Source: an uncultured Ohtaekwangia sp.
Lineage (GTDB): Bacteria; Bacteroidota; Bacteroidia; Cytophagales; Cyclobacteriaceae
Length of the DNA: 64,000 nucleotides
Assembly (NCBI GenBank): GCA_964436055.1
Contig: CAYTBO010000003.1
Location: 537 to 64,536 of the forward strand
Reading direction: 5' to 3'
Shown here: one piece after another, positions 1 to 64,000 of the stretch
Layout of the letters: every line of letters begins with the position of its first letter
Position numbering within the stretch: position 1 is the first letter of the stretch
Position numbers and translations under genes: made by a program
Notes under the pieces: generated by a model
Databases searched by the model: none
What the model saw: the letters and a program-made list of their open reading frames with translations, nothing else
Told to the model about the DNA's origin: nothing

Positions 1-2
1 AG

Positions 3-959
3 AACATTCAAATCATTATCAAGGAAAGTGAGCAATCGGCATCCCGTGGGATGATGTCGGTATTACCTGAGGAACACGAAAAGCACAAAGCCGTAATTGA
101 AAAAAGTGTGACGCTGATGGAAGGCAACAACGTCATTGAAATTATAGCCGAAAATGAAGATGGAACAAAAACGGTAAGTCATCGCACCATCCGTATTGGT
201 ACTACAGCACTAGCCGATGCCAGCAAACTTGATCGTACGGATTACGCTATCTTATTTACTACCAATGATTATGACCACTGGCCTGACCTTACCAACCCGG
301 TAAATGATGGGCGTATGATCGCAAAAGAATTAAGGGAAAACTATGGGTTTAAAGTGGAGGTGATGGAAGGCGGATCTCAATCCGATATTTTGAAAAAAAT
401 AAGGGAGTTTGCAGAGAAGAAGTACAAGCCACTTGATCAGTTGTTTATTTTCTTCGCAGGTCATGGGCAATATGATGAAACATTCGGTGAAGGATTTGTA
501 GTAACCAAGGAGTCATTGTCCAACGATGAAGCAAAGACAACCTATCTTTCGCACAATCGACTTCGTTCTATCATCAACAATATTCCTTGCGAACACATTT
601 TCCTGGCAATGGATGTTTGTTTTGGTGGAACATTTGATGCAGCCATGGCACACCGGGGTATGGATGATGACATATACAAAGAGGCAACACAGGCTGAGAT
701 GGTCACCCGCAAACTTTCTTACAAAACCAGAAAATATCTTACTTCCGGAGGAAAAGAATACGTGCCAGATGGAAGACCCGGTATGAACTCACCTTTTGCG
801 CGCAAGTTGCTTGAGGCTTTTCGAAGCAGGGGCGGAAAGGACTTGATCTTGTCATTGGGAGAACTTAATACCTATGTAGAGGCGCTGAAGCCTCAGCCAA
901 GAATTGGTGAGTTTGGCGACAATGCGCCAGGCAGCGATTTTATTTTTATCGCCAGGTGA
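3..959 (+). CDS. Caspase-like (peptidase C14) domain protein, 5'-truncated by the window edge
   Basis: Frame open from base 3. His/Cys dyad motifs FFAGHG and MDVCFGG, family motifs LTNPVND and SPFARKLLEA, preceded by an Ig-like segment (GNNVIEIIAEN). Confidence 0.9.
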   Translation, partial: NIQIIIKESEQSASRGMMSVLPEEHEKHKAVIEKSVTLMEGNNVIEIIAENEDGTKTVSHRTIRIGTTALADASKLDRTDYAILFTTNDYDHWPDLTNPVNDGRMIAKELRENYGFKVEVMEGGSQSDILKKIREFAEKKYKPLDQLFIFFAGHGQYDETFGEGFVVTKESLSNDEAKTTYLSHNRLRSIINNIPCEHIFLAMDVCFGGTFDAAMAHRGMDDDIYKEATQAEMVTRKLSYKTRKYLTSGGKEYVPDGRPGMNSPFARKLLEAFRSRGGKDLILSLGELNTYVEALKPQPRIGEFGDNAPGSDFIFIAR

Positions 960-980
960 TTATTAGCAAAATGATTCCAG

Positions 981-1010
981 ATGGCGGGAAAGTACTTTCT
1001 CGCCATTTTT
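981..1010 (+). terminator. Rho-independent terminator after the caspase gene
   Basis: ATGGCGGGAAAG-TA-CTTTCTCGCCAT stem with one G:U pair, followed by a T run, 21 nt after the stop. Confidence 0.7.
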
Positions 1011-1188
1011 GTTTAGTTTAGACACACTTAGCTCCCTGAAAGCTAAGTACTTGAAATCCCAAGTTTTGAAAAGATTATCTTTGTTTAATAAATTTAAGAA
1101 AGATGAAATGGCCATGAATAACGTTCATCCAAAGCAATGATATAAGCCTGGCCATTCCATATGTCCTTAGACATAAAATAATTAACAT

Positions 1189-1395
1189 ATGAAAACAATA
1201 CTTTCGATTGAATCTGATTCAAAAGATAAATTGAATTTGCTTATAAAATTAGCAAGGGAAATGGGCATGACGGTTGAAACCAGCTCTGAGGCGGAAAATA
1301 TGTATTCCATGGTTTCGGAAAGTGCTTTAAGTAAAGATTGGGACAGTCAGGAAGATAAGCGCTGGGATGAAGCTTTTGCTCATTTAAAAAGTTAG
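1189..1395 (+). CDS. Small putative antitoxin of a PemK/MazF-type TA pair
   Basis: 68 aa with acidic C-terminus SESALSKDWDSQEDKRW, typical of antitoxins upstream of PemK-like toxins. Followed 6 nt later by a toxin remnant. TATCTTTG promoter element at 1076-1083. Confidence 0.65.
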   Translation: MKTILSIESDSKDKLNLLIKLAREMGMTVETSSEAENMYSMVSESALSKDWDSQEDKRWDEAFAHLKS

Positions 1396-1401
1396 TTTTA
1401 A

Positions 1402-1570
1402 ATGACTTTTAGTCAGCGCGACATTGTTGAGCGGAATCAGAGTGCATAAATTATTCTGTTTAAATGATAAATTGATACTCCACAAGGTATCGACATTGAC
1501 ACCTGCTGCTTTTAGTATGCTCCTGAACAAAATTAATGTCATTGTATTTGATAATGTTTTGTTAGGGTAA
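1402..1570 (+). pseudogene. PemK/MazF-like toxin remnant (internal deletion plus frameshift)
   Basis: ATG at 1402 gives MTFSQRDIVE (PemK-like N-terminus). The +1 frame from about 1430 gives SGIRVHKLFCLNDKLILHKVSTLTPAAFSMLLNKINVIVF (PemK-like C-terminus), stop at 1568-1570. The middle of the protein is missing. Confidence 0.7.
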
Positions 1571-1605
1571 CCCATGGGCTTACTATCAATAACACTATAG
1601 TTAAT

Positions 1606-4317
1606 ATGAAGAGAATATTTGAAGCTGTCATAGTATTTTCCATACAACTATCATTTACACTTGCTTCCGCGCAATCCGGCAATTACTTTTTGTCTCACCA
1701 TACGCCATCAATAACGGAAGATATAGATTACCTCAGTTTTGATATTGCTCAAAACGATCGGGGCATTATCTATGTCGCGAACAAAACAGGGATCGTTGAA
1801 TTTGACGGACGCAACTGGAATATTATCGAAACGCCTGGCGCTGTTTATACGATGGCGCTAGCCAATGGTAATGATCTTTTTCTGGGTGGGCTTACCGGGT
1901 ATGGCAAGCTGGCGCTTAATGAGCAAAACTCATATACCTTCCAATCCCTTTCATCGGGCAATCAGGAGGCAAGAAATATTTTCGCTTCCAGGACCTTGGG
2001 TGAAAGGATATATTTTCTCAACGAGAGTAATATTTATGTGGTGAATTCAAAAACGGAAACCACCGAGTTGACCATTAAATCTAATCCCGATCAAAGCTTC
2101 ACCGGAATATTTAACCTGGGAGAATCCATTTATGTGACCGAAGCGGATGGGGAGCTTTATTCATTGGAGAACGGAAAATTGGATAAGGCGAACCTCACAC
2201 AGTTTGCCGGTGAGGAGTTACTTTTTGAAGATCGGCTGCAGGGAACAGACAAGTACCTGGTAGGGACCAACTCAGGAAAGATTTTTATTCAGGAAAACAA
2301 TACTGCTTCTGAACTTATTGTAAAAGAACCTGAATATTTACTCGACAATGTTGCTATCATGGGGTCTTGGGTAAATGAAAAACTGATTGCCCTCGGGACG
2401 TTGAGCGGAGGTGTAATTTTTATAAATACTGAAACGGGTAAGACAGAAGAAATAATAAATTATTACACAGGTTTACCGGATAACGAAGTATTTGCCATGA
2501 TGACGGACCGTGACCAGGGTGTGTGGGTATCACATGACTATGGGTTTACACGGATAGCTCCTTACCTTCCTTTCCGCACTTACAATCACTACCCAGGTCT
2601 TTCTGGTAACTTATTAAGCGCTTATTCTACAGGCGATCAGGTTTATGTAGGCACCTCCGTGGGTCTTTATAAACTCAATCAGGAAGAAATCTATTCAGAA
2701 GAAACTTATTTTGTAACACGCACCAAAAGTGTAGCCAAGCAATCGGCCGAATCACAACCGGAAGTTGAAGCTAACCAGAAGAAAAGCAGAAAAGGCCTGT
2801 TTGGATTCCTGAAAAAAGGAAAAAAATCCGAAGAAGGGGCAAAATCAACAGATCCAAAATCCGAAGAACCAGGCAGCACTACGTTACGCGAGAAGAGAAC
2901 CAGGAGGGTGCTGCAGTCACTGGATTTTGCTTATAAAAGGGTAGAAGGTATAGATGGAAAGGTTACGGATCTGATGAAAGTGGACGGTAGACTGATAGCC
3001 GCTGGTATTGGCGGTGTTTTTGAAATTAGCGAATTAAAAGCCAGGCCGATAATTTCAGAACCGGTCAGGGCGTTATTTTTTTCCGTTGGGTTAAATCAAC
3101 TTTTTATCAGCACCTATAACGACCGGATAAGAACGCTGCAAACAGCGGAGTCGGATTGGGATGAAACGCATCTTTTGGATACGCTGAGAGGATTTGTCGG
3201 AAATATTTTTGAGGACAGGAATCAAAACGTATGGTTGTGTGGAAGAGCAGATGTGGTGAAAGTGGAATTTATTGATGGGGAAATAAGCACGATCTCTCAT
3301 GTATCCTTTGCTACTCCTGTTCTTGATGAGACAATCGGGTTTTCACTAGGTAATGAGGTTTTTGTGGCAGCTTCCGGAGCCTTTTACCGATACGATATTA
3401 TCAACCATCAATTTACTAAATACGACTCTTTACCGGGGCCAAGAAAATATTTTGCGTCCGTAGGCACTTTTTGGTTCAATGATGGTCATCGCTGGCGAAC
3501 GGTAGACCGAAGGTTGCAATCGAGCATGCGCTTGGAGTGGCTGGGCTTGTTTCCGGATATCAGAACTTTGTCGCTGGCAGATAATGGCGACGGGCTATGG
3601 CTCATTACTTCGCAAAATGAACTTTATAAATTCTCCAAGTCTGACATTGAAAATGCATCAAGAAAGTATCCCTTATTTTTGAAGCAGGTGCGGGGGCCCC
3701 AAAGCAAATTGCTGCTGACTAACTTACGAAATATTAATGAACAGGAAAGCGCTCTCTCCTTTGAGTTTATTCAGCCTGAATATACCAATGTGCACGCAAT
3801 AGAATATCAGTATATGATTCAGGGGATAAGTAAAGATTGGTCGGAGTGGTCTTCAAATAATAACGTAGTGAATTTTCCTTTTTTGACTCCCGGCAAGTAT
3901 AAGTTAAATATCAAATCACGGAATCTTTTTGGAGAAATTTCTGAGGTGCAATCCATTGATTTTAACATCATACCGCCTTATTGGAAGCGAACATGGTTTT
4001 ACGCTCTTGAATTTGTTTTCTTTGCCTTGCTTGTCGTTATTTCAGTGCAGTTAAGCGTTGCGAATAACAGATACCGGTATGTAAGCCAGCTACTCTCTAT
4101 TCTTACCATCATTATGTTCATTGAGCTTATGCAAAATGCGGCTCAGTCGCTTATTAGCGTACAAACAACACCGGTAGTTGATTTTTTTATACAGGTGTTT
4201 ATCGCCTTGTTGATTCTTCCTGTGGAATATAGAATGAGGCGATTTATGGTAGAAGCCTCTGAAGGAAAGTACGACTTGAAAAAGATTAAAATAGGCTTAA
4301 AGAAACAGCAGAATTGA
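1606..4317 (+). CDS. Two-component-regulator-type beta-propeller plus Y_Y_Y domain membrane protein lacking a cytoplasmic output domain
   Basis: Signal peptide, propeller repeats (GLPDNEVFAMMTDRDQGVW), Y_Y_Y motif (EYQYMIQG..DWSEW...FPFLTPGKYKLNIKS), PPYW followed by three hydrophobic segments. Confidence 0.8.
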   Translation: MKRIFEAVIVFSIQLSFTLASAQSGNYFLSHHTPSITEDIDYLSFDIAQNDRGIIYVANKTGIVEFDGRNWNIIETPGAVYTMALANGNDLFLGGLTGYGKLALNEQNSYTFQSLSSGNQEARNIFASRTLGERIYFLNESNIYVVNSKTETTELTIKSNPDQSFTGIFNLGESIYVTEADGELYSLENGKLDKANLTQFAGEELLFEDRLQGTDKYLVGTNSGKIFIQENNTASELIVKEPEYLLDNVAIMGSWVNEKLIALGTLSGGVIFINTETGKTEEIINYYTGLPDNEVFAMMTDRDQGVWVSHDYGFTRIAPYLPFRTYNHYPGLSGNLLSAYSTGDQVYVGTSVGLYKLNQEEIYSEETYFVTRTKSVAKQSAESQPEVEANQKKSRKGLFGFLKKGKKSEEGAKSTDPKSEEPGSTTLREKRTRRVLQSLDFAYKRVEGIDGKVTDLMKVDGRLIAAGIGGVFEISELKARPIISEPVRALFFSVGLNQLFISTYNDRIRTLQTAESDWDETHLLDTLRGFVGNIFEDRNQNVWLCGRADVVKVEFIDGEISTISHVSFATPVLDETIGFSLGNEVFVAASGAFYRYDIINHQFTKYDSLPGPRKYFASVGTFWFNDGHRWRTVDRRLQSSMRLEWLGLFPDIRTLSLADNGDGLWLITSQNELYKFSKSDIENASRKYPLFLKQVRGPQSKLLLTNLRNINEQESALSFEFIQPEYTNVHAIEYQYMIQGISKDWSEWSSNNNVVNFPFLTPGKYKLNIKSRNLFGEISEVQSIDFNIIPPYWKRTWFYALEFVFFALLVVISVQLSVANNRYRYVSQLLSILTIIMFIELMQNAAQSLISVQTTPVVDFFIQVFIALLILPVEYRMRRFMVEASEGKYDLKKIKIGLKKQQN

Positions 4318-4435
4318 ATTCTCTTAATTTTAGCTAACTTCACTTTTGGTAATTTTTGAACCGTAGCCCGGCCTGCAAGAAGTTTAATTTAAGTTCACAG
4401 ATAGCTGAATAATCCAAACTAAAAATATAAATACC

Positions 4436-5203
4436 ATGAAGCATTTATTGATACTGTGTATAGTTGGAATTATAAGTTGGTCATGTCAATCGCCCAAGGA
4501 AATTGAAAATGGGAATGAAACAAGTAATCCCCACGCAGAGGGATTTAATTTTGCTGAGTCCGATCCAGCCGCTATAGAATTGGCAGACAGCATCATGATG
4601 GCCATGGGTGGCCGGAAGAACTGGGACAATACGCGCTTTATTTCTTGGAATTTTTTTGGTGTTCGGGACCTGATATGGGACAAACCTACCGGTCGCGTTC
4701 GCATAGAAAGTATGCGTGACAGTACAATTTATCTGGTGAACGTGAATACGCTGGAAGGAAAGGTGAGGATAAAAGGAGAGGACTTGACAGAGCCTGATTC
4801 ATTGGCCAAAATGTTGAATCGGGCTAAAAGTATCTGGATCAACGATTCGTATTGGCTTATGATGCCTTTCAAACTTAAAGATTCAGGCGTTACCATAAAG
4901 TACATGGGAGAAGATACACTCGTTAATGAAAAATATTATAATGTGTTGCAACTCAGCTTTGAAAACGTAGGTGACACACCTCAAAATAAATATGATGTAT
5001 ATGTAGATGTAAAAGAGAAATTGGTAAAATACTGGTCGTTTTATCGTGAGGCCTCACAGGATTCAGCCTCTTGGACGCGGCCATGGGATAATTATCAAAA
5101 GTATGGATCAATTCTCCTGTCTGCAGACAGATCGGATAACGGTGGGCCTCGAAATGTAAAAGTTGAAGAACAATTGCCTGACGAAATATTTACTACCTTT
5201 TAG
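4436..5203 (+). CDS. Hypothetical lipoprotein
   Basis: Lipobox ISWSC; conserved-looking WINDSYWLMMPFKL motif; first gene of a tightly packed run. Confidence 0.75.
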   Translation: MKHLLILCIVGIISWSCQSPKEIENGNETSNPHAEGFNFAESDPAAIELADSIMMAMGGRKNWDNTRFISWNFFGVRDLIWDKPTGRVRIESMRDSTIYLVNVNTLEGKVRIKGEDLTEPDSLAKMLNRAKSIWINDSYWLMMPFKLKDSGVTIKYMGEDTLVNEKYYNVLQLSFENVGDTPQNKYDVYVDVKEKLVKYWSFYREASQDSASWTRPWDNYQKYGSILLSADRSDNGGPRNVKVEEQLPDEIFTTF

Positions 5204-5229
5204 TGTTGGTGTAATTTAATAAAGAAACT

Positions 5230-5748
5230 ATGCTTCTTAATCTCGAAACGATTCCTCCTTTCTATAAGAAATATGTAAAGTTGATCGAAGAAACGGATTT
5301 GCTGCAGGCACTTCGCATCTCCGGCCATCGATGTCAGGAATTGCTTCATGCTATACCCCCGGATAAGCAGGATTTTAGTTATGATGCAGGTAAGTGGACT
5401 GTACGGGAGTTACTTTGTCACCTGATCGATTCAGAAAGAATTTTTACCTATCGCGCACTGCGCTTTGCGCGAAATGATAAAACACCGTTGTCGGGATTTG
5501 ATGAGAACCTTTACACACCACAGACAAATGCAAGGGGACGTGATCTCAAAAGCATCATCAATGAAATTTCTCACCTGAGGGCATCCACCATAGATTTGTT
5601 TTCCGGGTTTAGTCCTGAAATGTTGACGCGAAGAGGAAGCGCCAATCAGGTAGAGATCAGTGTGGTCTCATTGGGCTTTATTATTGCCGGTCATGAAACC
5701 CATCATACCAAAATTCTCAAGGAACGATATTTCAGCGCCTGGGAATAG
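5230..5748 (+). CDS. DinB family protein
   Basis: YDAGKWTVRELLCHLIDSER and IAGHETHH metal-binding His motifs. Confidence 0.9.
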   Translation: MLLNLETIPPFYKKYVKLIEETDLLQALRISGHRCQELLHAIPPDKQDFSYDAGKWTVRELLCHLIDSERIFTYRALRFARNDKTPLSGFDENLYTPQTNARGRDLKSIINEISHLRASTIDLFSGFSPEMLTRRGSANQVEISVVSLGFIIAGHETHHTKILKERYFSAWE

Positions 5749-5751
5749 ATT

Positions 5752-7035
5752 ATGCGGGTTTTTCTCTATATCGCATGTTTTTTGATGGTGTCTTGTACCC
5801 CCCGAATCAAGATCAAAAAGATTTTGACAGACACGGAAGCAAAATTTCAGGATCACGTTGGGTTAATGGTTTACGATCCGCAGTCGCGAAAAACGCTGCT
5901 GGAGTTTAACTCCGACAGATACTTCACCCCTGCTTCCAATACCAAGATTTTAACATTAATGAGTAGCCTTCAGATTATTGGAGACTCGATTCCCGCATTA
6001 CGATATATCAATAAAGGAGACTCTTTGATTTTTTGGGGAACAGGAGACCCTTCTTTTTTATATAGCGAAGTGTTCGACAACAGCCGAACCTATGATTTCT
6101 TAAAAAGCCATATTGGCACCCTATTTTTTTCAAATTCCAATTTTCATTCAGCGCAATTTGGGCCAGGTTGGGCCTGGGATGATTATCAATACAGCTACTC
6201 ACCAGAACGATCTCCGTTGCCATTGTATGGAAACCTTATGACCGTTACGGACTCCATCAATGGAGAATTGAAATCTTTTCCACCATATTTTCAAGACCAA
6301 ATTTTTTTATCATCTGCACCAAGGCCTGAAAGAACAATTGAGCGGAGTGTTGGTGACAATAAGTTGACTTTTTATCCGGGGGATGGTAATACCTTTTTTA
6401 CGAGACAGATTCCCTTTCGTGTTGATGGAGAGCTGATCGTGAGTTTATTAGCTGATACATTAAAGAAGGAAGTTAAGCTCTTCCACTATCCGATACCCAC
6501 GTCCACCCATTATTTTTATAGTGTGCCATCAGATAGTTTATACAAAGTGATGATGCAGGAAAGTGACAACTTCATTGCGGAACAATTGTTGCTGGTTTGT
6601 GCTGGATTGTTGAGTGACACTTTGAAGACGGAGATTGCCATTGACTACGTGAAGGAAAATTTTCTTTTTGACTTGCCGGATGATCCGCAATGGGTAGATG
6701 GATCGGGCTTATCGCGGTACAATCTTTTTACACCTCGATCAATCGTTCGATTGTGGGAGAAAATAATTACGATTGTACCTCAGGAAAGATTATTTGAATT
6801 ATTAGCCATCGGTGGTAAGGCAGGGACAATAAAAGATTCCTATCGTGGAGACCCGCCTTATGTATTTGGTAAAACCGGCACGTTGAGCAACAATCATTGT
6901 CTGAGTGGTTTTTTGGTTACTAAAAAGAAAAAGTTGTTGATATTTAGTTTTATGAATAGCAATTACACAAGGCCTGGTCGCGAAGTACGCGATCAAATGG
7001 AGGGGGTATTAAAAGAACTGCATGCGAAGTATTAA
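5752..7035 (+). CDS. dacB: D-alanyl-D-alanine carboxypeptidase/endopeptidase (peptidase S13, PBP4-like), lipoprotein
   Basis: SxxK in PASNTKI, SxN in ESDNFIAE, KTG in FGKTGTL, also GDPSF and DGSGLSRYN; lipobox MVSC. Confidence 0.92.
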   Translation: MRVFLYIACFLMVSCTPRIKIKKILTDTEAKFQDHVGLMVYDPQSRKTLLEFNSDRYFTPASNTKILTLMSSLQIIGDSIPALRYINKGDSLIFWGTGDPSFLYSEVFDNSRTYDFLKSHIGTLFFSNSNFHSAQFGPGWAWDDYQYSYSPERSPLPLYGNLMTVTDSINGELKSFPPYFQDQIFLSSAPRPERTIERSVGDNKLTFYPGDGNTFFTRQIPFRVDGELIVSLLADTLKKEVKLFHYPIPTSTHYFYSVPSDSLYKVMMQESDNFIAEQLLLVCAGLLSDTLKTEIAIDYVKENFLFDLPDDPQWVDGSGLSRYNLFTPRSIVRLWEKIITIVPQERLFELLAIGGKAGTIKDSYRGDPPYVFGKTGTLSNNHCLSGFLVTKKKKLLIFSFMNSNYTRPGREVRDQMEGVLKELHAKY

Positions 7036-8275
7036 GGGTTATTGGCTACTGTTGTTATGTGCGGCTTTTAGCTGTTATTCATTAATGGCCCAACAGGGCG
7101 ATAGCCTGGATATAAAAATTGGCCAGATGATTCTCATCGGGGTGCCGGGAACACGCGTTGATCCCACTGTACTGCAAGAGATAAGAGACGGTAAGGCGGG
7201 CTCAATTATTTTTTTTGAAAAAAATATTTCAAATATAAATCCATATGAATCGTTGAAACAAATGGCATGGGCATTTCAGTCGGCAGCGCCTATCCCCCTT
7301 TTTATTTCTATTGATCAGGAAGGAGGAAGAGTTAATCGCCTGAAGGAAAAATATGGTTTTCCTAAATCTATTACGGCCGCTTCAATGCGCAAGTCACTCG
7401 ACTCGGTTCGCTATTATGGTCAATCAACAGGCGCCACGCTGGCCGGATTGGGGATTAATGTCAATTTTGCACCGGTGGTTGATCTGGCCATCAACCCCAA
7501 TAACCCGGTGATTGTAAGAGTTGGGCGATCGTTTGATGCCAACCCGGACACCGTTTCCCTTTTTGCAAGCGAATTTGTGAAAACCCATCGTAAGGTAGGC
7601 GTAATTACAGTGCTAAAACATTTTCCCGGCCACGGAAGCTCTAAAGATGATACGCACCTGGGGATAGCCGATGTAACCAGCACCTGGCAGAACTCGGAGC
7701 TGATTCCGTATAAAAAGATGATTCAATCCGGCCATGTTGATGCGATTATGACAGCACATATTGTAAACAAAAAATTAGATGGCAGAGGACTGCCGGGAAC
7801 ATTATCAAATCTAATCATTGATAGTTTGCTGAGGCAAACGTTGCAATATGACGGAGTGGTGTTTTCGGATGATATGCAAATGCATGCTATTGAGAAGTAT
7901 TACGGACTGGAGGAAGCCATTAAGCTTGCTGTGAATGCAGGAGTAGATATTCTCACTTTTTCAAATAACATTCAGGGCAGTGAGGACAGAACGGTCAATC
8001 GGGTTCATGAAATTATCAGGAAATTTGTTGACAATGGAACGATACCTGTAGCGAGAATAGACCGGTCCTTTGAGCGTATCATGAAGTTGAAGAGCAAACT
8101 AACCATGGAGGCGGCCGACTACTATAGTTGGGAGCTGGCGCAAAAACAAACAGAATTGAATAAAGCAGAATTGGAAAAAGCCAACTTGTTAAATATAATG
8201 CAAGTAAATGATTCACTTCAATCGGAATCAGGTGAAACCCAAAAGCCTAGAAAGAAGAAAAAGCGTAAAAACTGA
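7022..8275 (+). CDS. nagZ: Glycoside hydrolase family 3, beta-N-acetylhexosaminidase-like, with signal peptide
   Basis: IDQEGGRV, NFAPVVD, KHFPGHG, IMTAH and FSDDMQM motifs. Confidence 0.88.
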   Translation: MRSIKGYWLLLLCAAFSCYSLMAQQGDSLDIKIGQMILIGVPGTRVDPTVLQEIRDGKAGSIIFFEKNISNINPYESLKQMAWAFQSAAPIPLFISIDQEGGRVNRLKEKYGFPKSITAASMRKSLDSVRYYGQSTGATLAGLGINVNFAPVVDLAINPNNPVIVRVGRSFDANPDTVSLFASEFVKTHRKVGVITVLKHFPGHGSSKDDTHLGIADVTSTWQNSELIPYKKMIQSGHVDAIMTAHIVNKKLDGRGLPGTLSNLIIDSLLRQTLQYDGVVFSDDMQMHAIEKYYGLEEAIKLAVNAGVDILTFSNNIQGSEDRTVNRVHEIIRKFVDNGTIPVARIDRSFERIMKLKSKLTMEAADYYSWELAQKQTELNKAELEKANLLNIMQVNDSLQSESGETQKPRKKKKRKN

Positions 8276-9520
8276 TTGAGTCAAAAAGTGGAACCTTATA
8301 AAATTACTTTTCCAGTTGAGCAACGCGTTCCTATCCTGCTGAGCGTGCCTCATTGTGGGGTGGCTTTTCCTGATGAATTAAAAGATCAATATGACGAGGG
8401 CATGATAGCGAGCCCTGATGATACGGACTGGCATGTAGATCAACTTTACGACTTTGCTTCGTCAATGGGTATTACAATGATCAGTGCGGTATACAGTCGG
8501 TGGGTTATTGATTTGAATCGTGATCCTCAAAGCAAACCATTGTATACTGACGGGAGAATAATTACAGCATTGTGTCCGACAACTGATTTTTTTGGCAATC
8601 CCATTTATAAAGACAAAAGGAAGGAGACTGCAAATAATGATGTCGCTCTCAGGCTGGAATTATATTATTACCCTTATCACAAAAAAATACAAGAATTGCT
8701 GGATGACCTGAAGCTGGAATTCGGAAAGGTAGTGCTGTGGGATTGTCACTCCATCCGGCAGTTTGTGCCTACAATCAACAAAGAAAAATTTCCCGATTTG
8801 ATTCTCGGGGATGCTGATGGGACATCCGCTTCTCCAGGCTTAATTGAGGTAGCCTTGAAAGGATTAGAGTCGGGTATGTATCAGCTTTCACATAATCATC
8901 CCTTTAAAGGAGGATATATTACTCGCCACTTTGGCAAACCCATCGATGAACAACACGCATTGCAATTGGAAATGAGTAAGGTGATGTACATGGATGATGC
9001 AGAGACAAATTATGATGAGGAAAGAGTTTCAGGAATAAGAATAATATTGAAGACAACATTTGAAGGATTGGCGGAAGTGTTGAGTCCCTCACCCCCTCCC
9101 CTCTCCCGAGGGAGAGGGGTGTCCGAAGGACGGGGTGAGAAACCTAATACATGGAGCCAAAACAAAATTCCTGACACTATATTATTTCATTCCAGAGAAA
9201 TGAGGAAAAATTCCACCGAAGCAGAAAATCTACTTTGGGCAAACCTTAGGAACAGGAAACTAGGAGGATTTAAGTTTCGGAGACAACAACACATGGAGGG
9301 ATTTATTCTGGACTTTTATTGCCATGAATCAAGATTGGGAGTAGAGGTGGATGGGGAAATTCATAATAAGAAAGAGCAAAAGGAGTATGATGAACAAAGA
9401 ACGAAATACCTTGAAGAGTTAGGAATCGAGATAATAAGATTTAAAAATGATGATGTGATTCATAATATGCATTCAGTTTTGAATGAAATCCGTAAAACAT
9501 GCCAGAAAAGAGTTCACTAA
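8276..9520 (+). CDS. hutG: N-formylglutamate amidohydrolase fused in frame to a DUF559 (Vsr-like) endonuclease domain
   Basis: TTG start. SVPHCG, DTDWHVDQLY, SRWVIDLNR, WDCHS and NHPFKGGYIT, then linker SPSPPPLSRGRGVSEGRG, then STEAENLLW..LRNRKLGGFKFRRQ..FILDFYC..LGVEVDGEIH..RF.N. Confidence 0.9.
   Translation: MSQKVEPYKITFPVEQRVPILLSVPHCGVAFPDELKDQYDEGMIASPDDTDWHVDQLYDFASSMGITMISAVYSRWVIDLNRDPQSKPLYTDGRIITALCPTTDFFGNPIYKDKRKETANNDVALRLELYYYPYHKKIQELLDDLKLEFGKVVLWDCHSIRQFVPTINKEKFPDLILGDADGTSASPGLIEVALKGLESGMYQLSHNHPFKGGYITRHFGKPIDEQHALQLEMSKVMYMDDAETNYDEERVSGIRIILKTTFEGLAEVLSPSPPPLSRGRGVSEGRGEKPNTWSQNKIPDTILFHSREMRKNSTEAENLLWANLRNRKLGGFKFRRQQHMEGFILDFYCHESRLGVEVDGEIHNKKEQKEYDEQRTKYLEELGIEIIRFKNDDVIHNMHSVLNEIRKTCQKRVH
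9088..9139. repeat. GC-rich branched palindromic element inside the hutG-DUF559 junction
   Basis: Outer arms CTCACCCC (9088-9095) / GGGGTGAG (9132-9139) enclose hairpin CCCCTCTCCC-GA-GGGAGAGGGG (9098-9119) and hairpin GTCC-GAA-GGAC (9121-9131). Confidence 0.9.
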
Positions 9521-10938
9521 ATGCTTTATCGCCATATACCAAGAATACTCAATCCATTGTGGGCAAAGAACTAAAATACTTCAAATTCAAAGCACTTCTT
9601 CAGCGCCAATCATGGATGAGCCCTGCCTACGTTGGCATAGATGAGCATGGCAATATTTCTTATTTATCCAGTGATCCGCCTTCTGAAACTTTTGCTGTTG
9701 ATGCAGTCGATGGATATGCGCTTCCCGGATTTCAAAACGCACACTCACATGCTTTTCAGTATGCAATGGCGGGTCTTGCCGAGAATCATCCTTCTGGCAC
9801 GCATGATGATTTTTGGACCTGGCGCGAAGCCATGTACCAATGTGCCTTATCAGTGGATCCCGATCAGGCAGAGGCAATTGCTGCCATGTTGTATGCCGAA
9901 ATGCTTCGCCATGGATATACGCATGTAGCGGAATTTCACTACCTCCATCACGACAAAGAAGGAAAGCCTTATAGCCAGCTGGCAGAAATGGGTGAAAGAA
10001 TGGTGTCAGCGGCAAAAACAGCCGGCATTAGAATAACGCTGATTCCGGTTTTCTATCAAAAGGGCACATTTGGACAAGACCCTCAACCTCGGCAGCGAAG
10101 GTTTATTTCCAAAACAGTTGAAACCTATTTTCGATTATTGGAAGAATCAAAGAAGGTAATTAAAAATTATCAACATGCTTCAATAGGCTTTAGTGTGCAT
10201 TCGTTGCGCGCGGCCGACTTCAATGATATTAAGGAAATTCTTTCTCAAGGACCTCAGGTCCTTCCCTTTCACATGCACGTAGCAGAGCAGAGGAAAGAGG
10301 TGAGTGATTGTTTTGCATTTAGCGGCAAACGACCTATGCAATGGGTGTTGGAGAATTTACCGGTCAATGAAAGATTTCACCTTGTTCACTCCACACATTT
10401 GGATGATCAGGAATTGACCGGCCTGGCCAAATCAGGAGCTCGCGTTGTTTTGTGCCCATCCACAGAAGGAAATCTGGGTGATGGCATTTTTCGTATGAAA
10501 GAGTACATAAAAATGGGAGGCAGGTGGTCAATCGGCACCGACAGCCATATTGGTCTTAATCCGTTGGAGGAATTTAGAATGATTGACTACAGGCAACGAT
10601 TGATAACAAACGAAAGGAACACCTTTGAAGGCGATGCAGCCCATCAAATGATCAATGAAGAAATTCAATCGGGGCGCAAGGCGATGGGCATAGATTCCTC
10701 TGAAAATTTTGAAATCGGCCGTGGCTTTGATGCCGTTGTATTCAATGCTCAATTCCCCTTGCTCTCAACCACAAAGCTTGAGAACATACTATCCTCTATT
10801 GTATACTCTGCTGATGCTCATGCCCTGTTGGGCACTATGGTAAACGGAAGGTGGGTGGTGAAATTCAATACGCATAAGGAATCGGACAGGATCAGGCGAA
10901 ATTTTTTTACAGCACTTCAACAACTGAATAACCGGTAG
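9499..10938 (+). CDS. hutF: Formimidoylglutamate deiminase
   Basis: PGFQNAHSHAFQ, AEFHYLHH, HSLRA, HMHVAEQ..E, CPSTEGNLGDG and GTDSH motifs; adjacent to hutG. Confidence 0.93.
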   Translation: MPEKSSLNALSPYTKNTQSIVGKELKYFKFKALLQRQSWMSPAYVGIDEHGNISYLSSDPPSETFAVDAVDGYALPGFQNAHSHAFQYAMAGLAENHPSGTHDDFWTWREAMYQCALSVDPDQAEAIAAMLYAEMLRHGYTHVAEFHYLHHDKEGKPYSQLAEMGERMVSAAKTAGIRITLIPVFYQKGTFGQDPQPRQRRFISKTVETYFRLLEESKKVIKNYQHASIGFSVHSLRAADFNDIKEILSQGPQVLPFHMHVAEQRKEVSDCFAFSGKRPMQWVLENLPVNERFHLVHSTHLDDQELTGLAKSGARVVLCPSTEGNLGDGIFRMKEYIKMGGRWSIGTDSHIGLNPLEEFRMIDYRQRLITNERNTFEGDAAHQMINEEIQSGRKAMGIDSSENFEIGRGFDAVVFNAQFPLLSTTKLENILSSIVYSADAHALLGTMVNGRWVVKFNTHKESDRIRRNFFTALQQLNNR

Positions 10939-11043
10939 GCTGTTGCGCTTTGGCCAAATTCGTTTGACGTAAGCCGATCAAATAATTCCCCTAGGAAAGC
11001 AATACTTCTTTTAGTACTTAAGCGGGTTCAAAACCTAATTACT

Positions 11044-14000
11044 ATGAGAAGAATTTACCTGCTGACTGTCATCGGACTTATGCTGGCGGTCACACTTTTG
11101 GCACAAAGAAAATCAAAAACCCCTGCACCACAAACTGCGTCATCGGCATTCAAGGCTGAATTATATAAAGGAATCAAGTGGAGAAATATTGGCCCGTTTC
11201 GCGGTGGCCGCTCCAATGCCATATCCGGCGTGGTCAACAATGACATGCTCTACTATGTGGGCTATACCGGAGGTGGAGTCTGGAAAACGGATAATGCCGG
11301 CAGTAGTTGGGTAAATATATCCGATGGTTTTTTTAAGACCAGCTCGGTCGGAGATATTGCTGTGTCAGAGTCTGACCCCAATGTCATTTATGTTGGCATG
11401 GGGGAGCATGCTGTTCGTGGTGTAATGACTTCTTATGGTGACGGCGTTTACAAATCAACGGATGCCGGAGCTACATGGAAATACGTAGGACTGGAAAATT
11501 CCAGGCATATTTCTGATGTTATCGTTCATCCGAATAATCCGGATATCGTTTATGTTGCTGCTCAGGGAACCGTTCATGGTCCGAATGCCGATAGAGGGAT
11601 TTTTAAGTCTACGGATGGAGGAGCAACCTGGAGGAAAACCTTGTTTGTGGATGAGAATTCAGGGGCATCCAGTCTGAGTATGGACATGAACAACCCACGT
11701 ATTTTATATGCAGCCACCTGGCAGCACAGGCGTTATCCATGGAAAGTAGAAAGTGGAGGACCCGGATCGACTCTATGGAAATCTACGGATGGAGGGGAAA
11801 CATGGGCTAAAATAATCGAAGGTCTTCCAAAGGAATTGGGTAAAATGGGCATTTCTGTTTCAAGAGCCAATTCCAACAGGGTATATGCAATTGTTGAAAC
11901 TGAAAAATCCAAATCAGGACTTTATCGCTCCGATGATGGCGGGAAGAAGTGGGCTTTGTTAAGCAACAATCAGGATATCAGTTCCCGGTCCTGGTATTAC
12001 ATGGAAGTGTTTGCCGATCCGATAAATGAAGATATCGTATACGTGCTCAATGCGCCCATGATGCGCTCCATTGATGGAGGAAAGAATTTTCAACAAGTAC
12101 CTGTGGGCCATGGGGATACGCATGACCTATGGATCAATCCAAAGAATAATAATAACCTGATACTGGGAGATGATGGCGGAGCAGAAATTACATTCAACCG
12201 CGGGGTGACCTGGAGCACACTGGGAAATCAACCCACAGCTCAATTTTACCGGGTGAATGCTGATCAGGTTTTTCCATTTAAAGTATATGGAGGGCAGCAA
12301 GACAATACATCGGTCGTCATTTCAAGCCGTACAAACACGATGGGAATCACCACCAGCGATTGGTTTGCAGGGCCCGGTTGCGAAAGCGCTTACATCGCAT
12401 TCAACCCGGTCAACCCGGAATTGTTAATCGGTGGATGTTATCAGGGGCAGATCAATGTGATGGATGTAAATACCAATGAACGAAAAGACGTGCGGCAATA
12501 TCCAGCCAGCTACCTTGCCTACGAGGCAAAAGACATGAAGTACCGCTACAATTGGAATGCGCCTATTGTTTCATCTCCGCACAACTCGAACACCGTATAT
12601 CATACAGGGAATGTTGTCTTTAAGTCAACGGATTGGGGACAAAATTGGGAGGTTATTAGTCCGGATCTCACCAGAAATGATTCGACTAAACAAGGCGAAG
12701 GGGGAGGACCATTTACCAATGAGGGTGCTGGTGGCGAAAACTACAACACGATTTATTACCTGATTGAGTCACCGCATGAAAGCGGGGTGATTTATACCGG
12801 AAGTGATTGTGGATTGGTACACATCACCAAAGATGGAGGGAAATCCTGGCAAAATATTACACCTCCCGGATTGCCTGAAAGTCTGATCAGCTCCATTGAA
12901 GTTTCTCCGTTTGACAAAGGAACTGCCTATATCTCAGCTTCGCGTTATAAGTTTAATGACTATAGCAACATGACTTACAAGACTACCGATTATGGCAAGT
13001 CGTGGACCAGAATAGGTAATGGTGTAGATGCTAATGATTTTATCAAAGTTATCCGGGAAGACAAGAAAGTAAAGGATCTTTTGTATGCCGGAGCGGAGCA
13101 TGGATTTTATGTTTCATTTAACGGAGGGACCTCATGGAACAGGCTACAGTTGAATTTGCCCGTGGTGCCTGTGACCGATTTAATTATCCAGGGCAATGAC
13201 CTGGTGGCTTCAACCGCCGGTCGCGCATTCTGGATTTTAGATGACCTGGGGGCAATTCAACAAACCAAAGGAGCGTTTGGGAATGCTTCTATTAAGTTGT
13301 TTAACCCTAAGCCTACTTACCGGTTTACCAGCTTTTCGCCACCGTGGATGCCTATTCCACCAGGAATTGGACAAAATCCTTTGAATGGGGTGATCCTGGA
13401 TTATTACCTCAAAGATAAAGCAGACACTGCTAACATAATAACGCTGGAGGTAATGGATGCAGCCGGCAAAATCATCAGAAAGTACACCAGCAAAAAAGAC
13501 GAAAAATTCAAACCCTATCCGGGAGGTCCTCCGGCTCCCCAGGTAATTCCTGCTGAAGCCGGGATCAATCGATTTGCCTGGGATTTTCGACATGACAACA
13601 TAAAAGACGTGCCTAATGCTTACGTATATGGAAGTTATCGTGGCCATCAGGTTGCGCCTGGAAAATACAAAGCAAGGATGACCTATAAAGGAGAAACCTC
13701 TGAGACCGATATGGAAGTGGTTCAGGACCCCAGGGTGAAAGCGACTTCCGCCGAATGGGCGACCCAACAGCAATTTCTTTCCGAAGTTGAATCCACCATT
13801 GAGGAAATTCACACCTCCATTATTTCGATGAGGAAAATGAAAAAGCAAATCGAAACGTATAATGAGATGCTGAAGGATCAGACTGACAAGAAGGATGTGA
13901 TTGATGCAGGAAAATCCTTAATAAAGAAGATGGCGGATTGGGAATCCAACGTAATAGAAACCCGGCAAAAGAACGGGCAAGATGTCATTAACTGGCCCAG

Positions 14001-14214
14001 CAAACTCAATGCAGAGTTCTTTCAGTTGTTAAATGCCGCTGACGAACATGAGCCGGCACTGACCAAGGGTGCAATAGATCGCAGAAGGGATATTGATGCG
14101 CAATGGACTCAATACAAGCAAGATTTGAAATCCATTATGGATAAAGAGGTGGCGGCCTATAACGAAATGTTCCGGACGCGAAATATTCCTGCCATCGTGG
14201 TGAATCAGAACTAA
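11044..14214 (+). CDS. VPS10/BNR (Asp-box) beta-propeller glycosyl hydrolase-like protein, paralog 1
   Basis: Signal peptide, WRNIGPFRGGRS, many S.DGG.TW Asp-boxes, HGDTHDLWI, PTAQFY, ISPDLTRN; helical C-terminus. Confidence 0.85.
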   Translation: MRRIYLLTVIGLMLAVTLLAQRKSKTPAPQTASSAFKAELYKGIKWRNIGPFRGGRSNAISGVVNNDMLYYVGYTGGGVWKTDNAGSSWVNISDGFFKTSSVGDIAVSESDPNVIYVGMGEHAVRGVMTSYGDGVYKSTDAGATWKYVGLENSRHISDVIVHPNNPDIVYVAAQGTVHGPNADRGIFKSTDGGATWRKTLFVDENSGASSLSMDMNNPRILYAATWQHRRYPWKVESGGPGSTLWKSTDGGETWAKIIEGLPKELGKMGISVSRANSNRVYAIVETEKSKSGLYRSDDGGKKWALLSNNQDISSRSWYYMEVFADPINEDIVYVLNAPMMRSIDGGKNFQQVPVGHGDTHDLWINPKNNNNLILGDDGGAEITFNRGVTWSTLGNQPTAQFYRVNADQVFPFKVYGGQQDNTSVVISSRTNTMGITTSDWFAGPGCESAYIAFNPVNPELLIGGCYQGQINVMDVNTNERKDVRQYPASYLAYEAKDMKYRYNWNAPIVSSPHNSNTVYHTGNVVFKSTDWGQNWEVISPDLTRNDSTKQGEGGGPFTNEGAGGENYNTIYYLIESPHESGVIYTGSDCGLVHITKDGGKSWQNITPPGLPESLISSIEVSPFDKGTAYISASRYKFNDYSNMTYKTTDYGKSWTRIGNGVDANDFIKVIREDKKVKDLLYAGAEHGFYVSFNGGTSWNRLQLNLPVVPVTDLIIQGNDLVASTAGRAFWILDDLGAIQQTKGAFGNASIKLFNPKPTYRFTSFSPPWMPIPPGIGQNPLNGVILDYYLKDKADTANIITLEVMDAAGKIIRKYTSKKDEKFKPYPGGPPAPQVIPAEAGINRFAWDFRHDNIKDVPNAYVYGSYRGHQVAPGKYKARMTYKGETSETDMEVVQDPRVKATSAEWATQQQFLSEVESTIEEIHTSIISMRKMKKQIETYNEMLKDQTDKKDVIDAGKSLIKKMADWESNVIETRQKNGQDVINWPSKLNAEFFQLLNAADEHEPALTKGAIDRRRDIDAQWTQYKQDLKSIMDKEVAAYNEMFRTRNIPAIVVNQN

Positions 14215-14244
14215 ATGATTTTAGTCATATGAAAAATATACAAT

Positions 14245-17200
14245 ATGAAAACTAAGGCAATTCTTACACTTATTCTGCTTTGCTTTCTATCAGAAGGATT
14301 TTCACAACGTAAAAAGCAAGGGGCCTCGACTTCTACATCTACTTCGGACGTTGTTTATAATCAGGAAGTATATGCGGGCATGGTCTGGCGGGAGCTTGGA
14401 CCATTCCGTGGTGGAAGATCGGTAACGGCTACCGGTGTCGTTGGCGATCCGAATACCTATTACTTTGGAGGTGTAGGTGGTGGCGTGTGGAAGAGCGTAG
14501 ATGCCGGACAAACATGGTTCAACATTACCGATGATTATTTTGGAGGCACTATTGGGGCGGTGGCTGTTTCCGAAAGCGACCCGAATGTAATTTATGTCGG
14601 TGAGGGTGAGCAGGGTGTTCGCAGCAATGTTTCATCCGGATGGGGTGTATGGAAATCAATGGATGCGGGCAAAACCTGGAAACATATTGGGTTGCGCGAT
14701 TCAAAACATATCGGACGCATACGAATTCATCCAAAAAATCCCGATCTCGTATATGTTGCCGCTATGGGGAATCTATGGAAACCTAATGAAATGCGTGGCG
14801 TGTACCGAAGCAAGGATGGAGGGGTAAACTGGGAACGGGTACTCTATGTTGGCGATAAAGCCGGCGCTGTTGATTTAACCTTTGATCCGGGTAATGCCCG
14901 CGTACTTTATGCCAGTACCTGGAATATAAAACGCAATGGTTATCGAATGGACAGCGGCGGTCCGGATTCCAAATTGTGGAAGAGTATCGATGGAGGTGAT
15001 ACCTGGGACGAACTCACGGATAACCCGGGGATGCCGAAGGGAACAAATGGAATTATTGGGGTAACCGTCTCGCCATTGAACTCCAACAGGGTTTGGGCCA
15101 TAATCGAAAATGTGGACGGAGGAGTTTTCCGCTCGGACAATGCCGGTGAGACTTGGACAAAAGTAAATCAGGACAGGGCCTTGCGTCAACGGGCCTGGTA
15201 CTATACGCGAATATATGCAGACACACAGAATGAAGACAAGGTATGGGTGATGAATGTGAGCTATGGTGTATCAAATGACGGGGGGAGAACTTTTGAACTG
15301 AAAAATGCTCCTCATGGTGATCATCATGACCTATGGATTGACCCCTATAACAATCAACGCATGGTCATCGCTGATGATGGAGGCGCACAGGTATCCAATG
15401 ACGGAGGAGAGAATTGGACTACCTACCACAATCAGCCAACTGCGCAGTTTTACAGAGTAACTACTGACAACCATTTCCCCTATCGGATTTATGGCGCTCA
15501 ACAAGATAATTCCAGCGTTCGCATCAATCACCGAGGCACAGGTGGTTCTATAACTCAAAGCGACTGGGTGGCGCTTGCTATTGGTGAAAGCGCCCATCTT
15601 GCACCGGATCCCCTGAATAACAATTTAATTTATGGCAGTGACTACAAAGGGTATATGACGATGCAGGATCTTGAAACAGGTCAGGAAAGGTCAACCAACG
15701 TTTGGCCTGATTTACCTGCAGGTTCAGGAGCTGAAGTGATGAAATATCGTTTCAATTGGAATTATCCTATCGGATTCAGCCCGCATGATCCGAAGAAATT
15801 GTATGCTGGTTCCAATCATCTTCATGTTACCACCAATGGAGGCTTTAGCTGGGAGACCATCAGTCCAGACCTGACCAGAAATGATCCTGAAACCATTAAG
15901 TCATCCGGTGGGCCTATCACACAGGATAATACAGGAGCTGAATACTATGCCAATATTTTTGCGATCACGGAGTCGCCCTATACCAAAGATGAAATCTGGA
16001 CAGGCTCTGACGATGGATTAATTCACCTAACACTGGATGGAGGTAAGAGCTGGAACAATGTTACGCCATCCATGGCGCCAAAAAATAACATGATGAATAG
16101 CATTGATGTGAATCCATTTGTAAAAGGAGGCGCCTATGTAGTGGGTACATCTTACAAATTTGGAGACAACACACCATACATCTATAAAACCAATGACTAC
16201 GGTAAATCCTGGTCGGTGATTACCAAGGGTATTCCTGCCGAAGAATATGTTCGTGTTGTTCGTGCGGATCCAAAACGTCAGGGATTATTGTATGCCGGTA
16301 CAGAGAAGGGAATGTGGATTTCGTTTGATGATGGTGCCAACTGGTCGAAGTTTCAATTGAACTTGCCGCCGGTTCCTATTCATGAGCTTGCATTAAAAAA
16401 TGATAACCTGATAGCAGCGACTCATGGGAGGGGATTCTGGCTTATTGATGACCTCACACCATTGCATCAGGTATCGAAAGAAATTGAAGCAAAGAAATCT
16501 CACTTGTTCAAACCGATGCCAAGTTATCGGATGGCTGGCGGCCCAAGTTTCTGGGGCATCGACCGAAGGTTGGAAGGAGAAAATCATCCGGGTGGGGTAA
16601 TGATGCATTTCTATCTGGCATCCCTGGCTGAAGGTGATGAAGTGAAAATCGAAATTACAGAAATGGATGGGAATTTGATACAAACCTTCTCCAATAAGGC
16701 AATAGATGGGAATTCCCAATTTAAGGTGAATAAAGGAGGGAACCGGTTTGTGTGGAATATGCGATATCCGGGATATAAGACTTTTCCAGGATTGGTGTTT
16801 TACTCATCTCCTAATTTAGGGCCCAAAGCAGTGCCAGGTAAATACAAAGTCCGGCTTACGGCCCACGGCCAGGTGACAGAGCAAGAGTTTGAAATATTGA
16901 AGGATCCCAGACTAAAAACCACCGATAACGAGTACAAGCAGCAATTTGACTTTTTATCGAAAGTGCGCGACAAGGTAAGCGATGCCCACCAGGGAATTTT
17001 AGATATCCAGAAAATCAAATCAGACCTGGGGTATGTAAAGTCGAAAGTGGATGTTAAGCCGGAAAACAAAGATTTGCTGGACGCAATTAAAAAATTTGAA
17101 GACAACATCGATGTCATTGAAAACAATATTCACCAAACCAAAAATCAGGCAAGGCAAGATCCGCTCAACTATGGCATAAAGTTGAACAACAGGCTTGCGT

Positions 17201-17403
17201 TCCTTATTTACGAGCAGGGGCAGGGGGATTTCCCGCCAACTAAACAGGCAGAGGAAGTTAGAATGGATTTGACAAACAAGATTGATGCAGAACTAACCAA
17301 ACTGAACTCCTTAATTGACTCCAATGTCAATAGTATTAATGAGATGGTCAAAGAGAAAGGCATAGAAATGGTGATGATCAAAAAGGAACCAACGAAAATG
17401 TAG
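14245..17403 (+). CDS. VPS10/BNR (Asp-box) beta-propeller glycosyl hydrolase-like protein, paralog 2
   Basis: Same architecture and shared motifs (GPFRGGRS, HGDHHDLWI, PTAQFY, YRFNWN.P, ISPDLTRN). Confidence 0.85.
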   Translation: MKTKAILTLILLCFLSEGFSQRKKQGASTSTSTSDVVYNQEVYAGMVWRELGPFRGGRSVTATGVVGDPNTYYFGGVGGGVWKSVDAGQTWFNITDDYFGGTIGAVAVSESDPNVIYVGEGEQGVRSNVSSGWGVWKSMDAGKTWKHIGLRDSKHIGRIRIHPKNPDLVYVAAMGNLWKPNEMRGVYRSKDGGVNWERVLYVGDKAGAVDLTFDPGNARVLYASTWNIKRNGYRMDSGGPDSKLWKSIDGGDTWDELTDNPGMPKGTNGIIGVTVSPLNSNRVWAIIENVDGGVFRSDNAGETWTKVNQDRALRQRAWYYTRIYADTQNEDKVWVMNVSYGVSNDGGRTFELKNAPHGDHHDLWIDPYNNQRMVIADDGGAQVSNDGGENWTTYHNQPTAQFYRVTTDNHFPYRIYGAQQDNSSVRINHRGTGGSITQSDWVALAIGESAHLAPDPLNNNLIYGSDYKGYMTMQDLETGQERSTNVWPDLPAGSGAEVMKYRFNWNYPIGFSPHDPKKLYAGSNHLHVTTNGGFSWETISPDLTRNDPETIKSSGGPITQDNTGAEYYANIFAITESPYTKDEIWTGSDDGLIHLTLDGGKSWNNVTPSMAPKNNMMNSIDVNPFVKGGAYVVGTSYKFGDNTPYIYKTNDYGKSWSVITKGIPAEEYVRVVRADPKRQGLLYAGTEKGMWISFDDGANWSKFQLNLPPVPIHELALKNDNLIAATHGRGFWLIDDLTPLHQVSKEIEAKKSHLFKPMPSYRMAGGPSFWGIDRRLEGENHPGGVMMHFYLASLAEGDEVKIEITEMDGNLIQTFSNKAIDGNSQFKVNKGGNRFVWNMRYPGYKTFPGLVFYSSPNLGPKAVPGKYKVRLTAHGQVTEQEFEILKDPRLKTTDNEYKQQFDFLSKVRDKVSDAHQGILDIQKIKSDLGYVKSKVDVKPENKDLLDAIKKFEDNIDVIENNIHQTKNQARQDPLNYGIKLNNRLAFLIYEQGQGDFPPTKQAEEVRMDLTNKIDAELTKLNSLIDSNVNSINEMVKEKGIEMVMIKKEPTKM

Positions 17404-17651
17404 TATAAGCCTTAGTTAAAACAGCTCTAACTATTCTAACTGTATGAGGATAAATCTATTTCTTATTCCTTTTTTGAACGTTGTGAGTACATCCATAAAC
17501 CGTTTATTATCAAGATGAAGAATGAGATAGGTGAGTTTATAAGAATGCATTGGCTAAACAAACGCGTGGTTGCAGAACCTTGATTAAAATACTAAAACTG
17601 TTCTAATGCTTTCCATTTAGTCCATATGAGTCGATTTCTTACCTTTGTGGT

Positions 17652-18053
17652 GTGGGTAAAAAGGAGATTATAGCACATTGGAATAAAATGGCAGATCGTG
17701 ATTGGATAAGTGCCCAAGCGCTCTTCCATGCAGGTCAATACATTCACACATTATTTTTTTGTCACCTTGTTATTGAAAAATTGCTTAAAGCAATATGGAC
17801 AAGGGACAATATGGAAAATGAAGTACCACGTATTCACGATCTTGAATACCTATACAGTCAAACAGACATGACTTTATCATCAGAACAAGTCGATTTTCTT
17901 CGTTTAATCAATTCATGGAATCTTGATGGACGTTATCAGGACTACAAGGACAAATTTTATAAAGCCACGACCCGGACCTACACACAAGAAAAATTGCAAA
18001 AAGTAGACGACCTAAGATTATGGTTACAATCCGAATTGCAAAAGAAAGGATAA
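17652..18053 (+). CDS. HEPN domain protein
   Basis: GTG start; FFCHLVIEKLLKA, PRIHDL..L and GRYQDY motifs. Confidence 0.85.
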   Translation: MGKKEIIAHWNKMADRDWISAQALFHAGQYIHTLFFCHLVIEKLLKAIWTRDNMENEVPRIHDLEYLYSQTDMTLSSEQVDFLRLINSWNLDGRYQDYKDKFYKATTRTYTQEKLQKVDDLRLWLQSELQKKG

Positions 18054-18334
18054 CCCAATTGGTCAATGACCTCAGAGCGGGAGGCTTCAATCCTAGCCGT
18101 GCGATATTGTTTGGATCAGTAGCGAAAGGGTCAACTCATTCATTGTCCGACATTGATGTAGCTTTGTGGGATAGAAAGTTTACTGGTGCCAGACCATTGG
18201 ATTATGAGGTACTTGTGAAATTCTTACGCAATTACCCGCGCATGGAGTTGCATACCTTTCAGGAAGGCGAAACAGCCGATGACAATCCTTTTATTAGAGA
18301 AATTGAGAAAAATGGGATTGAAATCGAGCTGTAA
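18020..18334 (+). CDS. Minimal nucleotidyltransferase (MNT), partner of the HEPN protein
   Basis: LFGS-x10-DID (GSVAKGSTHSLSDID); overlaps the HEPN gene by 34 nt. Confidence 0.88.
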   Translation: MVTIRIAKERITQLVNDLRAGGFNPSRAILFGSVAKGSTHSLSDIDVALWDRKFTGARPLDYEVLVKFLRNYPRMELHTFQEGETADDNPFIREIEKNGIEIEL

Positions 18335-18376
18335 ACATTATTGTTCTAACTCGTAGATACTATTCATCGTATTCGA

Positions 18377-19834
18377 TCAGTCATCTCCCCATTTCCAGTC
18401 ACCCCCTATTTTCAGAGGTTCTTTCAGATTGTTATCAATCATAAACTGTTTGGTTGTCTCACTATCCATTTTCTGAGCCGGCAACTTATCAGCATTGGCC
18501 AGGCCGTAGAGAATCATAGTTCCAAATCGGGCAGTGTTGATCAGATGGGTTTCATTCACCAAATGAAAATCGTCACAATCTGAGTGGTAGCAACCATAAA
18601 TTGAACGATCAAGATTGCTGATCACGCCTACGATAGGAACTCCTTCCAGCATGAAAGGCTGATGGTCGCTGTGCAGACCTGAGCGATTAGTAAATTGATT
18701 TTGGAAGAGGGTATCAATACTTTGAATTTCCGCTCCGAGATTGGTGAAAAAATCAGGATCATCCAATTTGCCACCCGCATTGATTCCTATAGGATTTCCG
18801 CTCATGTCAAGGTTCATCATATACTTTACATTTTCTATGGTGCCGGTTTTTATTTCCTGCTCGACCATATAACGTGAGCCAAGTAGACCTTGCTCTTCAC
18901 CCATAAACATCACGAACTGTACCGTACGTTTTGGCTGTAAGTTGTTCGCTTTGAATCCCCTGGCAATATCCAACACTGAAAAAGAGCCAATGCCATTGTC
19001 GATTGCACCGGTGGCCAGATCCCATGAATCGAGATGTCCACCGATAATGATACGTTCTTCAGGAATTTCTGATCCTTTGATGGTAGCCACCACATCGCGT
19101 GCCTTGATCAGGTCGCTTTTGTTGGTCATTTTGATGTTAGCCTTTACTTCCCTGGACTTAAGTTTTTCCTTCAACGCCATTCCGTTTTCTTTGCCGATGC
19201 ACACAGCAGGAATGGGAATCAACTCACCGTTCACGGAGGCGGTACCTGTCAGCAACACACCGTTATCAACCTGATTGATGATTATAATGCCAGTGGCGCC
19301 ATTCTTAATCGCCAACGCTGTCTTTTCGCTTCGGTGTAGGTTGTTCAAACCTTCAGGGCTGCCTTCTAAAATTCCGATATAAACCACAGCAATTTTTCCT
19401 TTTACTGCATCGGGTTTGGATATGTAGTCTGCATCCAGTCCATTACCCATGTCTACCAGAGACCCGGTGAGATCTGCCTCCAACGGTGAGTGGCCTAAAG
19501 TAACTGCAGGTACGGGTTCATTGTCAATCTGTACATCAATTTCACCTCTCGACCAGGCCTTTACTTCAAATTCAAGGTACTGCACATCGTCAACGCCATA
19601 CTCTTTGAATTTGTTGTAGGTATATTCCTCTGCTTTAAAACCATTTTCCGATCCTGTAAGCCGGTGACCAATAGTAGCGGTTGATTCTTTGAGTGTGGCG
19701 TATGCCTTCGAGTTCTGAAGAACTTCGTTGTTGATGCGCTGAAAGGTTTCAGAAAGTGTTTCTTTTTTCTCCGTACAGGCAAATGTCAGGGCAACAAACA
19801 GGAGTGCTAAATAATTGTAATGTGAACGTATCAT
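18377..19834 (-). CDS. M28 family metallopeptidase with PA domain (carboxypeptidase Q-like), lipoprotein
   Basis: IIIGGHLDSWD, GAIDNGIG, FMGEEQGLLGS, NLDM, SDHQPF and YHSDCD motifs. Confidence 0.9.
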   Translation of the reverse strand: MIRSHYNYLALLFVALTFACTEKKETLSETFQRINNEVLQNSKAYATLKESTATIGHRLTGSENGFKAEEYTYNKFKEYGVDDVQYLEFEVKAWSRGEIDVQIDNEPVPAVTLGHSPLEADLTGSLVDMGNGLDADYISKPDAVKGKIAVVYIGILEGSPEGLNNLHRSEKTALAIKNGATGIIIINQVDNGVLLTGTASVNGELIPIPAVCIGKENGMALKEKLKSREVKANIKMTNKSDLIKARDVVATIKGSEIPEERIIIGGHLDSWDLATGAIDNGIGSFSVLDIARGFKANNLQPKRTVQFVMFMGEEQGLLGSRYMVEQEIKTGTIENVKYMMNLDMSGNPIGINAGGKLDDPDFFTNLGAEIQSIDTLFQNQFTNRSGLHSDHQPFMLEGVPIVGVISNLDRSIYGCYHSDCDDFHLVNETHLINTARFGTMILYGLANADKLPAQKMDSETTKQFMIDNNLKEPLKIGGDWKWGDD

Positions 19835-19911
19835 AGTTTATGTTAAAAATTGGGCCGAAAGTTAATCAATGTATGGAGTGGGATTACAAAAAAAGTTACA
19901 AGAGGTGAGGA

Positions 19912-20820
19912 TTACGCAGTTTGCGACACCGTAGGGGTTCTGGCCCAGTAAGTAGAAAGTGCAAGACCTGATAATATATGCCAGATTCCCCACCAGGCAG
20001 CCACAATAGCCATTCCCCCAAGTCCGCTGAAGAAACTGAAAATAAGTATAAGCCCAAGTCCGGAATTTTGTATTCCTGTTTCAATAGCCAGTGTTTTGCG
20101 CGAATCCTCATCCAGTCTAAAAAGTTTTCCGGTATAATACCCTAATGCCAAAGCTGTCAGATTATGAATGAACACAACCAGAATAACCAGATGTATGTAT
20201 TCAAGAAAAGCATCCAGATTATTGAAAAACGCTATCACAACAAATGAAGCAAATATGAAAATAGAAATTGGTTTTACCCGTCTGGATAATTTGGATGAAA
20301 AAACCGGATACCGGTGACCAACATACATTCCCAATATCAAAGGAACCCCAATCAGAATTACAATGGTTTTGAATACATCCCAGGGATTCAGACTGATTTC
20401 ATGCAGAATGTTTGCCGTAGGAGCATAAAGGCTGGCCCACAATTGCAGATTGAGAGGAGTAGTGAAAATGGCGAGCATGGTTCCTAATGAAGTCAGGCTT
20501 ACCGATAATGCTGTATTGCCTTTGGCAAGGTGGGTCATAAAATTTGAAATATTACCACCAGGACATGCTGCAACGAGCATCATACCCAATGCAATGCTGG
20601 GCTCAGGCTGAATAAACCGCACCAACAGAAATGTAACAGCGGGCAACAAAATAAATTGGGATAATAACCCTACTGTTGCCGCTTTAGGAGAAAGGAATAT
20701 TTTCTTAAAGTCAGCCCACCTGATGTTCAGCGCCACACCAAACATGATAATAGCAAGACAAAGATTCAGAACCTGAAGTGAGTCTTCACTAAAATTAAGC
20801 CTGACTGAATCTATCGACAA
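19912..20820 (-). CDS. Bile acid:sodium symporter (BASS) family transporter
   Basis: LVAACPGGNISNFMT and IETGIQNSGLG motifs, multiple transmembrane segments; TTG start. Confidence 0.92.
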   Translation of the reverse strand: MSIDSVRLNFSEDSLQVLNLCLAIIMFGVALNIRWADFKKIFLSPKAATVGLLSQFILLPAVTFLLVRFIQPEPSIALGMMLVAACPGGNISNFMTHLAKGNTALSVSLTSLGTMLAIFTTPLNLQLWASLYAPTANILHEISLNPWDVFKTIVILIGVPLILGMYVGHRYPVFSSKLSRRVKPISIFIFASFVVIAFFNNLDAFLEYIHLVILVVFIHNLTALALGYYTGKLFRLDEDSRKTLAIETGIQNSGLGLILIFSFFSGLGGMAIVAAWWGIWHILSGLALSTYWARTPTVSQTA

Positions 20821-20835
20821 GTGCGGTAAGGGAAA

Positions 20836-22464
20836 TTAAAGTTTAGAAATCGCAGGCTTGGCGTCAGCCAAATGAAGTATGTTATCCAGCTCGGTTGTTA
20901 AGTCATTTTCCATTTTTGTGTCACCCATCACTTGAGCCGCGTTCAGTTTTCCCTTTAGGCTCAGTACTCTTTTCGGTGCACGACTCAGGCTATAATCAAA
21001 CTGTTGCATGGCTTCTTCAGCACGACCGTTATTCAATAACCATTCTCCATACATTTCAAACGAAGGTTTTACGATAGCCGGAGGTCCGTATGAATAGCTG
21101 ATACTTTTTTCAAGATCCACAGCCTTTTTCAACCATGATTCTGCTTCCTCCTTGTTACCGTTTGCATCTGCCAACGCACTCCTCAATTCCATTTCCATTA
21201 CATAAGCCTGATCTACATCCAGTTGGTTTGCTTTTTGAGATTCCCAACCCACACCACTACACATGGCAATGCCTTTATTTTCTAGTTGAATCGATACTTT
21301 AGTTCTTTCCTTTTCCAGGAAATTGATTTTTTCCTCAAGCCCAGCTTTATCTCCTTGTTTTAGCAATTTCATTCCGTCCAAAAATTGGTTGATTCCAATG
21401 ACGCTAATATTCAAACCCGACTGATCGATGTCAATATCAGCTATTTCTCCATCCCAGTCCTCAGCTTCAACCAGGTAAGTGCCTTTGATCAAACTCATGT
21501 GTACCCGGGCGCGGCCCGATGGCAGCTCTCCGGTGTATTGTGCCATTTCCTTTGCAATTTTTTTAGCGTCTTCGATTCTGCCTTGTTGCAGATAGCCATA
21601 AAGCAACCAATGGAAGGCATGATAACCTCGAGCATCGTTATTTAGTTTTTTCTTATCCATCCGGTCTATACTTGCCTGATAGGATAATTCATTAGAGCGA
21701 ACCACTTCATCCCACATGCCGGTAGCCACATAAATGTGAGATGGCATGTGTAATGCATGGCCTGCAGCAGACGCAACTTCCATATATCGATTAGCCGCCT
21801 CTACAGCATTGCGTGCATGGTTTGGATCATCATAAGAGTGAATTAAATAATGAAGCGCTCCCGGGTGATTAGGGTTTTCATCTAAAATACCTTTGGCAAT
21901 GATGGCTCCCTTTTCATATACTTCTTCGTCTCTACCTACGGGCACGGATCCAAGCAAAGAAAGAGCATAAAAAGCTGCTGCTTCCTGGCTCTTGGGATAA
22001 CGCTCATGCATCTCAGCCATAAAATCTCTGTATTTTACATCACGTTCGTATTTGGTCCCCTCACTGTAAAGCATATTCACGGCTTGCATGAAATCTTTTT
22101 CGATGGGCGTTACACATCGCTCCACTCTTTCTTCTACAGAGGGACTGAGTTTATTAAGTGCCGCTACACCAGCTTCGTAATCTTGTTCTGCCCACAACGG
22201 GTGGTTATAAGTCATTGCCTCCCCCCAGTAAGCCATAGCCATGGTTGAATCTTTCTCCTGCGCATTCAGAAATGCAATGGCGGCATCATCAAATTCAAAA
22301 CTATGTAGCAACAACAATCCCTCTTCAAAATATTTTACTGCCTCTTCTGTTCCCGTTACATCAAAATAAATGGTGCCTAGTTTATCATCTGTTTTATTGG
22401 GCTTATCGCATGAAAACAAAAAAAGGAGGACAAGCAATGCCGGAGTGATATTGTGAATTCGCAT
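20836..22464 (-). CDS. TPR-containing lipoprotein
   Basis: Preferred start MRIHN at 22464 with lipobox LFSC; GLLLLHSFEF, HPGALHYLIHSYD and HALHMPSHIY motifs; TPR-like helices. Confidence 0.8.
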   Translation of the reverse strand: MRIHNITPALLVLLFLFSCDKPNKTDDKLGTIYFDVTGTEEAVKYFEEGLLLLHSFEFDDAAIAFLNAQEKDSTMAMAYWGEAMTYNHPLWAEQDYEAGVAALNKLSPSVEERVERCVTPIEKDFMQAVNMLYSEGTKYERDVKYRDFMAEMHERYPKSQEAAAFYALSLLGSVPVGRDEEVYEKGAIIAKGILDENPNHPGALHYLIHSYDDPNHARNAVEAANRYMEVASAAGHALHMPSHIYVATGMWDEVVRSNELSYQASIDRMDKKKLNNDARGYHAFHWLLYGYLQQGRIEDAKKIAKEMAQYTGELPSGRARVHMSLIKGTYLVEAEDWDGEIADIDIDQSGLNISVIGINQFLDGMKLLKQGDKAGLEEKINFLEKERTKVSIQLENKGIAMCSGVGWESQKANQLDVDQAYVMEMELRSALADANGNKEEAESWLKKAVDLEKSISYSYGPPAIVKPSFEMYGEWLLNNGRAEEAMQQFDYSLSRAPKRVLSLKGKLNAAQVMGDTKMENDLTTELDNILHLADAKPAISKL

Positions 22465-22537
22465 AAGATGTGATTTAGGATAAAAATAAAGATACAAAAT
22501 CAATACCGCCCCTGAAACAAGAATTATTTGAGCAGTG

Positions 22538-22891
22538 TTATCGGTTCACTTTTCCACCTCCCGACAGCTCGGTAAACATACTGTTGAAAATGGAAAGGAT
22601 AAGACTGAAACCCATCGCCCACCAAAAGCCATCTACATCAAAGCGGGGCACAAAATAGTCTACCAACAAGATAATTAAAGCATTGATGACCAAAAGGAAC
22701 AATCCCAACGTAATTACTGTGATAGGAATGGTGAGAACGATCAGTATCGGTTTTACTAATACATTGGCTAAAGACAGAACGGCAGCCACCAGCAGGGCAT
22801 ATCCATAATGTTCAACATGGACCCCCGGAAGCAAATAGGCTGTTAGGAGCACGGCAAGGCCTGAAAGTAAGAAACGTACGATTCCATTCAT
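22538..22891 (-). CDS. Phage-holin-family (4-TM, YvlD-like) membrane protein
   Basis: N.LVKPIL..LT.P.T..TLGLFLLVINA motif; no phage genes nearby. Confidence 0.88.
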   Translation of the reverse strand: MNGIVRFLLSGLAVLLTAYLLPGVHVEHYGYALLVAAVLSLANVLVKPILIVLTIPITVITLGLFLLVINALIILLVDYFVPRFDVDGFWWAMGFSLILSIFNSMFTELSGGGKVNR

Positions 22892-22960
22892 GATCTTGAA
22901 AATTTGATTGAAGTTCTGCTTTTAACTGCAAATGTCAAACTCTAAGTTTGCTAATCCACT

Positions 22961-24331
22961 ATGTACGCGATTGTTGATATTGAGACTACCGGAGGCTACG
23001 CTAATCATCACAGGGTAACGGAAATTGCCATCTATCATCATGATGGTATTCAGATTACAAATCACTACCAGACGCTCATCAACCCTGGCCGAAGCATTCC
23101 TTATTTTATTACCGGCCTTACGGGAATTAATTACGAAATGGTCAAGGAGTCGCCATCATTTTCTGAAGTAGCCAATGAAATTTATGAGCAACTCAAGGAC
23201 AAAATCTTTGTAGCACACAATGCGCATTTTGATTATAGTTTTTTAAAGAAAGAATTTGAAGAAGTGGGTATAAACTGGAATGCCAAAAAACTTTGCACGG
23301 TAAGGCTAAGCAGAAAAATCATACCTGGTCTCAATTCCTATGGGCTTGGCCGATTGTCTGAAAGCCTGGGTATAAGTATTACTAATCGTCACCGTGCTGG
23401 TGGAGATGCAGAAGCCACCGCTCAGGTTTTTGATCTTTTGTTGAAACGGGATTCGGAAGGCGTAATTGCCAAAGCATTGAAGCGTAACTCGGGTGAAACA
23501 ATTCTTCCGCCTAATTTGCCAAAAGAAGACTTTGATAAGCTTCCTGCCAAAACGGGCGTGTATTACTTTCTCGATGCGCGAGGCAATGTTATTTATGTGG
23601 GCAAAGCTGTGAATATCAAGAAACGAATTGCGGGGCATTTTACAGGCGATGCCCGTGAATGGAATCGCTCCAATATCAGAAATGAAATTCACCACATCAC
23701 CTACGAGTTGACGGGCAGTGAGTTGATTGCTTTGATTTTTGAATCTCAGGAAATTCGGAGACTATGGCCTAAGTATAACCTGGCACAAAAATTTAAGACA
23801 GAAGAGTGGGGCATCTATGACTACGAAGACAGGTCTGGGTACTTACGATTCAGTGTCAATCAGGTGGCGCGGGGCACACGGCCGCTGATCAGTTTCAGCT
23901 CCAAGGGTGATGCATGGAATTTTATGTGGGAGAAAGTGAGGGAATTTGATCTGTGTCCAAAGTTTTCCGGTTTGCAGGTAGCCAAAGGATTGTGCTTTAG
24001 TTATCAAACAGGGGAGTGCAAGGGAGCCTGCATGGCAGTAGAGACGGTGAAGCAATACAACAAGCGCGTCCAACAGGCTGTCGATTCGTTTGTTGAAAGT
24101 GGAAATTCCCTTGCCATCCTGGGTCGCGGAAGAAAGAACAATGAAAAGTCATTGGTACTGGTAGAAAATGGAATCTACCTGGGATTCGGATTTGTTGAAA
24201 AAGAGGACTCAATTACCGACTTCGAAACGGCAAAAAATTATATTAAAACCAGTAAGGAAAACAGAGTGGTACAAAATCTTGTCAATTCTTATTTGGTAAA
24301 CCCGAGAGGAGCAGAAGTCATTTCATTTTGA
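22961..24331 (+). CDS. DEDDh 3'-5' exonuclease fused to a UvrC/Cho-like GIY-YIG nuclease domain
   Basis: AIVDIETTG, FVAHNAHFD, HRAGGDA; GVYYF..IYVGKA.N..KR; Cys cluster LCP...CFSYQTGECKGAC. Confidence 0.9.
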   Translation: MYAIVDIETTGGYANHHRVTEIAIYHHDGIQITNHYQTLINPGRSIPYFITGLTGINYEMVKESPSFSEVANEIYEQLKDKIFVAHNAHFDYSFLKKEFEEVGINWNAKKLCTVRLSRKIIPGLNSYGLGRLSESLGISITNRHRAGGDAEATAQVFDLLLKRDSEGVIAKALKRNSGETILPPNLPKEDFDKLPAKTGVYYFLDARGNVIYVGKAVNIKKRIAGHFTGDAREWNRSNIRNEIHHITYELTGSELIALIFESQEIRRLWPKYNLAQKFKTEEWGIYDYEDRSGYLRFSVNQVARGTRPLISFSSKGDAWNFMWEKVREFDLCPKFSGLQVAKGLCFSYQTGECKGACMAVETVKQYNKRVQQAVDSFVESGNSLAILGRGRKNNEKSLVLVENGIYLGFGFVEKEDSITDFETAKNYIKTSKENRVVQNLVNSYLVNPRGAEVISF

Positions 24332-24589
24332 GATTTTTTTGGATGATTATTCCAGAGCACTGACGGCTATTTAAAATCAAAGAATTTTATCCTTACCGCA
24401 ACAATATGAGCGGAGAACGGTGAATATCACATGCAGAATAAGTTTGGGGATATCCAATTGGTGGTCCGGGGGATGGTTGTTCAATTTGATCTCGTTTAAA
24501 GAGGTATGTGACCACTCCAGCTCCCTATGTAAGATGGTTTGAACCTAATTATTTAATATTGCGCTAAAATTTGAGGTAAAAGACAGGAT

Positions 24590-25579
24590 ATGGCGTTCGA
24601 AACGGCAACAGAATTACAGCAAGAGCAAACTCAGAAGATCAAACAGGTATACACTGAAGTGGCCAAGGTGGTAGTAGGTCAGGAATATATGGTCAACCGC
24701 CTGCTGATAGGGCTATTCACCAATGGCCATATTTTATTGGAAGGAGTACCGGGATTGGCAAAAACCCTGACGATAAGCACCCTTGCACGCGTATTGCACC
24801 TTGATTTTGCCCGAATTCAGTTCACCCCTGACCTCTTGCCGGCCGACCTCGTGGGCACAATGATTTATAATCAGAAAGACGGAAAATTTGAAGTGAAGAA
24901 GGGGCCTATTTTTGCCAACATTATTTTGGCAGATGAAATAAACCGTTCCCCTGCAAAAGTTCAGTCCGCCTTACTGGAAGCCATGCAGGAGAAGCAGGTT
25001 ACCATTGGCGAGACATCCTTTCAGTTGGACAGACCCTTTTTGGTGATGGCTACTCAAAATCCCGTAGAAAATGAAGGTACCTATCCTTTGCCGGAAGCGC
25101 AGATCGACCGATTTATGATGAAGGTGTTTGTGAACTATCCAACAAAGGAAGATGAATTGGAAATCATGCGCAGAATATCCAACATGCAGTTTAGTTACGA
25201 GGTAAGTCCGGTGCTCACCAAGGAAGATATTTTTTCTATTCGCAATGAAGTGAACCGGGTAAAAATTTCTGAATCACTGGAGAAATACATCATTGAGTTG
25301 GTCAGCGCTACACGCAATCCTAAAGAATATAAACTTGATCACGAGGCACAATACATTCAGTATGGCGCCTCACCACGTGCCAGCATCAATTTAAATCTGG
25401 CTTCGCGCGCCATGGCTTACCTCGATGGGCGGGATTATGTATTGCCAGAGGATATTAAAGAAGTGGCATTGGATGTGATGAATCACCGGATTATTCTCAA
25501 CTATGAAGCCGAGGCTGATAATGTGCGTACAAGCGATATCATCAAGGTGCTGCTGACGAAAGTGCCGATTACAAAGTAA
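24590..25579 (+). CDS. MoxR family AAA+ ATPase
   Basis: LEGVPGLAKT, RIQFTPDLLPAD, LADEINR, ATQNP.E.EGTYPLPEAQ.DRF and GASPRA motifs. Confidence 0.95.
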   Translation: MAFETATELQQEQTQKIKQVYTEVAKVVVGQEYMVNRLLIGLFTNGHILLEGVPGLAKTLTISTLARVLHLDFARIQFTPDLLPADLVGTMIYNQKDGKFEVKKGPIFANIILADEINRSPAKVQSALLEAMQEKQVTIGETSFQLDRPFLVMATQNPVENEGTYPLPEAQIDRFMMKVFVNYPTKEDELEIMRRISNMQFSYEVSPVLTKEDIFSIRNEVNRVKISESLEKYIIELVSATRNPKEYKLDHEAQYIQYGASPRASINLNLASRAMAYLDGRDYVLPEDIKEVALDVMNHRIILNYEAEADNVRTSDIIKVLLTKVPITK

Positions 25580-25916
25580 TCTTTCTGGTGGATTTTTAGA
25601 TGGGTGGATACAACTTCTTTAGAAGGTAGAATATAAGATTTCAAAAACCAAGGTAGCAATACCTGTTAGAATAAAGCCAATCATATAGTTAAGTTGGTGC
25701 GCCTGATCAATAAACCAACTCAATTAATGAGAAACTGAATACTTTACATTCTTATTACTTCACTAATAGTTTACGTGTTAACCAAATTTTAACATATTTA
25801 AGCCAAAATTATCCCAATGTTATTCCGCTTAATGAACTAACAGCCTCACATTCAATTGACTTATCGCAATATTGCGATTTGAAAATGGTCTCGATAGGAG
25901 ATTTACGGTGGTCTTA

Positions 25917-25982
25917 TCAAGCCTATTTAACAATTACGTAATATAACCTTGCTCAAGAGGTAATATCGCCACTGTAACTTTG
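25917..25982 (+). promoter_or_regulatory. Promoter of the TonB receptor with 11-bp-phased boxes
   Basis: -7 element TAACTTTG at 25975-25982; TCAA 25917, TAAC 25928, TAAT 25939 and TAAT 25961 lie at multiples of 11 bp. Confidence 0.6.
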
Positions 25983-25999
25983 CAGGCAAATTAAGCCTC

Positions 26000-28816
26000 A
26001 TGTCAAAGCGCATTTTCCTTTTGGTTGTTTTAACCTCTCTCACTTTTCTTACTATGGCACAATATGGTAGCATTACCGGGAAGGTAATTGATGCCGGCAA
26101 TAAAGAAGCTGTTATTGGTGCAAATGCGGTAATTCAAGGAACCACTGTAGGGGCTGCTACTGACCTTGATGGCAATTTCACAATCGCCAATCTGAAGCCT
26201 GGAACATACACTGTAGCGGTGTCTTTCGTTACGTATAAAACACATATTATCCCGGATTTAGAAGTTGAGCCTGGCAAAATTGTGTCGGTGGAGATAGAGT
26301 TAAATGAAGACGCCACTGAACTTGAAGAAGTGGTTGTAACCGGAAATAGACAGATAAATACAGACTATAACTTGGTGGCTGCAATAAGAGAAAGCAAGCT
26401 TGTAGTGAGCGGAATTTCGGCACAACAGATTTCGCGTGTACCTGACCGCGATGCAGCTCAGGTTATGCAACGAGTGCCCGGTATCAGTATTGTAGACAAT
26501 CGCTTTGTGATGATTCGCGGTGTGAGTGAGCGGTACAATCAGGTGATGATTAACAACGTGATTGGCCCAAGCACCGAAGTTGACAAACGTTCTTTTTCTT
26601 TTGATTTGATACCTAGCGGAGCCATAGACCAGATTTTAATTTACAAGTCTGGAAGTGCAGATATTCCGGGTGATTTTGCCGGGGGAATTGTTCAGGTGGT
26701 GACCCGTCAATACAATGACGAAAACTATTTTAAGTTCAACACTTCCCTGGGCATGAGAGCCGGAACAACATTTAACGATTTTAGTAAGAGCCAGGGTAGT
26801 GCTACGGATAGACTGGGTTTCGACAACGGCTTCCGCTCCTTACCAGCTTCTTTTCCTTCTACAGCTGCCACGGCTGAATCATCTCGCACATCGGAGCTAC
26901 GGCAAACTGCTGGTCGCTCTTTAAGAAATAACTTTGATTTCAGTACAACCAACGCACCAGTAGATTTCGGTTTTGGATTTGAACTTTCACAAGGCTTCAA
27001 TATAGGTCGCGTTAAGGTAGGCACAATCACCAATGTGGCTTACTCTAACTCCTATCAAAACCGGGAAGTAAAATTTCAGCGCTGGTTGTTTGACTCGCAA
27101 AGCATTGAGGAACGTTTTAACTTCAACGATACCTACTCTGAAAATGATGTGCGGATAAGCGGTCTTTCAAACTGGAGGGCTACCGTAGGAAACTCACGCT
27201 TCGAGTTTAAAAATCTTGTTAATTTATCAGGCGAAGACCAAACTATTTTGCGAGAGGGTCAGGATGTATTTTTGAATACGGATCGCCTTTTCCGCAATTA
27301 TTCTTATCACTACCAGAGTCGTTTAATTTATACTGGGCAATTGCAGGGAACACACAAACTGGCTGATAACTCTCTTATTATTGATTGGGTGGGTGGTTAT
27401 AATTTTGTTAATCGCAACGAACCTGACTTCCGAAGATTCCGAACCTTCCGCCTCATTTCCTCTGGCGAAGAAACCTTTCAGATTCAATTGCCACCCAGTG
27501 CCAATTTATTTGAAACTGGTCGCTTTTACTCTGATCTGCAGGACAAAGGATTTTCGTATGGTGTAAACATCGAAAAGAAATTTGGGGATGTAAACAGCAA
27601 ACGCATACCCTCAATTAAGGCGGGCTATTACGCGGAATCAAAAAACCGCGATTTTAATGCCCGCTATGTTTCATACCTGTATCCAAGTTTTTTTGATCCG
27701 GCAGAAGGGGAGCGTTTAATACGCTTGCCCTTAAGTGATGTGTTTGCACCAGAAAACATTAGAACACAAGATGGGTTTGTAATTGAAGAAGGTACCCGCC
27801 CTTCTGATACCTATACAGGTACAAATTTTCTGACAGCGGGCTATGTTATGGGAACCTTGCCTGCAGGGAAGTTTGATCTCACCGCTGGCCTTCGTCTGGA
27901 AAACAACATTCAAAAACTGAATACAATTGGTGTTGACGGCCCTATAGAAGTCAATAATCCAATATTGTCTGTTTTGCCTTCCCTAAACACGGCTTATAAT
28001 ATAACCGATCGTTCATTATTTCGTCTTGCCTATTCACGCACCGTTAACAGACCAGAGTTTCGCGAGTTAGCACCGTTTTTATATTACGATTTTGAACTTG
28101 AACAAGGTATTCAGGGAAATCCTAATTTGTTGACAGCTACCATTGACAACGTTGACTTGCGCTGGGAAATGTATCCAAATCCGGGCGAAACTATTAGTGT
28201 TGGTGCCTTTTACAAAGCATTCGATGACCCGATCGAATCAATTTTAATCCTTACCACCGAAGCCCCACAATCGACCTATGGAAATGCAGATTTTGCAAAC
28301 TCTTATGGCGTTGAGGTGGAATTCAAAAAATCACTTTCCAGCCTCGGGGTGTCGCGCTTTTTACGAAACACAACCGTAAATATGAATGCATCCTTTATTT
28401 TTTCAGAAGTTGATCTGGGATCGCAGGCTACAGCACAAAAACAGGTACGTCAGTTGCAGGGGCAATCGCCTTATCTAATTAATACAGGGTTGTATTATAC
28501 CGATGATGAAAATCAACTTGCGGTCTCAGCAGCCTATAATGTCTTTGGACCTCGTATTTTTGCCGTTGGTGATGTAAACTTCCCGTCCATTTATGAATTG
28601 CCACGGCACTCCATAGATTTACAAATTTCTAAACAGTTTGGCAAAATTGAAACTAAACTGAATATCCAAAATCTGGTGAATGCCAGGTATCGCTTTTATC
28701 AGGATACTGATGTAGATAATAAAATTGACACCGACGGTGGCCGTGATGTTCCCATTCTGGCATATACAATTGGTCAACAATTTAGCCTAAGCTTAGGTTA
28801 TAAGATTGGTCGCTAA
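26000..28816 (+). CDS. TonB-dependent receptor with N-terminal carboxypeptidase-regulatory-like domain
   Basis: Signal peptide, GSITGKVID..GAATDLDGNF, TonB box LEEVVVTG, plug region FVMIRG..YNQVMIN, C-terminal aromatic strand FSLSLGYKI. Confidence 0.93.
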   Translation: MSKRIFLLVVLTSLTFLTMAQYGSITGKVIDAGNKEAVIGANAVIQGTTVGAATDLDGNFTIANLKPGTYTVAVSFVTYKTHIIPDLEVEPGKIVSVEIELNEDATELEEVVVTGNRQINTDYNLVAAIRESKLVVSGISAQQISRVPDRDAAQVMQRVPGISIVDNRFVMIRGVSERYNQVMINNVIGPSTEVDKRSFSFDLIPSGAIDQILIYKSGSADIPGDFAGGIVQVVTRQYNDENYFKFNTSLGMRAGTTFNDFSKSQGSATDRLGFDNGFRSLPASFPSTAATAESSRTSELRQTAGRSLRNNFDFSTTNAPVDFGFGFELSQGFNIGRVKVGTITNVAYSNSYQNREVKFQRWLFDSQSIEERFNFNDTYSENDVRISGLSNWRATVGNSRFEFKNLVNLSGEDQTILREGQDVFLNTDRLFRNYSYHYQSRLIYTGQLQGTHKLADNSLIIDWVGGYNFVNRNEPDFRRFRTFRLISSGEETFQIQLPPSANLFETGRFYSDLQDKGFSYGVNIEKKFGDVNSKRIPSIKAGYYAESKNRDFNARYVSYLYPSFFDPAEGERLIRLPLSDVFAPENIRTQDGFVIEEGTRPSDTYTGTNFLTAGYVMGTLPAGKFDLTAGLRLENNIQKLNTIGVDGPIEVNNPILSVLPSLNTAYNITDRSLFRLAYSRTVNRPEFRELAPFLYYDFELEQGIQGNPNLLTATIDNVDLRWEMYPNPGETISVGAFYKAFDDPIESILILTTEAPQSTYGNADFANSYGVEVEFKKSLSSLGVSRFLRNTTVNMNASFIFSEVDLGSQATAQKQVRQLQGQSPYLINTGLYYTDDENQLAVSAAYNVFGPRIFAVGDVNFPSIYELPRHSIDLQISKQFGKIETKLNIQNLVNARYRFYQDTDVDNKIDTDGGRDVPILAYTIGQQFSLSLGYKIGR

Positions 28817-28894
28817 GTCAAAACACAAAAAAATATTTGGGGGAAGCACTATCCTGATGACGCTTATTTTTTTGTTAAGAAACCATGAAATCCA

Positions 28895-28960
28895 TAACCT
28901 TCCGGTAACAAATTGATAACTGCCTTGTCATTAACTGGCAGAAAGTACAGTCTAAATTTG
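28895..28960 (+). promoter_or_regulatory. Promoter of the lipoprotein gene with 11-bp direct-repeat array (OmpR/PhoB-like)
   Basis: TAAC at 28895, 28906 and 28917, TGTCAT in register (TCAT at 28928); -7 element TAAATTTG at 28953-28960. Confidence 0.7.
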
Positions 28961-28996
28961 GGCCTAAATTATAATCTCTAACAAAATAATTAACTC

Positions 28997-31012
28997 ATGA
29001 AAAAAACGCTTTCACTTTTGGCCTTCTTCGTGGCTGTAGCAGCTATGGTAGTAATGCAAAGTTGCAAGGATGACGATGACCCTGTTATTCTTCCACCCAC
29101 ATTAACGGCACCAGCCAGTGTTGCATTCGTACAGATTGGCGGAGAAGCAGATGTTACATTCGCCTTCACAGCTCCCGGAGGGTTTGCTGCTGCAACGGTA
29201 GCAGCAACCGGAGGTTCCGCTACGGTGAAGACAGCACCTACAGTTGGAGCTACAGAAGGCTCAGTTGTAGTTGAATACACTGCAGATAATACCGCAGGTG
29301 CAGGAACGGTAGTTCTAACGTTAAGTGACAGTGAAGGGCAATCAACAAGCCAGACTGCTGCGATAAATAAGACGATCAGCGCACCTCCTTCATTGACCTT
29401 AAGTCTTACTACTGCTGAAGCAGCTCAGGGTTCAAGTGTAGAAGTTTCAGTGGTTGTTACTGCTGCCAATGGTGTTAAAACATTAACAGTTACTGGAGCA
29501 ACTTCAACGCCTGCTAGCCCCATTACTTTAACAGGTGCTTCACCGCTAACTCAAACCGTTTCTATTGTAGTTCCTGCAACCGCAGTAGTGGGTTCTACAA
29601 TCACCGCTGTATTTACAACTACTGATGAGCAGGATTTAGTTTCTTCACCCGTTGCATTAGAAATTACAGTGTTGGATGCTACTATCATATTAAGCGGTGA
29701 TCTAACAACGCAGACGCTTGATGCTGCTCAGAGATACCTCATCCGTGGACAAACCTTTGTTCCAGACGGTGTAACGATCACGATTCCTGCAGGCACAGTT
29801 CTTTTTGGTGAAAAAGCTACGAAAGGTACGCTTGTTGTAGAACGCGGTGGCAAAATCTTGGCCAATGGCACAGTCGAAGCTCCTGTGGTAATGACTTCCA
29901 ATCAGGCAGTAAATGCACGCGACAGAGGTGACTGGGGTGGTTTGGTTATCTTAGGAAAAGCCTTTACGAATCAGCCTAACCCTGCTATCGAAGGAATTTC
30001 TCCGGCTGTGAATTTTGGTGCAGCCGATCGTGCCAACGACACAGATAATTCTGGCGTGTACAAGTATCTGCGCGTAGAATATGCCGGTATTGAACTTACC
30101 CCCAACAACGAAACTAATGGTATAACTATGGGTGGAGTTGGTAACGGAACAGTTATGGAATATATGCAGGTTTCGTTTGGTGGTGATGATAGTTTCGAAT
30201 GGTTTGGTGGTTCAGTGAATGGTAGATATTTGATAGCCCTCTCAACATGGGATGATGATTTTGATTGCGATTTCGGATGGAGTGGTAATATTCAGTTCGG
30301 CCTTGCAGTACGCAACCCATTTGCAGCAGATCAATCGCAATCAAACGCGTTTGAAAATGACAATGGACCTAATGACAACGATACCGGAGCAGGCACTTAC
30401 ACAACCGGAACTTTCTCTAACATTACAGTGTACGGTCCTATTGATAGAACAGGTCGTTCAATTTCTGCCAACAATGTACACTCAATGGATTTGAGAAGAA
30501 GAAATGCTACATCAATTTTCAACTCAGTTATTGGTGGTTTCCCTACAGGTCTAAGAATGAACCAAAACTCAGTTTATGCGCAGTATACCAGCGGTACGCC
30601 TAATGGAGTTTTGGCCAATAATATCCTGATTGCTCCAGTTGCTACGAGCTTTGCAATTGGTAGTGGCGTTAGCTTTACAGCTACTGATCTGCAGACGTAT
30701 TGGAATGCAGCCAATAGCACATTGACAATTCCAGCAGCAGCCGATGAGGCAACGTTTTATACGAATCTGGGTCTGAGAATCGATAACTTCTTCGCTCGTT
30801 CGACTACCAGCACGTATCCATCGGACCCTGACTTTACACTTACAAGTGGCACGCCAACACTTTCCACAGGTGCAAGTTTTGCCAATGCTAAGTTTGATGA
30901 GCCAGGCAGATCCGGATTTTTTAACGAAACTGTTACCTACCGCGGTGCTTTCGGCACTACTGATTGGACTAACGGTTGGTCAGAATTCCGCCCGATTGAA
31001 AAAGTTTATTAA
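28997..31012 (+). CDS. Surface lipoprotein with Ig-like repeats and a probable beta-helix domain
   Basis: Lipobox MQSC followed by KDDDD; Thr/Ala-rich repeats; GDWGGLVILG, YLRVEYAG, DDSFEWFGG, DDDFD.DFGW, YRGAFG..DW..GW motifs. Confidence 0.85.
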   Translation: MKKTLSLLAFFVAVAAMVVMQSCKDDDDPVILPPTLTAPASVAFVQIGGEADVTFAFTAPGGFAAATVAATGGSATVKTAPTVGATEGSVVVEYTADNTAGAGTVVLTLSDSEGQSTSQTAAINKTISAPPSLTLSLTTAEAAQGSSVEVSVVVTAANGVKTLTVTGATSTPASPITLTGASPLTQTVSIVVPATAVVGSTITAVFTTTDEQDLVSSPVALEITVLDATIILSGDLTTQTLDAAQRYLIRGQTFVPDGVTITIPAGTVLFGEKATKGTLVVERGGKILANGTVEAPVVMTSNQAVNARDRGDWGGLVILGKAFTNQPNPAIEGISPAVNFGAADRANDTDNSGVYKYLRVEYAGIELTPNNETNGITMGGVGNGTVMEYMQVSFGGDDSFEWFGGSVNGRYLIALSTWDDDFDCDFGWSGNIQFGLAVRNPFAADQSQSNAFENDNGPNDNDTGAGTYTTGTFSNITVYGPIDRTGRSISANNVHSMDLRRRNATSIFNSVIGGFPTGLRMNQNSVYAQYTSGTPNGVLANNILIAPVATSFAIGSGVSFTATDLQTYWNAANSTLTIPAAADEATFYTNLGLRIDNFFARSTTSTYPSDPDFTLTSGTPTLSTGASFANAKFDEPGRSGFFNETVTYRGAFGTTDWTNGWSEFRPIEKVY

Positions 31013-31031
31013 TATTTAATTTTTATAGGGT

Positions 31032-31065
31032 AGAAAGACCTGCTGAAAGCAGGTCTTTCTTTTTT
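31032..31065 (+). terminator. Rho-independent terminator
   Basis: AGAAAGACCTGCT-GAA-AGCAGGTCTTTCT perfect 13-bp stem plus T run, 19 nt after the lipoprotein stop. Confidence 0.9.
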
Positions 31066-31076
31066 AATTTTGCTCC

Positions 31077-31661
31077 ATGAAATTGAAACACATCATTCTC
31101 CTCACTATTATTCTTGCGGCATGCGAAACTAAAGTATCTTACATTCCTGAAGAACAATTGACCCCTCAACGCCAGGATGTAGTGATGTCTAAAATAATCC
31201 GGTATGTGGGCAGAAAACCTGATAAAGCTACTGACTCAACTAAATTTTTATCAAAACACGATGAGCATTACCTGGCGCAGATGGCTAAACACAAACTGAA
31301 TCTGTATTTTGTAAACGATGAAAAAGATCATTTCTTTTTAATCAGCCGCATCGCTCCGAGTATACACGTAAAGCATGTAGCTACAGGAGGTAGATTTAAA
31401 ATGAGCGAGATGGATAGCCTGGTTGAGTATGAAGAAATTTTCCGCACCTGGAAAATGCCCTATGATACATTGATGAATCGAGCAGGCCTTTTGTTCGATA
31501 AAATGGTGAAAGGCGAATCGTTGGAATCTTACTTCACTAAAAACTCAGGTGGCGTTGAGTACATTGAGTTTCCGGATGATAATGTATACTACGATAAGCA
31601 GGCCCGTAAATGGAAATCAAAACAGTTTAGATCAGTGGAGGAAATGGTTGGTGTTGAATAA
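31077..31661 (+). CDS. Hypothetical lipoprotein
   Basis: Lipobox LAAC; 194-aa ORF with no recognised family. Confidence 0.7.
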   Translation: MKLKHIILLTIILAACETKVSYIPEEQLTPQRQDVVMSKIIRYVGRKPDKATDSTKFLSKHDEHYLAQMAKHKLNLYFVNDEKDHFFLISRIAPSIHVKHVATGGRFKMSEMDSLVEYEEIFRTWKMPYDTLMNRAGLLFDKMVKGESLESYFTKNSGGVEYIEFPDDNVYYDKQARKWKSKQFRSVEEMVGVE

Positions 31662-31666
31662 TCCGT

Positions 31667-32368
31667 TTAATTTATTTTCCGCTGCCGTTCTTTGTGCAAC
31701 TCAGTTACTTTTTTGATTTGCTCACCTGCCTGCGCCACAGAATCCTGTGCAAGCTTGTTGTTTTCAATTTCTTGTAGTAATACAGCGTGTTCAAAAGTAT
31801 TCTTTGAGAGCCTTTCTTCCAGCTTCACCTTTTCCTGTTCGTTGTTGCTCAATTGTATGGTTAAGTCTTTGTTCTGGTTCACCAGGCGTTGTGATTGTCG
31901 GGTGGTAGCATCGAAAGCACGCGTGGCTTCATCAATTTGTGCCTGTATCTTGTCTTTATAATATTTCACCCCAAAACGATATACCTCTTTTTCAAGATCG
32001 TTTTTTACGATAGTGATGTCGTTTACAACCCACTCGGCTTCTTTAAGCCCCAGCCAAACTTGTACGTTTTCTCCTTTCTCTTTAAGGTCAGCATAGATTG
32101 TACCTTTTGAATATACAGCGCCTCCCAATGCAGGAGAGGATATGCTGGTGAAGCCCGTGCCGATTTTTGCTTTTCCAAAATCTTTCAGGAATTTATTCCA
32201 GGCGAGTAACACCTCTTCTTTCTTTCCTTCCAGCGTGGTGGCAAATCCTTCAGCCTCTTCACCATTTATTTTTTGATTTTCTTTTTCTGTCGTCACCTTT
32301 TGTGCCAACAAGGGGCTGCAGATGGCAAGGCTAAGTAATATGAAACTAAACTTATTACTATTCATCAT
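31667..32368 (-). CDS. Hypothetical exported protein with C-terminal coiled coil
   Basis: Signal peptide; heptad-like Q/E/K-rich C-terminal half. Confidence 0.7.
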   Translation of the reverse strand: MMNSNKFSFILLSLAICSPLLAQKVTTEKENQKINGEEAEGFATTLEGKKEEVLLAWNKFLKDFGKAKIGTGFTSISSPALGGAVYSKGTIYADLKEKGENVQVWLGLKEAEWVVNDITIVKNDLEKEVYRFGVKYYKDKIQAQIDEATRAFDATTRQSQRLVNQNKDLTIQLSNNEQEKVKLEERLSKNTFEHAVLLQEIENNKLAQDSVAQAGEQIKKVTELHKERQRKIN

Positions 32369-32451
32369 GTTATTAATCTTAGTTAATCCTAAGGAAGGTA
32401 TTTAATGTATTAAACCTAAATTCGTCAGGCTCAAAGCTACTAATTATCCAA

Positions 32452-33363
32452 ATGCATAAAAATGTACTTATTTCCGGGGCATCTGGTTTGGTAGGCACCC
32501 GGCTTACGGAACTTTTAAAGCAAAAAGACTACCAGATTTCACATTTATCCCGCAGCAACAAAGAAGGAGCAATCCCGGTATTTCAGTGGAATGTAAAAGA
32601 TGGAACAGTAGACGAGGGTGCATTGACTGGCGTGTATTCAATAATTCATTTGGCAGGAGCCGGCATTGCCGATAAGGCATGGACAAGGGAAAGGAAAAAG
32701 GAAATATTGGAGAGCAGAACCAAATCAACCCAATTGTTATTCAAAACGCTAAAAGAAAGAACGCATGGCGTGAAAACCTTTGTCAGTGCATCGGCCATTG
32801 GTTATTATGGTTTTGGGGGTGACGAAAAAGTATTTCAAGAAGAAGGCTCACCTGCAAATGATTTTCTGGCAGATGTGGTGCGGCAATGGGAAGCGTCAGT
32901 GGATGAAATTGCTTCATTGGGAATTAGGGTTGTTAAAATCAGGATCGGGATCTTGTTGAGCAAGAATGGTGGGGCACTAGCTGAAATGATTAAACCTATC
33001 AGATTCGGCTTTGGTTCTCCGCTCGGATCTGGGTCACAAATCATGAGCTGGATTCACATGGATGATGTGTGTGGAATTTTCATCAAAGCCATTGAAGACG
33101 AAAATATGAAGGGTGTTTATAATGCGGTGAGTCCAAACCCGGCTACCAATGATGAACTGATGCGCGCGGCAGCGCGTGCTACGAATAAGCCATTTTGGGT
33201 GCCTAGTGTACCGTCCTTTGTGCTGAAGGTAATTCTCGGTGAAATGGCTGATCTTGTTCTGAAAGGGAGCAGGGTTTCTGCAGAAAAAATTCAAAACGCA
33301 GGCTATGAGTTTCTACATCCTGATCTGGATGGAGCACTCAAAGACCTGCTTCAAAAAGGGTAA
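32452..33363 (+). CDS. TIGR01777 family oxidoreductase/epimerase (YfcH-like)
   Basis: ISGASGLVG, IIHLAGAGI, SASAIGYYG, GSGSQIMSWIHMDD and SAEKI motifs. Confidence 0.93.
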   Translation: MHKNVLISGASGLVGTRLTELLKQKDYQISHLSRSNKEGAIPVFQWNVKDGTVDEGALTGVYSIIHLAGAGIADKAWTRERKKEILESRTKSTQLLFKTLKERTHGVKTFVSASAIGYYGFGGDEKVFQEEGSPANDFLADVVRQWEASVDEIASLGIRVVKIRIGILLSKNGGALAEMIKPIRFGFGSPLGSGSQIMSWIHMDDVCGIFIKAIEDENMKGVYNAVSPNPATNDELMRAAARATNKPFWVPSVPSFVLKVILGEMADLVLKGSRVSAEKIQNAGYEFLHPDLDGALKDLLQKG

Positions 33364-33366
33364 TCC

Positions 33367-33651
33367 TTAGCTGGCAATTTTTGCCTCTTCAATAATGTCT
33401 ACCGTTTCAGCTTTTTTGCCTTTGGCTTTTACCGATTTTTTAGGCTTTACGCTTTTTATCGTTTCGGCTTTTTTGTTCTTCTTATAAAGTTTTTTCAACT
33501 CCTTTTTAATGGCACTAGTCAGCTTCCGGGATGTTTTCTTTAACACTTTTTTTGTTTTTCTGGATGTTTTATTGATTTCCAGTTTTTCCAGTGCGCTCGA
33601 AACGGATTCTTCGACTTTTGAGCGTATTTCTTTCTTTGAGATAGGGTCCAT
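33367..33651 (-). CDS. Small lysine-rich basic protein (histone-H1-like composition)
   Basis: 28 Lys in 94 aa; repeated KTSRK, KSVK and KKAET; own -7 element on the minus strand (plus-strand CAAATGTA 33670-33677). Confidence 0.7.
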   Translation of the reverse strand: MDPISKKEIRSKVEESVSSALEKLEINKTSRKTKKVLKKTSRKLTSAIKKELKKLYKKNKKAETIKSVKPKKSVKAKGKKAETVDIIEEAKIAS

Positions 33652-33833
33652 AAATAATGCTATTTAAATCAAATGTAAGTTATGTTATGCAATAGTTACA
33701 GACCCTACAAAAAACTTAACATTAAACTAACATTGATAAAGGTTAGTGGTTGAGAATGAATAAGTTACAAAATGAATTAGATTGAAGAACTGTTAACATG
33801 CATTGTAAATGTGAGGGTATAAATAACAGTTGT

Positions 33834-33935
33834 TTAATGGCGAATTTTCATCAGAGCAACTTGAGTAAGATACATTTGCTCATCAACATCTTCTTCTTCT
33901 GGGTAGGGCAGGCGTTCCAGTCTGCCTTTTTTCAT
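33834..33935 (-). CDS. Candidate 33-aa small protein (not in ORF track)
   Basis: MKKGRLERLPYPEEEDVDEQMYLTQVALMKIRH*; A-rich start context GTAGTAAA-ATG; fills an otherwise empty gap. Confidence 0.4.
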   Translation of the reverse strand: MKKGRLERLPYPEEEDVDEQMYLTQVALMKIRH

Positions 33936-34024
33936 TTTACTACGATTACATAGCTCTAAACCTTTTTTTGAATTACGTTGCCTCTATTAGGGTTATATTT
34001 GCGGGTATTTAAATAGGGATTAAT

Positions 34025-34759
34025 ATGGAAAAAGAGGTTAAGAAATCATCTTTGACCGCAGACGAGCATAAAATCAGAAAGGCATTTAAGGACAAAGACT
34101 GGGCTGAAATCAAGAGTTCAGACTCTTGGGTAATTTTTAAGGTGATGTCTGAATTTGTGCAAGGGTTTGAAAAGTTGGCGAAAATCGGCCCTTGCGTTAC
34201 TATTTTTGGGTCGGCACGCACCGCTCCTGATCACGAGTACTATAAAACAGCAGAAGAAATTGCCTTTCAACTGGTAGCACATGGTTATGGCGTCATTACC
34301 GGTGGTGGACCAGGCATCATGGAAGCTGGAAATAAGGGAGCAAATCGCGCTGGCGGTAAAAGCGTGGGTTTAAATATTTTCTTACCCCATGAACAAAAAG
34401 GCAATGCGTATATCGATCCTGAAAAACTTATTTCATTTGATTATTTTTTTGTGCGAAAAGTAATGTTTGTGAAATATTCACAGGGATTTATCGTAATGCC
34501 TGGAGGCTTCGGTACGTTAGATGAATTATCAGAAGCACTTACCCTGATCCAGACAAATAAAATTGGAAGATTTCCGATTGTTCTGGTGGGCAAAAAATTC
34601 TGGGAGGGTGTGATGGAATGGTTTAAAGGAACTCTCGTGAATGAAAAAATGATTAACAAGGAAGATTTGAATCTCATTAACCTGGTGGATTCACCAAATG
34701 AAGCCGTGAAAGTGATTGATGACTTTTATGCTAAATACATCCTTTCACCTAATTTTTAA
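34025..34759 (+). CDS. LOG family protein (TIGR00730 Rossmann fold)
   Basis: TIFGSAR, ITGGGPGIMEA, YFFVRKVMF and PGGFGTLDE; TATATTTG promoter element at 33994-34001. Confidence 0.93.
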   Translation: MEKEVKKSSLTADEHKIRKAFKDKDWAEIKSSDSWVIFKVMSEFVQGFEKLAKIGPCVTIFGSARTAPDHEYYKTAEEIAFQLVAHGYGVITGGGPGIMEAGNKGANRAGGKSVGLNIFLPHEQKGNAYIDPEKLISFDYFFVRKVMFVKYSQGFIVMPGGFGTLDELSEALTLIQTNKIGRFPIVLVGKKFWEGVMEWFKGTLVNEKMINKEDLNLINLVDSPNEAVKVIDDFYAKYILSPNF

Positions 34760-34774
34760 ACTTTAAAACGGAAT

Positions 34775-35737
34775 GTGATGAGGGATTTTCTACAGAAGAA
34801 TAAAGTTGAGGTATTCGTTGTTCTTGGTTTAGGATTTTTACTTTTTCTGGTATTATTCATCAATAACCGAATCGATCGGATTGAGAAAATAATTGCGGGT
34901 CAGTATGTGCCAATAACTTTTGAACAAACGGGTGCTCCCGATGGCCCGCTTACAGCAATTTCTTATGACCTTCCCGAACAAATCTCTTTTGCCGGTGAAC
35001 CTGTGCCTATGAATAGATCAGACCTTCGGGAACAATTGGACAAAGAATTACAAATCAACATTTACTTTCATAGCAACACAATTTTTCTGATCAAGCGCGC
35101 CAATCAATGGTTGCCACAATTTGAAGCGATATTAAAAAAATATGATATTCCCGAGGATTTTAAATACCTCCCTTTAATTGAAAGCGGATTGCTCAACGTG
35201 GTATCTCCGGCAAACGCAGTTGGATATTGGCAGATTATCAAAAGCGCAGGAAAAGAGAATGGGTTGGAGATTTCCGAGGAAGTGGATGAGCGATATGACC
35301 CAATTAAGTCCACCGAAGCAGCTTGCAAATATATCCGCAAAGCGTACGAGCGCTTTGGTAACTGGACATTGGTTGCCGCATCGTACAACAGGGGGATGAG
35401 TGGCCTGGACAGAGCGATTCAGAAGCAAAAGGTAGATTCATATTATGAACTGTTTCTGAATGACGAGACAGCGCGATATGTTTTCAGAATTCTTGCCATA
35501 AAGCAAATAATAGAAAATCCGGAGTTGTATGGATTTAAAATTGATAAGCGCCATTTGTATCAGAGAGATTCGGTTCATTTTGTTACGGTTGATAATTCGA
35601 TTCCAGACCTAATAGATTTTGCGATTGAGCAGGGCACAACCTATAAGCTATTGAAAAGACATAACCCATGGTTGCGCGATGACAAACTCACCGTGCGTAG
35701 AAATGAAGTTTATAAAATTGCCCTGCCTGCTATATGA
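34775..35737 (+). CDS. Membrane-anchored lytic transglycosylase (SLT, MltD-like)
   Basis: YLPLIESG, AVGYWQ, STEAACKY and AASYNRG motifs; N-terminal transmembrane helix. Confidence 0.9.
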   Translation: MMRDFLQKNKVEVFVVLGLGFLLFLVLFINNRIDRIEKIIAGQYVPITFEQTGAPDGPLTAISYDLPEQISFAGEPVPMNRSDLREQLDKELQINIYFHSNTIFLIKRANQWLPQFEAILKKYDIPEDFKYLPLIESGLLNVVSPANAVGYWQIIKSAGKENGLEISEEVDERYDPIKSTEAACKYIRKAYERFGNWTLVAASYNRGMSGLDRAIQKQKVDSYYELFLNDETARYVFRILAIKQIIENPELYGFKIDKRHLYQRDSVHFVTVDNSIPDLIDFAIEQGTTYKLLKRHNPWLRDDKLTVRRNEVYKIALPAI

Positions 35738-35890
35738 CTACAAGACCGTATATCCTGGCTGAAAATAAATGGAAGACTGTTAAGGAGGCATCTTTTCAGG
35801 TCTTAATCGAACTGGAAATCAGAGAAGTGTATCCAGGAATCAAATGGAATGACAGAAATTCAATTTGACGGTATTTGGCAATGGATATGA
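35734..35890 (+). pseudogene. Chimeric remnant: creatininase-family N-terminus fused to the C-terminus of another gene
   Basis: ATGA overlap with the upstream stop; MTTRPYILAENKWKTVKEASFQV then LIELEIREVYPGIKWND (stop 35866-35868); shifted frame continues TEIQFDGIWQWI*. Confidence 0.6.
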
Positions 35891-36708
35891 ATGTAATGGA
35901 TCAAATTAATGAAGCTTCCCAATTTATTCAAGCTAAATTTGGCAAAACTCCAGATATAGGGATAATCCTCGGAACGGGATTGGGAACCCAATTCACGCAG
36001 CAAATAATAAACCCAGTTGAAATTGACTATGGTTCCATTCCTCACTTTCCTGTTTCTACAGTTGAATTTCACAAAGGCAAACTCGTATGCGGAGATTTGA
36101 ATGGAAAAAATGTGATTGCCATGAATGGCCGATTTCATTTCTATGAAGGCTACTCGATGCAGCAAATTACTTTTCCTGTAAGGGTGATGAAAATGCTAGG
36201 CATCAAATACCTGCTGATCTCCAATGCTGCTGGTAACATGAATTTGAAGTGGAAGAAAGGTCAACTGATGCTTATTACCGACCACATCAATCTGCAGCCA
36301 GACAATCCACTAAGAGGAAAGAATGTGGATGACCAAGGTCCCCGTTGGCCGGATATGAGTCAACCTTATTCTGAAGAGTTAAATCAAAAACTGGCTTCCA
36401 TTGCTCACCGGAAGGGAATAACTCTCAACCGCGGTGTATACGTTTGCGTCATGGGGCCAAATCTGGAAACCCGTGCGGAATATCGTTTCCTGCGGCAGAT
36501 TGGAGCGGATGTCGTGGGTATGTCCACAGTACCTGAAGTTATCGTGGCCAACCATGTTTCTCTGCCTTGTTGTGCCATATCGGTCCTCACCGATGATTGT
36601 GATCCGGACAATCTGAAACCGGCAAACATTGAAGAAATCATTGCGATTGCCGGAAAGGCGGAGGAGAAACTGACCGCGTTATTTGTAGAATTGATTCGCG
36701 TTCTTTAA
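35875..36708 (+). CDS. punA: Purine-nucleoside phosphorylase (trimeric PNP type)
   Basis: IILGTGLG, GRFHFYEGY, SNAAG, GPNLET.AE and VGMSTVPE motifs; true start may be one of the nearby ATGs. Confidence 0.93.
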   Translation: MAMDMNVMDQINEASQFIQAKFGKTPDIGIILGTGLGTQFTQQIINPVEIDYGSIPHFPVSTVEFHKGKLVCGDLNGKNVIAMNGRFHFYEGYSMQQITFPVRVMKMLGIKYLLISNAAGNMNLKWKKGQLMLITDHINLQPDNPLRGKNVDDQGPRWPDMSQPYSEELNQKLASIAHRKGITLNRGVYVCVMGPNLETRAEYRFLRQIGADVVGMSTVPEVIVANHVSLPCCAISVLTDDCDPDNLKPANIEEIIAIAGKAEEKLTALFVELIRVL

Positions 36709-36768
36709 AGACGAGAATTTCCAGGCAGGAGCCGAGTATGCGTTGAGTCATCCTCAAGCGTAAGCATC

Positions 36769-36807
36769 AATGGACAAATATGCATTACAAATGCATATTT
36801 GCCCATT
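36769..36807. repeat. 18-bp inverted repeat
   Basis: AATGGACAAATATGCATT-ACA-AATGCATATTTGCCCATT, one mismatch, between convergent punA and DUF1287 genes. Confidence 0.75.
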
Positions 36808-36966
36808 TGTGAATTCTTGGGCAATCCCTTTCAAGGCTACCAGCGTCTCATGTCAATAAATCCTCCAATTCATGCAATCATAAAGAATTCAATTTGAAGC
36901 AGTCCGGCACCATTGAACTTTCCTTTCTTCAGCTCGGGTGAGGTTGGCGAGAAACTAAAGTGGTAT

Positions 36967-37575
36967 TTATTTTATAAATGAATAATGCCCTATCACTTTA
37001 AATTCAAATAGACAATCAGAAATTTCCTGCCCTCTGCCAATGTTGTGAACAACAAGGGGACGTTTGCCATCGGCTGATCGCTGATCAACTAAAATTCCAA
37101 TATGCGTAGTGCCACCACCCAGATCCCAGGCAACAATATCACCGGCCTTATAATCGGAGGGGTTTAGAGATTTCATTTTCACAATTCCGTGCCTGCTGAA
37201 AAATGCCATCAGGTTGGGTACTCTTCGATGATCAATGTTTTTATCTGTTTTGGTTAGGCCCCAGTGATTTGGATAGCGTGAGAAATTCTTCACCATATCT
37301 TCATGTACTTCTTTTTGCAAATCGACACCTAATTTTCTGTAAGCACGTATTACTACATCGGTACATACACCTCGGTCAGGTGGGACGTCACCATTGGGAT
37401 AGGGAATGCTGAAGTAAGCAGGATCATATTTTACTTCTTGCTTTGTGAGGTCAATGGCAGCTACCGAAAGGTTAGTTGAAAACGGATCCTGCGCAAAGCC
37501 GTCACCGATTGCAAAAAAGGCGACCAGGCAGAGCACCGGTTGAAAAACGTTACTCTTGTTTATAGATGATGCCAT
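36967..37575 (-). CDS. DUF1287 (YijF-like) exported protein
   Basis: YPNGDVP..GVCTDVVIRAYR, DKNIDHRRVPNL and HIGI..HNIG motifs; start uncertain. Confidence 0.9.
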   Translation of the reverse strand: MASSINKSNVFQPVLCLVAFFAIGDGFAQDPFSTNLSVAAIDLTKQEVKYDPAYFSIPYPNGDVPPDRGVCTDVVIRAYRKLGVDLQKEVHEDMVKNFSRYPNHWGLTKTDKNIDHRRVPNLMAFFSRHGIVKMKSLNPSDYKAGDIVAWDLGGGTTHIGILVDQRSADGKRPLVVHNIGRGQEISDCLFEFKVIGHYSFIK

Positions 37576-37796
37576 CTTTCATTACAAAGGTTACTTTTTT
37601 GAATTCATCTATGTTCTTTTGAGGATCATCTTCAATAGCAATGATATCTGCCATAAATCCAGGCTTGATTTCCCACAGCTTTTCCAACTGTAATGTGCGG
37701 GCATTCACAAAAGTCACGGATTTTAGTATGGAAAGTTCATCCATGCCGTAGCTTCAACTCTATCGCGTTATCACCATGGGGATAAACTTTAGCCAT
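37550..37796 (-). pseudogene. Amidohydrolase-family C-terminal remnant, frameshifted
   Basis: VYPHGDNAIELKL in one frame, then YGMDELSILKSVTFVNA...IKPGFMADIIAIEDDP..I..VTFVMKDGIIYK in the next; the N-terminal majority is absent. Confidence 0.75.
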
Positions 37797-37817
37797 GTTT
37801 CGTGTCCTCACGAAACA
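37796..37817. repeat. REP-like hairpin
   Basis: TGTTTCGTG-TCCT-CACGAAACA perfect 9-bp stem abutting the amidohydrolase remnant. Confidence 0.75.
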
Positions 37818-37832
37818 CCGCAAGGGATTTTT

Positions 37833-37927
37833 ACCACAGAGAAATCACTAAGGAATGCATACGGAGATACACTGAGGTTTATTCTAACTTTGTGATTTCT
37901 CAGTGACTTCTTTGAGGTTCTTGGTGG
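37833..37927. repeat. Miniature inverted-repeat element built from CACnGAG / CTCnGTG heptamers
   Basis: Left CACAGAG, CACTAAG, TACGGAG, CACTGAG; right CTTTGTG, CTCAGTG, CTTTGAG, CTTGGTG; spacing 10-14 nt; GAGAAATCAC/GTGATTTCTC perfect inverted pair. Confidence 0.75.
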
Positions 37928-37944
37928 AATAACTGTCGCTTTTT

Positions 37945-38442
37945 TTACAATGCTTTCAAGGCAGCATCGTAGTTGGGCTCCTGTCCGATAGCAGGCACTA
38001 TTTCAGTGTGTTTTACCTTCCCCTGTTCATCGATCACTACAATCGAGCGGGCTAATAAGCCATTCATTCCGCCATCTGCCATCTCCATTCCATAATCTTT
38101 TGAAAACCCCCCGTTTTTGAAATCGGATAGCGTAACCACGTTGTCTATTCCCTCAGCTCCGCAAAATCTCCGGAACGCGAATGGCAGATCTTTGGAAATG
38201 CAGAGCACTGCGGTGTTGTCCAGACCGCTTGCTCTCTTATTGAACTCACGTACTGACGTAGCACACACGCCTGTATCAATACTCGGGAAAATATTCAGTA
38301 CTACTTTTTTGCCCTTGAAGTCAGCTAGTTTTACTGCTTTTAAATCGTTTCCGGTCAGAATAAAATTGGGGGCCGTTGACCCAATGTCTGGAAGATTTCC
38401 AATGGTATTAACGATGTTCTCGCCTAGTTTAGTTTGTGCCAT
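37945..38442 (-). CDS. tpx: Thiol peroxidase (atypical 2-Cys peroxiredoxin)
   Basis: LNIFPSIDTGVCATS and ISKDLPFA..RFCGAEG motifs. Confidence 0.96.
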   Translation of the reverse strand: MAQTKLGENIVNTIGNLPDIGSTAPNFILTGNDLKAVKLADFKGKKVVLNIFPSIDTGVCATSVREFNKRASGLDNTAVLCISKDLPFAFRRFCGAEGIDNVVTLSDFKNGGFSKDYGMEMADGGMNGLLARSIVVIDEQGKVKHTEIVPAIGQEPNYDAALKAL

Positions 38443-38498
38443 GAATTTTGATTTTTAGGATTTAATAGAATTTTTTAACAAGGTATCAACGGAATGGT

Positions 38499-38963
38499 TT
38501 ATCGTATGCGATCAGAATCTTTCACCAATTTTTCATCTTTTCTAATAAACCGGTTGGCAATCATATTGCTTACCATGGCAGCTACCGGCAGGAAAAGAGC
38601 CATGCCGTACTCACCGCCTTCTTGATTGGTTTTTATTAAATCGGTAGCAAAATATACCGCAGAGCCAATGCTTCCTGCCATAAACAATGAATTCAACGCA
38701 CCCAGTTTAATTTGAAGCATTCTGTTACGAAACTTACCGATTTCAAAAAATGCCAGTGTTGTGGCGGCAATCGAACAAATAGCCGTTAAACTATAGGGGA
38801 AGTAAACCGTGCTTTTGGCCCCATCCTGAACTACCGAGTAGTGAAGCGGGAATAATGACTTTTCCATTCCATCGGTATACGATCGCCAAACGGGAAAGAA
38901 AATACTAAGCAACATACAAACGCCTACAATTACCAGAAATACAGTTTGTTTCCTTTGCCACAT
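38499..38963 (-). CDS. DUF4293 family membrane protein
   Basis: MWQRKQTVFL N-terminus, F.NR..Q..L, and IRKDEKLVKDSDRIR C-terminus. Confidence 0.88.
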   Translation of the reverse strand: MWQRKQTVFLVIVGVCMLLSIFFPVWRSYTDGMEKSLFPLHYSVVQDGAKSTVYFPYSLTAICSIAATTLAFFEIGKFRNRMLQIKLGALNSLFMAGSIGSAVYFATDLIKTNQEGGEYGMALFLPVAAMVSNMIANRFIRKDEKLVKDSDRIR

Positions 38964-39034
38964 AAGGGGGTTGATATAACTTGCAGCAAAAGTAATGATT
39001 TCATCTGCTAATATTTATTTTTAAAGGTCAGATG

Positions 39035-39054
39035 CCTGCCTGCCGAAAGGCAGG
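39035..39054. repeat. REP-like CCTGCC palindrome
   Basis: CCTGCCTGCC-GAAA-GGCAGG in the divergent DUF4293/thiolase gap. Confidence 0.6.
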
Positions 39055-39171
39055 GAATTCGCATTTTGAAGCTTCCTTATCGAATAAGTCACGATTATTG
39101 ACATGCCGTTGAGTTAGCGTATTTTGCTTATTTCATGGGTTTTGAACCCAATTTTTAACTTGCAAACCAAT

Positions 39172-40374
39172 ATGAACAGCGCATACATTATTGATATCTT
39201 ACGTACGCCTATTGGAAAATATGGTGGTACGCTTGCGGCTATTCGCCCCGATGACCTTTTGGCACACGCTATAAAAAAATTGTTGGAAAGAAACCCCCTG
39301 GTGGATCCCAACAGAATTGAGGACGTGATCGCAGGAGCTGCGAATCAATCGGGAGAAGATAATAGAAATGTTGCCAGAATGGCTTTACTTCTTGCCGGGC
39401 TGCCAATAGAAACGGCTGGGACTACGGTTAACAGGTTGTGTGCTTCCGGCTTGCAGGCAATCATGGATGCATCAAGGGCAATAATGACCGGTGATGGTGA
39501 AGTGTTCATAGCTGGCGGTGTGGAGAGTATGAGCAGGGCGCCTTTTGTAATGTCAAAAGCAGTGGAGGCCTTTTCAAGAAAAGCTGAAGTATTTGACACT
39601 ACCATGGGCTGGCGATTTACAAATCCAAAACTCGCCGGTATGTACTATCCCTACACAATGGGTGAAACTGCGGAAAATGTGGCCGAGCGATGGAAAATAT
39701 CACGCGAACAGCAAGATGCTTTTGGATTGCAATCACAACAAAGGTATTTCAAAGCACAGGCAGAGGGTAAATTCAAGGAGGAATTAATTTCAATTCCGGT
39801 ACCACAGCGCAAAGGGGTGCCCATAGATTTTCACACCGACGAATATCCCCGGGAAACATCCATGGAAAAACTTGCGGCTTTAAAGCCTTCCTTTAAAGAG
39901 GTAGGTACTGTTACAGCGGGAAATTCCTCGGGGATTAATGACGGAGCAGCCGCGGCACTGATTGTGAATGATTATGCTTTAAAGAGCCTGAACGTGAAGC
40001 CGAAAGCGCGTATTGTTTCAATGGCCGTGGCCGGAGTAGATCCCGCTGTAATGGGCCTAGGTCCGATATCGGCTGTAAAAAAAGCGTTAAAGCGGGCCGC
40101 ACTCAACGTAGCTGATATTGGGTTGGTGGAACTTAACGAAGCCTTTGCATCGCAATCCATTGTCTGTATTCATGAACTTGGTTTCGATCCGGAAAGGGTC
40201 AACGTCAATGGAGGAGCAATTGCCTTAGGTCATCCATTGGGATGCAGCGGAGTGCGTATTAGCGCTACCCTTATACATGAGATGGTGAAACGAAAAACAA
40301 AATTTGGTGTGGCTACTATGTGTATCGGAGTAGGACAGGGAGCCGCAATTGTTTACGAGAATGTGGAAAGCTGA
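39172..40374 (+). CDS. Acetyl-CoA C-acyltransferase (thiolase, PaaJ/PcaF-like)
   Basis: RTPIGKYGG, NRLCASG, AGNSSGINDGA, ELNEAFA, GAIALGHPLG and CIGVGQG; preferred start MNSAY at 39172. Confidence 0.95.
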   Translation: MNSAYIIDILRTPIGKYGGTLAAIRPDDLLAHAIKKLLERNPLVDPNRIEDVIAGAANQSGEDNRNVARMALLLAGLPIETAGTTVNRLCASGLQAIMDASRAIMTGDGEVFIAGGVESMSRAPFVMSKAVEAFSRKAEVFDTTMGWRFTNPKLAGMYYPYTMGETAENVAERWKISREQQDAFGLQSQQRYFKAQAEGKFKEELISIPVPQRKGVPIDFHTDEYPRETSMEKLAALKPSFKEVGTVTAGNSSGINDGAAAALIVNDYALKSLNVKPKARIVSMAVAGVDPAVMGLGPISAVKKALKRAALNVADIGLVELNEAFASQSIVCIHELGFDPERVNVNGGAIALGHPLGCSGVRISATLIHEMVKRKTKFGVATMCIGVGQGAAIVYENVES

Positions 40375-40473
40375 GAAGAGGGAATTCAAAAATGGCAGCC
40401 TGCTACACAAGTGACCCACCCGTAAAGAAAACTAAGATGATGAATTTCCAACTCAACTTCTCAATACTGCACG

Positions 40474-41223
40474 GTGCGCTACTTTTTTGAGATAAGCTAC
40501 AACGGCACCAGCTACCACGGATGGCAGTCGCAAGCTAATGCTGTGGGTGTGCAGGATGTTGTGGAGGATGTTTTTGAGAAATTGCTCAGAAAAAAAATTG
40601 GGATAACAGGTAGTGGCAGAACGGATACCGGTGTCCATTGTGTAAGACAATATTTTCATGCAGATTTGGATAGTGAATTAACGTATCCACAAACGATCCA
40701 AAGGCTAAATTCATTTTTGCCTAAATCCATTTCTATCAATTCGATCAGAAAGGTAAGATCAGAGGCACATGCCCGTTACGATGCGCATGAAAGAGCTTAT
40801 GAGTACAGGATCACCCAAACAAAAAACCCCTTTTACAACGGATATGCTTATTATTTCTTTAAGGAGCTGAATATTGAAAACATGAATCAGGCGGCTGCGT
40901 TATTAGTCGGAAAGAATGATTTTCAGAGTTTTAGTAAAGTGAATACAGATGTAAATCATTTTGTTTGCGACCTGAAAAAGGCCAGGTGGAATCAAAAAGG
41001 TGATTTGTTGGTTTTCACCATTGTTGCAAACCGGTTTTTACGAGGAATGGTGAGAGCAATGGTTGGCAGTTTATTGGACATAGGTACGGGAAAGACTTCC
41101 CAAAAGGAGTTTCAGCGAATAATTAAAAGCAAAGACAGAAAAAAAGCCGGTATGAATGTTCCTCCCGAGGGTCTCTACCTGATGGATGTAAAATACCCCA
41201 AGAAAATATTTTTAGACCAGTAA
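40474..41223 (+). CDS. truA: tRNA pseudouridine(38-40) synthase
   Basis: GSGRTDTGVH, HARYDA, ANRFLRGMVR and PPEGLYL motifs. Confidence 0.96.
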   Translation: MRYFFEISYNGTSYHGWQSQANAVGVQDVVEDVFEKLLRKKIGITGSGRTDTGVHCVRQYFHADLDSELTYPQTIQRLNSFLPKSISINSIRKVRSEAHARYDAHERAYEYRITQTKNPFYNGYAYYFFKELNIENMNQAAALLVGKNDFQSFSKVNTDVNHFVCDLKKARWNQKGDLLVFTIVANRFLRGMVRAMVGSLLDIGTGKTSQKEFQRIIKSKDRKKAGMNVPPEGLYLMDVKYPKKIFLDQ

Positions 41224-41229
41224 TCTTTC

Positions 41230-42999
41230 GTGGATAAAGAACAGATCAGCAGCGGCAATATCATCGACTTTAAGGTTTTAAGGAGAATTCTCCAGTTTGT
41301 AAAACCCTACCGTGGAAGATTTTATTTTCTTATCCTTCTCACGGTATTGCTTGGCGTACTTATGCCGATCAGGCCTTTTCTCATCCAATATACCCTGGAT
41401 AATGACGTGGCCAATGGAGACTACTATGGTATGGTCCGCATCATGCTGTTCATTTTTGGATTGCTTATACTTCATTCCATACTTCAATACATACATACCT
41501 ATATATCCGGGCGAATCGGCCAATATGTAATTCGTGACATTCGGATCAAGTTGTACAAACACCTTATTGGCTTCCGGCTTAAGTTTTTTGACCGAACACC
41601 TATTGGCAGACTGGTAACCAGAACGATTTCTGATGTGGAGGCCCTTGCCGATGTATTTAGCGAAGGCTTGGCCGCACTTGCCGGAGACCTGCTTCAGATT
41701 GTTTTTATTCTCGTATTTATGTTTTACACAGATTGGCGATTAGCACTGGTAAGCTTGTCTACTATCCCACTCATGCTGCTGTCTACCTATATTTTTAAAG
41801 AAAAAATCAAGGTCACCTTCAATGACGTGCGCAATGCGGTAGCTAATCTCAACTCTTTCGTGCAGGAGCACCTCACCGGTATGAACATTGTTCAGATTTT
41901 TGGTAGCGAGAAGAGAGAGTTTGAAAAATTTAAAGAAATTAACAAAGAACATAGAACGGCACACCTAAAATCAGTTTTATATTATTCGGTTTATTTTCCT
42001 GTAGCTGAAATTATAGCTGCCATGGGTATAGGATTGTTGGTTTGGTATGGGGCAAAAGGTGTGATAAATCCGGAAACAGGCATTACCATAGGCACATTAA
42101 CGGCCTTTATCATGTATATCCAAATGTTTTTCAGGCCGATACGAATGATTGCTGACCGATATAATACCTTGCAAATGGGAATTGTAAGTTCATCGCGCAT
42201 TATGAATCTTTTGGACAGCGATGAACACCTAGCCAACAACGGAACCAAAACTTTGGATGAATTGAAAGGCAAAGTTGAGTTCCATCACGTTTGGTTTGCC
42301 TACAACGATGCCGATTACGTATTGAAAGATATCAGCTTTAAAATTGAACCGGGAGAAACCATTGCAATGGTTGGCGCTACGGGAGCCGGCAAATCTTCAA
42401 TAATCAATTTGCTAAACCGATTTTATGAAATTAAGAGAGGTACAATTAAAATCGATGACATCGATATTTCCGAAATCGAGTTGTCCTCGCTTCGCCAGCA
42501 TATCGGAGTAGTGCTCCAGGATGTATTTCTATTTAGTGATACAATCCGGTACAATATAACCTTGGGAAATCCTGAAGTTACAGACCGGATGATCATGGAT
42601 GCGGCTGACCTGGTGGGAGCTACAAAATTTATAGAACGCCTCCCGGGGGGACTCGAATACAATGTAATGGAGAGGGGAGCTACACTTTCCGTAGGGCAGC
42701 GACAACTCCTTTCATTCATTCGAGCGATGGTGTACGATCCGAAAATTCTTATTCTCGATGAAGCCACCAGTTCGGTGGATCACGAAACAGAAGAAATGAT
42801 ACAGGTGGCCATAGAAAAGATGATGAACAACCGAACGTCCATCGTGATTGCCCATCGGTTGTCTACAATCCAAAAAGCCAAAACAATCATCGTGTTAGAC
42901 AAGGGTGAAATTAAGGAAAAAGGCAAACATGATGACCTTTTACTACACGATGGCTATTATGCTCACCTCCATAAAATGCAATACAAAGAGGTAGTCTAG
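41230..42999 (+). CDS. ABC exporter half-transporter (MdlB-like)
   Basis: Six-TM domain plus NBD: GATGAGKS, degenerate signature LSVGQRQ, Walker B ILILDEAT, IAHRLST. Confidence 0.92.
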   Translation: MDKEQISSGNIIDFKVLRRILQFVKPYRGRFYFLILLTVLLGVLMPIRPFLIQYTLDNDVANGDYYGMVRIMLFIFGLLILHSILQYIHTYISGRIGQYVIRDIRIKLYKHLIGFRLKFFDRTPIGRLVTRTISDVEALADVFSEGLAALAGDLLQIVFILVFMFYTDWRLALVSLSTIPLMLLSTYIFKEKIKVTFNDVRNAVANLNSFVQEHLTGMNIVQIFGSEKREFEKFKEINKEHRTAHLKSVLYYSVYFPVAEIIAAMGIGLLVWYGAKGVINPETGITIGTLTAFIMYIQMFFRPIRMIADRYNTLQMGIVSSSRIMNLLDSDEHLANNGTKTLDELKGKVEFHHVWFAYNDADYVLKDISFKIEPGETIAMVGATGAGKSSIINLLNRFYEIKRGTIKIDDIDISEIELSSLRQHIGVVLQDVFLFSDTIRYNITLGNPEVTDRMIMDAADLVGATKFIERLPGGLEYNVMERGATLSVGQRQLLSFIRAMVYDPKILILDEATSSVDHETEEMIQVAIEKMMNNRTSIVIAHRLSTIQKAKTIIVLDKGEIKEKGKHDDLLLHDGYYAHLHKMQYKEVV

Positions 43000-43062
43000 C
43001 GTTTGTCTTCCAGAATGGGCGGCCTCGTAAAGCAGTAACGCAAAAGCATTATATTTGCGTTA

Positions 43063-43782
43063 ATGCCTTACAAAAAGACATTATTAACTGCGGCTTTTCT
43101 GGCTCTTGGGTTAGGTATTTGCCATGCCCAGGTGCGAAAAAGTGTTAAAAGCGCCAAGTTTAGGGTTCCAATCGTATCCAAAAGCAAGGCTCGCATCATG
43201 TGCCCTATTTTCGAAACAAGTGAGTATCCCTACCAAGGCGTTGGCCTTAAGATGGGAGACCCCTTTGCTTTAACGTATAAATTTTATCCCAACAAAAATT
43301 GGGCATTTACGGCTGATGCCGGTAGAGCCGCCAGTGGGTTATATAATAAATATTACCGCAGTTTATTTGATTCATTTCTTTCTGACTCATTAACCGAAGG
43401 GCAAACAGTAGACTATCTTGCACACAAAGCCAAAACAGATTGGTTTTTGCAAGCCAAATTTCTCTACCAATGGGATGTTTCAAAAATTTCGAAGGGCCTC
43501 CAATTTTATACAGGGCTGGGTTGGCAATGGCGAAGCACAAATATTGAATATGATTTCGCTTTCCGGGAAGTAGATGCCAATGGTTCTGAAGTCGACAGCC
43601 GGTTTGGAAAATTCGATGAATCCAGGTTTACGCATGGCCCAGTGGCCGTGCTGGGATTTGAATACTCTTATTTCACAATTCCCATTTCGGCATTCATAGA
43701 AATTGAATGGTTTACCGATACCTTATTAGACCCGGGTTATCAGCGATTCCAGGGAGGTGTTGGCTTGCGATACATTTTTTGA
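43063..43782 (+). CDS. Hypothetical outer-membrane beta-barrel protein
   Basis: Signal peptide, alternating beta-strand patterns, C-terminal GVGLRYIF. Confidence 0.7.
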   Translation: MPYKKTLLTAAFLALGLGICHAQVRKSVKSAKFRVPIVSKSKARIMCPIFETSEYPYQGVGLKMGDPFALTYKFYPNKNWAFTADAGRAASGLYNKYYRSLFDSFLSDSLTEGQTVDYLAHKAKTDWFLQAKFLYQWDVSKISKGLQFYTGLGWQWRSTNIEYDFAFREVDANGSEVDSRFGKFDESRFTHGPVAVLGFEYSYFTIPISAFIEIEWFTDTLLDPGYQRFQGGVGLRYIF

Positions 43783-43792
43783 TCCTATCTCC

Positions 43793-45580
43793 TCAATTTT
43801 CCACCTCAGCGGATTGCATTTGTTTCTCATAAAGTTCACGATACACACCGCCGGAAGACATCAGGCTTTCATGTGTTCCTTCTTCAATAATTAACCCATC
43901 GTCCAGCACAATAATCTTGTTGGCCAACTTGGCGGAGGATACCCGATGTGAAATGATAATGCTTGTTCTACCCTCCATTATTTTTTTCATGCTGTTGAGA
44001 ATGGTATTTTCAGTATGAGTATCCACAGCAGAAAGGGCATCGTCGAGAATTAATATTTTTGGTTCGCGGGCAACGGCCCTTGCAATAGACACGCGTTGCT
44101 TTTGTCCGCCGGATAGGGTGATGCCTCGTTCGCCTACCCGGGTCATGAATCCCTGAGGAAATCCCATAATGTTATCATAAACATCCGCATCAACAGCAGC
44201 TTTTTTCACCTTTTCTTCATCCGGATCGTTTACGCCGAAAGCGATGTTGTTATAAATAGTGTCGCTGAATAGAAAAACATCCTGAGGCACGAAGCCCAGC
44301 TGACTTCTGATGGAAACCAGGTCGTAGCTTTTAATCGATAGGTCGTCTATTCGTATTTCACCTTTAGTAGCATCATAGAGTCTTCCTATCAGGCTGGCAA
44401 TGGTGCTTTTACCCGATCCCGTTGTGCCAATGATGGCTAACGACTCTCCAGGATTTACCGTAAATGAAACACCTTTCAACGCGGTAATGCCGGTATCCGG
44501 ATACTCGAACGTGACCTGGCTGAATTCTATTTTACCTTCAATGTCCCTGATCAGGTTTTCAGTGGAGACAATTTCTGTTTTGGTTTTCAAGAATTCATTA
44601 ATTCTTTTTTGGGAAGCCTCAGCTCGTTGTACCAAGCTGCTTGTCCACCCAAGCGAAGCGACAGGCCAGGTAAGGAGATTTACATAAATGATGAACTCGG
44701 CAATGTTTCCGAACGTCAGCGAACCATTGATTACCTCCACACCTCCTGCATATATGGCCAGGATGGTACTGAGACCGATTAAACCGGTGATAAGAGGGAA
44801 AAACAAAGATTGGACTTTGGTTAGTTTTAAGGATTGCCGCTTGTATTCATCACTTTCTTTTGAAAAATTATTGATGGACTCTTTCTCTCTCGTAAAAGAT
44901 TTTAACACCCTGATGCCGGAGAATGCCTCCTGAACAAACGTACTTAGCCTGGATTGACTTCGTTGTATCTCTTCACTTCTTCTTTCTACAATATTGTTTA
45001 CGTAATAAATGCTGAACGATAGAATGGGCAGAGGGATAAGGGAATACCAGGTAAGCATAGGGCTTATCGCAAACATGATTGGGATAAGCATAATGAAAAG
45101 CGTTACAAGTTGAAGCCCATACATAATGGAAGGTCCCAGGTACATCCTTACGCGCCCCACATCTTCAGAGATTCTATTCATTAAATCCCCCGTATTATTT
45201 CTCCGGTAGAAACTGAGCGGAAGCGTTTGGTAGTGTTCAAAAATTTCGTTCTTAAGGTCATACTCAATCAGACGGCTCATCACAATCAGGGTTTGCCGCA
45301 CGAAATAGAGAAAAACACCGCGCAGCAAGGCCATGACCAAAATCAGTACGGCGTAGACTAAAATACCGTAGGCAAATACTTCAAAAAAGTCATTTTGAAC
45401 GTTTACCTGGTCAAAGGAATTATAGAGTTTGATATTGTCGATTACCAAATCAATGGCGTATCGAACCATTTGTGCTGGTAAAATCTGGAATACGTTGGAA
45501 ATAATGACAAAAACTGTTCCCCAGATAATGTGCCATTTGTATTTAAGGAGGTATTTGTTGAGGTATTTAAGTTCCTTCAT
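43793..45580 (-). CDS. ABC exporter half-transporter (MdlA-like)
   Basis: GTTGSGKS, canonical LSGGQKQ, degenerate Walker B ILILDDALSAVD, ISHRVS. Confidence 0.92.
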   Translation of the reverse strand: MKELKYLNKYLLKYKWHIIWGTVFVIISNVFQILPAQMVRYAIDLVIDNIKLYNSFDQVNVQNDFFEVFAYGILVYAVLILVMALLRGVFLYFVRQTLIVMSRLIEYDLKNEIFEHYQTLPLSFYRRNNTGDLMNRISEDVGRVRMYLGPSIMYGLQLVTLFIMLIPIMFAISPMLTWYSLIPLPILSFSIYYVNNIVERRSEEIQRSQSRLSTFVQEAFSGIRVLKSFTREKESINNFSKESDEYKRQSLKLTKVQSLFFPLITGLIGLSTILAIYAGGVEVINGSLTFGNIAEFIIYVNLLTWPVASLGWTSSLVQRAEASQKRINEFLKTKTEIVSTENLIRDIEGKIEFSQVTFEYPDTGITALKGVSFTVNPGESLAIIGTTGSGKSTIASLIGRLYDATKGEIRIDDLSIKSYDLVSIRSQLGFVPQDVFLFSDTIYNNIAFGVNDPDEEKVKKAAVDADVYDNIMGFPQGFMTRVGERGITLSGGQKQRVSIARAVAREPKILILDDALSAVDTHTENTILNSMKKIMEGRTSIIISHRVSSAKLANKIIVLDDGLIIEEGTHESLMSSGGVYRELYEKQMQSAEVEN

Positions 45581-45649
45581 GAAATAAAATTGGCTCGAAC
45601 TATTAAAAACAGAAGAATGTTGTTTTGGTTCATTTCAATCGATTTCGGC

Positions 45650-45681
45650 TTTGTTAAAAAAGAAGAAAAAGAATAGTTTTG
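45650..45681 (+). promoter_or_regulatory. Bacteroidota housekeeping sigma promoter
   Basis: TTTG (45650-45653) N20 TAGTTTTG (45674-45681). Confidence 0.7.
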
Positions 45682-45755
45682 CCCGCACACTTCCTGTTCC
45701 CGGAGTTTAACGAGCGAGGGCAAAAGTAGTTATTCAAAATCTAAATAAGATATCT

Positions 45756-46856
45756 ATGGAAATTAAAGAAATAGTAACCTTGCAACAGGAAGGTGTGTTC
45801 GAAATGGCGGCACAATTTGGTCACGAGCAGGTAGTGCATTGTTACGATGAAGCGACCGGATTGAAAGCGCTGATTGCCATTCACAACACCACGCTGGGTC
45901 CCGCACTGGGGGGTACGCGCATGTGGCACTACACGGCAGAACAGGAAGCGCTCACCGACGGGTTGCGATTGTCGCGGGGAATGACGTTTAAGGCAGCCAT
46001 CAGCGGATTGAATCTCGGAGGAGGTAAAGCCGTATTAATCGGCGATGCCAGGACGATGAAGACTGAGGCTTACCTACGCAGATTTGGGAAATTCATACAG
46101 AGCCTTGGCGGAAAATATTGGACCGCTGAAGATGTGAACATGAAGACTTCCGATATGGAGTACATCGGAATGGAAACGAAATATGTCACAGGCCTTCCTG
46201 AAACGATGGGGGGCGGAGGCGATCCCTCCCCGGTTACGGCTTATGGAACCTACCTGGGCATGAAAGCTACCGCCAAAAAAGTTTTCGGAAGCGATGATCT
46301 AAGTGGAAAGAAAATTGGCGTACAGGGAGTTGGTCAGGTAGGCACTTACCTGGTGGAGCTGCTTGTAAAAGAAAAAGCTAAAGTGGTGATCACCGATATC
46401 TACGAGGATAAAGTGAAAGAGGTAGCAAAGCGATTTGGCGTAGACACAATAGCACAGGATAAAATATACGATCTTGACATGGATATCTACTCGCCTTGTG
46501 CGCTCGGCGCTACGTTGAATGATGACACCATTCCAAGACTGAAGTGTGCCATCGTAGCCGGGGGAGCCAACAATCAATTGAAAGATGAGATTAAACACGG
46601 ATACATGTTGTTGGACAAAAGCATTACGTATGCTCCGGATTTTCTTATCAATGCCGGAGGTCTTATCAATGTTTATAATGAGTACCTGGGCAACTACAAC
46701 CGTGAGCGTACCTACAAACAGGCAGAAAAAATTTATGATACCTGTTTAAATATTCTCAACCTGGCCGAACAAGAAAAAATCACCAGCCAGGAGGCCGCTA
46801 TTCATTTGGCAGAGAAAAGAATAGAAGAAGTCGGTCGGGTGCGTATCCCCAGATAA
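45756..46856 (+). CDS. Glu/Leu/Phe/Val dehydrogenase (leucine dehydrogenase-like)
   Basis: LGPALGGTRM, GMTFK, GGGKAV, TAEDV, GDPS..TAYG, GVGQVG, AGGANNQL and NAGGLI motifs. Confidence 0.95.
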   Translation: MEIKEIVTLQQEGVFEMAAQFGHEQVVHCYDEATGLKALIAIHNTTLGPALGGTRMWHYTAEQEALTDGLRLSRGMTFKAAISGLNLGGGKAVLIGDARTMKTEAYLRRFGKFIQSLGGKYWTAEDVNMKTSDMEYIGMETKYVTGLPETMGGGGDPSPVTAYGTYLGMKATAKKVFGSDDLSGKKIGVQGVGQVGTYLVELLVKEKAKVVITDIYEDKVKEVAKRFGVDTIAQDKIYDLDMDIYSPCALGATLNDDTIPRLKCAIVAGGANNQLKDEIKHGYMLLDKSITYAPDFLINAGGLINVYNEYLGNYNRERTYKQAEKIYDTCLNILNLAEQEKITSQEAAIHLAEKRIEEVGRVRIPR

Positions 46857-46938
46857 ATCCGATAAATAACCTCAAAACCAGGTTTTACTTTTTGCAACAT
46901 TACACGTAGTTTTGCAGCTTAATAACGTTCATTGAATC

Positions 46939-48069
46939 ATGCTGAACAGGCGTACGCTTCGTGCTAAAATTATGCAAAGTCTATTTGCCTTTGAGCAATG
47001 TAAGGAAGCAAACAATGAATTGGCAATTGATTTAATCGACCAACGTTTTTCTCCCAACCTCAATTCCATGGAGGTACAGGACAAACCTCAGCTTAAGAAG
47101 CAGAACAAGGAAGCCAAAGCGCTTTATATTAAAAACTTTAAAAAAACAGATACCGTCGTCAGCCAGGATGAAGCGGTTAGCAAAACAGTTGCCGAAGCCC
47201 TTACGTTTAATGAGAACCAGACAAAAAAAGACTTTAACTTTTTGAGGAAGAATCTTGCTATAGAGGTGGAGAAGATCAACCATTGGTATTATCATGTTCT
47301 TGGACTTGTTCTGGCATTCGCTGCACTGGCCAGGTCTGACAAAAAATCGGATTATTCTAATTTTTCGGACAACCCATTCATTCTTGCACTTAAGAATGAT
47401 ACAGTTTTTAATGCCTTACTTTTAAAAACCAATACGGGTTGGGAAAATGAACACTCCCTTGTTCAGGCTTGGTTTCGCGCTATAATTAAAACGGACAATA
47501 CTTTTACGGAGTACATCAAAAAAGATTCTCCCTCCGTTGATGAGCATAAGACTGCGATCAAATACATTGTACGCAAACTGATACTGGGAGACACGGCTAT
47601 CAATGACTATTTTTTAGAAAGAAATATTCATTGGACCGAAGATCATGATATTGTAAAGAGTCTTGTAGAAAAAACCATCAAGTCAATCGATGAAAACGGG
47701 AAAATTCAGATTCAGAAATTGTCGATGGACTGGGAAGATGATCTGGTATTTATGAATACCTTGTTCGAAAAAACAACGCAACTCGATACCCGAAATAAAG
47801 AATTGATATCTAAGAATACGCGCAACTGGGAAGTTGACAGGTTGCCGCTTACCGATCGAATTATCCTGGAGATGGCGATTACAGAACTAATCAATTTCCC
47901 GTCTATCCCCGTCAAAGTAAGCATTAACGAATACATCGAATTGACCAAGCAATACAGTACCCCGAAAAGCGCAAAATTTGTCAATGGAATTCTGGATGTA
48001 ATAGCCAAGGATTTAGTTGCCTCCGGGCACGTGAAAAAGAGTGGCCGCGGCTTGATTGATAACAAATAA
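46939..48069 (+). CDS. nusB: Transcription antitermination factor NusB (long Bacteroidota type)
   Basis: MLNRRTLR.K.MQ.L N-terminus; IP.KVSINEYIEL.K.YS...S..FVNGILD C-terminus. Confidence 0.95.
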   Translation: MLNRRTLRAKIMQSLFAFEQCKEANNELAIDLIDQRFSPNLNSMEVQDKPQLKKQNKEAKALYIKNFKKTDTVVSQDEAVSKTVAEALTFNENQTKKDFNFLRKNLAIEVEKINHWYYHVLGLVLAFAALARSDKKSDYSNFSDNPFILALKNDTVFNALLLKTNTGWENEHSLVQAWFRAIIKTDNTFTEYIKKDSPSVDEHKTAIKYIVRKLILGDTAINDYFLERNIHWTEDHDIVKSLVEKTIKSIDENGKIQIQKLSMDWEDDLVFMNTLFEKTTQLDTRNKELISKNTRNWEVDRLPLTDRIILEMAITELINFPSIPVKVSINEYIELTKQYSTPKSAKFVNGILDVIAKDLVASGHVKKSGRGLIDNK

Positions 48070-48154
48070 GGAACCCCCGGGAAAGCCTTAAATGCTACTG
48101 GCAGTGGACTATTTGCTATTTCGTGTTATCTTTACTCTCCCAAATTGTTGAAAT

Positions 48155-48463
48155 ATGAGTAAAAAGAGTGGAGCTATGTTGGCGTTTTTATCGGGTGCAG
48201 CCCTGGGGGCTATTTTAGGCATATTATATGCCCCCGACAAGGGTACTAACACCCGGGAAAAACTCTCCTTTAAACTCGACAAATACAGGGATATGCTGGA
48301 GCAGATGTTGGACGATTTGGTAAAGGGAAAAGAAACACCCCTTACAACAGAAGCAAAATCACAGGGGGCAAAGGTTGTATCGGAAGCCAAAAATAAAGCA
48401 GAAAGGCTCCTGGAAGACGTTGACGATTTGCTATCTCAAATCAGAGGAACTGAAAAGAGTTAA
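48155..48463 (+). CDS. YtxH domain protein
   Basis: GAALGAILGILYAPDKG.NTR motif. Confidence 0.92.
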   Translation: MSKKSGAMLAFLSGAALGAILGILYAPDKGTNTREKLSFKLDKYRDMLEQMLDDLVKGKETPLTTEAKSQGAKVVSEAKNKAERLLEDVDDLLSQIRGTEKS

Positions 48464-48542
48464 TGAATTGTTAATTAAGCTTGTTGGCTGGCAAGTACAT
48501 CCAACAGCAGTTAATTTTGTTAAATAAACTAAAGGAGGAATT

Positions 48543-49082
48543 ATGAAAATTATGAATCGTGTTGTTATGGTGATTTTTGCCTTTGCCCTTTTGGCAAGTT
48601 GCAAGGATCGCGCTGCTGAAAAAAGAATTGCAGAGCTGGAAAGCAGACTAAGCCAGCTTGAAGGAAATGGTGGTGCTGCTGCAAGTCCGGCCGCTACACC
48701 TGTATCCACTCCGGTTGCAGAAGAAAAACCTGAAGGCCCACTTCCTGTTATGGCTTTCGACAAAACAGATCATGACTTTGGGACTATCCGGGAAGGGGAG
48801 AAAGTAACGTATACGTACTCTTTTAAGAATAACGGAGAAGCACCCCTGATCATTCAGAATGCACAACCGTCTTGCGGATGTACAGTGCCGGATTGGTCGA
48901 AAGAACCCATTCCTGTAGGAGGAACCGGTTTTGTTAAAGCGGAGTTTGACAGCAACGGTAAACCAAATATTCAAAATAAAACCATTACCGTAACGGCCAA
49001 CACATGGCCCAAGGTAACTACCCTACGATTTAAGGCGATGGTTACACCTAAGGCTTCCGGAGACAACGGTCCCACTAGATAA
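48543..49082 (+). CDS. DUF1573 domain lipoprotein
   Basis: Lipobox LASC; HDFGTI..G, PSCGCTVP, K.I.V.AN motifs. Confidence 0.92.
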   Translation: MKIMNRVVMVIFAFALLASCKDRAAEKRIAELESRLSQLEGNGGAAASPAATPVSTPVAEEKPEGPLPVMAFDKTDHDFGTIREGEKVTYTYSFKNNGEAPLIIQNAQPSCGCTVPDWSKEPIPVGGTGFVKAEFDSNGKPNIQNKTITVTANTWPKVTTLRFKAMVTPKASGDNGPTR

Positions 49083-49103
49083 TATTAACTTAATAAACTT
49101 GTG

Positions 49104-49137
49104 AAACATCCCAGGCTCTGTTGAGTTTGGGATGTTT
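49104..49137. terminator. Stem-loop between DUF1573 and yajC (possible terminator)
   Basis: AAACATCCCAGGCTC-TGTT-GAGTTTGGGATGTTT 15-bp stem with two G:U pairs; weak U-tail. Confidence 0.45.
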
Positions 49138-49158
49138 GCTGTTATTAGGATAACTTTG
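49126..49158 (+). promoter_or_regulatory. Internal promoter for yajC
   Basis: TTTG (49126-49129) N21 TAACTTTG (49151-49158). Confidence 0.6.
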
Positions 49159-49180
49159 CTGACTAAAATTATTTATTCAA

Positions 49181-49492
49181 ATGGATTACGCAATATTATT
49201 ACAAGCTCAGCAAGGCAGCGGATGGACATCAATGGTCTTTATGTTGGCTATCGTGGTGGTATTCTACTTTTTTATGATCAGGCCACAACAGAAAAAGGCA
49301 AAGGACCAAAAGAAGTTTGTTGAAGAGGTTAAAAAGGGTGATTTTATCATAACAATAGGTGGAATGCACGGCCGAATCGCCGAATTGGAAGGAGATACCT
49401 TTGTGTTGGAGGTTGAAAAAGGCGGCCGAATAAAATTCAACAAATCCGCCATATCGATGGAGTCAACGAAGGCTATTGCCGGCAAAAAATAA
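49181..49492 (+). CDS. yajC: Preprotein translocase subunit YajC
   Basis: FYFFMIRPQQKK and GD.I.TIGG.HG motifs. Confidence 0.96.
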   Translation: MDYAILLQAQQGSGWTSMVFMLAIVVVFYFFMIRPQQKKAKDQKKFVEEVKKGDFIITIGGMHGRIAELEGDTFVLEVEKGGRIKFNKSAISMESTKAIAGKK

Positions 49493-50456
49493 CAACTCAG
49501 ATGTGAATTTTTTTCGCGTCATCGTCAATCTATTTCATTTCAACCGCACCAATTGGAAGGCTGTTTCGCTGTGTTTTCTTGCAGCGATGGTCTTTTGGTT
49601 CTTCAATGCACTTAACAAAAATTATTCGACCAATCTTCGCTTTGCGGTAAATTTTGAATTTGATGAAAGTCGGTATGTTCCGGTAGACCCAATGCCCTCA
49701 GCAGTTTTCATGAATGTAAGTGGAAATGGCTGGGATCTCTTAAGAAAAACCCTGGGTGTAAATGTTCCCAATATGAATATTCCTTTGGAACGCCCCACAG
49801 AGGTAAGGAAAATTGTAGGAAGTACCTTACCAGCGCTTCTGGCAGGTCAGTTAGGAAGTCTGCAAATCAATCACGTTGTCACAGATACGTTATACCTGTC
49901 TGTAGATACAAGGGTCCATAAAAAAATTAAAGTGATTGCCGATGAAGGAGGATTTTCATTTTTATCAGGATTTGGAAGGTTGAGCCCAATCGTTGTACTT
50001 CCTGATTCGGTTGACCTGGAAGGACCCAGAAGTATACTTGCCGGCCTTCCTGATTCGGTAATGCTGACCATTACTGCTGAAAATATTGATAAAGACTATC
50101 GCGGTGAAGCGGAAGTAATACTGCCCAACGGAAATTTGATCAGAAGAGATCCTGCCATTGTTGAGGTAATGTTTGAAGTGACTGAATTTGCAGAAGTTGA
50201 GAAAATGCTGCGATTGGAAATTCACAATACCCCACCTGGTGCCAGATTGAATATGGGCATAGATAGTATTCGATGTCTTGTACGAATACCGGCGAATCAG
50301 TTGGAGGATTTTATGTTAGGCTCTGGGACTGAGGTTGGTATTCTCAATCTTAAAGGTATGAAGCGGGGAGAAATAAGACTTTTACCGCAGGTAGAAGGGC
50401 TGCCTAAAAACGCCAAACTTTTGCACGTAGACTCTGTCGCCATAAGGTTGTACTGA
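49476..50456 (+). CDS. YbbR/CdaR-like domain protein
   Basis: N-terminal TM (FL.A..FWFFNAL.K.Y), P..V.L.GP.S; conserved position between yajC and coaE. Confidence 0.75.
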   Translation: MPAKNNNSDVNFFRVIVNLFHFNRTNWKAVSLCFLAAMVFWFFNALNKNYSTNLRFAVNFEFDESRYVPVDPMPSAVFMNVSGNGWDLLRKTLGVNVPNMNIPLERPTEVRKIVGSTLPALLAGQLGSLQINHVVTDTLYLSVDTRVHKKIKVIADEGGFSFLSGFGRLSPIVVLPDSVDLEGPRSILAGLPDSVMLTITAENIDKDYRGEAEVILPNGNLIRRDPAIVEVMFEVTEFAEVEKMLRLEIHNTPPGARLNMGIDSIRCLVRIPANQLEDFMLGSGTEVGILNLKGMKRGEIRLLPQVEGLPKNAKLLHVDSVAIRLY

Positions 50457-50474
50457 TTCATCATAATTTATCTC

Positions 50475-51074
50475 ATGAAGAAGCCGTTAGAGGTTGGAAT
50501 AACTGGTGGAATCGGTTGCGGGAAGACATGGGTATGCAGGATTTTCGGTAGCCTTGGAATTCCCTTATACGATGCTGACAGCCGAGCGAAAAATCTAATG
50601 ACCACTGACAGAATACTGGTTGAACAAATCAAAAAGGAATTCGGAAGTTTGTCGTACAATGAGGCAGGTGGCCTTAACAAGGAGCACCTGAGGAGAGCAT
50701 TTGGAGACTCGCAGGCACTCCAGAGGCTGAATGAGTTGGTTCACCCGCGCGTTGCGATTGATTATGCAACCTGGGTTAAGCAACAATACGGCTTTAACTA
50801 TGTTATTAAAGAGGCAGCCCTGTTGATTGAATCAGGATCTGCAGAAAAATTGGATAAATTAATAGTTGTTTTTGCCCCCAAATCGTTACGTATCCAGAGA
50901 ATCTTAAAAAGAGACCCCAATCGCACTCCAGAGGAAATAGAAAACATCATACGAAACCAAATGGACGAACAGGAGAAGGTGAAGAAAGCAGACTACGTAA
51001 TTGTAAACGATGAATCCAGATTGGTCATTCCGCAAGTGCTGGTTTTACATGATCGGTTCAATTTGATGAACTAA
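50475..51074 (+). CDS. coaE: Dephospho-CoA kinase
   Basis: VGITGGIGCGKT, YDAD, LVHPRV and EAALLIE motifs. Confidence 0.96.
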   Translation: MKKPLEVGITGGIGCGKTWVCRIFGSLGIPLYDADSRAKNLMTTDRILVEQIKKEFGSLSYNEAGGLNKEHLRRAFGDSQALQRLNELVHPRVAIDYATWVKQQYGFNYVIKEAALLIESGSAEKLDKLIVVFAPKSLRIQRILKRDPNRTPEEIENIIRNQMDEQEKVKKADYVIVNDESRLVIPQVLVLHDRFNLMN

Positions 51075-51104
51075 AATTCAGATTCCTTTATTCTAGCCTA
51101 GCCG

Positions 51105-52175
51105 ATGAGAAATAAAATAATATCCGTTGCCGTGGTTTTAGGCATCATTGTGCTTTTGGCACTACCCAAGCTAAAGCTTTGGAGCACCGGCAAGGAAGGG
51201 CCGGCTGTAAAAGCGTCCGGACTAAATAGCCCTGGGAAACTTACGGTTGAAACTATGGTGGTAAGACCTACCAGATTGGATAACGTGGTGGTGATAACGG
51301 GATCAGTTCAGGCAAATGAATCGCTGGAACTGAAGGGTGAGACTGGGGGAAAAATTACGAAAATATATTTTAGTGAAGGTAAAGCTGTAAGAAAAGGTGA
51401 CCTGCTCGTGCAGGTTAATGATGAAGAGATAAAGGCGGAACTTATCAAACAGAAATTTAACAGGAAACTTAATCAAGATATTGAATTCAGACAACGCAAG
51501 TTGCTGGAGAAGGATGCTATTAGTCAGGAAGAGTACGAAAATGCACTTAATAGGCTCAATACCGTCAAAGCAGATATTACCGTGCTTGAAGCACAATTGG
51601 AAAAAACTAAAGTAAGGGCACCATTTGATGGAATCATCGGACTTCGATACGTGAGCGAAGGCGCACTAATTTCAACTACCACCGCCATAGCTAATCTGTA
51701 CAACATTAGCCCTGCAAAAATAGAATTTGCAATACCTGGCAGATACAGCATGCAGGTGAAGTCCGGCCAAAAAATAAAATTTACAGTAGAAAGCGATACC
51801 AGCACGTTTGAAGGTGAGGTTTATGCTGTTGAGCCTCAAATCGATGCCAATACACGAACCCTTAAAATTAGGGCATTGGCAGAAAATACAAAGGGGCTCC
51901 TGTTACCCGGTCAGTTTGTTAGGGTTGAATTGATCCTGGGCACCACGAATAATGCGATGCTGGTACCAACCGAAGCTGTAATACCTGAACTGAATGGATA
52001 TAAGGTTTTTGTTTCAAACAATGGGAAGGCACAGGAAGTTATTGTTCAGACGGGTATTAGAAGTAACACGCAACTGGAAATTATTTCGGGCCTGAAAATG
52101 CAAGACACTGTAATAACAACAGGGATATTGCAATTGCGCACCGGGATGGATATTCAGATTACTAAAACGAATTAA
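51105..52175 (+). CDS. RND efflux periplasmic adaptor (MFP)
   Basis: GKITKIYFSEG..V.KGD.L, VRAPFDGIIG, LLPGQFVRV and LVP.EAV motifs. Confidence 0.93.
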   Translation: MRNKIISVAVVLGIIVLLALPKLKLWSTGKEGPAVKASGLNSPGKLTVETMVVRPTRLDNVVVITGSVQANESLELKGETGGKITKIYFSEGKAVRKGDLLVQVNDEEIKAELIKQKFNRKLNQDIEFRQRKLLEKDAISQEEYENALNRLNTVKADITVLEAQLEKTKVRAPFDGIIGLRYVSEGALISTTTAIANLYNISPAKIEFAIPGRYSMQVKSGQKIKFTVESDTSTFEGEVYAVEPQIDANTRTLKIRALAENTKGLLLPGQFVRVELILGTTNNAMLVPTEAVIPELNGYKVFVSNNGKAQEVIVQTGIRSNTQLEIISGLKMQDTVITTGILQLRTGMDIQITKTN

Positions 52176-52180
52176 GAAGT

Positions 52181-55100
52181 ATGGCAAGTTTATCCAACAT
52201 AAGCATAAACCGCCCTGTACTGGCGATGGTGTTTTCACTGGTAATCGTATTGTTTGGAATAATTGGATTCAGTTATCTTGGAGTGAGGGAATTTCCAAGT
52301 GTAGATCCACCCGTCATTTCAGTGTCAACGTCATACATCGGGGCAAATTCTGATGTGGTGGAATCTCAGATCACCGAACCATTGGAAGATGCAATTAATG
52401 GCATTGCGGGTGTTCGTACCATCAGTTCCTCCAGCCGTGAAGGTCGCAGTAATATTTCCATTGAATTTGAATTGGGTGTAGACCTTGAAGCTGCGGCCAA
52501 TGATGTGCGGGATAAAGTATCAGGAGCGATTCGCAACCTACCCCCCGATGTAGATCCGCCTGTTGTTTCAAAAGCAGATGCGGATTCTCAGGCAATCATT
52601 TACCTCACCGTGATGAGCGGAAAGCGAAACCTGCTTGAACTTTCAAGAATTGCCGGAATTTATTTTAAGGAAAGGCTCCAGACGATTCCGGGAGTAAGTA
52701 CTATCAATGTGTGGGGAGAACAAAAATACTCCATGAGGTTGTGGATGGACCCCATCCGTCTTGCCGGGCTTAAGTTGACGCCAACTGACGTATTTCAGGC
52801 TGTGAACCGTGAAAACGTTGAGCTTCCTAGTGGACGAATTGAAGGTCAAAACACTGAATTGACTGTTCGTACTATGGGGCGCCTTAATTCAGTTGATGAT
52901 TTTAATAACCTGATTGTAAAGGAAGATGGGGATCAGGTAGTTCGCTTTCAGGATATTGGATATGCACAGCTCTATGCAGAGAATGATAGAACATTAATGC
53001 GTAGGGATGGTGTTCCCGGCGTGGCCATTGCGGTAGTTGCCCAGCCGGGAGCAAACAACATTGAGATTGCAGATAATCTTTACAAAAAATTGGCACAAAT
53101 AGAAAAAGACCTGCCCGAAGATGTAAGCTGGGTAGTTAGTCACGATTCCACCGAATTTATTCGCTCATCAATTAACGAAGTTCAGGAGACTATCATCATT
53201 GCTTTCAGCCTTGTGCTTATTATCATTTTTTTATTCCTAAGGGACTGGCGTACTACTTTGATTCCGGTAGTCACCATTCCGATTTCACTAATCGGATGTT
53301 TTTTTGTCATGTATCTTTTAGGATTCACCATCAACGTACTTACCATGCTGGGCATTGTACTGGCTATTGGTTTGGTGGTTGATGATGCCATTGTTGTACT
53401 CGAGAACATCTACACCAAAGTAGAAGAAGGGAATGACCCCAAAGAAGCTGCAAGAAAAGGATCGGTAGAAATTTATTTTGCCGTTATATCCACTACCATT
53501 GCCGTTGTGGCGGTGTTTCTCCCTGTGATATTTTTGGAAGGGCTCACGGGTAGACTCTTTCGGGAGTTTGGATTGGTTGTAGCGAGTGCAGTGGCCATTT
53601 CATCTTTTGTGTCGCTTACACTCACACCCATGATGAGTTCAAAACTCCTCAAGAAAAGACAAGTACAGCCCTGGCTATATCGCAAAACAGAACCGTTTTT
53701 TAATTCACTTTCATCCTCCTATGCGAAAACGCTGCAAGGATTTATGAAAAGAAGATGGCTTGCTTTTGTAATTATATTCATTTCCGGATTGGCGATTTTT
53801 ACGTTGATCAACTCTCTTCCCTCAGAATTGTCGCCATTAGAAGATCGAAGCGAATTTCGTTTCCAGGCTCAGGCACCCGAAGGCGCCACATTTGAATATA
53901 TGGATGCTTATGTCTCAAACATGTATGATTTTGTGGCAGAAGAGGTTCCAGAGGCTCTTGGTGTTCTCAGCATTACAGCCCCAAGCTTTGGCGGAAGTGG
54001 TGGTGCAGCAAACAGCGGATTCCTAAAAGTAATGCTGGTAGACCCATCACAAAGAGAAAGAACCCAACAACAAATAGTGGACGATATAACACCAAAAGCG
54101 AGAAATTTTACCGGAGTAAGGACATTTGTTCAGCAATCTCAAACCATTGGCGATAGACGGGGTGGTTTCCCTGTTCAGATTGTAGTACAGGCTGCTGATA
54201 TTGAAAAATTAAAGGCTGCCCTTCCTAAGTTTTTAGAAAAAGCCAATGAAAGTCCCAAGTTCACTTTTGTAGACCTGGACCTGAAGTTCAATAAGCCAGA
54301 AATCAATATCATTATCAACCGAGACAAGGCACGAAACCTGGGGGTGAGTGTTATTGACATTTCTCAAACACTGCAGCTTGGACTGAGCGGCTCTCGATTT
54401 GGAAACTTCGTCATGGATGGAAAGCAATACCAGATCATTGGTCAGGTGGAGAGGAAAAACCGAAATGAGCCTTTGGATTTGAAAACATTGTATGTAAGGA
54501 ATAACCGAGGAGAAATAATTCAACTTGATAACCTGGTGACAATTGTTGAACAAAGCAGTCCTCCTCAATTGTATAGGTTCAACCGGTATTCATCAGCAAA
54601 AGTAAGTGCCCAACCAGCACCGGGTGTAGCCCTGGCTGAGGGTATTGAAGAAATGCAGAGAATTGCCAACGAAGTTTTAGACGAAACGTATAGTACTGAG
54701 TTATCAGGGGCATCACGTGAGTTTGCTGAGAGTTCATCAAGCATTTATCTCGCATTCTTGATGGCACTGGCAATCATTTACCTGGTATTAGCCGGTCAGT
54801 TTGAAAGCTTTAAAGATCCTTTGATAATTATGTTCACAGTGCCACTGGCTTTGGCGGGAGCGTTGATTTCACTTTGGTATTTCAATCAAACCATGAACAT
54901 CTTCAGCCAGATCGGGATCATTATGCTTATCGGACTGGTTACAAAAAATGGAATTTTGATTGTAGAATTTGCCAATCAACGCAAGGCACAAGGCATGAAG
55001 CTAATGGATGCTGTAATTGGTGCGGCAGAGTCGCGCTTTCGTCCTATTATCATGACCAGCTTGTCAACCATATTGGGCATTTTACCCATTGCGCTTGCAT

Positions 55101-55243
55101 TGGGAGCCGGATCGGAAAGTAGGGTTTCGATGGGAATTGCTGTTATTGGCGGTATGATGTTCGCGACCGTTTTGACACTTTTCGTAATTCCGGCCATTTA
55201 CAGCTATTTCAGTGGCAAAGAAGCCAGAGCAGTCATCGACTAA
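52181..55243 (+). CDS. RND efflux permease (AcrB/AcrD/AcrF family)
   Basis: GLVVDDAIVVLEN, GLVTKNGILIVEFA and RFRPIIMT proton-relay motifs. Confidence 0.96.
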   Translation: MASLSNISINRPVLAMVFSLVIVLFGIIGFSYLGVREFPSVDPPVISVSTSYIGANSDVVESQITEPLEDAINGIAGVRTISSSSREGRSNISIEFELGVDLEAAANDVRDKVSGAIRNLPPDVDPPVVSKADADSQAIIYLTVMSGKRNLLELSRIAGIYFKERLQTIPGVSTINVWGEQKYSMRLWMDPIRLAGLKLTPTDVFQAVNRENVELPSGRIEGQNTELTVRTMGRLNSVDDFNNLIVKEDGDQVVRFQDIGYAQLYAENDRTLMRRDGVPGVAIAVVAQPGANNIEIADNLYKKLAQIEKDLPEDVSWVVSHDSTEFIRSSINEVQETIIIAFSLVLIIIFLFLRDWRTTLIPVVTIPISLIGCFFVMYLLGFTINVLTMLGIVLAIGLVVDDAIVVLENIYTKVEEGNDPKEAARKGSVEIYFAVISTTIAVVAVFLPVIFLEGLTGRLFREFGLVVASAVAISSFVSLTLTPMMSSKLLKKRQVQPWLYRKTEPFFNSLSSSYAKTLQGFMKRRWLAFVIIFISGLAIFTLINSLPSELSPLEDRSEFRFQAQAPEGATFEYMDAYVSNMYDFVAEEVPEALGVLSITAPSFGGSGGAANSGFLKVMLVDPSQRERTQQQIVDDITPKARNFTGVRTFVQQSQTIGDRRGGFPVQIVVQAADIEKLKAALPKFLEKANESPKFTFVDLDLKFNKPEINIIINRDKARNLGVSVIDISQTLQLGLSGSRFGNFVMDGKQYQIIGQVERKNRNEPLDLKTLYVRNNRGEIIQLDNLVTIVEQSSPPQLYRFNRYSSAKVSAQPAPGVALAEGIEEMQRIANEVLDETYSTELSGASREFAESSSSIYLAFLMALAIIYLVLAGQFESFKDPLIIMFTVPLALAGALISLWYFNQTMNIFSQIGIIMLIGLVTKNGILIVEFANQRKAQGMKLMDAVIGAAESRFRPIIMTSLSTILGILPIALALGAGSESRVSMGIAVIGGMMFATVLTLFVIPAIYSYFSGKEARAVID

Positions 55244-55250
55244 ACTTACT

Positions 55251-56666
55251 ATGAAGCGGATTTCTGCCATATTCATCATCCCCTTACTTTCATTTTATAG
55301 TCAAGCGCAGGATACCCTAAGTCTTGCCAGAGCCATTTCTACCGGAATGAAAAATAATTTTGACGTTCGGATAGAACAACTTAGCGTTGATTTTGCTGTT
55401 GAAAATAATACATGGGGTCAGGCTGGGCGACTACCCACTATTTCATTTCTGGCCAATCAGAACAATACCATAATCCAACGCAAGCCGGCTAACCCATTTG
55501 CCGTGGCCGGGCGAAATATTTCTGACAATGTCAACGGTCAATTGGATGCCCAGTTTCTTTTGTTTGGTGGGTTTTTGGTTAAAATGAATAAAAATCGACT
55601 GGAGCAAATCGAACGATTAAGTTATGGCAATGCAACCTTTGTAATGGAAACTACCTTACAATCAATCATACTAGCCTATTATCAGGCATTGCTGGAAAAG
55701 GAGAGGCTCAAAATACTGGAGAACAACATGGTGTTTTCTAAAGAAAGGTATGATTGGGTGAAACTGAGAAAAGAGCTCGGCGGGGCCATCACGTTTGATG
55801 TATTGCAGGAACAAAACAACTATTTAACCGATTCAGCCAATGTACTTCGCCAGGATCTGGCTTTTAGAAATTCGCTTCGCCAGCTAAACCTATTGCTCAA
55901 TGAGGATATCAAAAAAACCTATACGTTGGTTGATTCTTTGGAATACGAGCATGAAGTTTATCTCTATGAGGACCTGCATGGCAAAATGGTGAGTTCAAAT
56001 ACAAACCTCAAAAACCAATATATCAATCAGGAAATACTTAGGAATAATACAAAAGTTGCGCAAGCTGGATTATATCCCTCACTAAATTTAAATATTGGAG
56101 CAACCGGCAGCCTCGACCGTTTAAATGCTAATTTTAGAACATCAACCGGCAATGTAATCAGGCAACAGGTAGGCTTTACCGATGACGCATCTCAGATACC
56201 TGTGGTTAATGAGATCAATGAGACCGCCTTTAGGCCGCTAACCCAACAAGGAAATTCCTATGGCGCCTATGGCAATTTCTCCCTTCGATTCAATGTCTTC
56301 AACGGAGGACAAATCAAGCGCTCGATTGAAAACTCCAGGGTGCAGGAGCGGATTGCGGAACTCAATACCGACCAGCTAAAACTTTCATTAGAAAATGATT
56401 TATTGGCCACGTATGATTTGTACAACCTTAGAAATCAATTGGTAAGTATTGAACTGACTAAACTTGAGGCAGCCGACCTTAATTTGGATCTTGCCAATGA
56501 ACGCTATAGAAATGGCGCGCTAAGCGCTATTGACCTGAGGATCGTTCAGGAGAATGCCCGTAATGCCGGTCTGGAGGCATATCTGGCGATTTTCAATTCT
56601 ATTTCAGCTAAAATTGACCTGATTAGGCTAACCGGCGGCTTGTTGGACAACACTCAGAATAACTAA
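55251..56666 (+). CDS. TolC family outer membrane efflux protein
   Basis: Preferred start MKRISA; signal peptide, A..G.YPSL.L, A.ERYRNG..S motifs; follows MFP and RND genes. Confidence 0.92.
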   Translation: MKRISAIFIIPLLSFYSQAQDTLSLARAISTGMKNNFDVRIEQLSVDFAVENNTWGQAGRLPTISFLANQNNTIIQRKPANPFAVAGRNISDNVNGQLDAQFLLFGGFLVKMNKNRLEQIERLSYGNATFVMETTLQSIILAYYQALLEKERLKILENNMVFSKERYDWVKLRKELGGAITFDVLQEQNNYLTDSANVLRQDLAFRNSLRQLNLLLNEDIKKTYTLVDSLEYEHEVYLYEDLHGKMVSSNTNLKNQYINQEILRNNTKVAQAGLYPSLNLNIGATGSLDRLNANFRTSTGNVIRQQVGFTDDASQIPVVNEINETAFRPLTQQGNSYGAYGNFSLRFNVFNGGQIKRSIENSRVQERIAELNTDQLKLSLENDLLATYDLYNLRNQLVSIELTKLEAADLNLDLANERYRNGALSAIDLRIVQENARNAGLEAYLAIFNSISAKIDLIRLTGGLLDNTQNN

Positions 56667-56672
56667 ACTCCA

Positions 56673-57434
56673 CTATTCACTTACCGTTTCAGTTTCCGGA
56701 TTACGTATCCAAAAATTATTAAAACCTTCTCCGACCTGGATACCGATTTGGCCATTGGCCAGCATTTCAAGAATGGCAAGGAAATTAAAAATCAACGAAA
56801 TCCGGGTAGGTGACTTTTCGAAAAGTTCAGTGAATGCAATTCGAGGCCTGGTTTTCAGCTCATCCATAATAAAATCCTTTTGCCCGTCAATGGTGTAGGG
56901 ATATTGTATCACTTGGAGAACCGGTTTATTTCGCTCCTCTTCCTGCCGTTTCAACACTTTCTCAAATACCGTAAGTAACTTGAATAAATCAACATCCTGA
57001 AGTTCTGCTTCTACATTGCTAATTTCAGCAAGTGACCGAAGTTCTTTTATAATGTTGCCCCGCTTCTCTTTAGTGAGCTCATTTTCTTCCATTTGGTGGA
57101 AGGCATCAATCACGGATTTGTATTTTTTGTATTCGAGCAGGTGCTTAATCAGTTCTTCTCTGGGATCCATTTCATTACCTTCTGCATCAACCTGAGGACG
57201 AGGTAGTAACATTTTGGATTTGATGCGCATCAGTGTTGCCGCCACCAGGATGAATTCACTGGCAACTTCCACATTGAAGTTTTCCAAGTGATGCAGATAG
57301 GCCAGAAAATCATTGGTGATTTTGGAAATGGGGATGTCGTAGATATCCAACTCATCCCGTTCAATAAAAAAAAGGAGCAGATCAAAAGGCCCCTCAAATA
57401 GAGGCAGCCGAACTTCAAAATTTTCTGTGGTCAT
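56673..57434 (-). CDS. scpA: Segregation and condensation protein A (kleisin)
   Basis: FEGPFDLLL.FI, A.EFILVAATL..IKSK.LLP and FLAILE motifs; ATG at 57434. Confidence 0.93.
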   Translation of the reverse strand: MTTENFEVRLPLFEGPFDLLLFFIERDELDIYDIPISKITNDFLAYLHHLENFNVEVASEFILVAATLMRIKSKMLLPRPQVDAEGNEMDPREELIKHLLEYKKYKSVIDAFHQMEENELTKEKRGNIIKELRSLAEISNVEAELQDVDLFKLLTVFEKVLKRQEEERNKPVLQVIQYPYTIDGQKDFIMDELKTRPRIAFTELFEKSPTRISLIFNFLAILEMLANGQIGIQVGEGFNNFWIRNPETETVSE

Positions 57435-57575
57435 AAGCGGAGCCAAAATTATTCAAATCTGCTTAGAAATCCTTTATGGAATCAAAATGCTTAAATTTGT
57501 ACCCTGATTAACCAAAATGACTCAAAACACTTACCTTAAGTCTTTGTTTAAGCATTTATACTCATTTCGGATCAC

Positions 57576-59504
57576 ATGTTAATAAAACCCGGCAAGCTGC
57601 TTAGCCAAATCGAAAGTCCAAAAGACCTGAAAAAGCTTGATCAGGCCCAATTGGTGAGGCTTTGCGAAGAGCTAAGGCAGTTTATTGTTGATAATGTCTC
57701 TGTGTACGGAGGCCATTTTGGTGCTAGCTTAGGCGTTGTGGAGCTCACCGTAGCACTCCATTATGTTTTTAATGCTCCCCACGACCAACTTGTATGGGAT
57801 GTGGGTCATCAGGCCTATGGGCATAAGATCTTAACGGGGCGAAGAGATAGTTTCCACACCAACAGAACGTATGGAGGGATTTCCGGTTTTCCCAAGAGAA
57901 ATGAAAGTGAATACGATACATTTGGTGTGGGTCATTCTTCCACCTCAGTTTCAGCTGCACTGGGGATGGCTGTGGCGTCCAAATACAAAGGAGATCAGAA
58001 TAAACAGCATATAGCTGTCATTGGAGACGGAGCCCTTACGGGAGGCATTGCTTTCGAAGGCCTGAATCATGCAGGCGTTTCAGATTCAAATATTCTAATT
58101 ATTCTCAACGACAATTGTATGTCAATTGATCCCAATGTGGGCGCTTTAAAGGATTACCTGACGGACATTACAACATCACAGACATATAACAAGCTCAAAG
58201 ATGAAGTTTGGAATTTGCTAGGCAAACTATCCCACTTTGGAAAAAATGCTCAAGAGATCGTTTCAAAAATTGAGAATGGAATTAAATCAACTGTGCTGAG
58301 TCAGAGCAATTTTTTTGAGTCGCTCAACCTGAGGTACTTCGGGCCGGTAGATGGGCACGATGTCGATCACCTGGTGGCTGTACTGAACGATTTGAAACAA
58401 ATCAAGGGGCCTAAAATACTTCACTGCGTTACCGTAAAAGGAAAAGGTTTCGCACCCGCCGAAAATGGAAACAAAACAACATGGCATGCCCCCGGCACCT
58501 TTGATAAAATCACGGGAGAAATTCATAAAAAAACCTACGAGAAACCCCAGCCCCCAAAATATCAGGATGTATTTGGTCATACCTTGGTAGAATTGGCCAA
58601 GGTAAATGATAAAATCATGGGGATTACTCCGGCTATGCCTTCCGGATCTTCCATGAATATCATGATGAATGAAATGCCTGATCGCGCTTTTGACGTGGGT
58701 ATTGCTGAACAGCATGCTGTCACTTTTTCCGCAGGGCTGGCAACACAAGGACTAATCCCTTTTTGCAATATTTACAGTTCGTTTATGCAGCGTGCGTACG
58801 ACCAGGTTGTACATGATGTTTGTATTCAAAATTTGCCGGTAAACTTCTGTCTTGACAGGGCTGGATTTGCCGGAGCTGACGGTCCTACACATCATGGTGC
58901 TTATGATATCGCTTATTTCCGTTGTTTGCCAAATATGATCGTGTCAGCTCCTATGAACGAGAGTGAGCTGCGAAACCTCATGTACACGGCATCCATTCCC
59001 AGAAAGGAACAGGCTTTCTCAATTCGCTATCCTCGTGGTCAGGGAGTGATGACCGCATGGAGAACTCCCATGGAACAAATTAAAATTGGCACAGGAAGGA
59101 TAATAAGAGATGGAGAAGACCTTGCCATTTTAACCATCGGGCATATTGGCAATTATGCCGTCACGGTTTGCGAGCAATTATCCTCGCAAGGCATAGAGGT
59201 AGCTCACTACGACTTGCGCTTTGTAAAGCCCCTTGATGAGCAGATGCTTCACGGTATCTTTGGGAAATTCAAAAAAGTGATCACCCTTGAGGATGGTTCT
59301 ATTCAGGGAGGTTTTGGCAGTGCTATTTTGGAATTTATGGCTGATCATAACTATTATGCTCAGGTACGGAGATTGGGAATTCCTGATAAAATTGTGGAGC
59401 ACGGCGAACAATTGGATTTGCACAACGAATGCAATTTTGGTCCGACCGGAATTAAAGAGGCAGTCCTTGAAATGCTTGAGCCGGTTCCCGACCAGCTTGA
59501 ATGA
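57576..59504 (+). CDS. dxs: 1-deoxy-D-xylulose-5-phosphate synthase
   Basis: GGHFGASLG, WDVGHQAYGHK, GDGALTGG..LNDN, GIAEQHA, DGPTHHG and IRYPRG motifs. Confidence 0.97.
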   Translation: MLIKPGKLLSQIESPKDLKKLDQAQLVRLCEELRQFIVDNVSVYGGHFGASLGVVELTVALHYVFNAPHDQLVWDVGHQAYGHKILTGRRDSFHTNRTYGGISGFPKRNESEYDTFGVGHSSTSVSAALGMAVASKYKGDQNKQHIAVIGDGALTGGIAFEGLNHAGVSDSNILIILNDNCMSIDPNVGALKDYLTDITTSQTYNKLKDEVWNLLGKLSHFGKNAQEIVSKIENGIKSTVLSQSNFFESLNLRYFGPVDGHDVDHLVAVLNDLKQIKGPKILHCVTVKGKGFAPAENGNKTTWHAPGTFDKITGEIHKKTYEKPQPPKYQDVFGHTLVELAKVNDKIMGITPAMPSGSSMNIMMNEMPDRAFDVGIAEQHAVTFSAGLATQGLIPFCNIYSSFMQRAYDQVVHDVCIQNLPVNFCLDRAGFAGADGPTHHGAYDIAYFRCLPNMIVSAPMNESELRNLMYTASIPRKEQAFSIRYPRGQGVMTAWRTPMEQIKIGTGRIIRDGEDLAILTIGHIGNYAVTVCEQLSSQGIEVAHYDLRFVKPLDEQMLHGIFGKFKKVITLEDGSIQGGFGSAILEFMADHNYYAQVRRLGIPDKIVEHGEQLDLHNECNFGPTGIKEAVLEMLEPVPDQLE

Positions 59505-60262
59505 ATGGAATATATTATAAAAGTAAGGGTAGGGGTTTTCCGCTGATTCTGATACATGGTTTTTGTGAAACCGGTGAAATCTGGGATCCATTCATTGATC
59601 TTCTGGCTACTGATTTTCAAATTATTACTATTGATCTACCCGGATTTGGCAAGAGTAGTTCGAACCGGCCGGAATCATTGGAAACCATCGCGGCCCGATT
59701 GAATAATTGGGTAACCGAACGAGGGTTCATAAAGCCTGTTGTGATTGGCCATTCGCTGGGAGGATATGTAGCTCTTGCTATGTTGGCGGGTCAACCAAAC
59801 ATGTTTTCGGGGTTAGGATTATTTCACTCCACAGCTTTGCCCGATACGGAAATCAAAAGACTAAACCGAATCAGAGCCATGGACTTTGTAAAGGCAAATG
59901 GGGTGACTCCATTCGTGAATTCCTTCATTCCTTCTTTATTCTTTAATAAAGACAGGAGCTTAATTGATTTTGCAGTAAAAATCGCTAAAGACACTTCGGA
60001 ATTGACGTTTTTGAACTATACAGCAGCTATGAGGGACAGACCTGATCGAACTGCGGTTGTTGAAAAGGCTAAGATCCCGGTGTTGATAATTGCAGGACAA
60101 GAAGATACCCTGGTGCCCCTGGAAAGTCTGGAGGAACAAGCAAAACTTAATAAGCTTATTACGTTTAAGGTGATGTTCGGCGTTGGGCATATGGGCATGT
60201 TGGAAGCCGGAAAAGCTTCCGCAAACGTTGTCAATACCTTTATGAATAAGATAAAATCATGA
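59501..60262 (+). CDS. Alpha/beta fold hydrolase
   Basis: LIHGF, DLPGFG, GHSLGG nucleophile elbow, GVGHMG; ATGA overlap with the dxs stop. Confidence 0.92.
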   Translation: MNGIYYKSKGRGFPLILIHGFCETGEIWDPFIDLLATDFQIITIDLPGFGKSSSNRPESLETIAARLNNWVTERGFIKPVVIGHSLGGYVALAMLAGQPNMFSGLGLFHSTALPDTEIKRLNRIRAMDFVKANGVTPFVNSFIPSLFFNKDRSLIDFAVKIAKDTSELTFLNYTAAMRDRPDRTAVVEKAKIPVLIIAGQEDTLVPLESLEEQAKLNKLITFKVMFGVGHMGMLEAGKASANVVNTFMNKIKS

Positions 60263-60411
60263 GACGGTGAGGTTGGCAGATTCTTTAATTTTATGCCAAA
60301 ACTGTGCTAAATTGTAATGTTTTATCATATATTTGAGTTACTTGTTGGCACTAGTGAGGTATAGATTGTTATATTTGTTATCCTGATTTGAAACAATAAA
60401 AACATATCATA

Positions 60412-61161
60412 ATGAATGGAGTTTTACCCTCATACGATTCATGGAACAACCTAGCGGCAAATATTGCCATAGCGTGCTGGGCAGTTGGACTGCTCGTTAT
60501 TCTTGGATATTTCCTGAAATTTGCCACTACAGGCGATAGTAAGGCAAAGTATGATTTCATCAATCGGTATGAAATTAAAGTCCTTTGGATTGCTTCCCTG
60601 ATTATTGTAATCGGAGCCTGCTTTTTTGCCAATTCCAATATTATTGAGCTAAACGCATTGTGGATATTTGTAAGGGTATTTACTACCGTTTCAATGGGTA
60701 TGATCGTGGCCTTGATCATTCAAAATCTGTTGAAATTTTATTATCCATTCTTTATTGAGAAAAGGTTAAAAGTGCTCCGCTATAAGCCGCGGATCTCTCC
60801 CAAAACCGGTAAGCCAATGAAGCTGCTTAGTGAAGAGGAAGAAGATGCTTACCTCGATGAAGGTATGCAGGCTGAAGAAAATTTGTTCTCCATGGACTAC
60901 GATGTATGGAAGGATGATGAGACAGGCTATATCAAAATTGAAAAATATGCCGGTCACCTGCATGCCGTTCAATGCCCCGAATGTAACTACCAGACTTTCA
61001 AAGTAGTCCGTGAAGAAATTATTAAAGAACCGACGGCAGTTGAAGAAGGTGAATTATTGAAGCACTATCTGTGTGGATACTGCGGCCACAAAGCAAGAAA
61101 AACAGTACATCTAAAAGTGTCTTCGAAACTTCAGGAAGAATCTCAGGCGGCAACCGCTTAA
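60412..61161 (+). CDS. Membrane protein with C-terminal zinc ribbon
   Basis: Three hydrophobic segments; CPECNY and CGYCGH pairs; DYDVW motif. Confidence 0.75.
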   Translation: MNGVLPSYDSWNNLAANIAIACWAVGLLVILGYFLKFATTGDSKAKYDFINRYEIKVLWIASLIIVIGACFFANSNIIELNALWIFVRVFTTVSMGMIVALIIQNLLKFYYPFFIEKRLKVLRYKPRISPKTGKPMKLLSEEEEDAYLDEGMQAEENLFSMDYDVWKDDETGYIKIEKYAGHLHAVQCPECNYQTFKVVREEIIKEPTAVEEGELLKHYLCGYCGHKARKTVHLKVSSKLQEESQAATA

Positions 61162-61176
61162 TATATAACTTCCTCA

Positions 61177-61204
61177 AAAAAAGCCTCGTTAACGAGGCTT
61201 TTTT
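61177..61204. terminator. Bidirectional Rho-independent terminator
   Basis: AAAAAAGCCTCG-TTAA-CGAGGCTTTTTT between convergent genes. Confidence 0.9.
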
Positions 61205-61216
61205 ATTTTTGAGGTT

Positions 61217-61471
61217 TTAGGTTGATAGTGCCGGCAGTTTTATTTGATCATAATAAAACTTCATGCGACTGTGTGATGTGTCTAACCTTGCAATTTTTTC
61301 AATGCAAGCTTTTTTGTGATTAATAAAAACCTCTACATAAAAACTGCCCATCAAATATAAGTTTACCTTGAAGCCATAGTAGCGAATAGCCATAACAAAA
61401 CTTCCACGCGTGTAGAGTGTGTTAACTTTACGATCCAAAGGATAATCATTAAATTCTTTCCAGGTGATCAT
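61217..61471 (-). CDS. Small hypothetical protein
   Basis: 84 aa with a conserved-looking IRYYGFKVNLY...FYVEVF core; ends at the terminator. Confidence 0.7.
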   Translation of the reverse strand: MITWKEFNDYPLDRKVNTLYTRGSFVMAIRYYGFKVNLYLMGSFYVEVFINHKKACIEKIARLDTSHSRMKFYYDQIKLPALST

Positions 61472-61516
61472 GTACCGAATTTACGGAAAATTTAAATGAT
61501 GATCAATGCGTACGCA

Positions 61517-62374
61517 TTAAGTTAATGTTCTATTAAACAATTTGATGGTTCGTTTCCACGCAAGTTTTGCTGCCTCCTCGTTATATCGGGTTGGAGCTGT
61601 GTCATTATGAAAGGCATGATTGATTCCTTCATACATAAAAATTTCGTAATCTACTTTTGCCGCTTTTAGTGCATCTTCATAGCTGATAATACCAGCATTG
61701 ATTCTTTCATCAAGGCTTGCATAGTGAAGCTGTAAACTTGCTTTAATTTTAGGTACATCAGTTACATCTGCCTGCCTTCCGTAAAAAGCTGAGGCAGCCT
61801 TCAGGGAAGGAACATTCACGGCAAGTTTATTAACCATACCGCCTCCCCAACAAAAACCAACACATCCAATCTTGCCATTACTATCGTTTCGGCTACCTAA
61901 GTATTCAACGGATTTAATAAAATTCAGTAAAGTCTTGTTAGCATCTAGCTTGCCAATCATTTCCCTTGCTTGGCCTGGATCTTCCGGTGTTCCACCCATT
62001 GGTGCCAGGGCGTCGGGTGCCAGGGTGATAAAACCGGCTACGGCTGCTCTGCGCGCTACATCTTCAATATGAGGATTAAGCCCTCTGTTTTCATGAATGA
62101 CGATTACCCCACCTTTAGTCTCGTCGGATTTTGGTCGAACCAGATAGCCTCCCATTGGTTCTGTATCTGCACCAGAATATTTAACCCTTTCAGTTAAGAG
62201 ATTGTCATTTTGGGTAATGGTTTCGGCTTTGGCGTAACTGACTTCCAGCAGCGGCAAAACAGCCAATGCGGCAGCCATGCTTCCGGTAAGCTTGGTTAGT
62301 TTTTTTATGAACTCTTCCCTTCTTAATGGAGTGTGTGTATAAAGGTCAAACAGATTGATAATTCGCTGATCCAT
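61517..62374 (-). CDS. Dienelactone hydrolase family protein (YghX-like)
   Basis: VIHENRGLNPHIED, VGFCWGG, HAFHND motifs and RREF N-terminal leader. Confidence 0.93.
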   Translation of the reverse strand: MDQRIINLFDLYTHTPLRREEFIKKLTKLTGSMAAALAVLPLLEVSYAKAETITQNDNLLTERVKYSGADTEPMGGYLVRPKSDETKGGVIVIHENRGLNPHIEDVARRAAVAGFITLAPDALAPMGGTPEDPGQAREMIGKLDANKTLLNFIKSVEYLGSRNDSNGKIGCVGFCWGGGMVNKLAVNVPSLKAASAFYGRQADVTDVPKIKASLQLHYASLDERINAGIISYEDALKAAKVDYEIFMYEGINHAFHNDTAPTRYNEEAAKLAWKRTIKLFNRTLT

Positions 62375-62490
62375 AGCAATTATTTTTGATTGTAAATCGT
62401 AGTTACGAATTTTTAAGCAGAACCAGAAGTTGTTAGAGGAAGAGGGTTGAGCAGACTTGATGGTTGACCAGAGGTGACCATCTTATTTTT

Positions 62491-62560
62491 AAACCACATA
62501 GGAACATAGAAAACATAGATTTTAGATGATTTCTATGTGGGCTATGTGACTATGTGGTTT
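62491..62560. repeat. Miniature inverted-repeat element of CATAG / CTATG units
   Basis: Terminal 11-bp inverted repeat AAACCACATAG / CTATGTGGTTT; three ACATAG units left, three CTATGTG units right, 14-nt centre. Confidence 0.85.
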
Positions 62561-62626
62561 TGAATTTAAAGTAGAACCGCGTTTGACAATTTTAGACGCG
62601 TTTACCCTGGACGGTTGACGAAATCG

Positions 62627-62658
62627 TTTTGCAAATTATGCCACCCTGGTTAACTTTG
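62627..62658 (+). promoter_or_regulatory. Promoter of tRNA-His
   Basis: TTTG (62627-62630) N20 TAACTTTG (62651-62658). Confidence 0.8.
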
Positions 62659-62671
62659 CCATCCTTCAAAC

Positions 62672-62746
62672 GGTGAATGTAGCTCAGTTGGTTAGAGCAC
62701 CAGATTGTGATTCTGGGGGTCGCGGGTTCGAGCCCCGTCTTTCACC
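62672..62746 (+). tRNA. tRNA-His (GUG)
   Basis: G-1 at 62672 opposite discriminator C62746; D arm GCTC..GAGC, anticodon arm CCAGA-TTGTGAT-TCTGG, T loop GTTCGAG; CCA not encoded. Confidence 0.96.
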
Positions 62747-62752
62747 CAAAAT

Positions 62753-62774
62753 GCCCCGCTTCGGGGCTTTTTTT
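62753..62774. terminator. Terminator after tRNA-His, possibly shared with convergent pyrC
   Basis: GCCCCG-CTT-CGGGGC followed by T7. Confidence 0.8.
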
Positions 62775-62781
62775 ATGCAAT

Positions 62782-63999
62782 TTAATTTCGATTAAATGTA
62801 AGCCTATGGCCGAGCAGTGATTCATCAAACCTGCCATCATGCCATGCCAGATGCCCCGAAACCCAGGTAGCATAAATTGAGGAATTGAAAGATTGTCCTT
62901 CAAAAGGAGACCAGCCACACTTTGCCTTTATATTTTCTTTGGACACAGTCCATGGTGAATCCATTTCCACCAATACCAGATCAGCAAAATAACCCTCTCG
63001 AATAAAACCCCTGTTTTCAATACGGAATAAAATAGCGGGGTTGTGACACATCTTTTCCACGACTTTTTCTATTGATATTTTTCCACTTTTGTAGAACTCC
63101 ATCATGGCTACCACACTGTGTTGAACCAACGGTCCCCCGGAAGGTACATGCCAGTAGTCGTTTTGTTTTTCTTCCCAGGTATGTGGCGCATGATCGGTGG
63201 CTATAACATCGATGCGATCGCTAAGCAGGGCGTCAAATATTGCTGACTGGTCAGCTTGAGTTTTAATGGCAGGATTCCACTTGATCAACATACCCAACCG
63301 ATCGTAGTCCGAATCGCTGAACCAGAGATGATGAATACATGCCTCTGAGGTAATTTTTTTGTTTTTTAGCGGGATGGAATTATCAAACAATTCAATTTCA
63401 TCGGCCGTTGAAATATGCAGTACGTGAAGTTGTGTTCCGTTTTTTCTTGCCAGGTCTACAGCGAAAGAAGAAGAGAGATAGCATGCCTCATGATTCCTGA
63501 TTTGTGCGTGCATCTTAGCCGTTACCTTATTTCCATATTGATTTTTAAATCGTTCGGAATTTCTGCGAATGGATGGCTCATCTTCACAATGGGTTGCGAT
63601 CAAAGAGGGAAATTTTGAAAAAAAACCTTCCAGCGTTTTTGGATTGTCAACCAGCAGATTACCCGTTGATGACCCCATGAATATTTTTAAGCCGCAGACA
63701 TTTTTAGTATCTGTTTTGAGTACTTCCTCAAGATTGTCGTTGGAAGCGCCAATGAAGAAGGAGTAATTGGCCAGTGAATGCTTACTTGCAATCCGGTATT
63801 TATCCTCAAGTAATTCTTGCGTAAATGCCGGAGGAATGGTGTTTGGCATTTCCATAAATGAGGTAACGCCACCGGCTACTGCAGCCCTGGATTCTGTGAA
63901 GATGGTGGCTTTGTGAGTAAGCCCCGGTTCTCTGAAATGGACCTGATCATCAATTGCGCCAGCGATGAGATGTTTTCCCTTTGCGTCAATTACTTTTTT
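62782..63999 (-). CDS. pyrC: Dihydroorotase, 5'-truncated by the window edge
   Basis: Frame open to the window end (IDDQVHFREPG..GGVTSFMEMPN), K.FMGSSTG, HVLHIS, KWNP and IATDHAPH motifs. Confidence 0.95.
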   Translation of the reverse strand, partial: KKVIDAKGKHLIAGAIDDQVHFREPGLTHKATIFTESRAAVAGGVTSFMEMPNTIPPAFTQELLEDKYRIASKHSLANYSFFIGASNDNLEEVLKTDTKNVCGLKIFMGSSTGNLLVDNPKTLEGFFSKFPSLIATHCEDEPSIRRNSERFKNQYGNKVTAKMHAQIRNHEACYLSSSFAVDLARKNGTQLHVLHISTADEIELFDNSIPLKNKKITSEACIHHLWFSDSDYDRLGMLIKWNPAIKTQADQSAIFDALLSDRIDVIATDHAPHTWEEKQNDYWHVPSGGPLVQHSVVAMMEFYKSGKISIEKVVEKMCHNPAILFRIENRGFIREGYFADLVLVEMDSPWTVSKENIKAKCGWSPFEGQSFNSSIYATWVSGHLAWHDGRFDESLLGHRLTFNRN

Positions 64000-64000
64000 G

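Follow-up and report, generated by a model that had tools for sequence, protein, structure and literature searches.

Palindromic repeats of the BoxC/PIT/TMECO class have been known from Escherichia coli since 1992 (Bergler 1992; Hoyne & Maher 2000; Holder et al. 2015, PMC4666352), and the TMECO consensus has been given as CCCTCNCCC N3-6 GGGNGAGGG N3 GGGNGAGGG (PMC4666352). These repeats are highly conserved and widespread, form an intrastrand triplex in vitro and are tied to local genomic variability (PMC4666352); an endonuclease is not mentioned by Holder et al. (2015, PMC4666352). Nucleases with a Vsr-like fold are found among the “EDxHD” homing endonucleases, of which I-Bth0305I is one (PMC2677866, PMC3239194). 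Their genes are carried by group I introns or inteins, or are placed between split inteins, and the host product is therefore restored by splicing. Inteins are in-frame inserts at conserved sites of essential genes, e.g., those of aminoacyl-tRNA synthetases, and often come with an endonuclease. In the REP/RAYT (REPIN) systems a single-copy gene, which encodes the Y1 HUH transposase RAYT, is bracketed by copies of a palindromic repeat of which others are scattered through the genome, the REPs being extragenic and numbering hundreds. Short palindromic repeats that lie in frame in protein genes and are tolerated as peptide loops are represented by the Rickettsia palindromic elements (RPE). To our knowledge, RPE are restricted to Rickettsia, are unrelated in sequence to the palindrome described below and have no known partner enzyme.

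The window analyzed here is a stretch of 64,000 nucleotides from an uncultured Ohtaekwangia sp. (GCA_964436055.1 CAYTBO010000003.1:537-64536). Upon translation, it contains on the plus strand an ORF of 414 amino acids that extends from a TTG at 8276 to 9520 without any internal stop; the gene callers place the start at the ATG at 8288, which leads to a 410-aa product. This ORF encodes a complete HutG domain, followed by a GC-rich three-way palindrome of 52 bp and a complete DUF559 (Vsr-like) domain (Table 1). The HutG part ends with ...GLAEVL at 9081 and no stop codon follows, in agreement with an earlier note on this DNA, made from the sequence, which had placed the end of the HutG similarity near LAEVL in an open frame. 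Three further contigs, which stem from two runs of a stromatolite metagenome (SRR3310977, assembled with two assemblers, and SRR3311162), encode an identical 410-aa product and have no stop after hutG, so that a single faulty assembly does not account for the read-through. Both the palindrome and the DUF559 gene are single-copy in the genome assembly of the window (3.5 Mb, 207 contigs), and thus nothing is visibly moving there now.

Table 1. Features of the hutG-hutF region; positions are counted from the first nucleotide of the window.
Feature	Position	Strand	Remarks
hutG part (N-formylglutamate amidohydrolase)	8276..9081	+	PF05013, TIGR02017, AF2, Foldseek; alternative start ATG 8288
52-bp three-way GC-rich palindrome, BoxC/PIT/TMECO-type	9088..9139	.	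arms and hairpins located; in-frame linker SPSPPPLSRGRGVSEGRG
DUF559 module (Vsr-like PD-(D/E)XK)	9140..9520	+	lead-in W..KIP..L..R.MRK conserved N-terminally; stop 9518-9520
hutF (formimidoylglutamate deiminase)	9499..10938	+	TIGR02022, E 1.4e-147
AT-rich spacer; downstream (second) palindrome of relatives decayed or lost here	9521..9573	+	part of new HutF N-terminal extension

Within the fusion, the Pfam scan matched FGase, DUF559 and MTES_1575 only. FGase (PF05013) covers residues 19-239 with an E-value of 2.3e-60, and TIGR02017 (hutG) covers residues 17-264. In an AlphaFold (AF2) model, which was built on 53 aligned sequences, two confident domains are joined by a linker of residues 274-297 with pLDDT values < 50. 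The HutG domain is modeled with pLDDT > 90 and was matched by Foldseek to the FGase structure 2q7s (TMt 0.79-0.81). For the DUF559 domain (pLDDT 80-97), Foldseek retrieved 3hrl (TMt 0.93, rmsd 1.6), which also matches this part by sequence (E 2e-20), as well as 3r3p, the catalytic domain of I-Bth0305I (TMt 0.80, probability 1.00). DUF559 (PF04480) itself spans residues 305-409 and scores 117.8 bits against a curated cut-off of 20.6 (E 2.7e-34). The profile match and the Vsr-like fold (3hrl, 3r3p) bear out the assignment of DUF559 to the Vsr/PD-(D/E)xK-like nucleases in the earlier note, and the domain is also complete as stated there, with the catalytic-type residues E22, D51, E62, D64, and H68 present (counted from fusion residue 296). 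The same residues are conserved in 40-41 of 41 homologs at the hut locus, where 37 columns of DUF559 reach at least 95% conservation, including the acidic and His residues of the Vsr-type site. Since synonymous sites are saturated in most pairs, only four pairs gave usable dN/dS values for DUF559, which range from 0.09 to 0.17. Judged by these ratios, the hut-locus nuclease is shown to be under purifying selection.

The palindrome that separates the two domains has the three-way structure with arms and two hairpins described in the earlier note. Its outer stem is formed by CTCACCCC (9088-9095) and GGGGTGAG (9132-9139), which enclose a 10-bp hairpin of CCCCTCTCCC (9098-9107) and GGGAGAGGGG (9110-9119) with the loop GA, and a small hairpin GTCC-GAA-GGAC at 9121-9131. 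Folded as RNA or single strand it reaches -42.9 kcal/mol (z = -4.6), whereas 0 of 200 shuffles fold as well, and 0 matches to such a palindrome would be expected by chance within the window. It is translated in frame, which again agrees with the earlier note, and contains no stop in four of the six frames. An Rfam scan of 8800-9800 (E ≤ 10) gave chance-level matches only, the best of which belongs to an unrelated family (E 0.053; bit score 22, gathering score 40). A role as terminator could be ruled out as no T-run follows the palindrome; for PIT elements, terminator activity is described as absent in earlier work, as it is cited by PMC4666352.

On the minus strand, the window element shows the three-block motif of TMECO, CCCTCTCCC-TC-GGGAGAGGG-GAGG-GGGTGAGG, but its loops measure 2 and 4 nt, as against the published 3-6 and 3. 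The strict TMECO pattern gave 0 matches in the window genome, and with a relaxed pattern (loops 2-7 and 2-6) the window element was the only match, with 0 matches for the control. By its motif, the window palindrome probably belongs to the known BoxC/PIT/TMECO repeat class, and both elements share wide conservation across distant bacteria as well as local sequence variability. Unlike TMECO, the window repeat has an extra arm and a small hairpin, which complete it to a full palindrome, and it caps a DUF559 gene. Moreover, the E. coli repeats are reported to be always intergenic, whereas those of the window and its relatives are translated inside ORFs. In E. coli K-12, TMECO #9 is located ~170 bp downstream of the stop of ycjD, the DUF559 gene of this species, and YcjD ends with ..RRSPSP* within an imperfect hairpin copy.

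The exact 22-nt hairpin CCCCTCTCCCNNGGGAGAGGGG was sought in one genome per species, and at least 120 loci were found in Cyanobacteria, Proteobacteria, Planctomycetota, Chloroflexota, Bacteroidota, and others. Among the matches listed, 115 of 132 hairpin copies are adjoined by the block CTCACCCC or, on the other side, by its complement. Although the palindrome is unique in the window genome, in other genomes it is strongly enriched near DUF559 genes: among the matches listed, a DUF559 gene is located within 200 bp of the hairpin at 10 of 120 loci, and the 868 kb of their flanks contain no DUF559 beyond 200 bp of a hairpin. The remaining 110 of these 120 listed loci (~90%) are solo hairpins. 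These flanking regions show that the association between hairpin and DUF559 holds across phyla.

The insert of the window sits exactly at the hutG/hutF junction, which in relatives measures 0-34 bp. In the empty-site relatives of the family, HutF begins with MKYF.F 0-24 bp past the hutG stop, and an overlap (ATGA) is common. In the window, the ancestral HutF N-terminus MKYFKF is found from 9574 onward but without its ATG (..ELKYFKF), and the hutF start codon now falls within the 3' end of the DUF559 gene, so that the two coding regions overlap by 22 nt. Junctions were gathered from 55 genomes of the same genus and from metagenomic contigs, and 49 that contain both genes were counted: 30 are empty (12-34 bp), 8 carry a solo palindrome or a recognizable half or remnant of it, and 11 a full DUF559 cassette. 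The comparison of junctions with and without cassette that the earlier note had proposed therefore yields empty, solo or remnant, and full states, and sister pairs differ from each other. L053 has a complete solo three-way palindrome, which is absent from its near-identical sister L052; L053 is longer by exactly 75 bp or 25 codons, which are in frame and read as SPSPRPSDTPLPGERGGGEGL in an N-terminal extension of HutF. A MITE or IS-type element is not supported, as the Pfam scan found no transposase domain and this comparison of an empty with a filled site no clear target-site duplication. L007 and L008, the closest relatives of the window hut genes, have only the left arm and the small hairpin, followed by a stop. 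In L002, two full palindrome copies flank the nuclease, and in L004 and L005 one small and one large palindrome variant. A hairpin is present at the spacer position in L002, L004, L005, and about 33 clusters of DUF559-HutF fusions, and no second palindrome was found at this position in the window.

Fusions of the type HutG-linker-DUF559 form 7 protein clusters, and those of the type DUF559-linker-HutF, with both parts full-length, about 33. HutG and HutF fusions use the same linker peptides, and both hairpin orientations occur, giving the peptides PSPRP..TPLPGERGRGEG and PSPLPLSPGRGVSEGRGEG. Programmed inversion was considered and rejected, as only flips of the hairpin orientation between species were seen; a survey names “DUF559 domain-containing protein” without comment among predicted targets of programmed inversion (PMC9881135).

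All 41 DUF559 sequences of the hut locus form one clade (SH-aLRT 99), apart from DUF559 at other sites, and the distances of DUF559 and of the adjoining HutF are correlated at this locus (r = 0.75, Mantel p < 0.0005), which together argue for a single insertion followed by mainly vertical descent. On the HutG+HutF tree, the presence of the nuclease requires at least 7 changes, at least 6 of which are forced by well-supported branches, and this points to frequent loss with hairpin scars left behind. According to these trees, the hut-locus cassette is an old resident with a single origin, inherited mostly vertically and lost repeatedly, and not a recent arrival. The earlier note had set a fixed, vertically inherited fusion without empty sites against its own reading; descent is indeed mostly vertical, but empty sites are the rule, being found at 30 of 49 junctions. 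The pair L004 and L035 shows a different kind of change. The hutG and hutF flanks are 93-100% identical at the nucleotide level, whereas the cassette together with the last ~80 nt of hutG is, up to the hutF start, only 57-87% identical, with saturated synonymous sites in DUF559, and a second divergent patch is located at the 3' end of hutF. Near-identical flanks around a diverged cassette show that the cassette allele was swapped by recombination with a diverged one. The swap has the pattern expected of homing with co-conversion and may reflect such an event, or alternatively ordinary recombination.

Related cassettes also occur at other sites. The survey of the family covered 151 genomes, 96 of which contain DUF559, with about 20 matches within long open frames. 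In-frame DUF559 inserts were found in LeuRS (in two different loops), in IleRS, in the linker of MetH before the B12 domain, and also in Eco57I-like and HsdR-like restriction genes, and these inserts are bracketed by direct repeats of translated GC-rich hairpins. The cassette thus lands not only at gene ends, the location proposed in the earlier note, but also inside genes. The LeuRS-B site is common to two genomes, the nucleases of which pair in the tree (support 96), and the same is true for the MetH site (support 93). These site-specific lineages (99 for the hut locus, 96, and 93), and the occupied as well as empty sites in close relatives, are features of homing endonuclease genes, to which the earlier note had compared the cassette. 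Among 20 standalone DUF559 genes of the family, 8 lie between two copies of the same hairpin and further ones adjoin a single copy, which is in line with the suggestion in the earlier note that repeats flank DUF559 genes elsewhere. Solo hairpins lie in frame in a HrpB-like helicase gene and an Ada/Ogt-like gene of one relative. Within the genus, there are 0-15 hairpins per genome, and 0 were obtained with a reversed-pattern control. Genomes with DUF559 contain on average 2.6 hairpins vs. 0.29 in those without (Mann-Whitney p = 0.001, not corrected for phylogeny), the genomes compared being phylogenetically dependent on each other. Comparison of all these sites shows the hairpin-capped DUF559 gene as a recurrent unit, which is found at specific sites in different genes and is read in frame; close relatives lack it at these sites, and it breaks down to solo hairpins and scars. 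The MetH site of the window genome is empty, and no LeuRS gene was found there by tblastn, probably due to an assembly gap. A few genomes have hairpins and no DUF559.

Among the known systems, the EDxHD homing endonucleases resemble the DUF559 cassette in several respects. According to the structural model, the window DUF559 domain has the same catalytic fold; in either case, lineages are tied to particular sites in conserved genes, relatives have these sites empty, and the distribution is patchy, with signs of decay. However, the DUF559 cassette has neither an intron nor an intein, stays in the protein and has hairpin caps, and the role of its nuclease is predicted. Readings as intein or group I intron were ruled out by the size of the insert and by the lack of a splicing domain (Pfam) or ribozyme match (Rfam): unlike an intein, the window insert comprises only ~150 aa (linker and DUF559) without any Hint or splicing domain, and must therefore remain in the mature protein. 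The arrangement resembles REP/RAYT, as a single-copy gene is bracketed by a repeat that is dispersed elsewhere in the genome, but DUF559 is a PD-(D/E)XK nuclease instead of a Y1 HUH transposase, and the hairpins described here, with 0-15 copies per genome, are often coding.

It is probable that 9082-9573 represents a hairpin-capped DUF559 cassette that entered the hutG|hutF junction once, has translated caps and is selfish, persisting in a manner similar to homing endonucleases. Entry would have taken place in the ancestor of part of the genus, into a tight and translationally coupled junction. The caps would be C-run/G-run palindromes of the BoxC/PIT/TMECO type, which ribosomes read as a disordered Pro/Ser/Gly/Arg linker. 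Read-through can occur since the caps contain no stop in the PSP... frame, whichever strand is used, and since the solo unit measured, that of L053, adds a multiple of three bases. The nuclease would be made as a passenger domain on that neighbor which keeps the frame, i.e., HutG here and HutF in most relatives, and hutF would stay coupled via the new ATG inside the cassette. Keeping the frame would presumably maintain the flow of ribosomes from hutG to the hutF start, which may explain the fusion to one neighbor or the other. Furthermore, the nuclease may cut the hairpin or the empty site, or DNA close to them, and repair of the double-strand break may then copy the nuclease gene between two hairpin copies that serve as homology arms or landing pads. 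Cutting and repair of this kind would account for the order hairpin-gene-hairpin, for lineages tied to particular sites and for the swapped allele. That the cassette is moved by its own nuclease is proposed here only tentatively. It is likewise no more than conceivable that DUF559 proteins are the missing partner enzymes of BoxC/PIT/TMECO repeats in general; the unit would then be a pan-bacterial mobile element, the minimal Vsr-fold nuclease of which targets its own hairpin or triplex caps, with solo hairpins as the sites of homing. Such an element would persist within genes without splicing, as its caps would be translated as flexible linkers from either strand. Of the transposase-free mobile cassette with passenger fusion postulated in the earlier note, the lack of a transposase domain, the patchy site states and the in-frame reading elsewhere stand.

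The largely vertical history at the hut locus would also fit a domesticated gene, i.e., a Vsr-like repair nuclease that benefits the host and was inserted once in the hut operon, with the HutG fusion being incidental and the bordering BoxC repeats prone to recombination. A gene that has long been intact under purifying selection, that is inherited largely vertically and that is present in a single copy in the window genome is consistent with this, and for VsrA, a DUF559 protein of Caulobacter, a cellular phenotype linked to cytosine methylation is described (PMC12907096). We nevertheless regard domestication as unlikely: the gene was lost at least 6 times within one genus with hairpin scars left, it has no functional tie to histidine catabolism, and 24 of 61 genomes of the genus have no match to the window DUF559 at E ≤ 1e-5. 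Furthermore, the same module is found in LeuRS, IleRS, MetH, and restriction-modification genes, and is bracketed by repeats each time.

Alternatively, the hairpin repeat could be active or unstable by its own structure (triplex or cruciform) and capture a gene or become duplicated around it, with DUF559 as a hitch-hiker. This leaves unexplained why the captured gene is always DUF559, and it does not account for a nuclease that is under selection and forms site-specific lineages, for a hairpin copy number that tracks the presence of DUF559, or for the fact that each of the 10 DUF559 genes in the 868 kb has a hairpin no more than 200 bp away (among the matches listed). Even with the prevalence of solo hairpins (110 of 120 loci among the matches listed), the flips of hairpin orientation between related cassettes, and the TMECO sites of E. 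coli, which are hot spots of local sequence change with no mobility genes nearby (PMC4666352), a repeat acting by itself is quite improbable. An artefact, be it a stop or frameshift that was overlooked or an ORF finder that fused two separate genes, would be conceivable for a draft metagenome assembly and a GC-rich palindrome that is difficult to sequence, but is close to refuted and hardly credible, as the ORF is identical in three other assemblies of two runs and the frame is kept through different hairpin variants in six other diverged fusion clusters and into hutF in about 33 clusters.

Each of the following is already known: the nuclease and the repeat families, homing endonucleases that share the fold, and palindromic repeats in coding frames (RPE). 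No paper was found in the literature searched that joins DUF559 to palindromes or BoxC-type repeats, or that describes an in-frame cassette. Therefore, of the candidate for an undescribed system that the earlier note had seen in the window, only the partnership between nuclease and repeat and the in-frame lifestyle appear to be new, but not the palindrome, which probably belongs to a class already known.

What the hut locus contributes is a junction case in which the nuclease is fused to either neighbor, a full series of site states within one genus and a documented replacement of an allele. This series (empty, solo, remnant, full, and swapped allele) could be used to date the element and to model its life cycle. 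The cassette would represent a third way for a nuclease gene to reside inside essential genes, using neither an intron nor an intein but a translated extra domain flanked by linkers. For genome annotation, it would explain many odd “fusions” in which DUF559 is joined to a metabolic enzyme, a tRNA synthetase or a methylase, as well as Pro/Ser/Gly-rich inserts in conserved proteins. BoxC/PIT repeats are widely conserved and have no known function or origin, and a testable partner protein, including YcjD of E. coli, would open this question.

Between two loci, L002 and L075, both palindromes flanking DUF559 are 92-97% identical, whereas identity is only 63-93% for hutG, hutF and most of DUF559, which would point either to a strong sequence constraint on the hairpins or to their homogenisation by conversion. 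Two metagenomic proteins, P0152 and P0153, have 3-4 tandem translated hairpin copies (SPHPRPLSKVERGD...) ahead of DUF559, and this suggests that the caps can multiply in tandem.

Caps and cassettes are also read in frame in other genes, in several cases within the window's genus (see table). Of the solo palindromes at L010 and L013 in genome G001, one lies within an HrpB-like helicase frame of 865 aa (..HMLVPSPPSPLPGERGGPKGRGEGLPEDD..), the other within a 338-aa Ada/Ogt-like frame (..KIFPSPRPSDTPLPKERGRGEGRIHLL..).

Loci with caps, cassettes or other inserts
Locus	Genome, contig or coordinates	Gene or site	Feature
L245	E. coli K-12 NC_000913.3 1351200-1351830	ycjD region	DUF559 gene
	G000, C55:17792-17813	outside the window	hairpin-like site
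L010, L013	G001	coding frames	solo three-way palindromes, in frame
L250	G155:C16 (window's genus)	IleRS	in-frame DUF559 cassette ahead of FPADFIAEGVDQTRGWF
L249, L251	G180, G186 (window's genus)	LeuRS	in-frame DUF559 cassette ahead of VFTTRPDT
L246	G206 (window's genus)	Eco57I-like methylase-nuclease	in-frame DUF559 cassette
L054, L094, L096	G178, G176, G152	hutG|hutF junction	ORF of ~260-310 bp, membrane-anchored coiled-coil peptide (MKKLFYVGIAVLF...)
L087	G174	hutG|hutF junction	ORF of ~600 bp

The window's own genome, G000, contains a single further hairpin-like site, on contig C55. This degenerate unit of the BoxC type reads CCCTTCTCCCTTGGGAGATGGG, then ..GGGATGAGGG, and has no DUF559 in its vicinity. 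Its MetH site (contig C153) is empty. No LeuRS gene was found in this 97%-complete assembly by tblastn with the LeuRS proteins of relatives. Since the LeuRS gene of relatives often harbors a repeat-flanked cassette, it may have broken the assembly there.

BoxC itself is said to have been first described beside fabI, by Bergler in 1992. The E. coli ycjD product ends in ..RRSPSP*, within an imperfect CCCTCTCCC/GGGGG hairpin, and a second copy of ~40 nt from the ycjD 3' end follows immediately downstream. About 170 bp beyond the ycjD stop, in the ycjD-fabI interval, lies TMECO/BoxC #9 of Holder et al. (PMC4666352).

In some genomes the hutG|hutF junction carries small inserts other than the DUF559 cassette, and it therefore looks like a place where insertions land in general.

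Follow-up and report, generated by a model that had tools for sequence, protein, structure and literature searches.

The stretch of DNA analysed here, hereafter the window, comprises 64,000 nt from an uncultured Ohtaekwangia sp. (GCA_964436055.1, contig CAYTBO010000003.1, positions 537 to 64,536) and carries three genes of a receptor/lipoprotein module on its forward strand. The first (26000..28816) encodes a TonB-dependent receptor of 938 aa with CarbopepD_reg_2 and Plug domains, as assigned with Pfam and NCBIfam; its best model is TIGR01782, and it shares 48% identity along its entire length with its counterpart in the Flavobacteriales cluster L030. The second (28997..31012) encodes a surface lipoprotein of 671 aa with a lipobox (..VMQSC followed by KDDDD), in which a Thr/Ala-rich N-terminal region precedes a conserved 440-aa right-handed beta-helix domain. 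This lipoprotein has no match in Pfam or NCBIfam. Its AlphaFold2 model has a pLDDT of 92.4, and the top Foldseek matches, without exception to parallel beta-helix proteins, are uniformly weak, so that no enzymatic function can be assigned; comparison of the sequence with the PDB returned Ig-like matches only, which were judged spurious. Loci related to the lipoprotein number 53 across Bacteroidota.

An intrinsic terminator-like hairpin, with a 13-bp stem followed by a T-run, lies after the lipoprotein gene on the same strand (31032..31060). The third conserved member of the module, recognised by homology, is a small lipoprotein-like protein of 194 aa (31077..31661, forward strand), which lacks a Pfam match and is 41% identical (E 3e-42) to a protein of about 210 aa in L030, where the corresponding gene is placed between those of the beta-helix lipoprotein and a PhoB-like regulator. 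Assignment of the receptor and its partner as a SusC/SusD pair was rejected: only the first 140 residues of the receptor match TIGR04056, with 69 bits where the cut-off is 368, and the partner is a beta-helix lipoprotein instead of SusD.

Sequences and counting scheme

The distance of a box was counted in nucleotides upstream from the first T of the -7 element TAnnTTTG, and TAAC words starting at 14, 25, 36, 47 or 58 (14 + 11k) were regarded as in register. Regulon members in the own genome were called by this -7-anchored register count instead of a weight matrix; a de novo 22-nt matrix, iterated on the own intergenic DNA, drifted to generic AT-rich matches and was dropped for regulon calls. 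Scanning for E. coli-type promoters, which is not applicable to Bacteroidota promoters, gave fewer matches than in shuffled sequences. The orthologous set consisted of 58 receptor/lipoprotein promoters from Cytophagales, Flavobacteriales-like, Chitinophagales-like and unclassified Bacteroidia genomes.

Organisation of the two promoters

The -7 element of the lipoprotein gene, TAAATTTG (28953..28960, forward strand), lies 44 nt before the ATG at 28997, and its counterparts in relatives are TAATTTTG or TAATCTTG. It is preceded on the same strand by an array (28894..28931) consisting of ATAACC, GTAACA, GATAAC and a degenerate fourth unit, with TAAC at 58 (28895), 47 (28906) and 36 (28917) and TCAT at 25 (28928). 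The TAAC triple is identical in L004 and L005; the lipoprotein promoters of L006-L011 have TAAC at 47 and 25 and TAAA at 36, and TAAC triples occur in L050-L053 and L040 at 47/36/25 or 36/25/14. The initial annotation had related the TGTCAT of this promoter to the E. coli Pho half-site. This resemblance is ruled out as coincidental, the word being 2 nt out of phase and replaced in relatives (TGTCGC in L004, TGTAAT in L005).

The receptor gene has its -7 element, TAACTTTG (25975..25982, forward strand), 25 nt before the ATG at 26000, the place being taken in relatives by GACCTTTG or TACTTTTG. Its array of four 11-bp units (25926..25966, forward strand), delineated from the sequence and from alignment with relatives, comprises TTTAACA (TAAC at 47, position 25928), GTAATA (TAAT at 36, 25939), a degenerate unit at 25 and GGTAATAT (TAAT at 14, 25961). 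Only one exact in-register TAAC is found in the receptor promoter of the window. The array aligns with CTTTAACAATTCCGTAACATACCC..GGGGTAATATTG of L004 and likewise with L005, L007 and L011, as also with the four tandem TAAC words of L050-L053, and its register is common to the 58 orthologous promoters. The TCAA at 58 (25917) was discarded as a box, as close relatives do not keep it. On checking against the sequence, the box positions previously reported for both promoters, together with a TTAAC-N6-TTAAC pair at 25778-25793 (discussed below), were all found to be correct.

Rarity, phasing and register of the boxes

The rows of TAAC boxes are real and far beyond chance. The 3.5-Mb genome contains just two copies of the pattern TAAC-N7-TAAC-N7-TAAC, where about 0.16 would be expected, and the lipoprotein array is one of them. 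The histogram of distances between TAAC words in the own upstream regions has a spike at 11 nt only, with 24 pairs in direct and 18 in inverse orientation against about 8. The proposal that the boxes are phased at 11 bp and share a register relative to the -7 element was borne out in the 58 orthologous promoters, where 83 of the 101 TAAC words are exactly in register as against 9.2 expected (binomial P 2.5e-68, shared ancestry being ignored). Two or more exact in-register boxes are found at only three promoters of the own genome, namely those of the lipoprotein gene, a PlcP-like operon and a DUF1573 gene. The earlier remark that neither promoter has TTTG at the normal spacing is true of both but carries no weight as evidence, because only 12% of the TAnnTTTG promoters of the genome have TTTG at a spacer of 18-22 nt and the missing -33 TTTG is thus uninformative.

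Occurrence before phosphate-starvation genes

Enrichment of the motif at phosphate genes, which had been suggested as a check, was observed. Of 78 pstS loci from Bacteroidota, 14 have oriented TAAC-N7-TAAC in the upstream region, with 0-5 occurrences for other spacings; in the same regions the reversed word gave 0 and the reverse complement 1. Eleven of the 35 TAAC words in the pstS promoters are in register (P 2e-4, kinship uncorrected). Among five related genomes a pst operon is found in G005 only, and its pstS promoter has TAAA/TAAC/TAAC/TTAC as four in-phase units; no clean array was seen, by eye or by pattern, in the own pstS promoter (C73). Of the five related genomes, four lack pstB and have both arrays and a PhoB-like system, which implies that phosphate sensing there, if any, works without Pst.

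The signal is also present before a glycosyltransferase operon whose first gene is PlcP-like (Metallophos_2): TAAC-N7-TAAC occurs in 36 of 79 promoters, other spacings at most once, and 67 of the 116 TAAC words keep the register (P 3e-39, again uncorrected for kinship). The architecture of these promoters is that of the receptor promoter, with TAAC at 47, TAAC or TAAT at 36 and TAAT at 14. The own copy (C42:19413-20267; PF12850), followed by a glycosyltransferase, has in-register boxes in its promoter.

As expected of a Pho box, two or more direct repeats at about 11 bp are found in both promoters of the window, their position by the core promoter is fixed and covers the -35/-33 element, and they recur before pst and other phosphate-starvation genes, the own pstS being the exception. 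On these comparisons, the TTAAC arrays very probably represent the Bacteroidota 'Pho box', previously undefined.

Candidate regulators

Only two full-length OmpR-family regulators are encoded in the genome, one PhoB-like and one RprY-like. The PhoB-like regulator (C4:80794-81483) adjoins its kinase (the system spanning C4:80794-82578) on a contig different from that of the window. PhoB models score highest for the regulator (231 bits with TIGR02154, cut-off 296; 224 with NF053854, cut-off 270), and the kinase obtains 254 bits with TIGR02966 (cut-off 334) and 146 with NF053855 (cut-off 500). The system is therefore named PhoB-like, as it scores best in this family yet below the curated cut-offs. 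The kinase, of 362 aa, is far shorter than the Bacteroides PhoR model. The regulator has the recognition helix RTVDVHIRKVREK, and each of the five related genomes examined has an orthologue of it.

In six of the 53 loci, all in Flavobacteriales (L012, L013, L015, L030, L032 and L035), the module itself adjoins a PhoB-like regulator and kinase, the order on one strand being receptor, beta-helix lipoprotein, small lipoprotein, PhoB-like regulator and kinase. The regulators of these clustered loci are 53-56% identical to that on C4. The RprY-like regulator (C16:14243-14923) is accompanied by a kinase (C16:12981-14246) and scores 265 bits with NF051850 against a cut-off of 370. The complete genome G001 has no RprY-type regulator, yet it has arrays of four and three TAAC boxes. 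Repeats are present upstream of both two-component operons in the opposite orientation, so that a single regulator may serve every site, or the systems may cross-talk.

Comparison with known systems

The PhoP box of Bacillus subtilis consists of TT(A/T/C)ACA every 11 nt, and the E. coli Pho box, CTGTCAT-N4-CTGTCAT, likewise has 11-bp direct repeats, at which a dimer of the OmpR-family protein PhoB activates transcription (class II). No family other than OmpR is known to employ head-to-tail 11-bp repeats in this manner. The Pho box of cyanobacterial SphR is PyTTAAPyPy(T/A), also every 11 nt (PMC4195498). The arrays described here are thus an element of a known kind, with the same core as the Bacillus PhoP and cyanobacterial SphR boxes. 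They share with these two the head-to-tail 11-bp repetition of a TTAAC(A) core in two to four units, the location of coding-strand boxes immediately ahead of the core promoter at genes of phosphate starvation and, in the candidate regulator, an RTVDVHI-type recognition helix. They differ in that the predicted Bacteroidota boxes are anchored to the -7 element TAnnTTTG in the rigid register 14 + 11k, in the TonB receptor and beta-helix lipoprotein that form the core of the regulon, and in the many genomes that have arrays but no Pst transporter. The likeness to the E. coli Pho box lies in 11-bp direct repeats occupying the place of the upstream promoter hexamer, whereas the half-site is TTAACA here and TGTCA there.

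Within the phylum, the gene content and fold of the module recall the phoBR cluster of Flavobacterium johnsoniae (Fjoh_0543-0546), which encodes PhoR, PhoB, a TonB transporter and the pectin-lyase-fold lipoprotein FII, the cluster being raised by 8-10 log2 units on Pi depletion, which strongly induces the receptor and FII and also induces PlcP (PMC8115612). A comparable case is Caulobacter ElpS/CC0171, where the Pi-starvation lipoprotein ElpS is found together with a TonB receptor (PMC2996285). In each case a CarbopepD_reg_2 and Plug receptor stands beside a Pfam-less pectin-lyase-like lipoprotein; the lipoprotein of the window has the lipobox, the beta-helix model, the lack of a Pfam match and the receptor gene immediately upstream that mark the ElpS/FII type. 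The pair is clustered with a PhoB-like system in Flavobacteriales, as in F. johnsoniae, whereas in the own genome the regulator is on another contig. A glycosyltransferase (PF04101) is found near the L030 module.

The F. johnsoniae and ElpS papers describe no cis element, and the study of B. fragilis PhoB employed EMSA with a 512-bp fragment only. DAP-seq of the 'PhoP' of Riemerella anatipestifer gave TTTAACA as the most conserved word, and EMSA covered the moxR, TonB-receptor and own promoters; the system is reported to be induced under phosphate starvation, and the authors liken the motif to that of ArcA and tie the regulator to aerotolerance and virulence (PMC9603813). The phylum, the core word, its tandem copies in the EMSA probes and the TonB-receptor and own-operon targets agree with the present case. 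In contrast, no phased array, -7 register or link to pst or plcP is given in that paper, and the regulator itself appears to be RprY-like, as judged from primer-derived termini. A literature search found no described Bacteroidota Pho box, and no description of the Bacteroidota version of the element with its rigid -7 register.

Proposed mechanism and alternative explanations

Taken together, the arrays are probably best explained as sites of a PhoB-like activator through which phosphate starvation switches on the module. The initial annotation had proposed a PhoB-type activator array that replaces the upstream promoter element, and this is supported by the enrichment at phosphate genes and the clustering with PhoB-like systems. 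Both promoters would then be activator-dependent Bacteroidota promoters, in which three or four head-to-tail 11-bp units with the core (T)TAAC(A) occupy the interval between roughly 14 and 62 nt ahead of the -7 element and would cover the site where a -33 element would sit. The array is most likely the predicted site for dimers of the PhoB-like OmpR-family regulator on C4. Phosphorylated under phosphate starvation, this regulator would recruit RNA polymerase and switch on a surface uptake module of TonB-dependent receptor, exposed beta-helix lipoprotein and small lipoprotein, with co-induction of the PlcP-like/glycosyltransferase lipid-remodelling operon and, in the genomes that have it, pstSCAB. 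We infer the identity of the binding protein, activation by its binding and phosphate as the signal in this organism.

It is also conceivable, though rather unlikely, that the RprY-like regulator on C16 binds the arrays, alone or with the PhoB-like one, and that the signal is not strictly phosphate; the regulon would then follow the signal of that system, such as the envelope, redox or sodium stress of Porphyromonas and Riemerella. The sole direct binding data in Bacteroidota for the word TTTAACA are those for the Riemerella 'PhoP', whose EMSA probes contain tandem TTAACA and whose system is reportedly induced under phosphate starvation (PMC9603813). The primer-derived termini of that regulator (MSNRILLVEDDQSSG.., ..GFRLLVKN) and kinase (VRNKFIPIISI) resemble C16 and not C4, a TTAACAAGTCGTTAACA site of top score is found next to the C16 operon, and the C16-type operon of G002-G005 keeps GTTAA-N6-GTTAA. 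Yet the repeats at RprY-type operons point the opposite way, the arrays persist in G001 in the absence of an RprY-type regulator, the module clusters with PhoB-like and never with RprY-like systems, and the pstS and PlcP-like enrichment fits a Pho regulator.

A conserved activator site for some other regulator or signal, substrate-specific or of general nutrient stress, with the phosphate overlap reflecting partial co-regulation, appears improbable. Good TTAACA-N5-TTAACA matches do occur in the own genome before genes without an evident connection to phosphate (a transketolase subunit on C21, a gamma-glutamyltranspeptidase on C63, a LOG-family gene at about 33700 of the window and an aldehyde dehydrogenase on C7), and a further regulator may act at the receptor promoter, as the unique palindrome at 25862-25877 suggests. 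The TTAACA-N5-TTAACA matches are, however, mostly out of the -7 register (the C7 distances being hand-counted), the own in-register set consists of the lipoprotein gene, the PlcP-like operon and DUF1573, and the repeats are of OmpR-type usage in a genome with just two full-length members of that family. An origin of the boxes by chance in AT-rich promoter DNA is effectively refuted by the comparative data: the receptor promoter has but one exact in-register TAAC, and TAAT and TCAA are common words, but the rarity of the arrays, the specificity of spacing and orientation and the register kept across very divergent sequences leave next to no room for it.

If the PhoB-like reading holds, the strict-register box would offer a sequence-only readout of the phosphate-starvation regulon in any Bacteroidota genome or metagenome bin. 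Bacteroidota are dominant in soils, rhizospheres, oceans and guts, and their phosphorus acquisition is known mainly from omics of a few Flavobacterium strains; the boxes mark the conserved module formed by the receptor and the two lipoproteins as a core target. Genomes without a Pst transporter keep both the boxes and the PhoB-like system, and for the many genomes of this kind one may ask by what means the PhoB-like kinase perceives phosphate. More tentatively, and with somewhat less than even confidence, the box may be phylum-wide, with the receptor/beta-helix lipoprotein pair and the PlcP/glycosyltransferase operon rather than pstSCAB as its most conserved targets, sensing proceeding without Pst and the receptor and lipoprotein serving as the primary means of phosphorus capture. 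The promoters are also a natural test case for an OmpR-family activator working with the unusual sigma factor and -33/-7 promoter of Bacteroidota.

Other elements upstream of the receptor gene

The long leader of the receptor gene was checked for riboswitches and sRNAs, and the intergenic regions gave no match to Rfam. The distal TTAAC-N6-TTAAC pair (25778..25793, forward strand), a pattern with only 17 occurrences in the genome, lies 185-196 nt upstream of the receptor -7 box, and distal TAAC pairs are present at similar distances in L004 (178/167) and L007 (138/127 and 181/169). The pair does not form a separate promoter array, because no in-register -7 box follows downstream, and is possibly an auxiliary site for the regulator. 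Between the distal and proximal arrays lies a perfect 16-bp palindrome, ATCGCAATATTGCGAT (25862..25877), which occurs once in the genome and is kept with symmetric changes as ATCGTAATATTACGAT in L004 and L005 and ATCGTAATATTGCGAT in L006, making it a candidate operator for a second regulator.

Genomic context and promoter elements

The source is a draft genome of 3.5 Mb with 42% G+C from a Cyclobacteriaceae-like member of the Cytophagales. The window encodes a TonB-dependent receptor of 938 aa (26000-28816, + strand; CarbopepD_reg_2 and Plug domains), a 671-aa lipoprotein with no family match in Pfam or NCBIfam (28997-31012, +) and a conserved 194-aa protein, also without family match (31077-31661, +). 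An identity of the receptor as SusC was rejected, TIGR01782 being its best NCBIfam model. The receptor gene is preceded by a 420-nt intergenic region and the lipoprotein gene by 180 nt of intergenic DNA. A MoxR AAA ATPase gene (24590-25579) lies directly 5' of the receptor gene, an arrangement seen in several Cytophagales (L006, L009, L040); in Riemerella, moxR and the Bat operon are under the direct control of the regulator that binds TTTAACA (PMC9603813). Between the lipoprotein gene and the 194-aa gene (31032-31076), a strong terminator hairpin with a 13-bp stem stops 16 nt short of the ATG of the latter, which leaves no room for a promoter there.

The -7 boxes of the receptor and lipoprotein promoters are TAACTTTG (25975-25982, +) and TAAATTTG (28953-28960, +), respectively. 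Counted from the first T of the -7 box, the lipoprotein promoter carries TAAC at 58, 47 and 36 nt and TCAT at 25 nt, while the receptor promoter carries TCAA at 58, TAAC at 47, TAAT at 36 and TAAT at 14 nt; a recheck of the sequence found all coordinates of the initial annotation correct. The second unit of the receptor promoter has drifted to TAAT, a variant common at that position elsewhere, and the TAAT at 14 nt belongs to a conserved GGTAATAT unit. A distal TTAAC-N6-TTAAC pair (25778-25793, +) may serve as an auxiliary site; no -7 box lies in register downstream of it, and L004 and L007 have corresponding pairs. The receptor leader also contains a perfect 16-bp palindrome, ATCGCAATATTGCGAT (25862-25877), which occurs nowhere else in the genome; L004 (two copies) and L005, both with ATCGTAATATTACGAT, and L006 preserve it with symmetric changes. 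The palindrome points to an additional input at the receptor promoter and resembles either an operator bound by a dedicated dimeric regulator or an RNA hairpin.

Occurrence of the array in the genome

The array is more than a chance arrangement, as judged by the rarity of triples, the excess at 11-nt spacing and the bias to non-coding DNA. TAAC-N7-TAAC-N7-TAAC has two exact copies in the whole genome, both strands counted, where the frequency of TAAC predicts about 0.16. Among upstream regions (358 kb), TAAC pairs number 4-14 at each spacing from 4 to 28 other than 11, and 24 in the orientation of the gene and 18 in the inverse at a spacing of 11. Non-coding DNA, which makes up 11% of the genome, holds half of all the TAAC pairs. 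The other exact triple (C7:22292-22345, - strand) is flanked by an aldehyde dehydrogenase gene and a divergent gene for a 262-aa secreted protein, with TTAAC-N6-TTAAC 20 nt further; its boxes are 17, 28, 48, 59 and 70 nt from the nearest -7-like word and thus fall outside the Pho register.

Conservation of boxes and register

A homologue search with one genome per species retrieved 53 loci whose products share 33-88% identity with the lipoprotein. They are spread over Cytophagales, Flavobacteriales, Chitinophagales, Saprospirales, Balneolales and unclassified Bacteroidia, and the lipoprotein gene almost always lies directly 3' of that for an orthologous receptor. Lipoprotein genes with a promoter of their own all carry the boxes: L004 and L005 have the identical array, L006-L011 read TAAC/TAAA/TAAC, and triples occur in L040 and L050-L053 and pairs in L027, L037 and L056. 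The receptor promoters of L004, L005, L007 and L011 show CTTTAACAATTnnGTAACA, about 17 nt, GGTAATATTG and the -7 box, and those of L050-L053 four tandem TAAC units.

Throughout, -7 elements were picked by pattern and genes were called as crude ORFs. For the register count, 58 orthologous promoters, the window left out, were anchored on their -7 elements. TAAC words within 8-73 nt fell at 14, 25, 36, 47 or 58 nt in 83 of 101 cases against 9.2 expected (binomial 2.5e-68, ignoring shared ancestry); the reversed word had no such register in these promoters. The register that the initial annotation had proposed for the two promoters thus holds, whereas the TCAA at 58 nt and the TGTCAT that it had included are not conserved. 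As the flanks between boxes cannot be aligned across distant groups, it is the boxes and their register that are conserved and not the region.

Association with phosphate-starvation genes

The initial annotation had attributed both promoters to one PhoB-like regulator, plausibly acting under phosphate starvation. Enrichment of the motif at phosphate genes, the check that it had named, was indeed found, at pstS and at a PlcP-like operon, by statistics that take no account of phylogeny. From 80 Bacteroidota pstS loci, 78 usable 300-nt upstream regions were obtained; TAAC-N7-TAAC precedes pstS in 14 of them, against 0-5 for the other spacings from 7 to 17, none for the reversed word and one for the reverse complement. 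Among the pstS promoters with a recognisable -7 box, 11 of 35 TAAC words follow the 14+11k register, where 3.2 are expected (P 2e-4).

Only three promoters of the genome carry at least two exact in-register TAAC words: those of the lipoprotein gene, of a DUF1573 gene divergent from a two-component operon and of a Metallophos_2 (PF12850) phosphoesterase gene (C42:19413-20267) followed by a glycosyltransferase gene. In its domains and operon arrangement, the last pair matches PlcP-Agt, which remodels lipids under phosphate starvation (PMC4796936), and Flavobacterium johnsoniae PlcP (pf12850) is strongly induced on Pi depletion (PMC8115612). At its orthologous loci, the oriented pair with an 11-nt period occurs in 36/79, any other spacing in at most one, and the register accounts for 67 of 116 TAAC words; the layout (TAAC 47, TAAC/TAAT 36, TAAT 14) is that of the receptor promoter. 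Together, the pstS and PlcP-like results show the motif, in constant orientation and register, to be enriched at phosphate-starvation genes of two independent classes.

No clean array was found in the pstSCAB promoter of this genome (contig C73). Among five related genomes carrying arrays, pstB occurs only in G005, whose pstS promoter has four in-phase units (TAAA/TAAC/TAAC/TTAC); G001-G004 gave no pstB match at E <= 1e-80. The latter (the genomes of L050, L051, L005 and L007; two complete chromosomes) keep the PhoB-like two-component system and TAAC arrays. Exact TAAC triples also precede genes for secreted proteins that end in a type IX secretion domain (Por_Secre_tail, CHU_C) at L060, L063 and L071 in G002 and G005, which are possibly further regulon members.

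Candidate regulators

The genome encodes only two full-length OmpR-family regulators: a PhoB-like protein with its kinase directly downstream (C4:80794-81483; PhoB models best, below equivalog cut-offs; recognition helix RTVDVHIRKVREK) and an RprY-like protein with its kinase upstream (C16:14243-14923; RprY model best). The PhoB-like regulator is the probable binder of the arrays. In half-site and spacing, the arrays match the Bacillus PhoP box, and the PhoP recognition helix is of the same type as that of the PhoB-like regulator. The same is true of the cyanobacterial SphR box (PMC4195498) and of the SphR helix. Orthologues of the PhoB-like regulator are present in all five related genomes examined. 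Six Flavobacteriales/Cryomorphaceae loci encode, on one strand, the receptor, the beta-helix lipoprotein, a small lipoprotein and then an orthologue of this regulator (53-56% identity) with its kinase; the window receptor (48% identity, full length) and the 194-aa protein (41%) are orthologous to genes of these clusters. The clusters resemble the F. johnsoniae phoBR cluster, and at one (L030) a PF04101 glycosyltransferase gene, like Fjoh_0541, adjoins the kinase gene. In F. johnsoniae, Pi depletion raises the TonB transporter Fjoh_0545 and the lipoprotein FII (Fjoh_0546), which has a pectin-lyase fold and no Pfam domain, by 8-10 log2 units (PMC8115612).

The sole direct binding data in the phylum, DAP-seq and EMSA with the Riemerella 'PhoP', give TTTAACA as the most conserved word (PMC9603813), and the termini of that protein, translated from supplementary primers, resemble the RprY-like rather than the PhoB-like type, a judgement based on some 25 residues. 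RprY-type operons in G000 and G002-G005 have a conserved GTTAA-N6-GTTAA repeat upstream, and the PhoB-like genes in G000-G004 a similar repeat in inverse orientation. These points favour binding of the arrays by the RprY-like regulator; however, G001, a complete chromosome, is devoid of an RprY-type regulator and yet retains arrays of four and three TAAC boxes, and such binding appears unlikely.

The GTTAA-N6-GTTAA repeats before both two-component operons (C4:80700-80730 and C16:12900-12945; loci L074-L078, L160-L163) are reversed relative to the target arrays, which suggests auto- or cross-regulation with a different geometry. Both paralogues may recognise nearly the same word, and the way the repeats face may distinguish activation from autoregulation or repression, a parallel being the PhoP-repressed promoters of B. 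subtilis.

Proposed mechanism and novelty

Under phosphate limitation, the PhoB-like regulator would occupy the arrays and activate transcription. With a start a few nt after TAnnTTTG, units at 14, 25, 36, 47 and 58 nt from the -7 T would have their TTAACA hexamers at roughly -27, -38, -49, -60 and -71. At least two dimers, arranged head to tail on one helix face, would then cover the -33 position and touch RNA polymerase, as in class II activation by PhoB and PhoP.

The papers searched contain no defined Pho box for Bacteroidota, and on that basis the element is a new representative of a well-known kind. The B. fragilis PhoB paper presents only a 512-bp EMSA fragment, and the Riemerella TTTAACA word was compared to ArcA with no phasing, register or link to pst/plcP (PMC9603813). 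The element is unsurprising in principle, yet useful and sharply defined.

Predicted fold of the lipoprotein

At the N-terminus of the lipoprotein, KDDDD follows the lipobox, which fits the Bacteroidota surface-export signal. A right-handed beta-helix is predicted with high confidence (pLDDT 92.4) for its conserved C-terminal 447 residues. The top structural matches are all beta-helix proteins (tailspikes, pectate and alginate lyases, GH87; best E 5e-3); none is close, so no activity can be assigned. By description only, the protein is similar to Flavobacterium FI/FII/FIII, which show 'weak homology with pectate lyases' (PMC8115612), and, likewise by description, the lipoprotein and receptor resemble the Caulobacter ElpS/CC0171 pair (PMC2996285).
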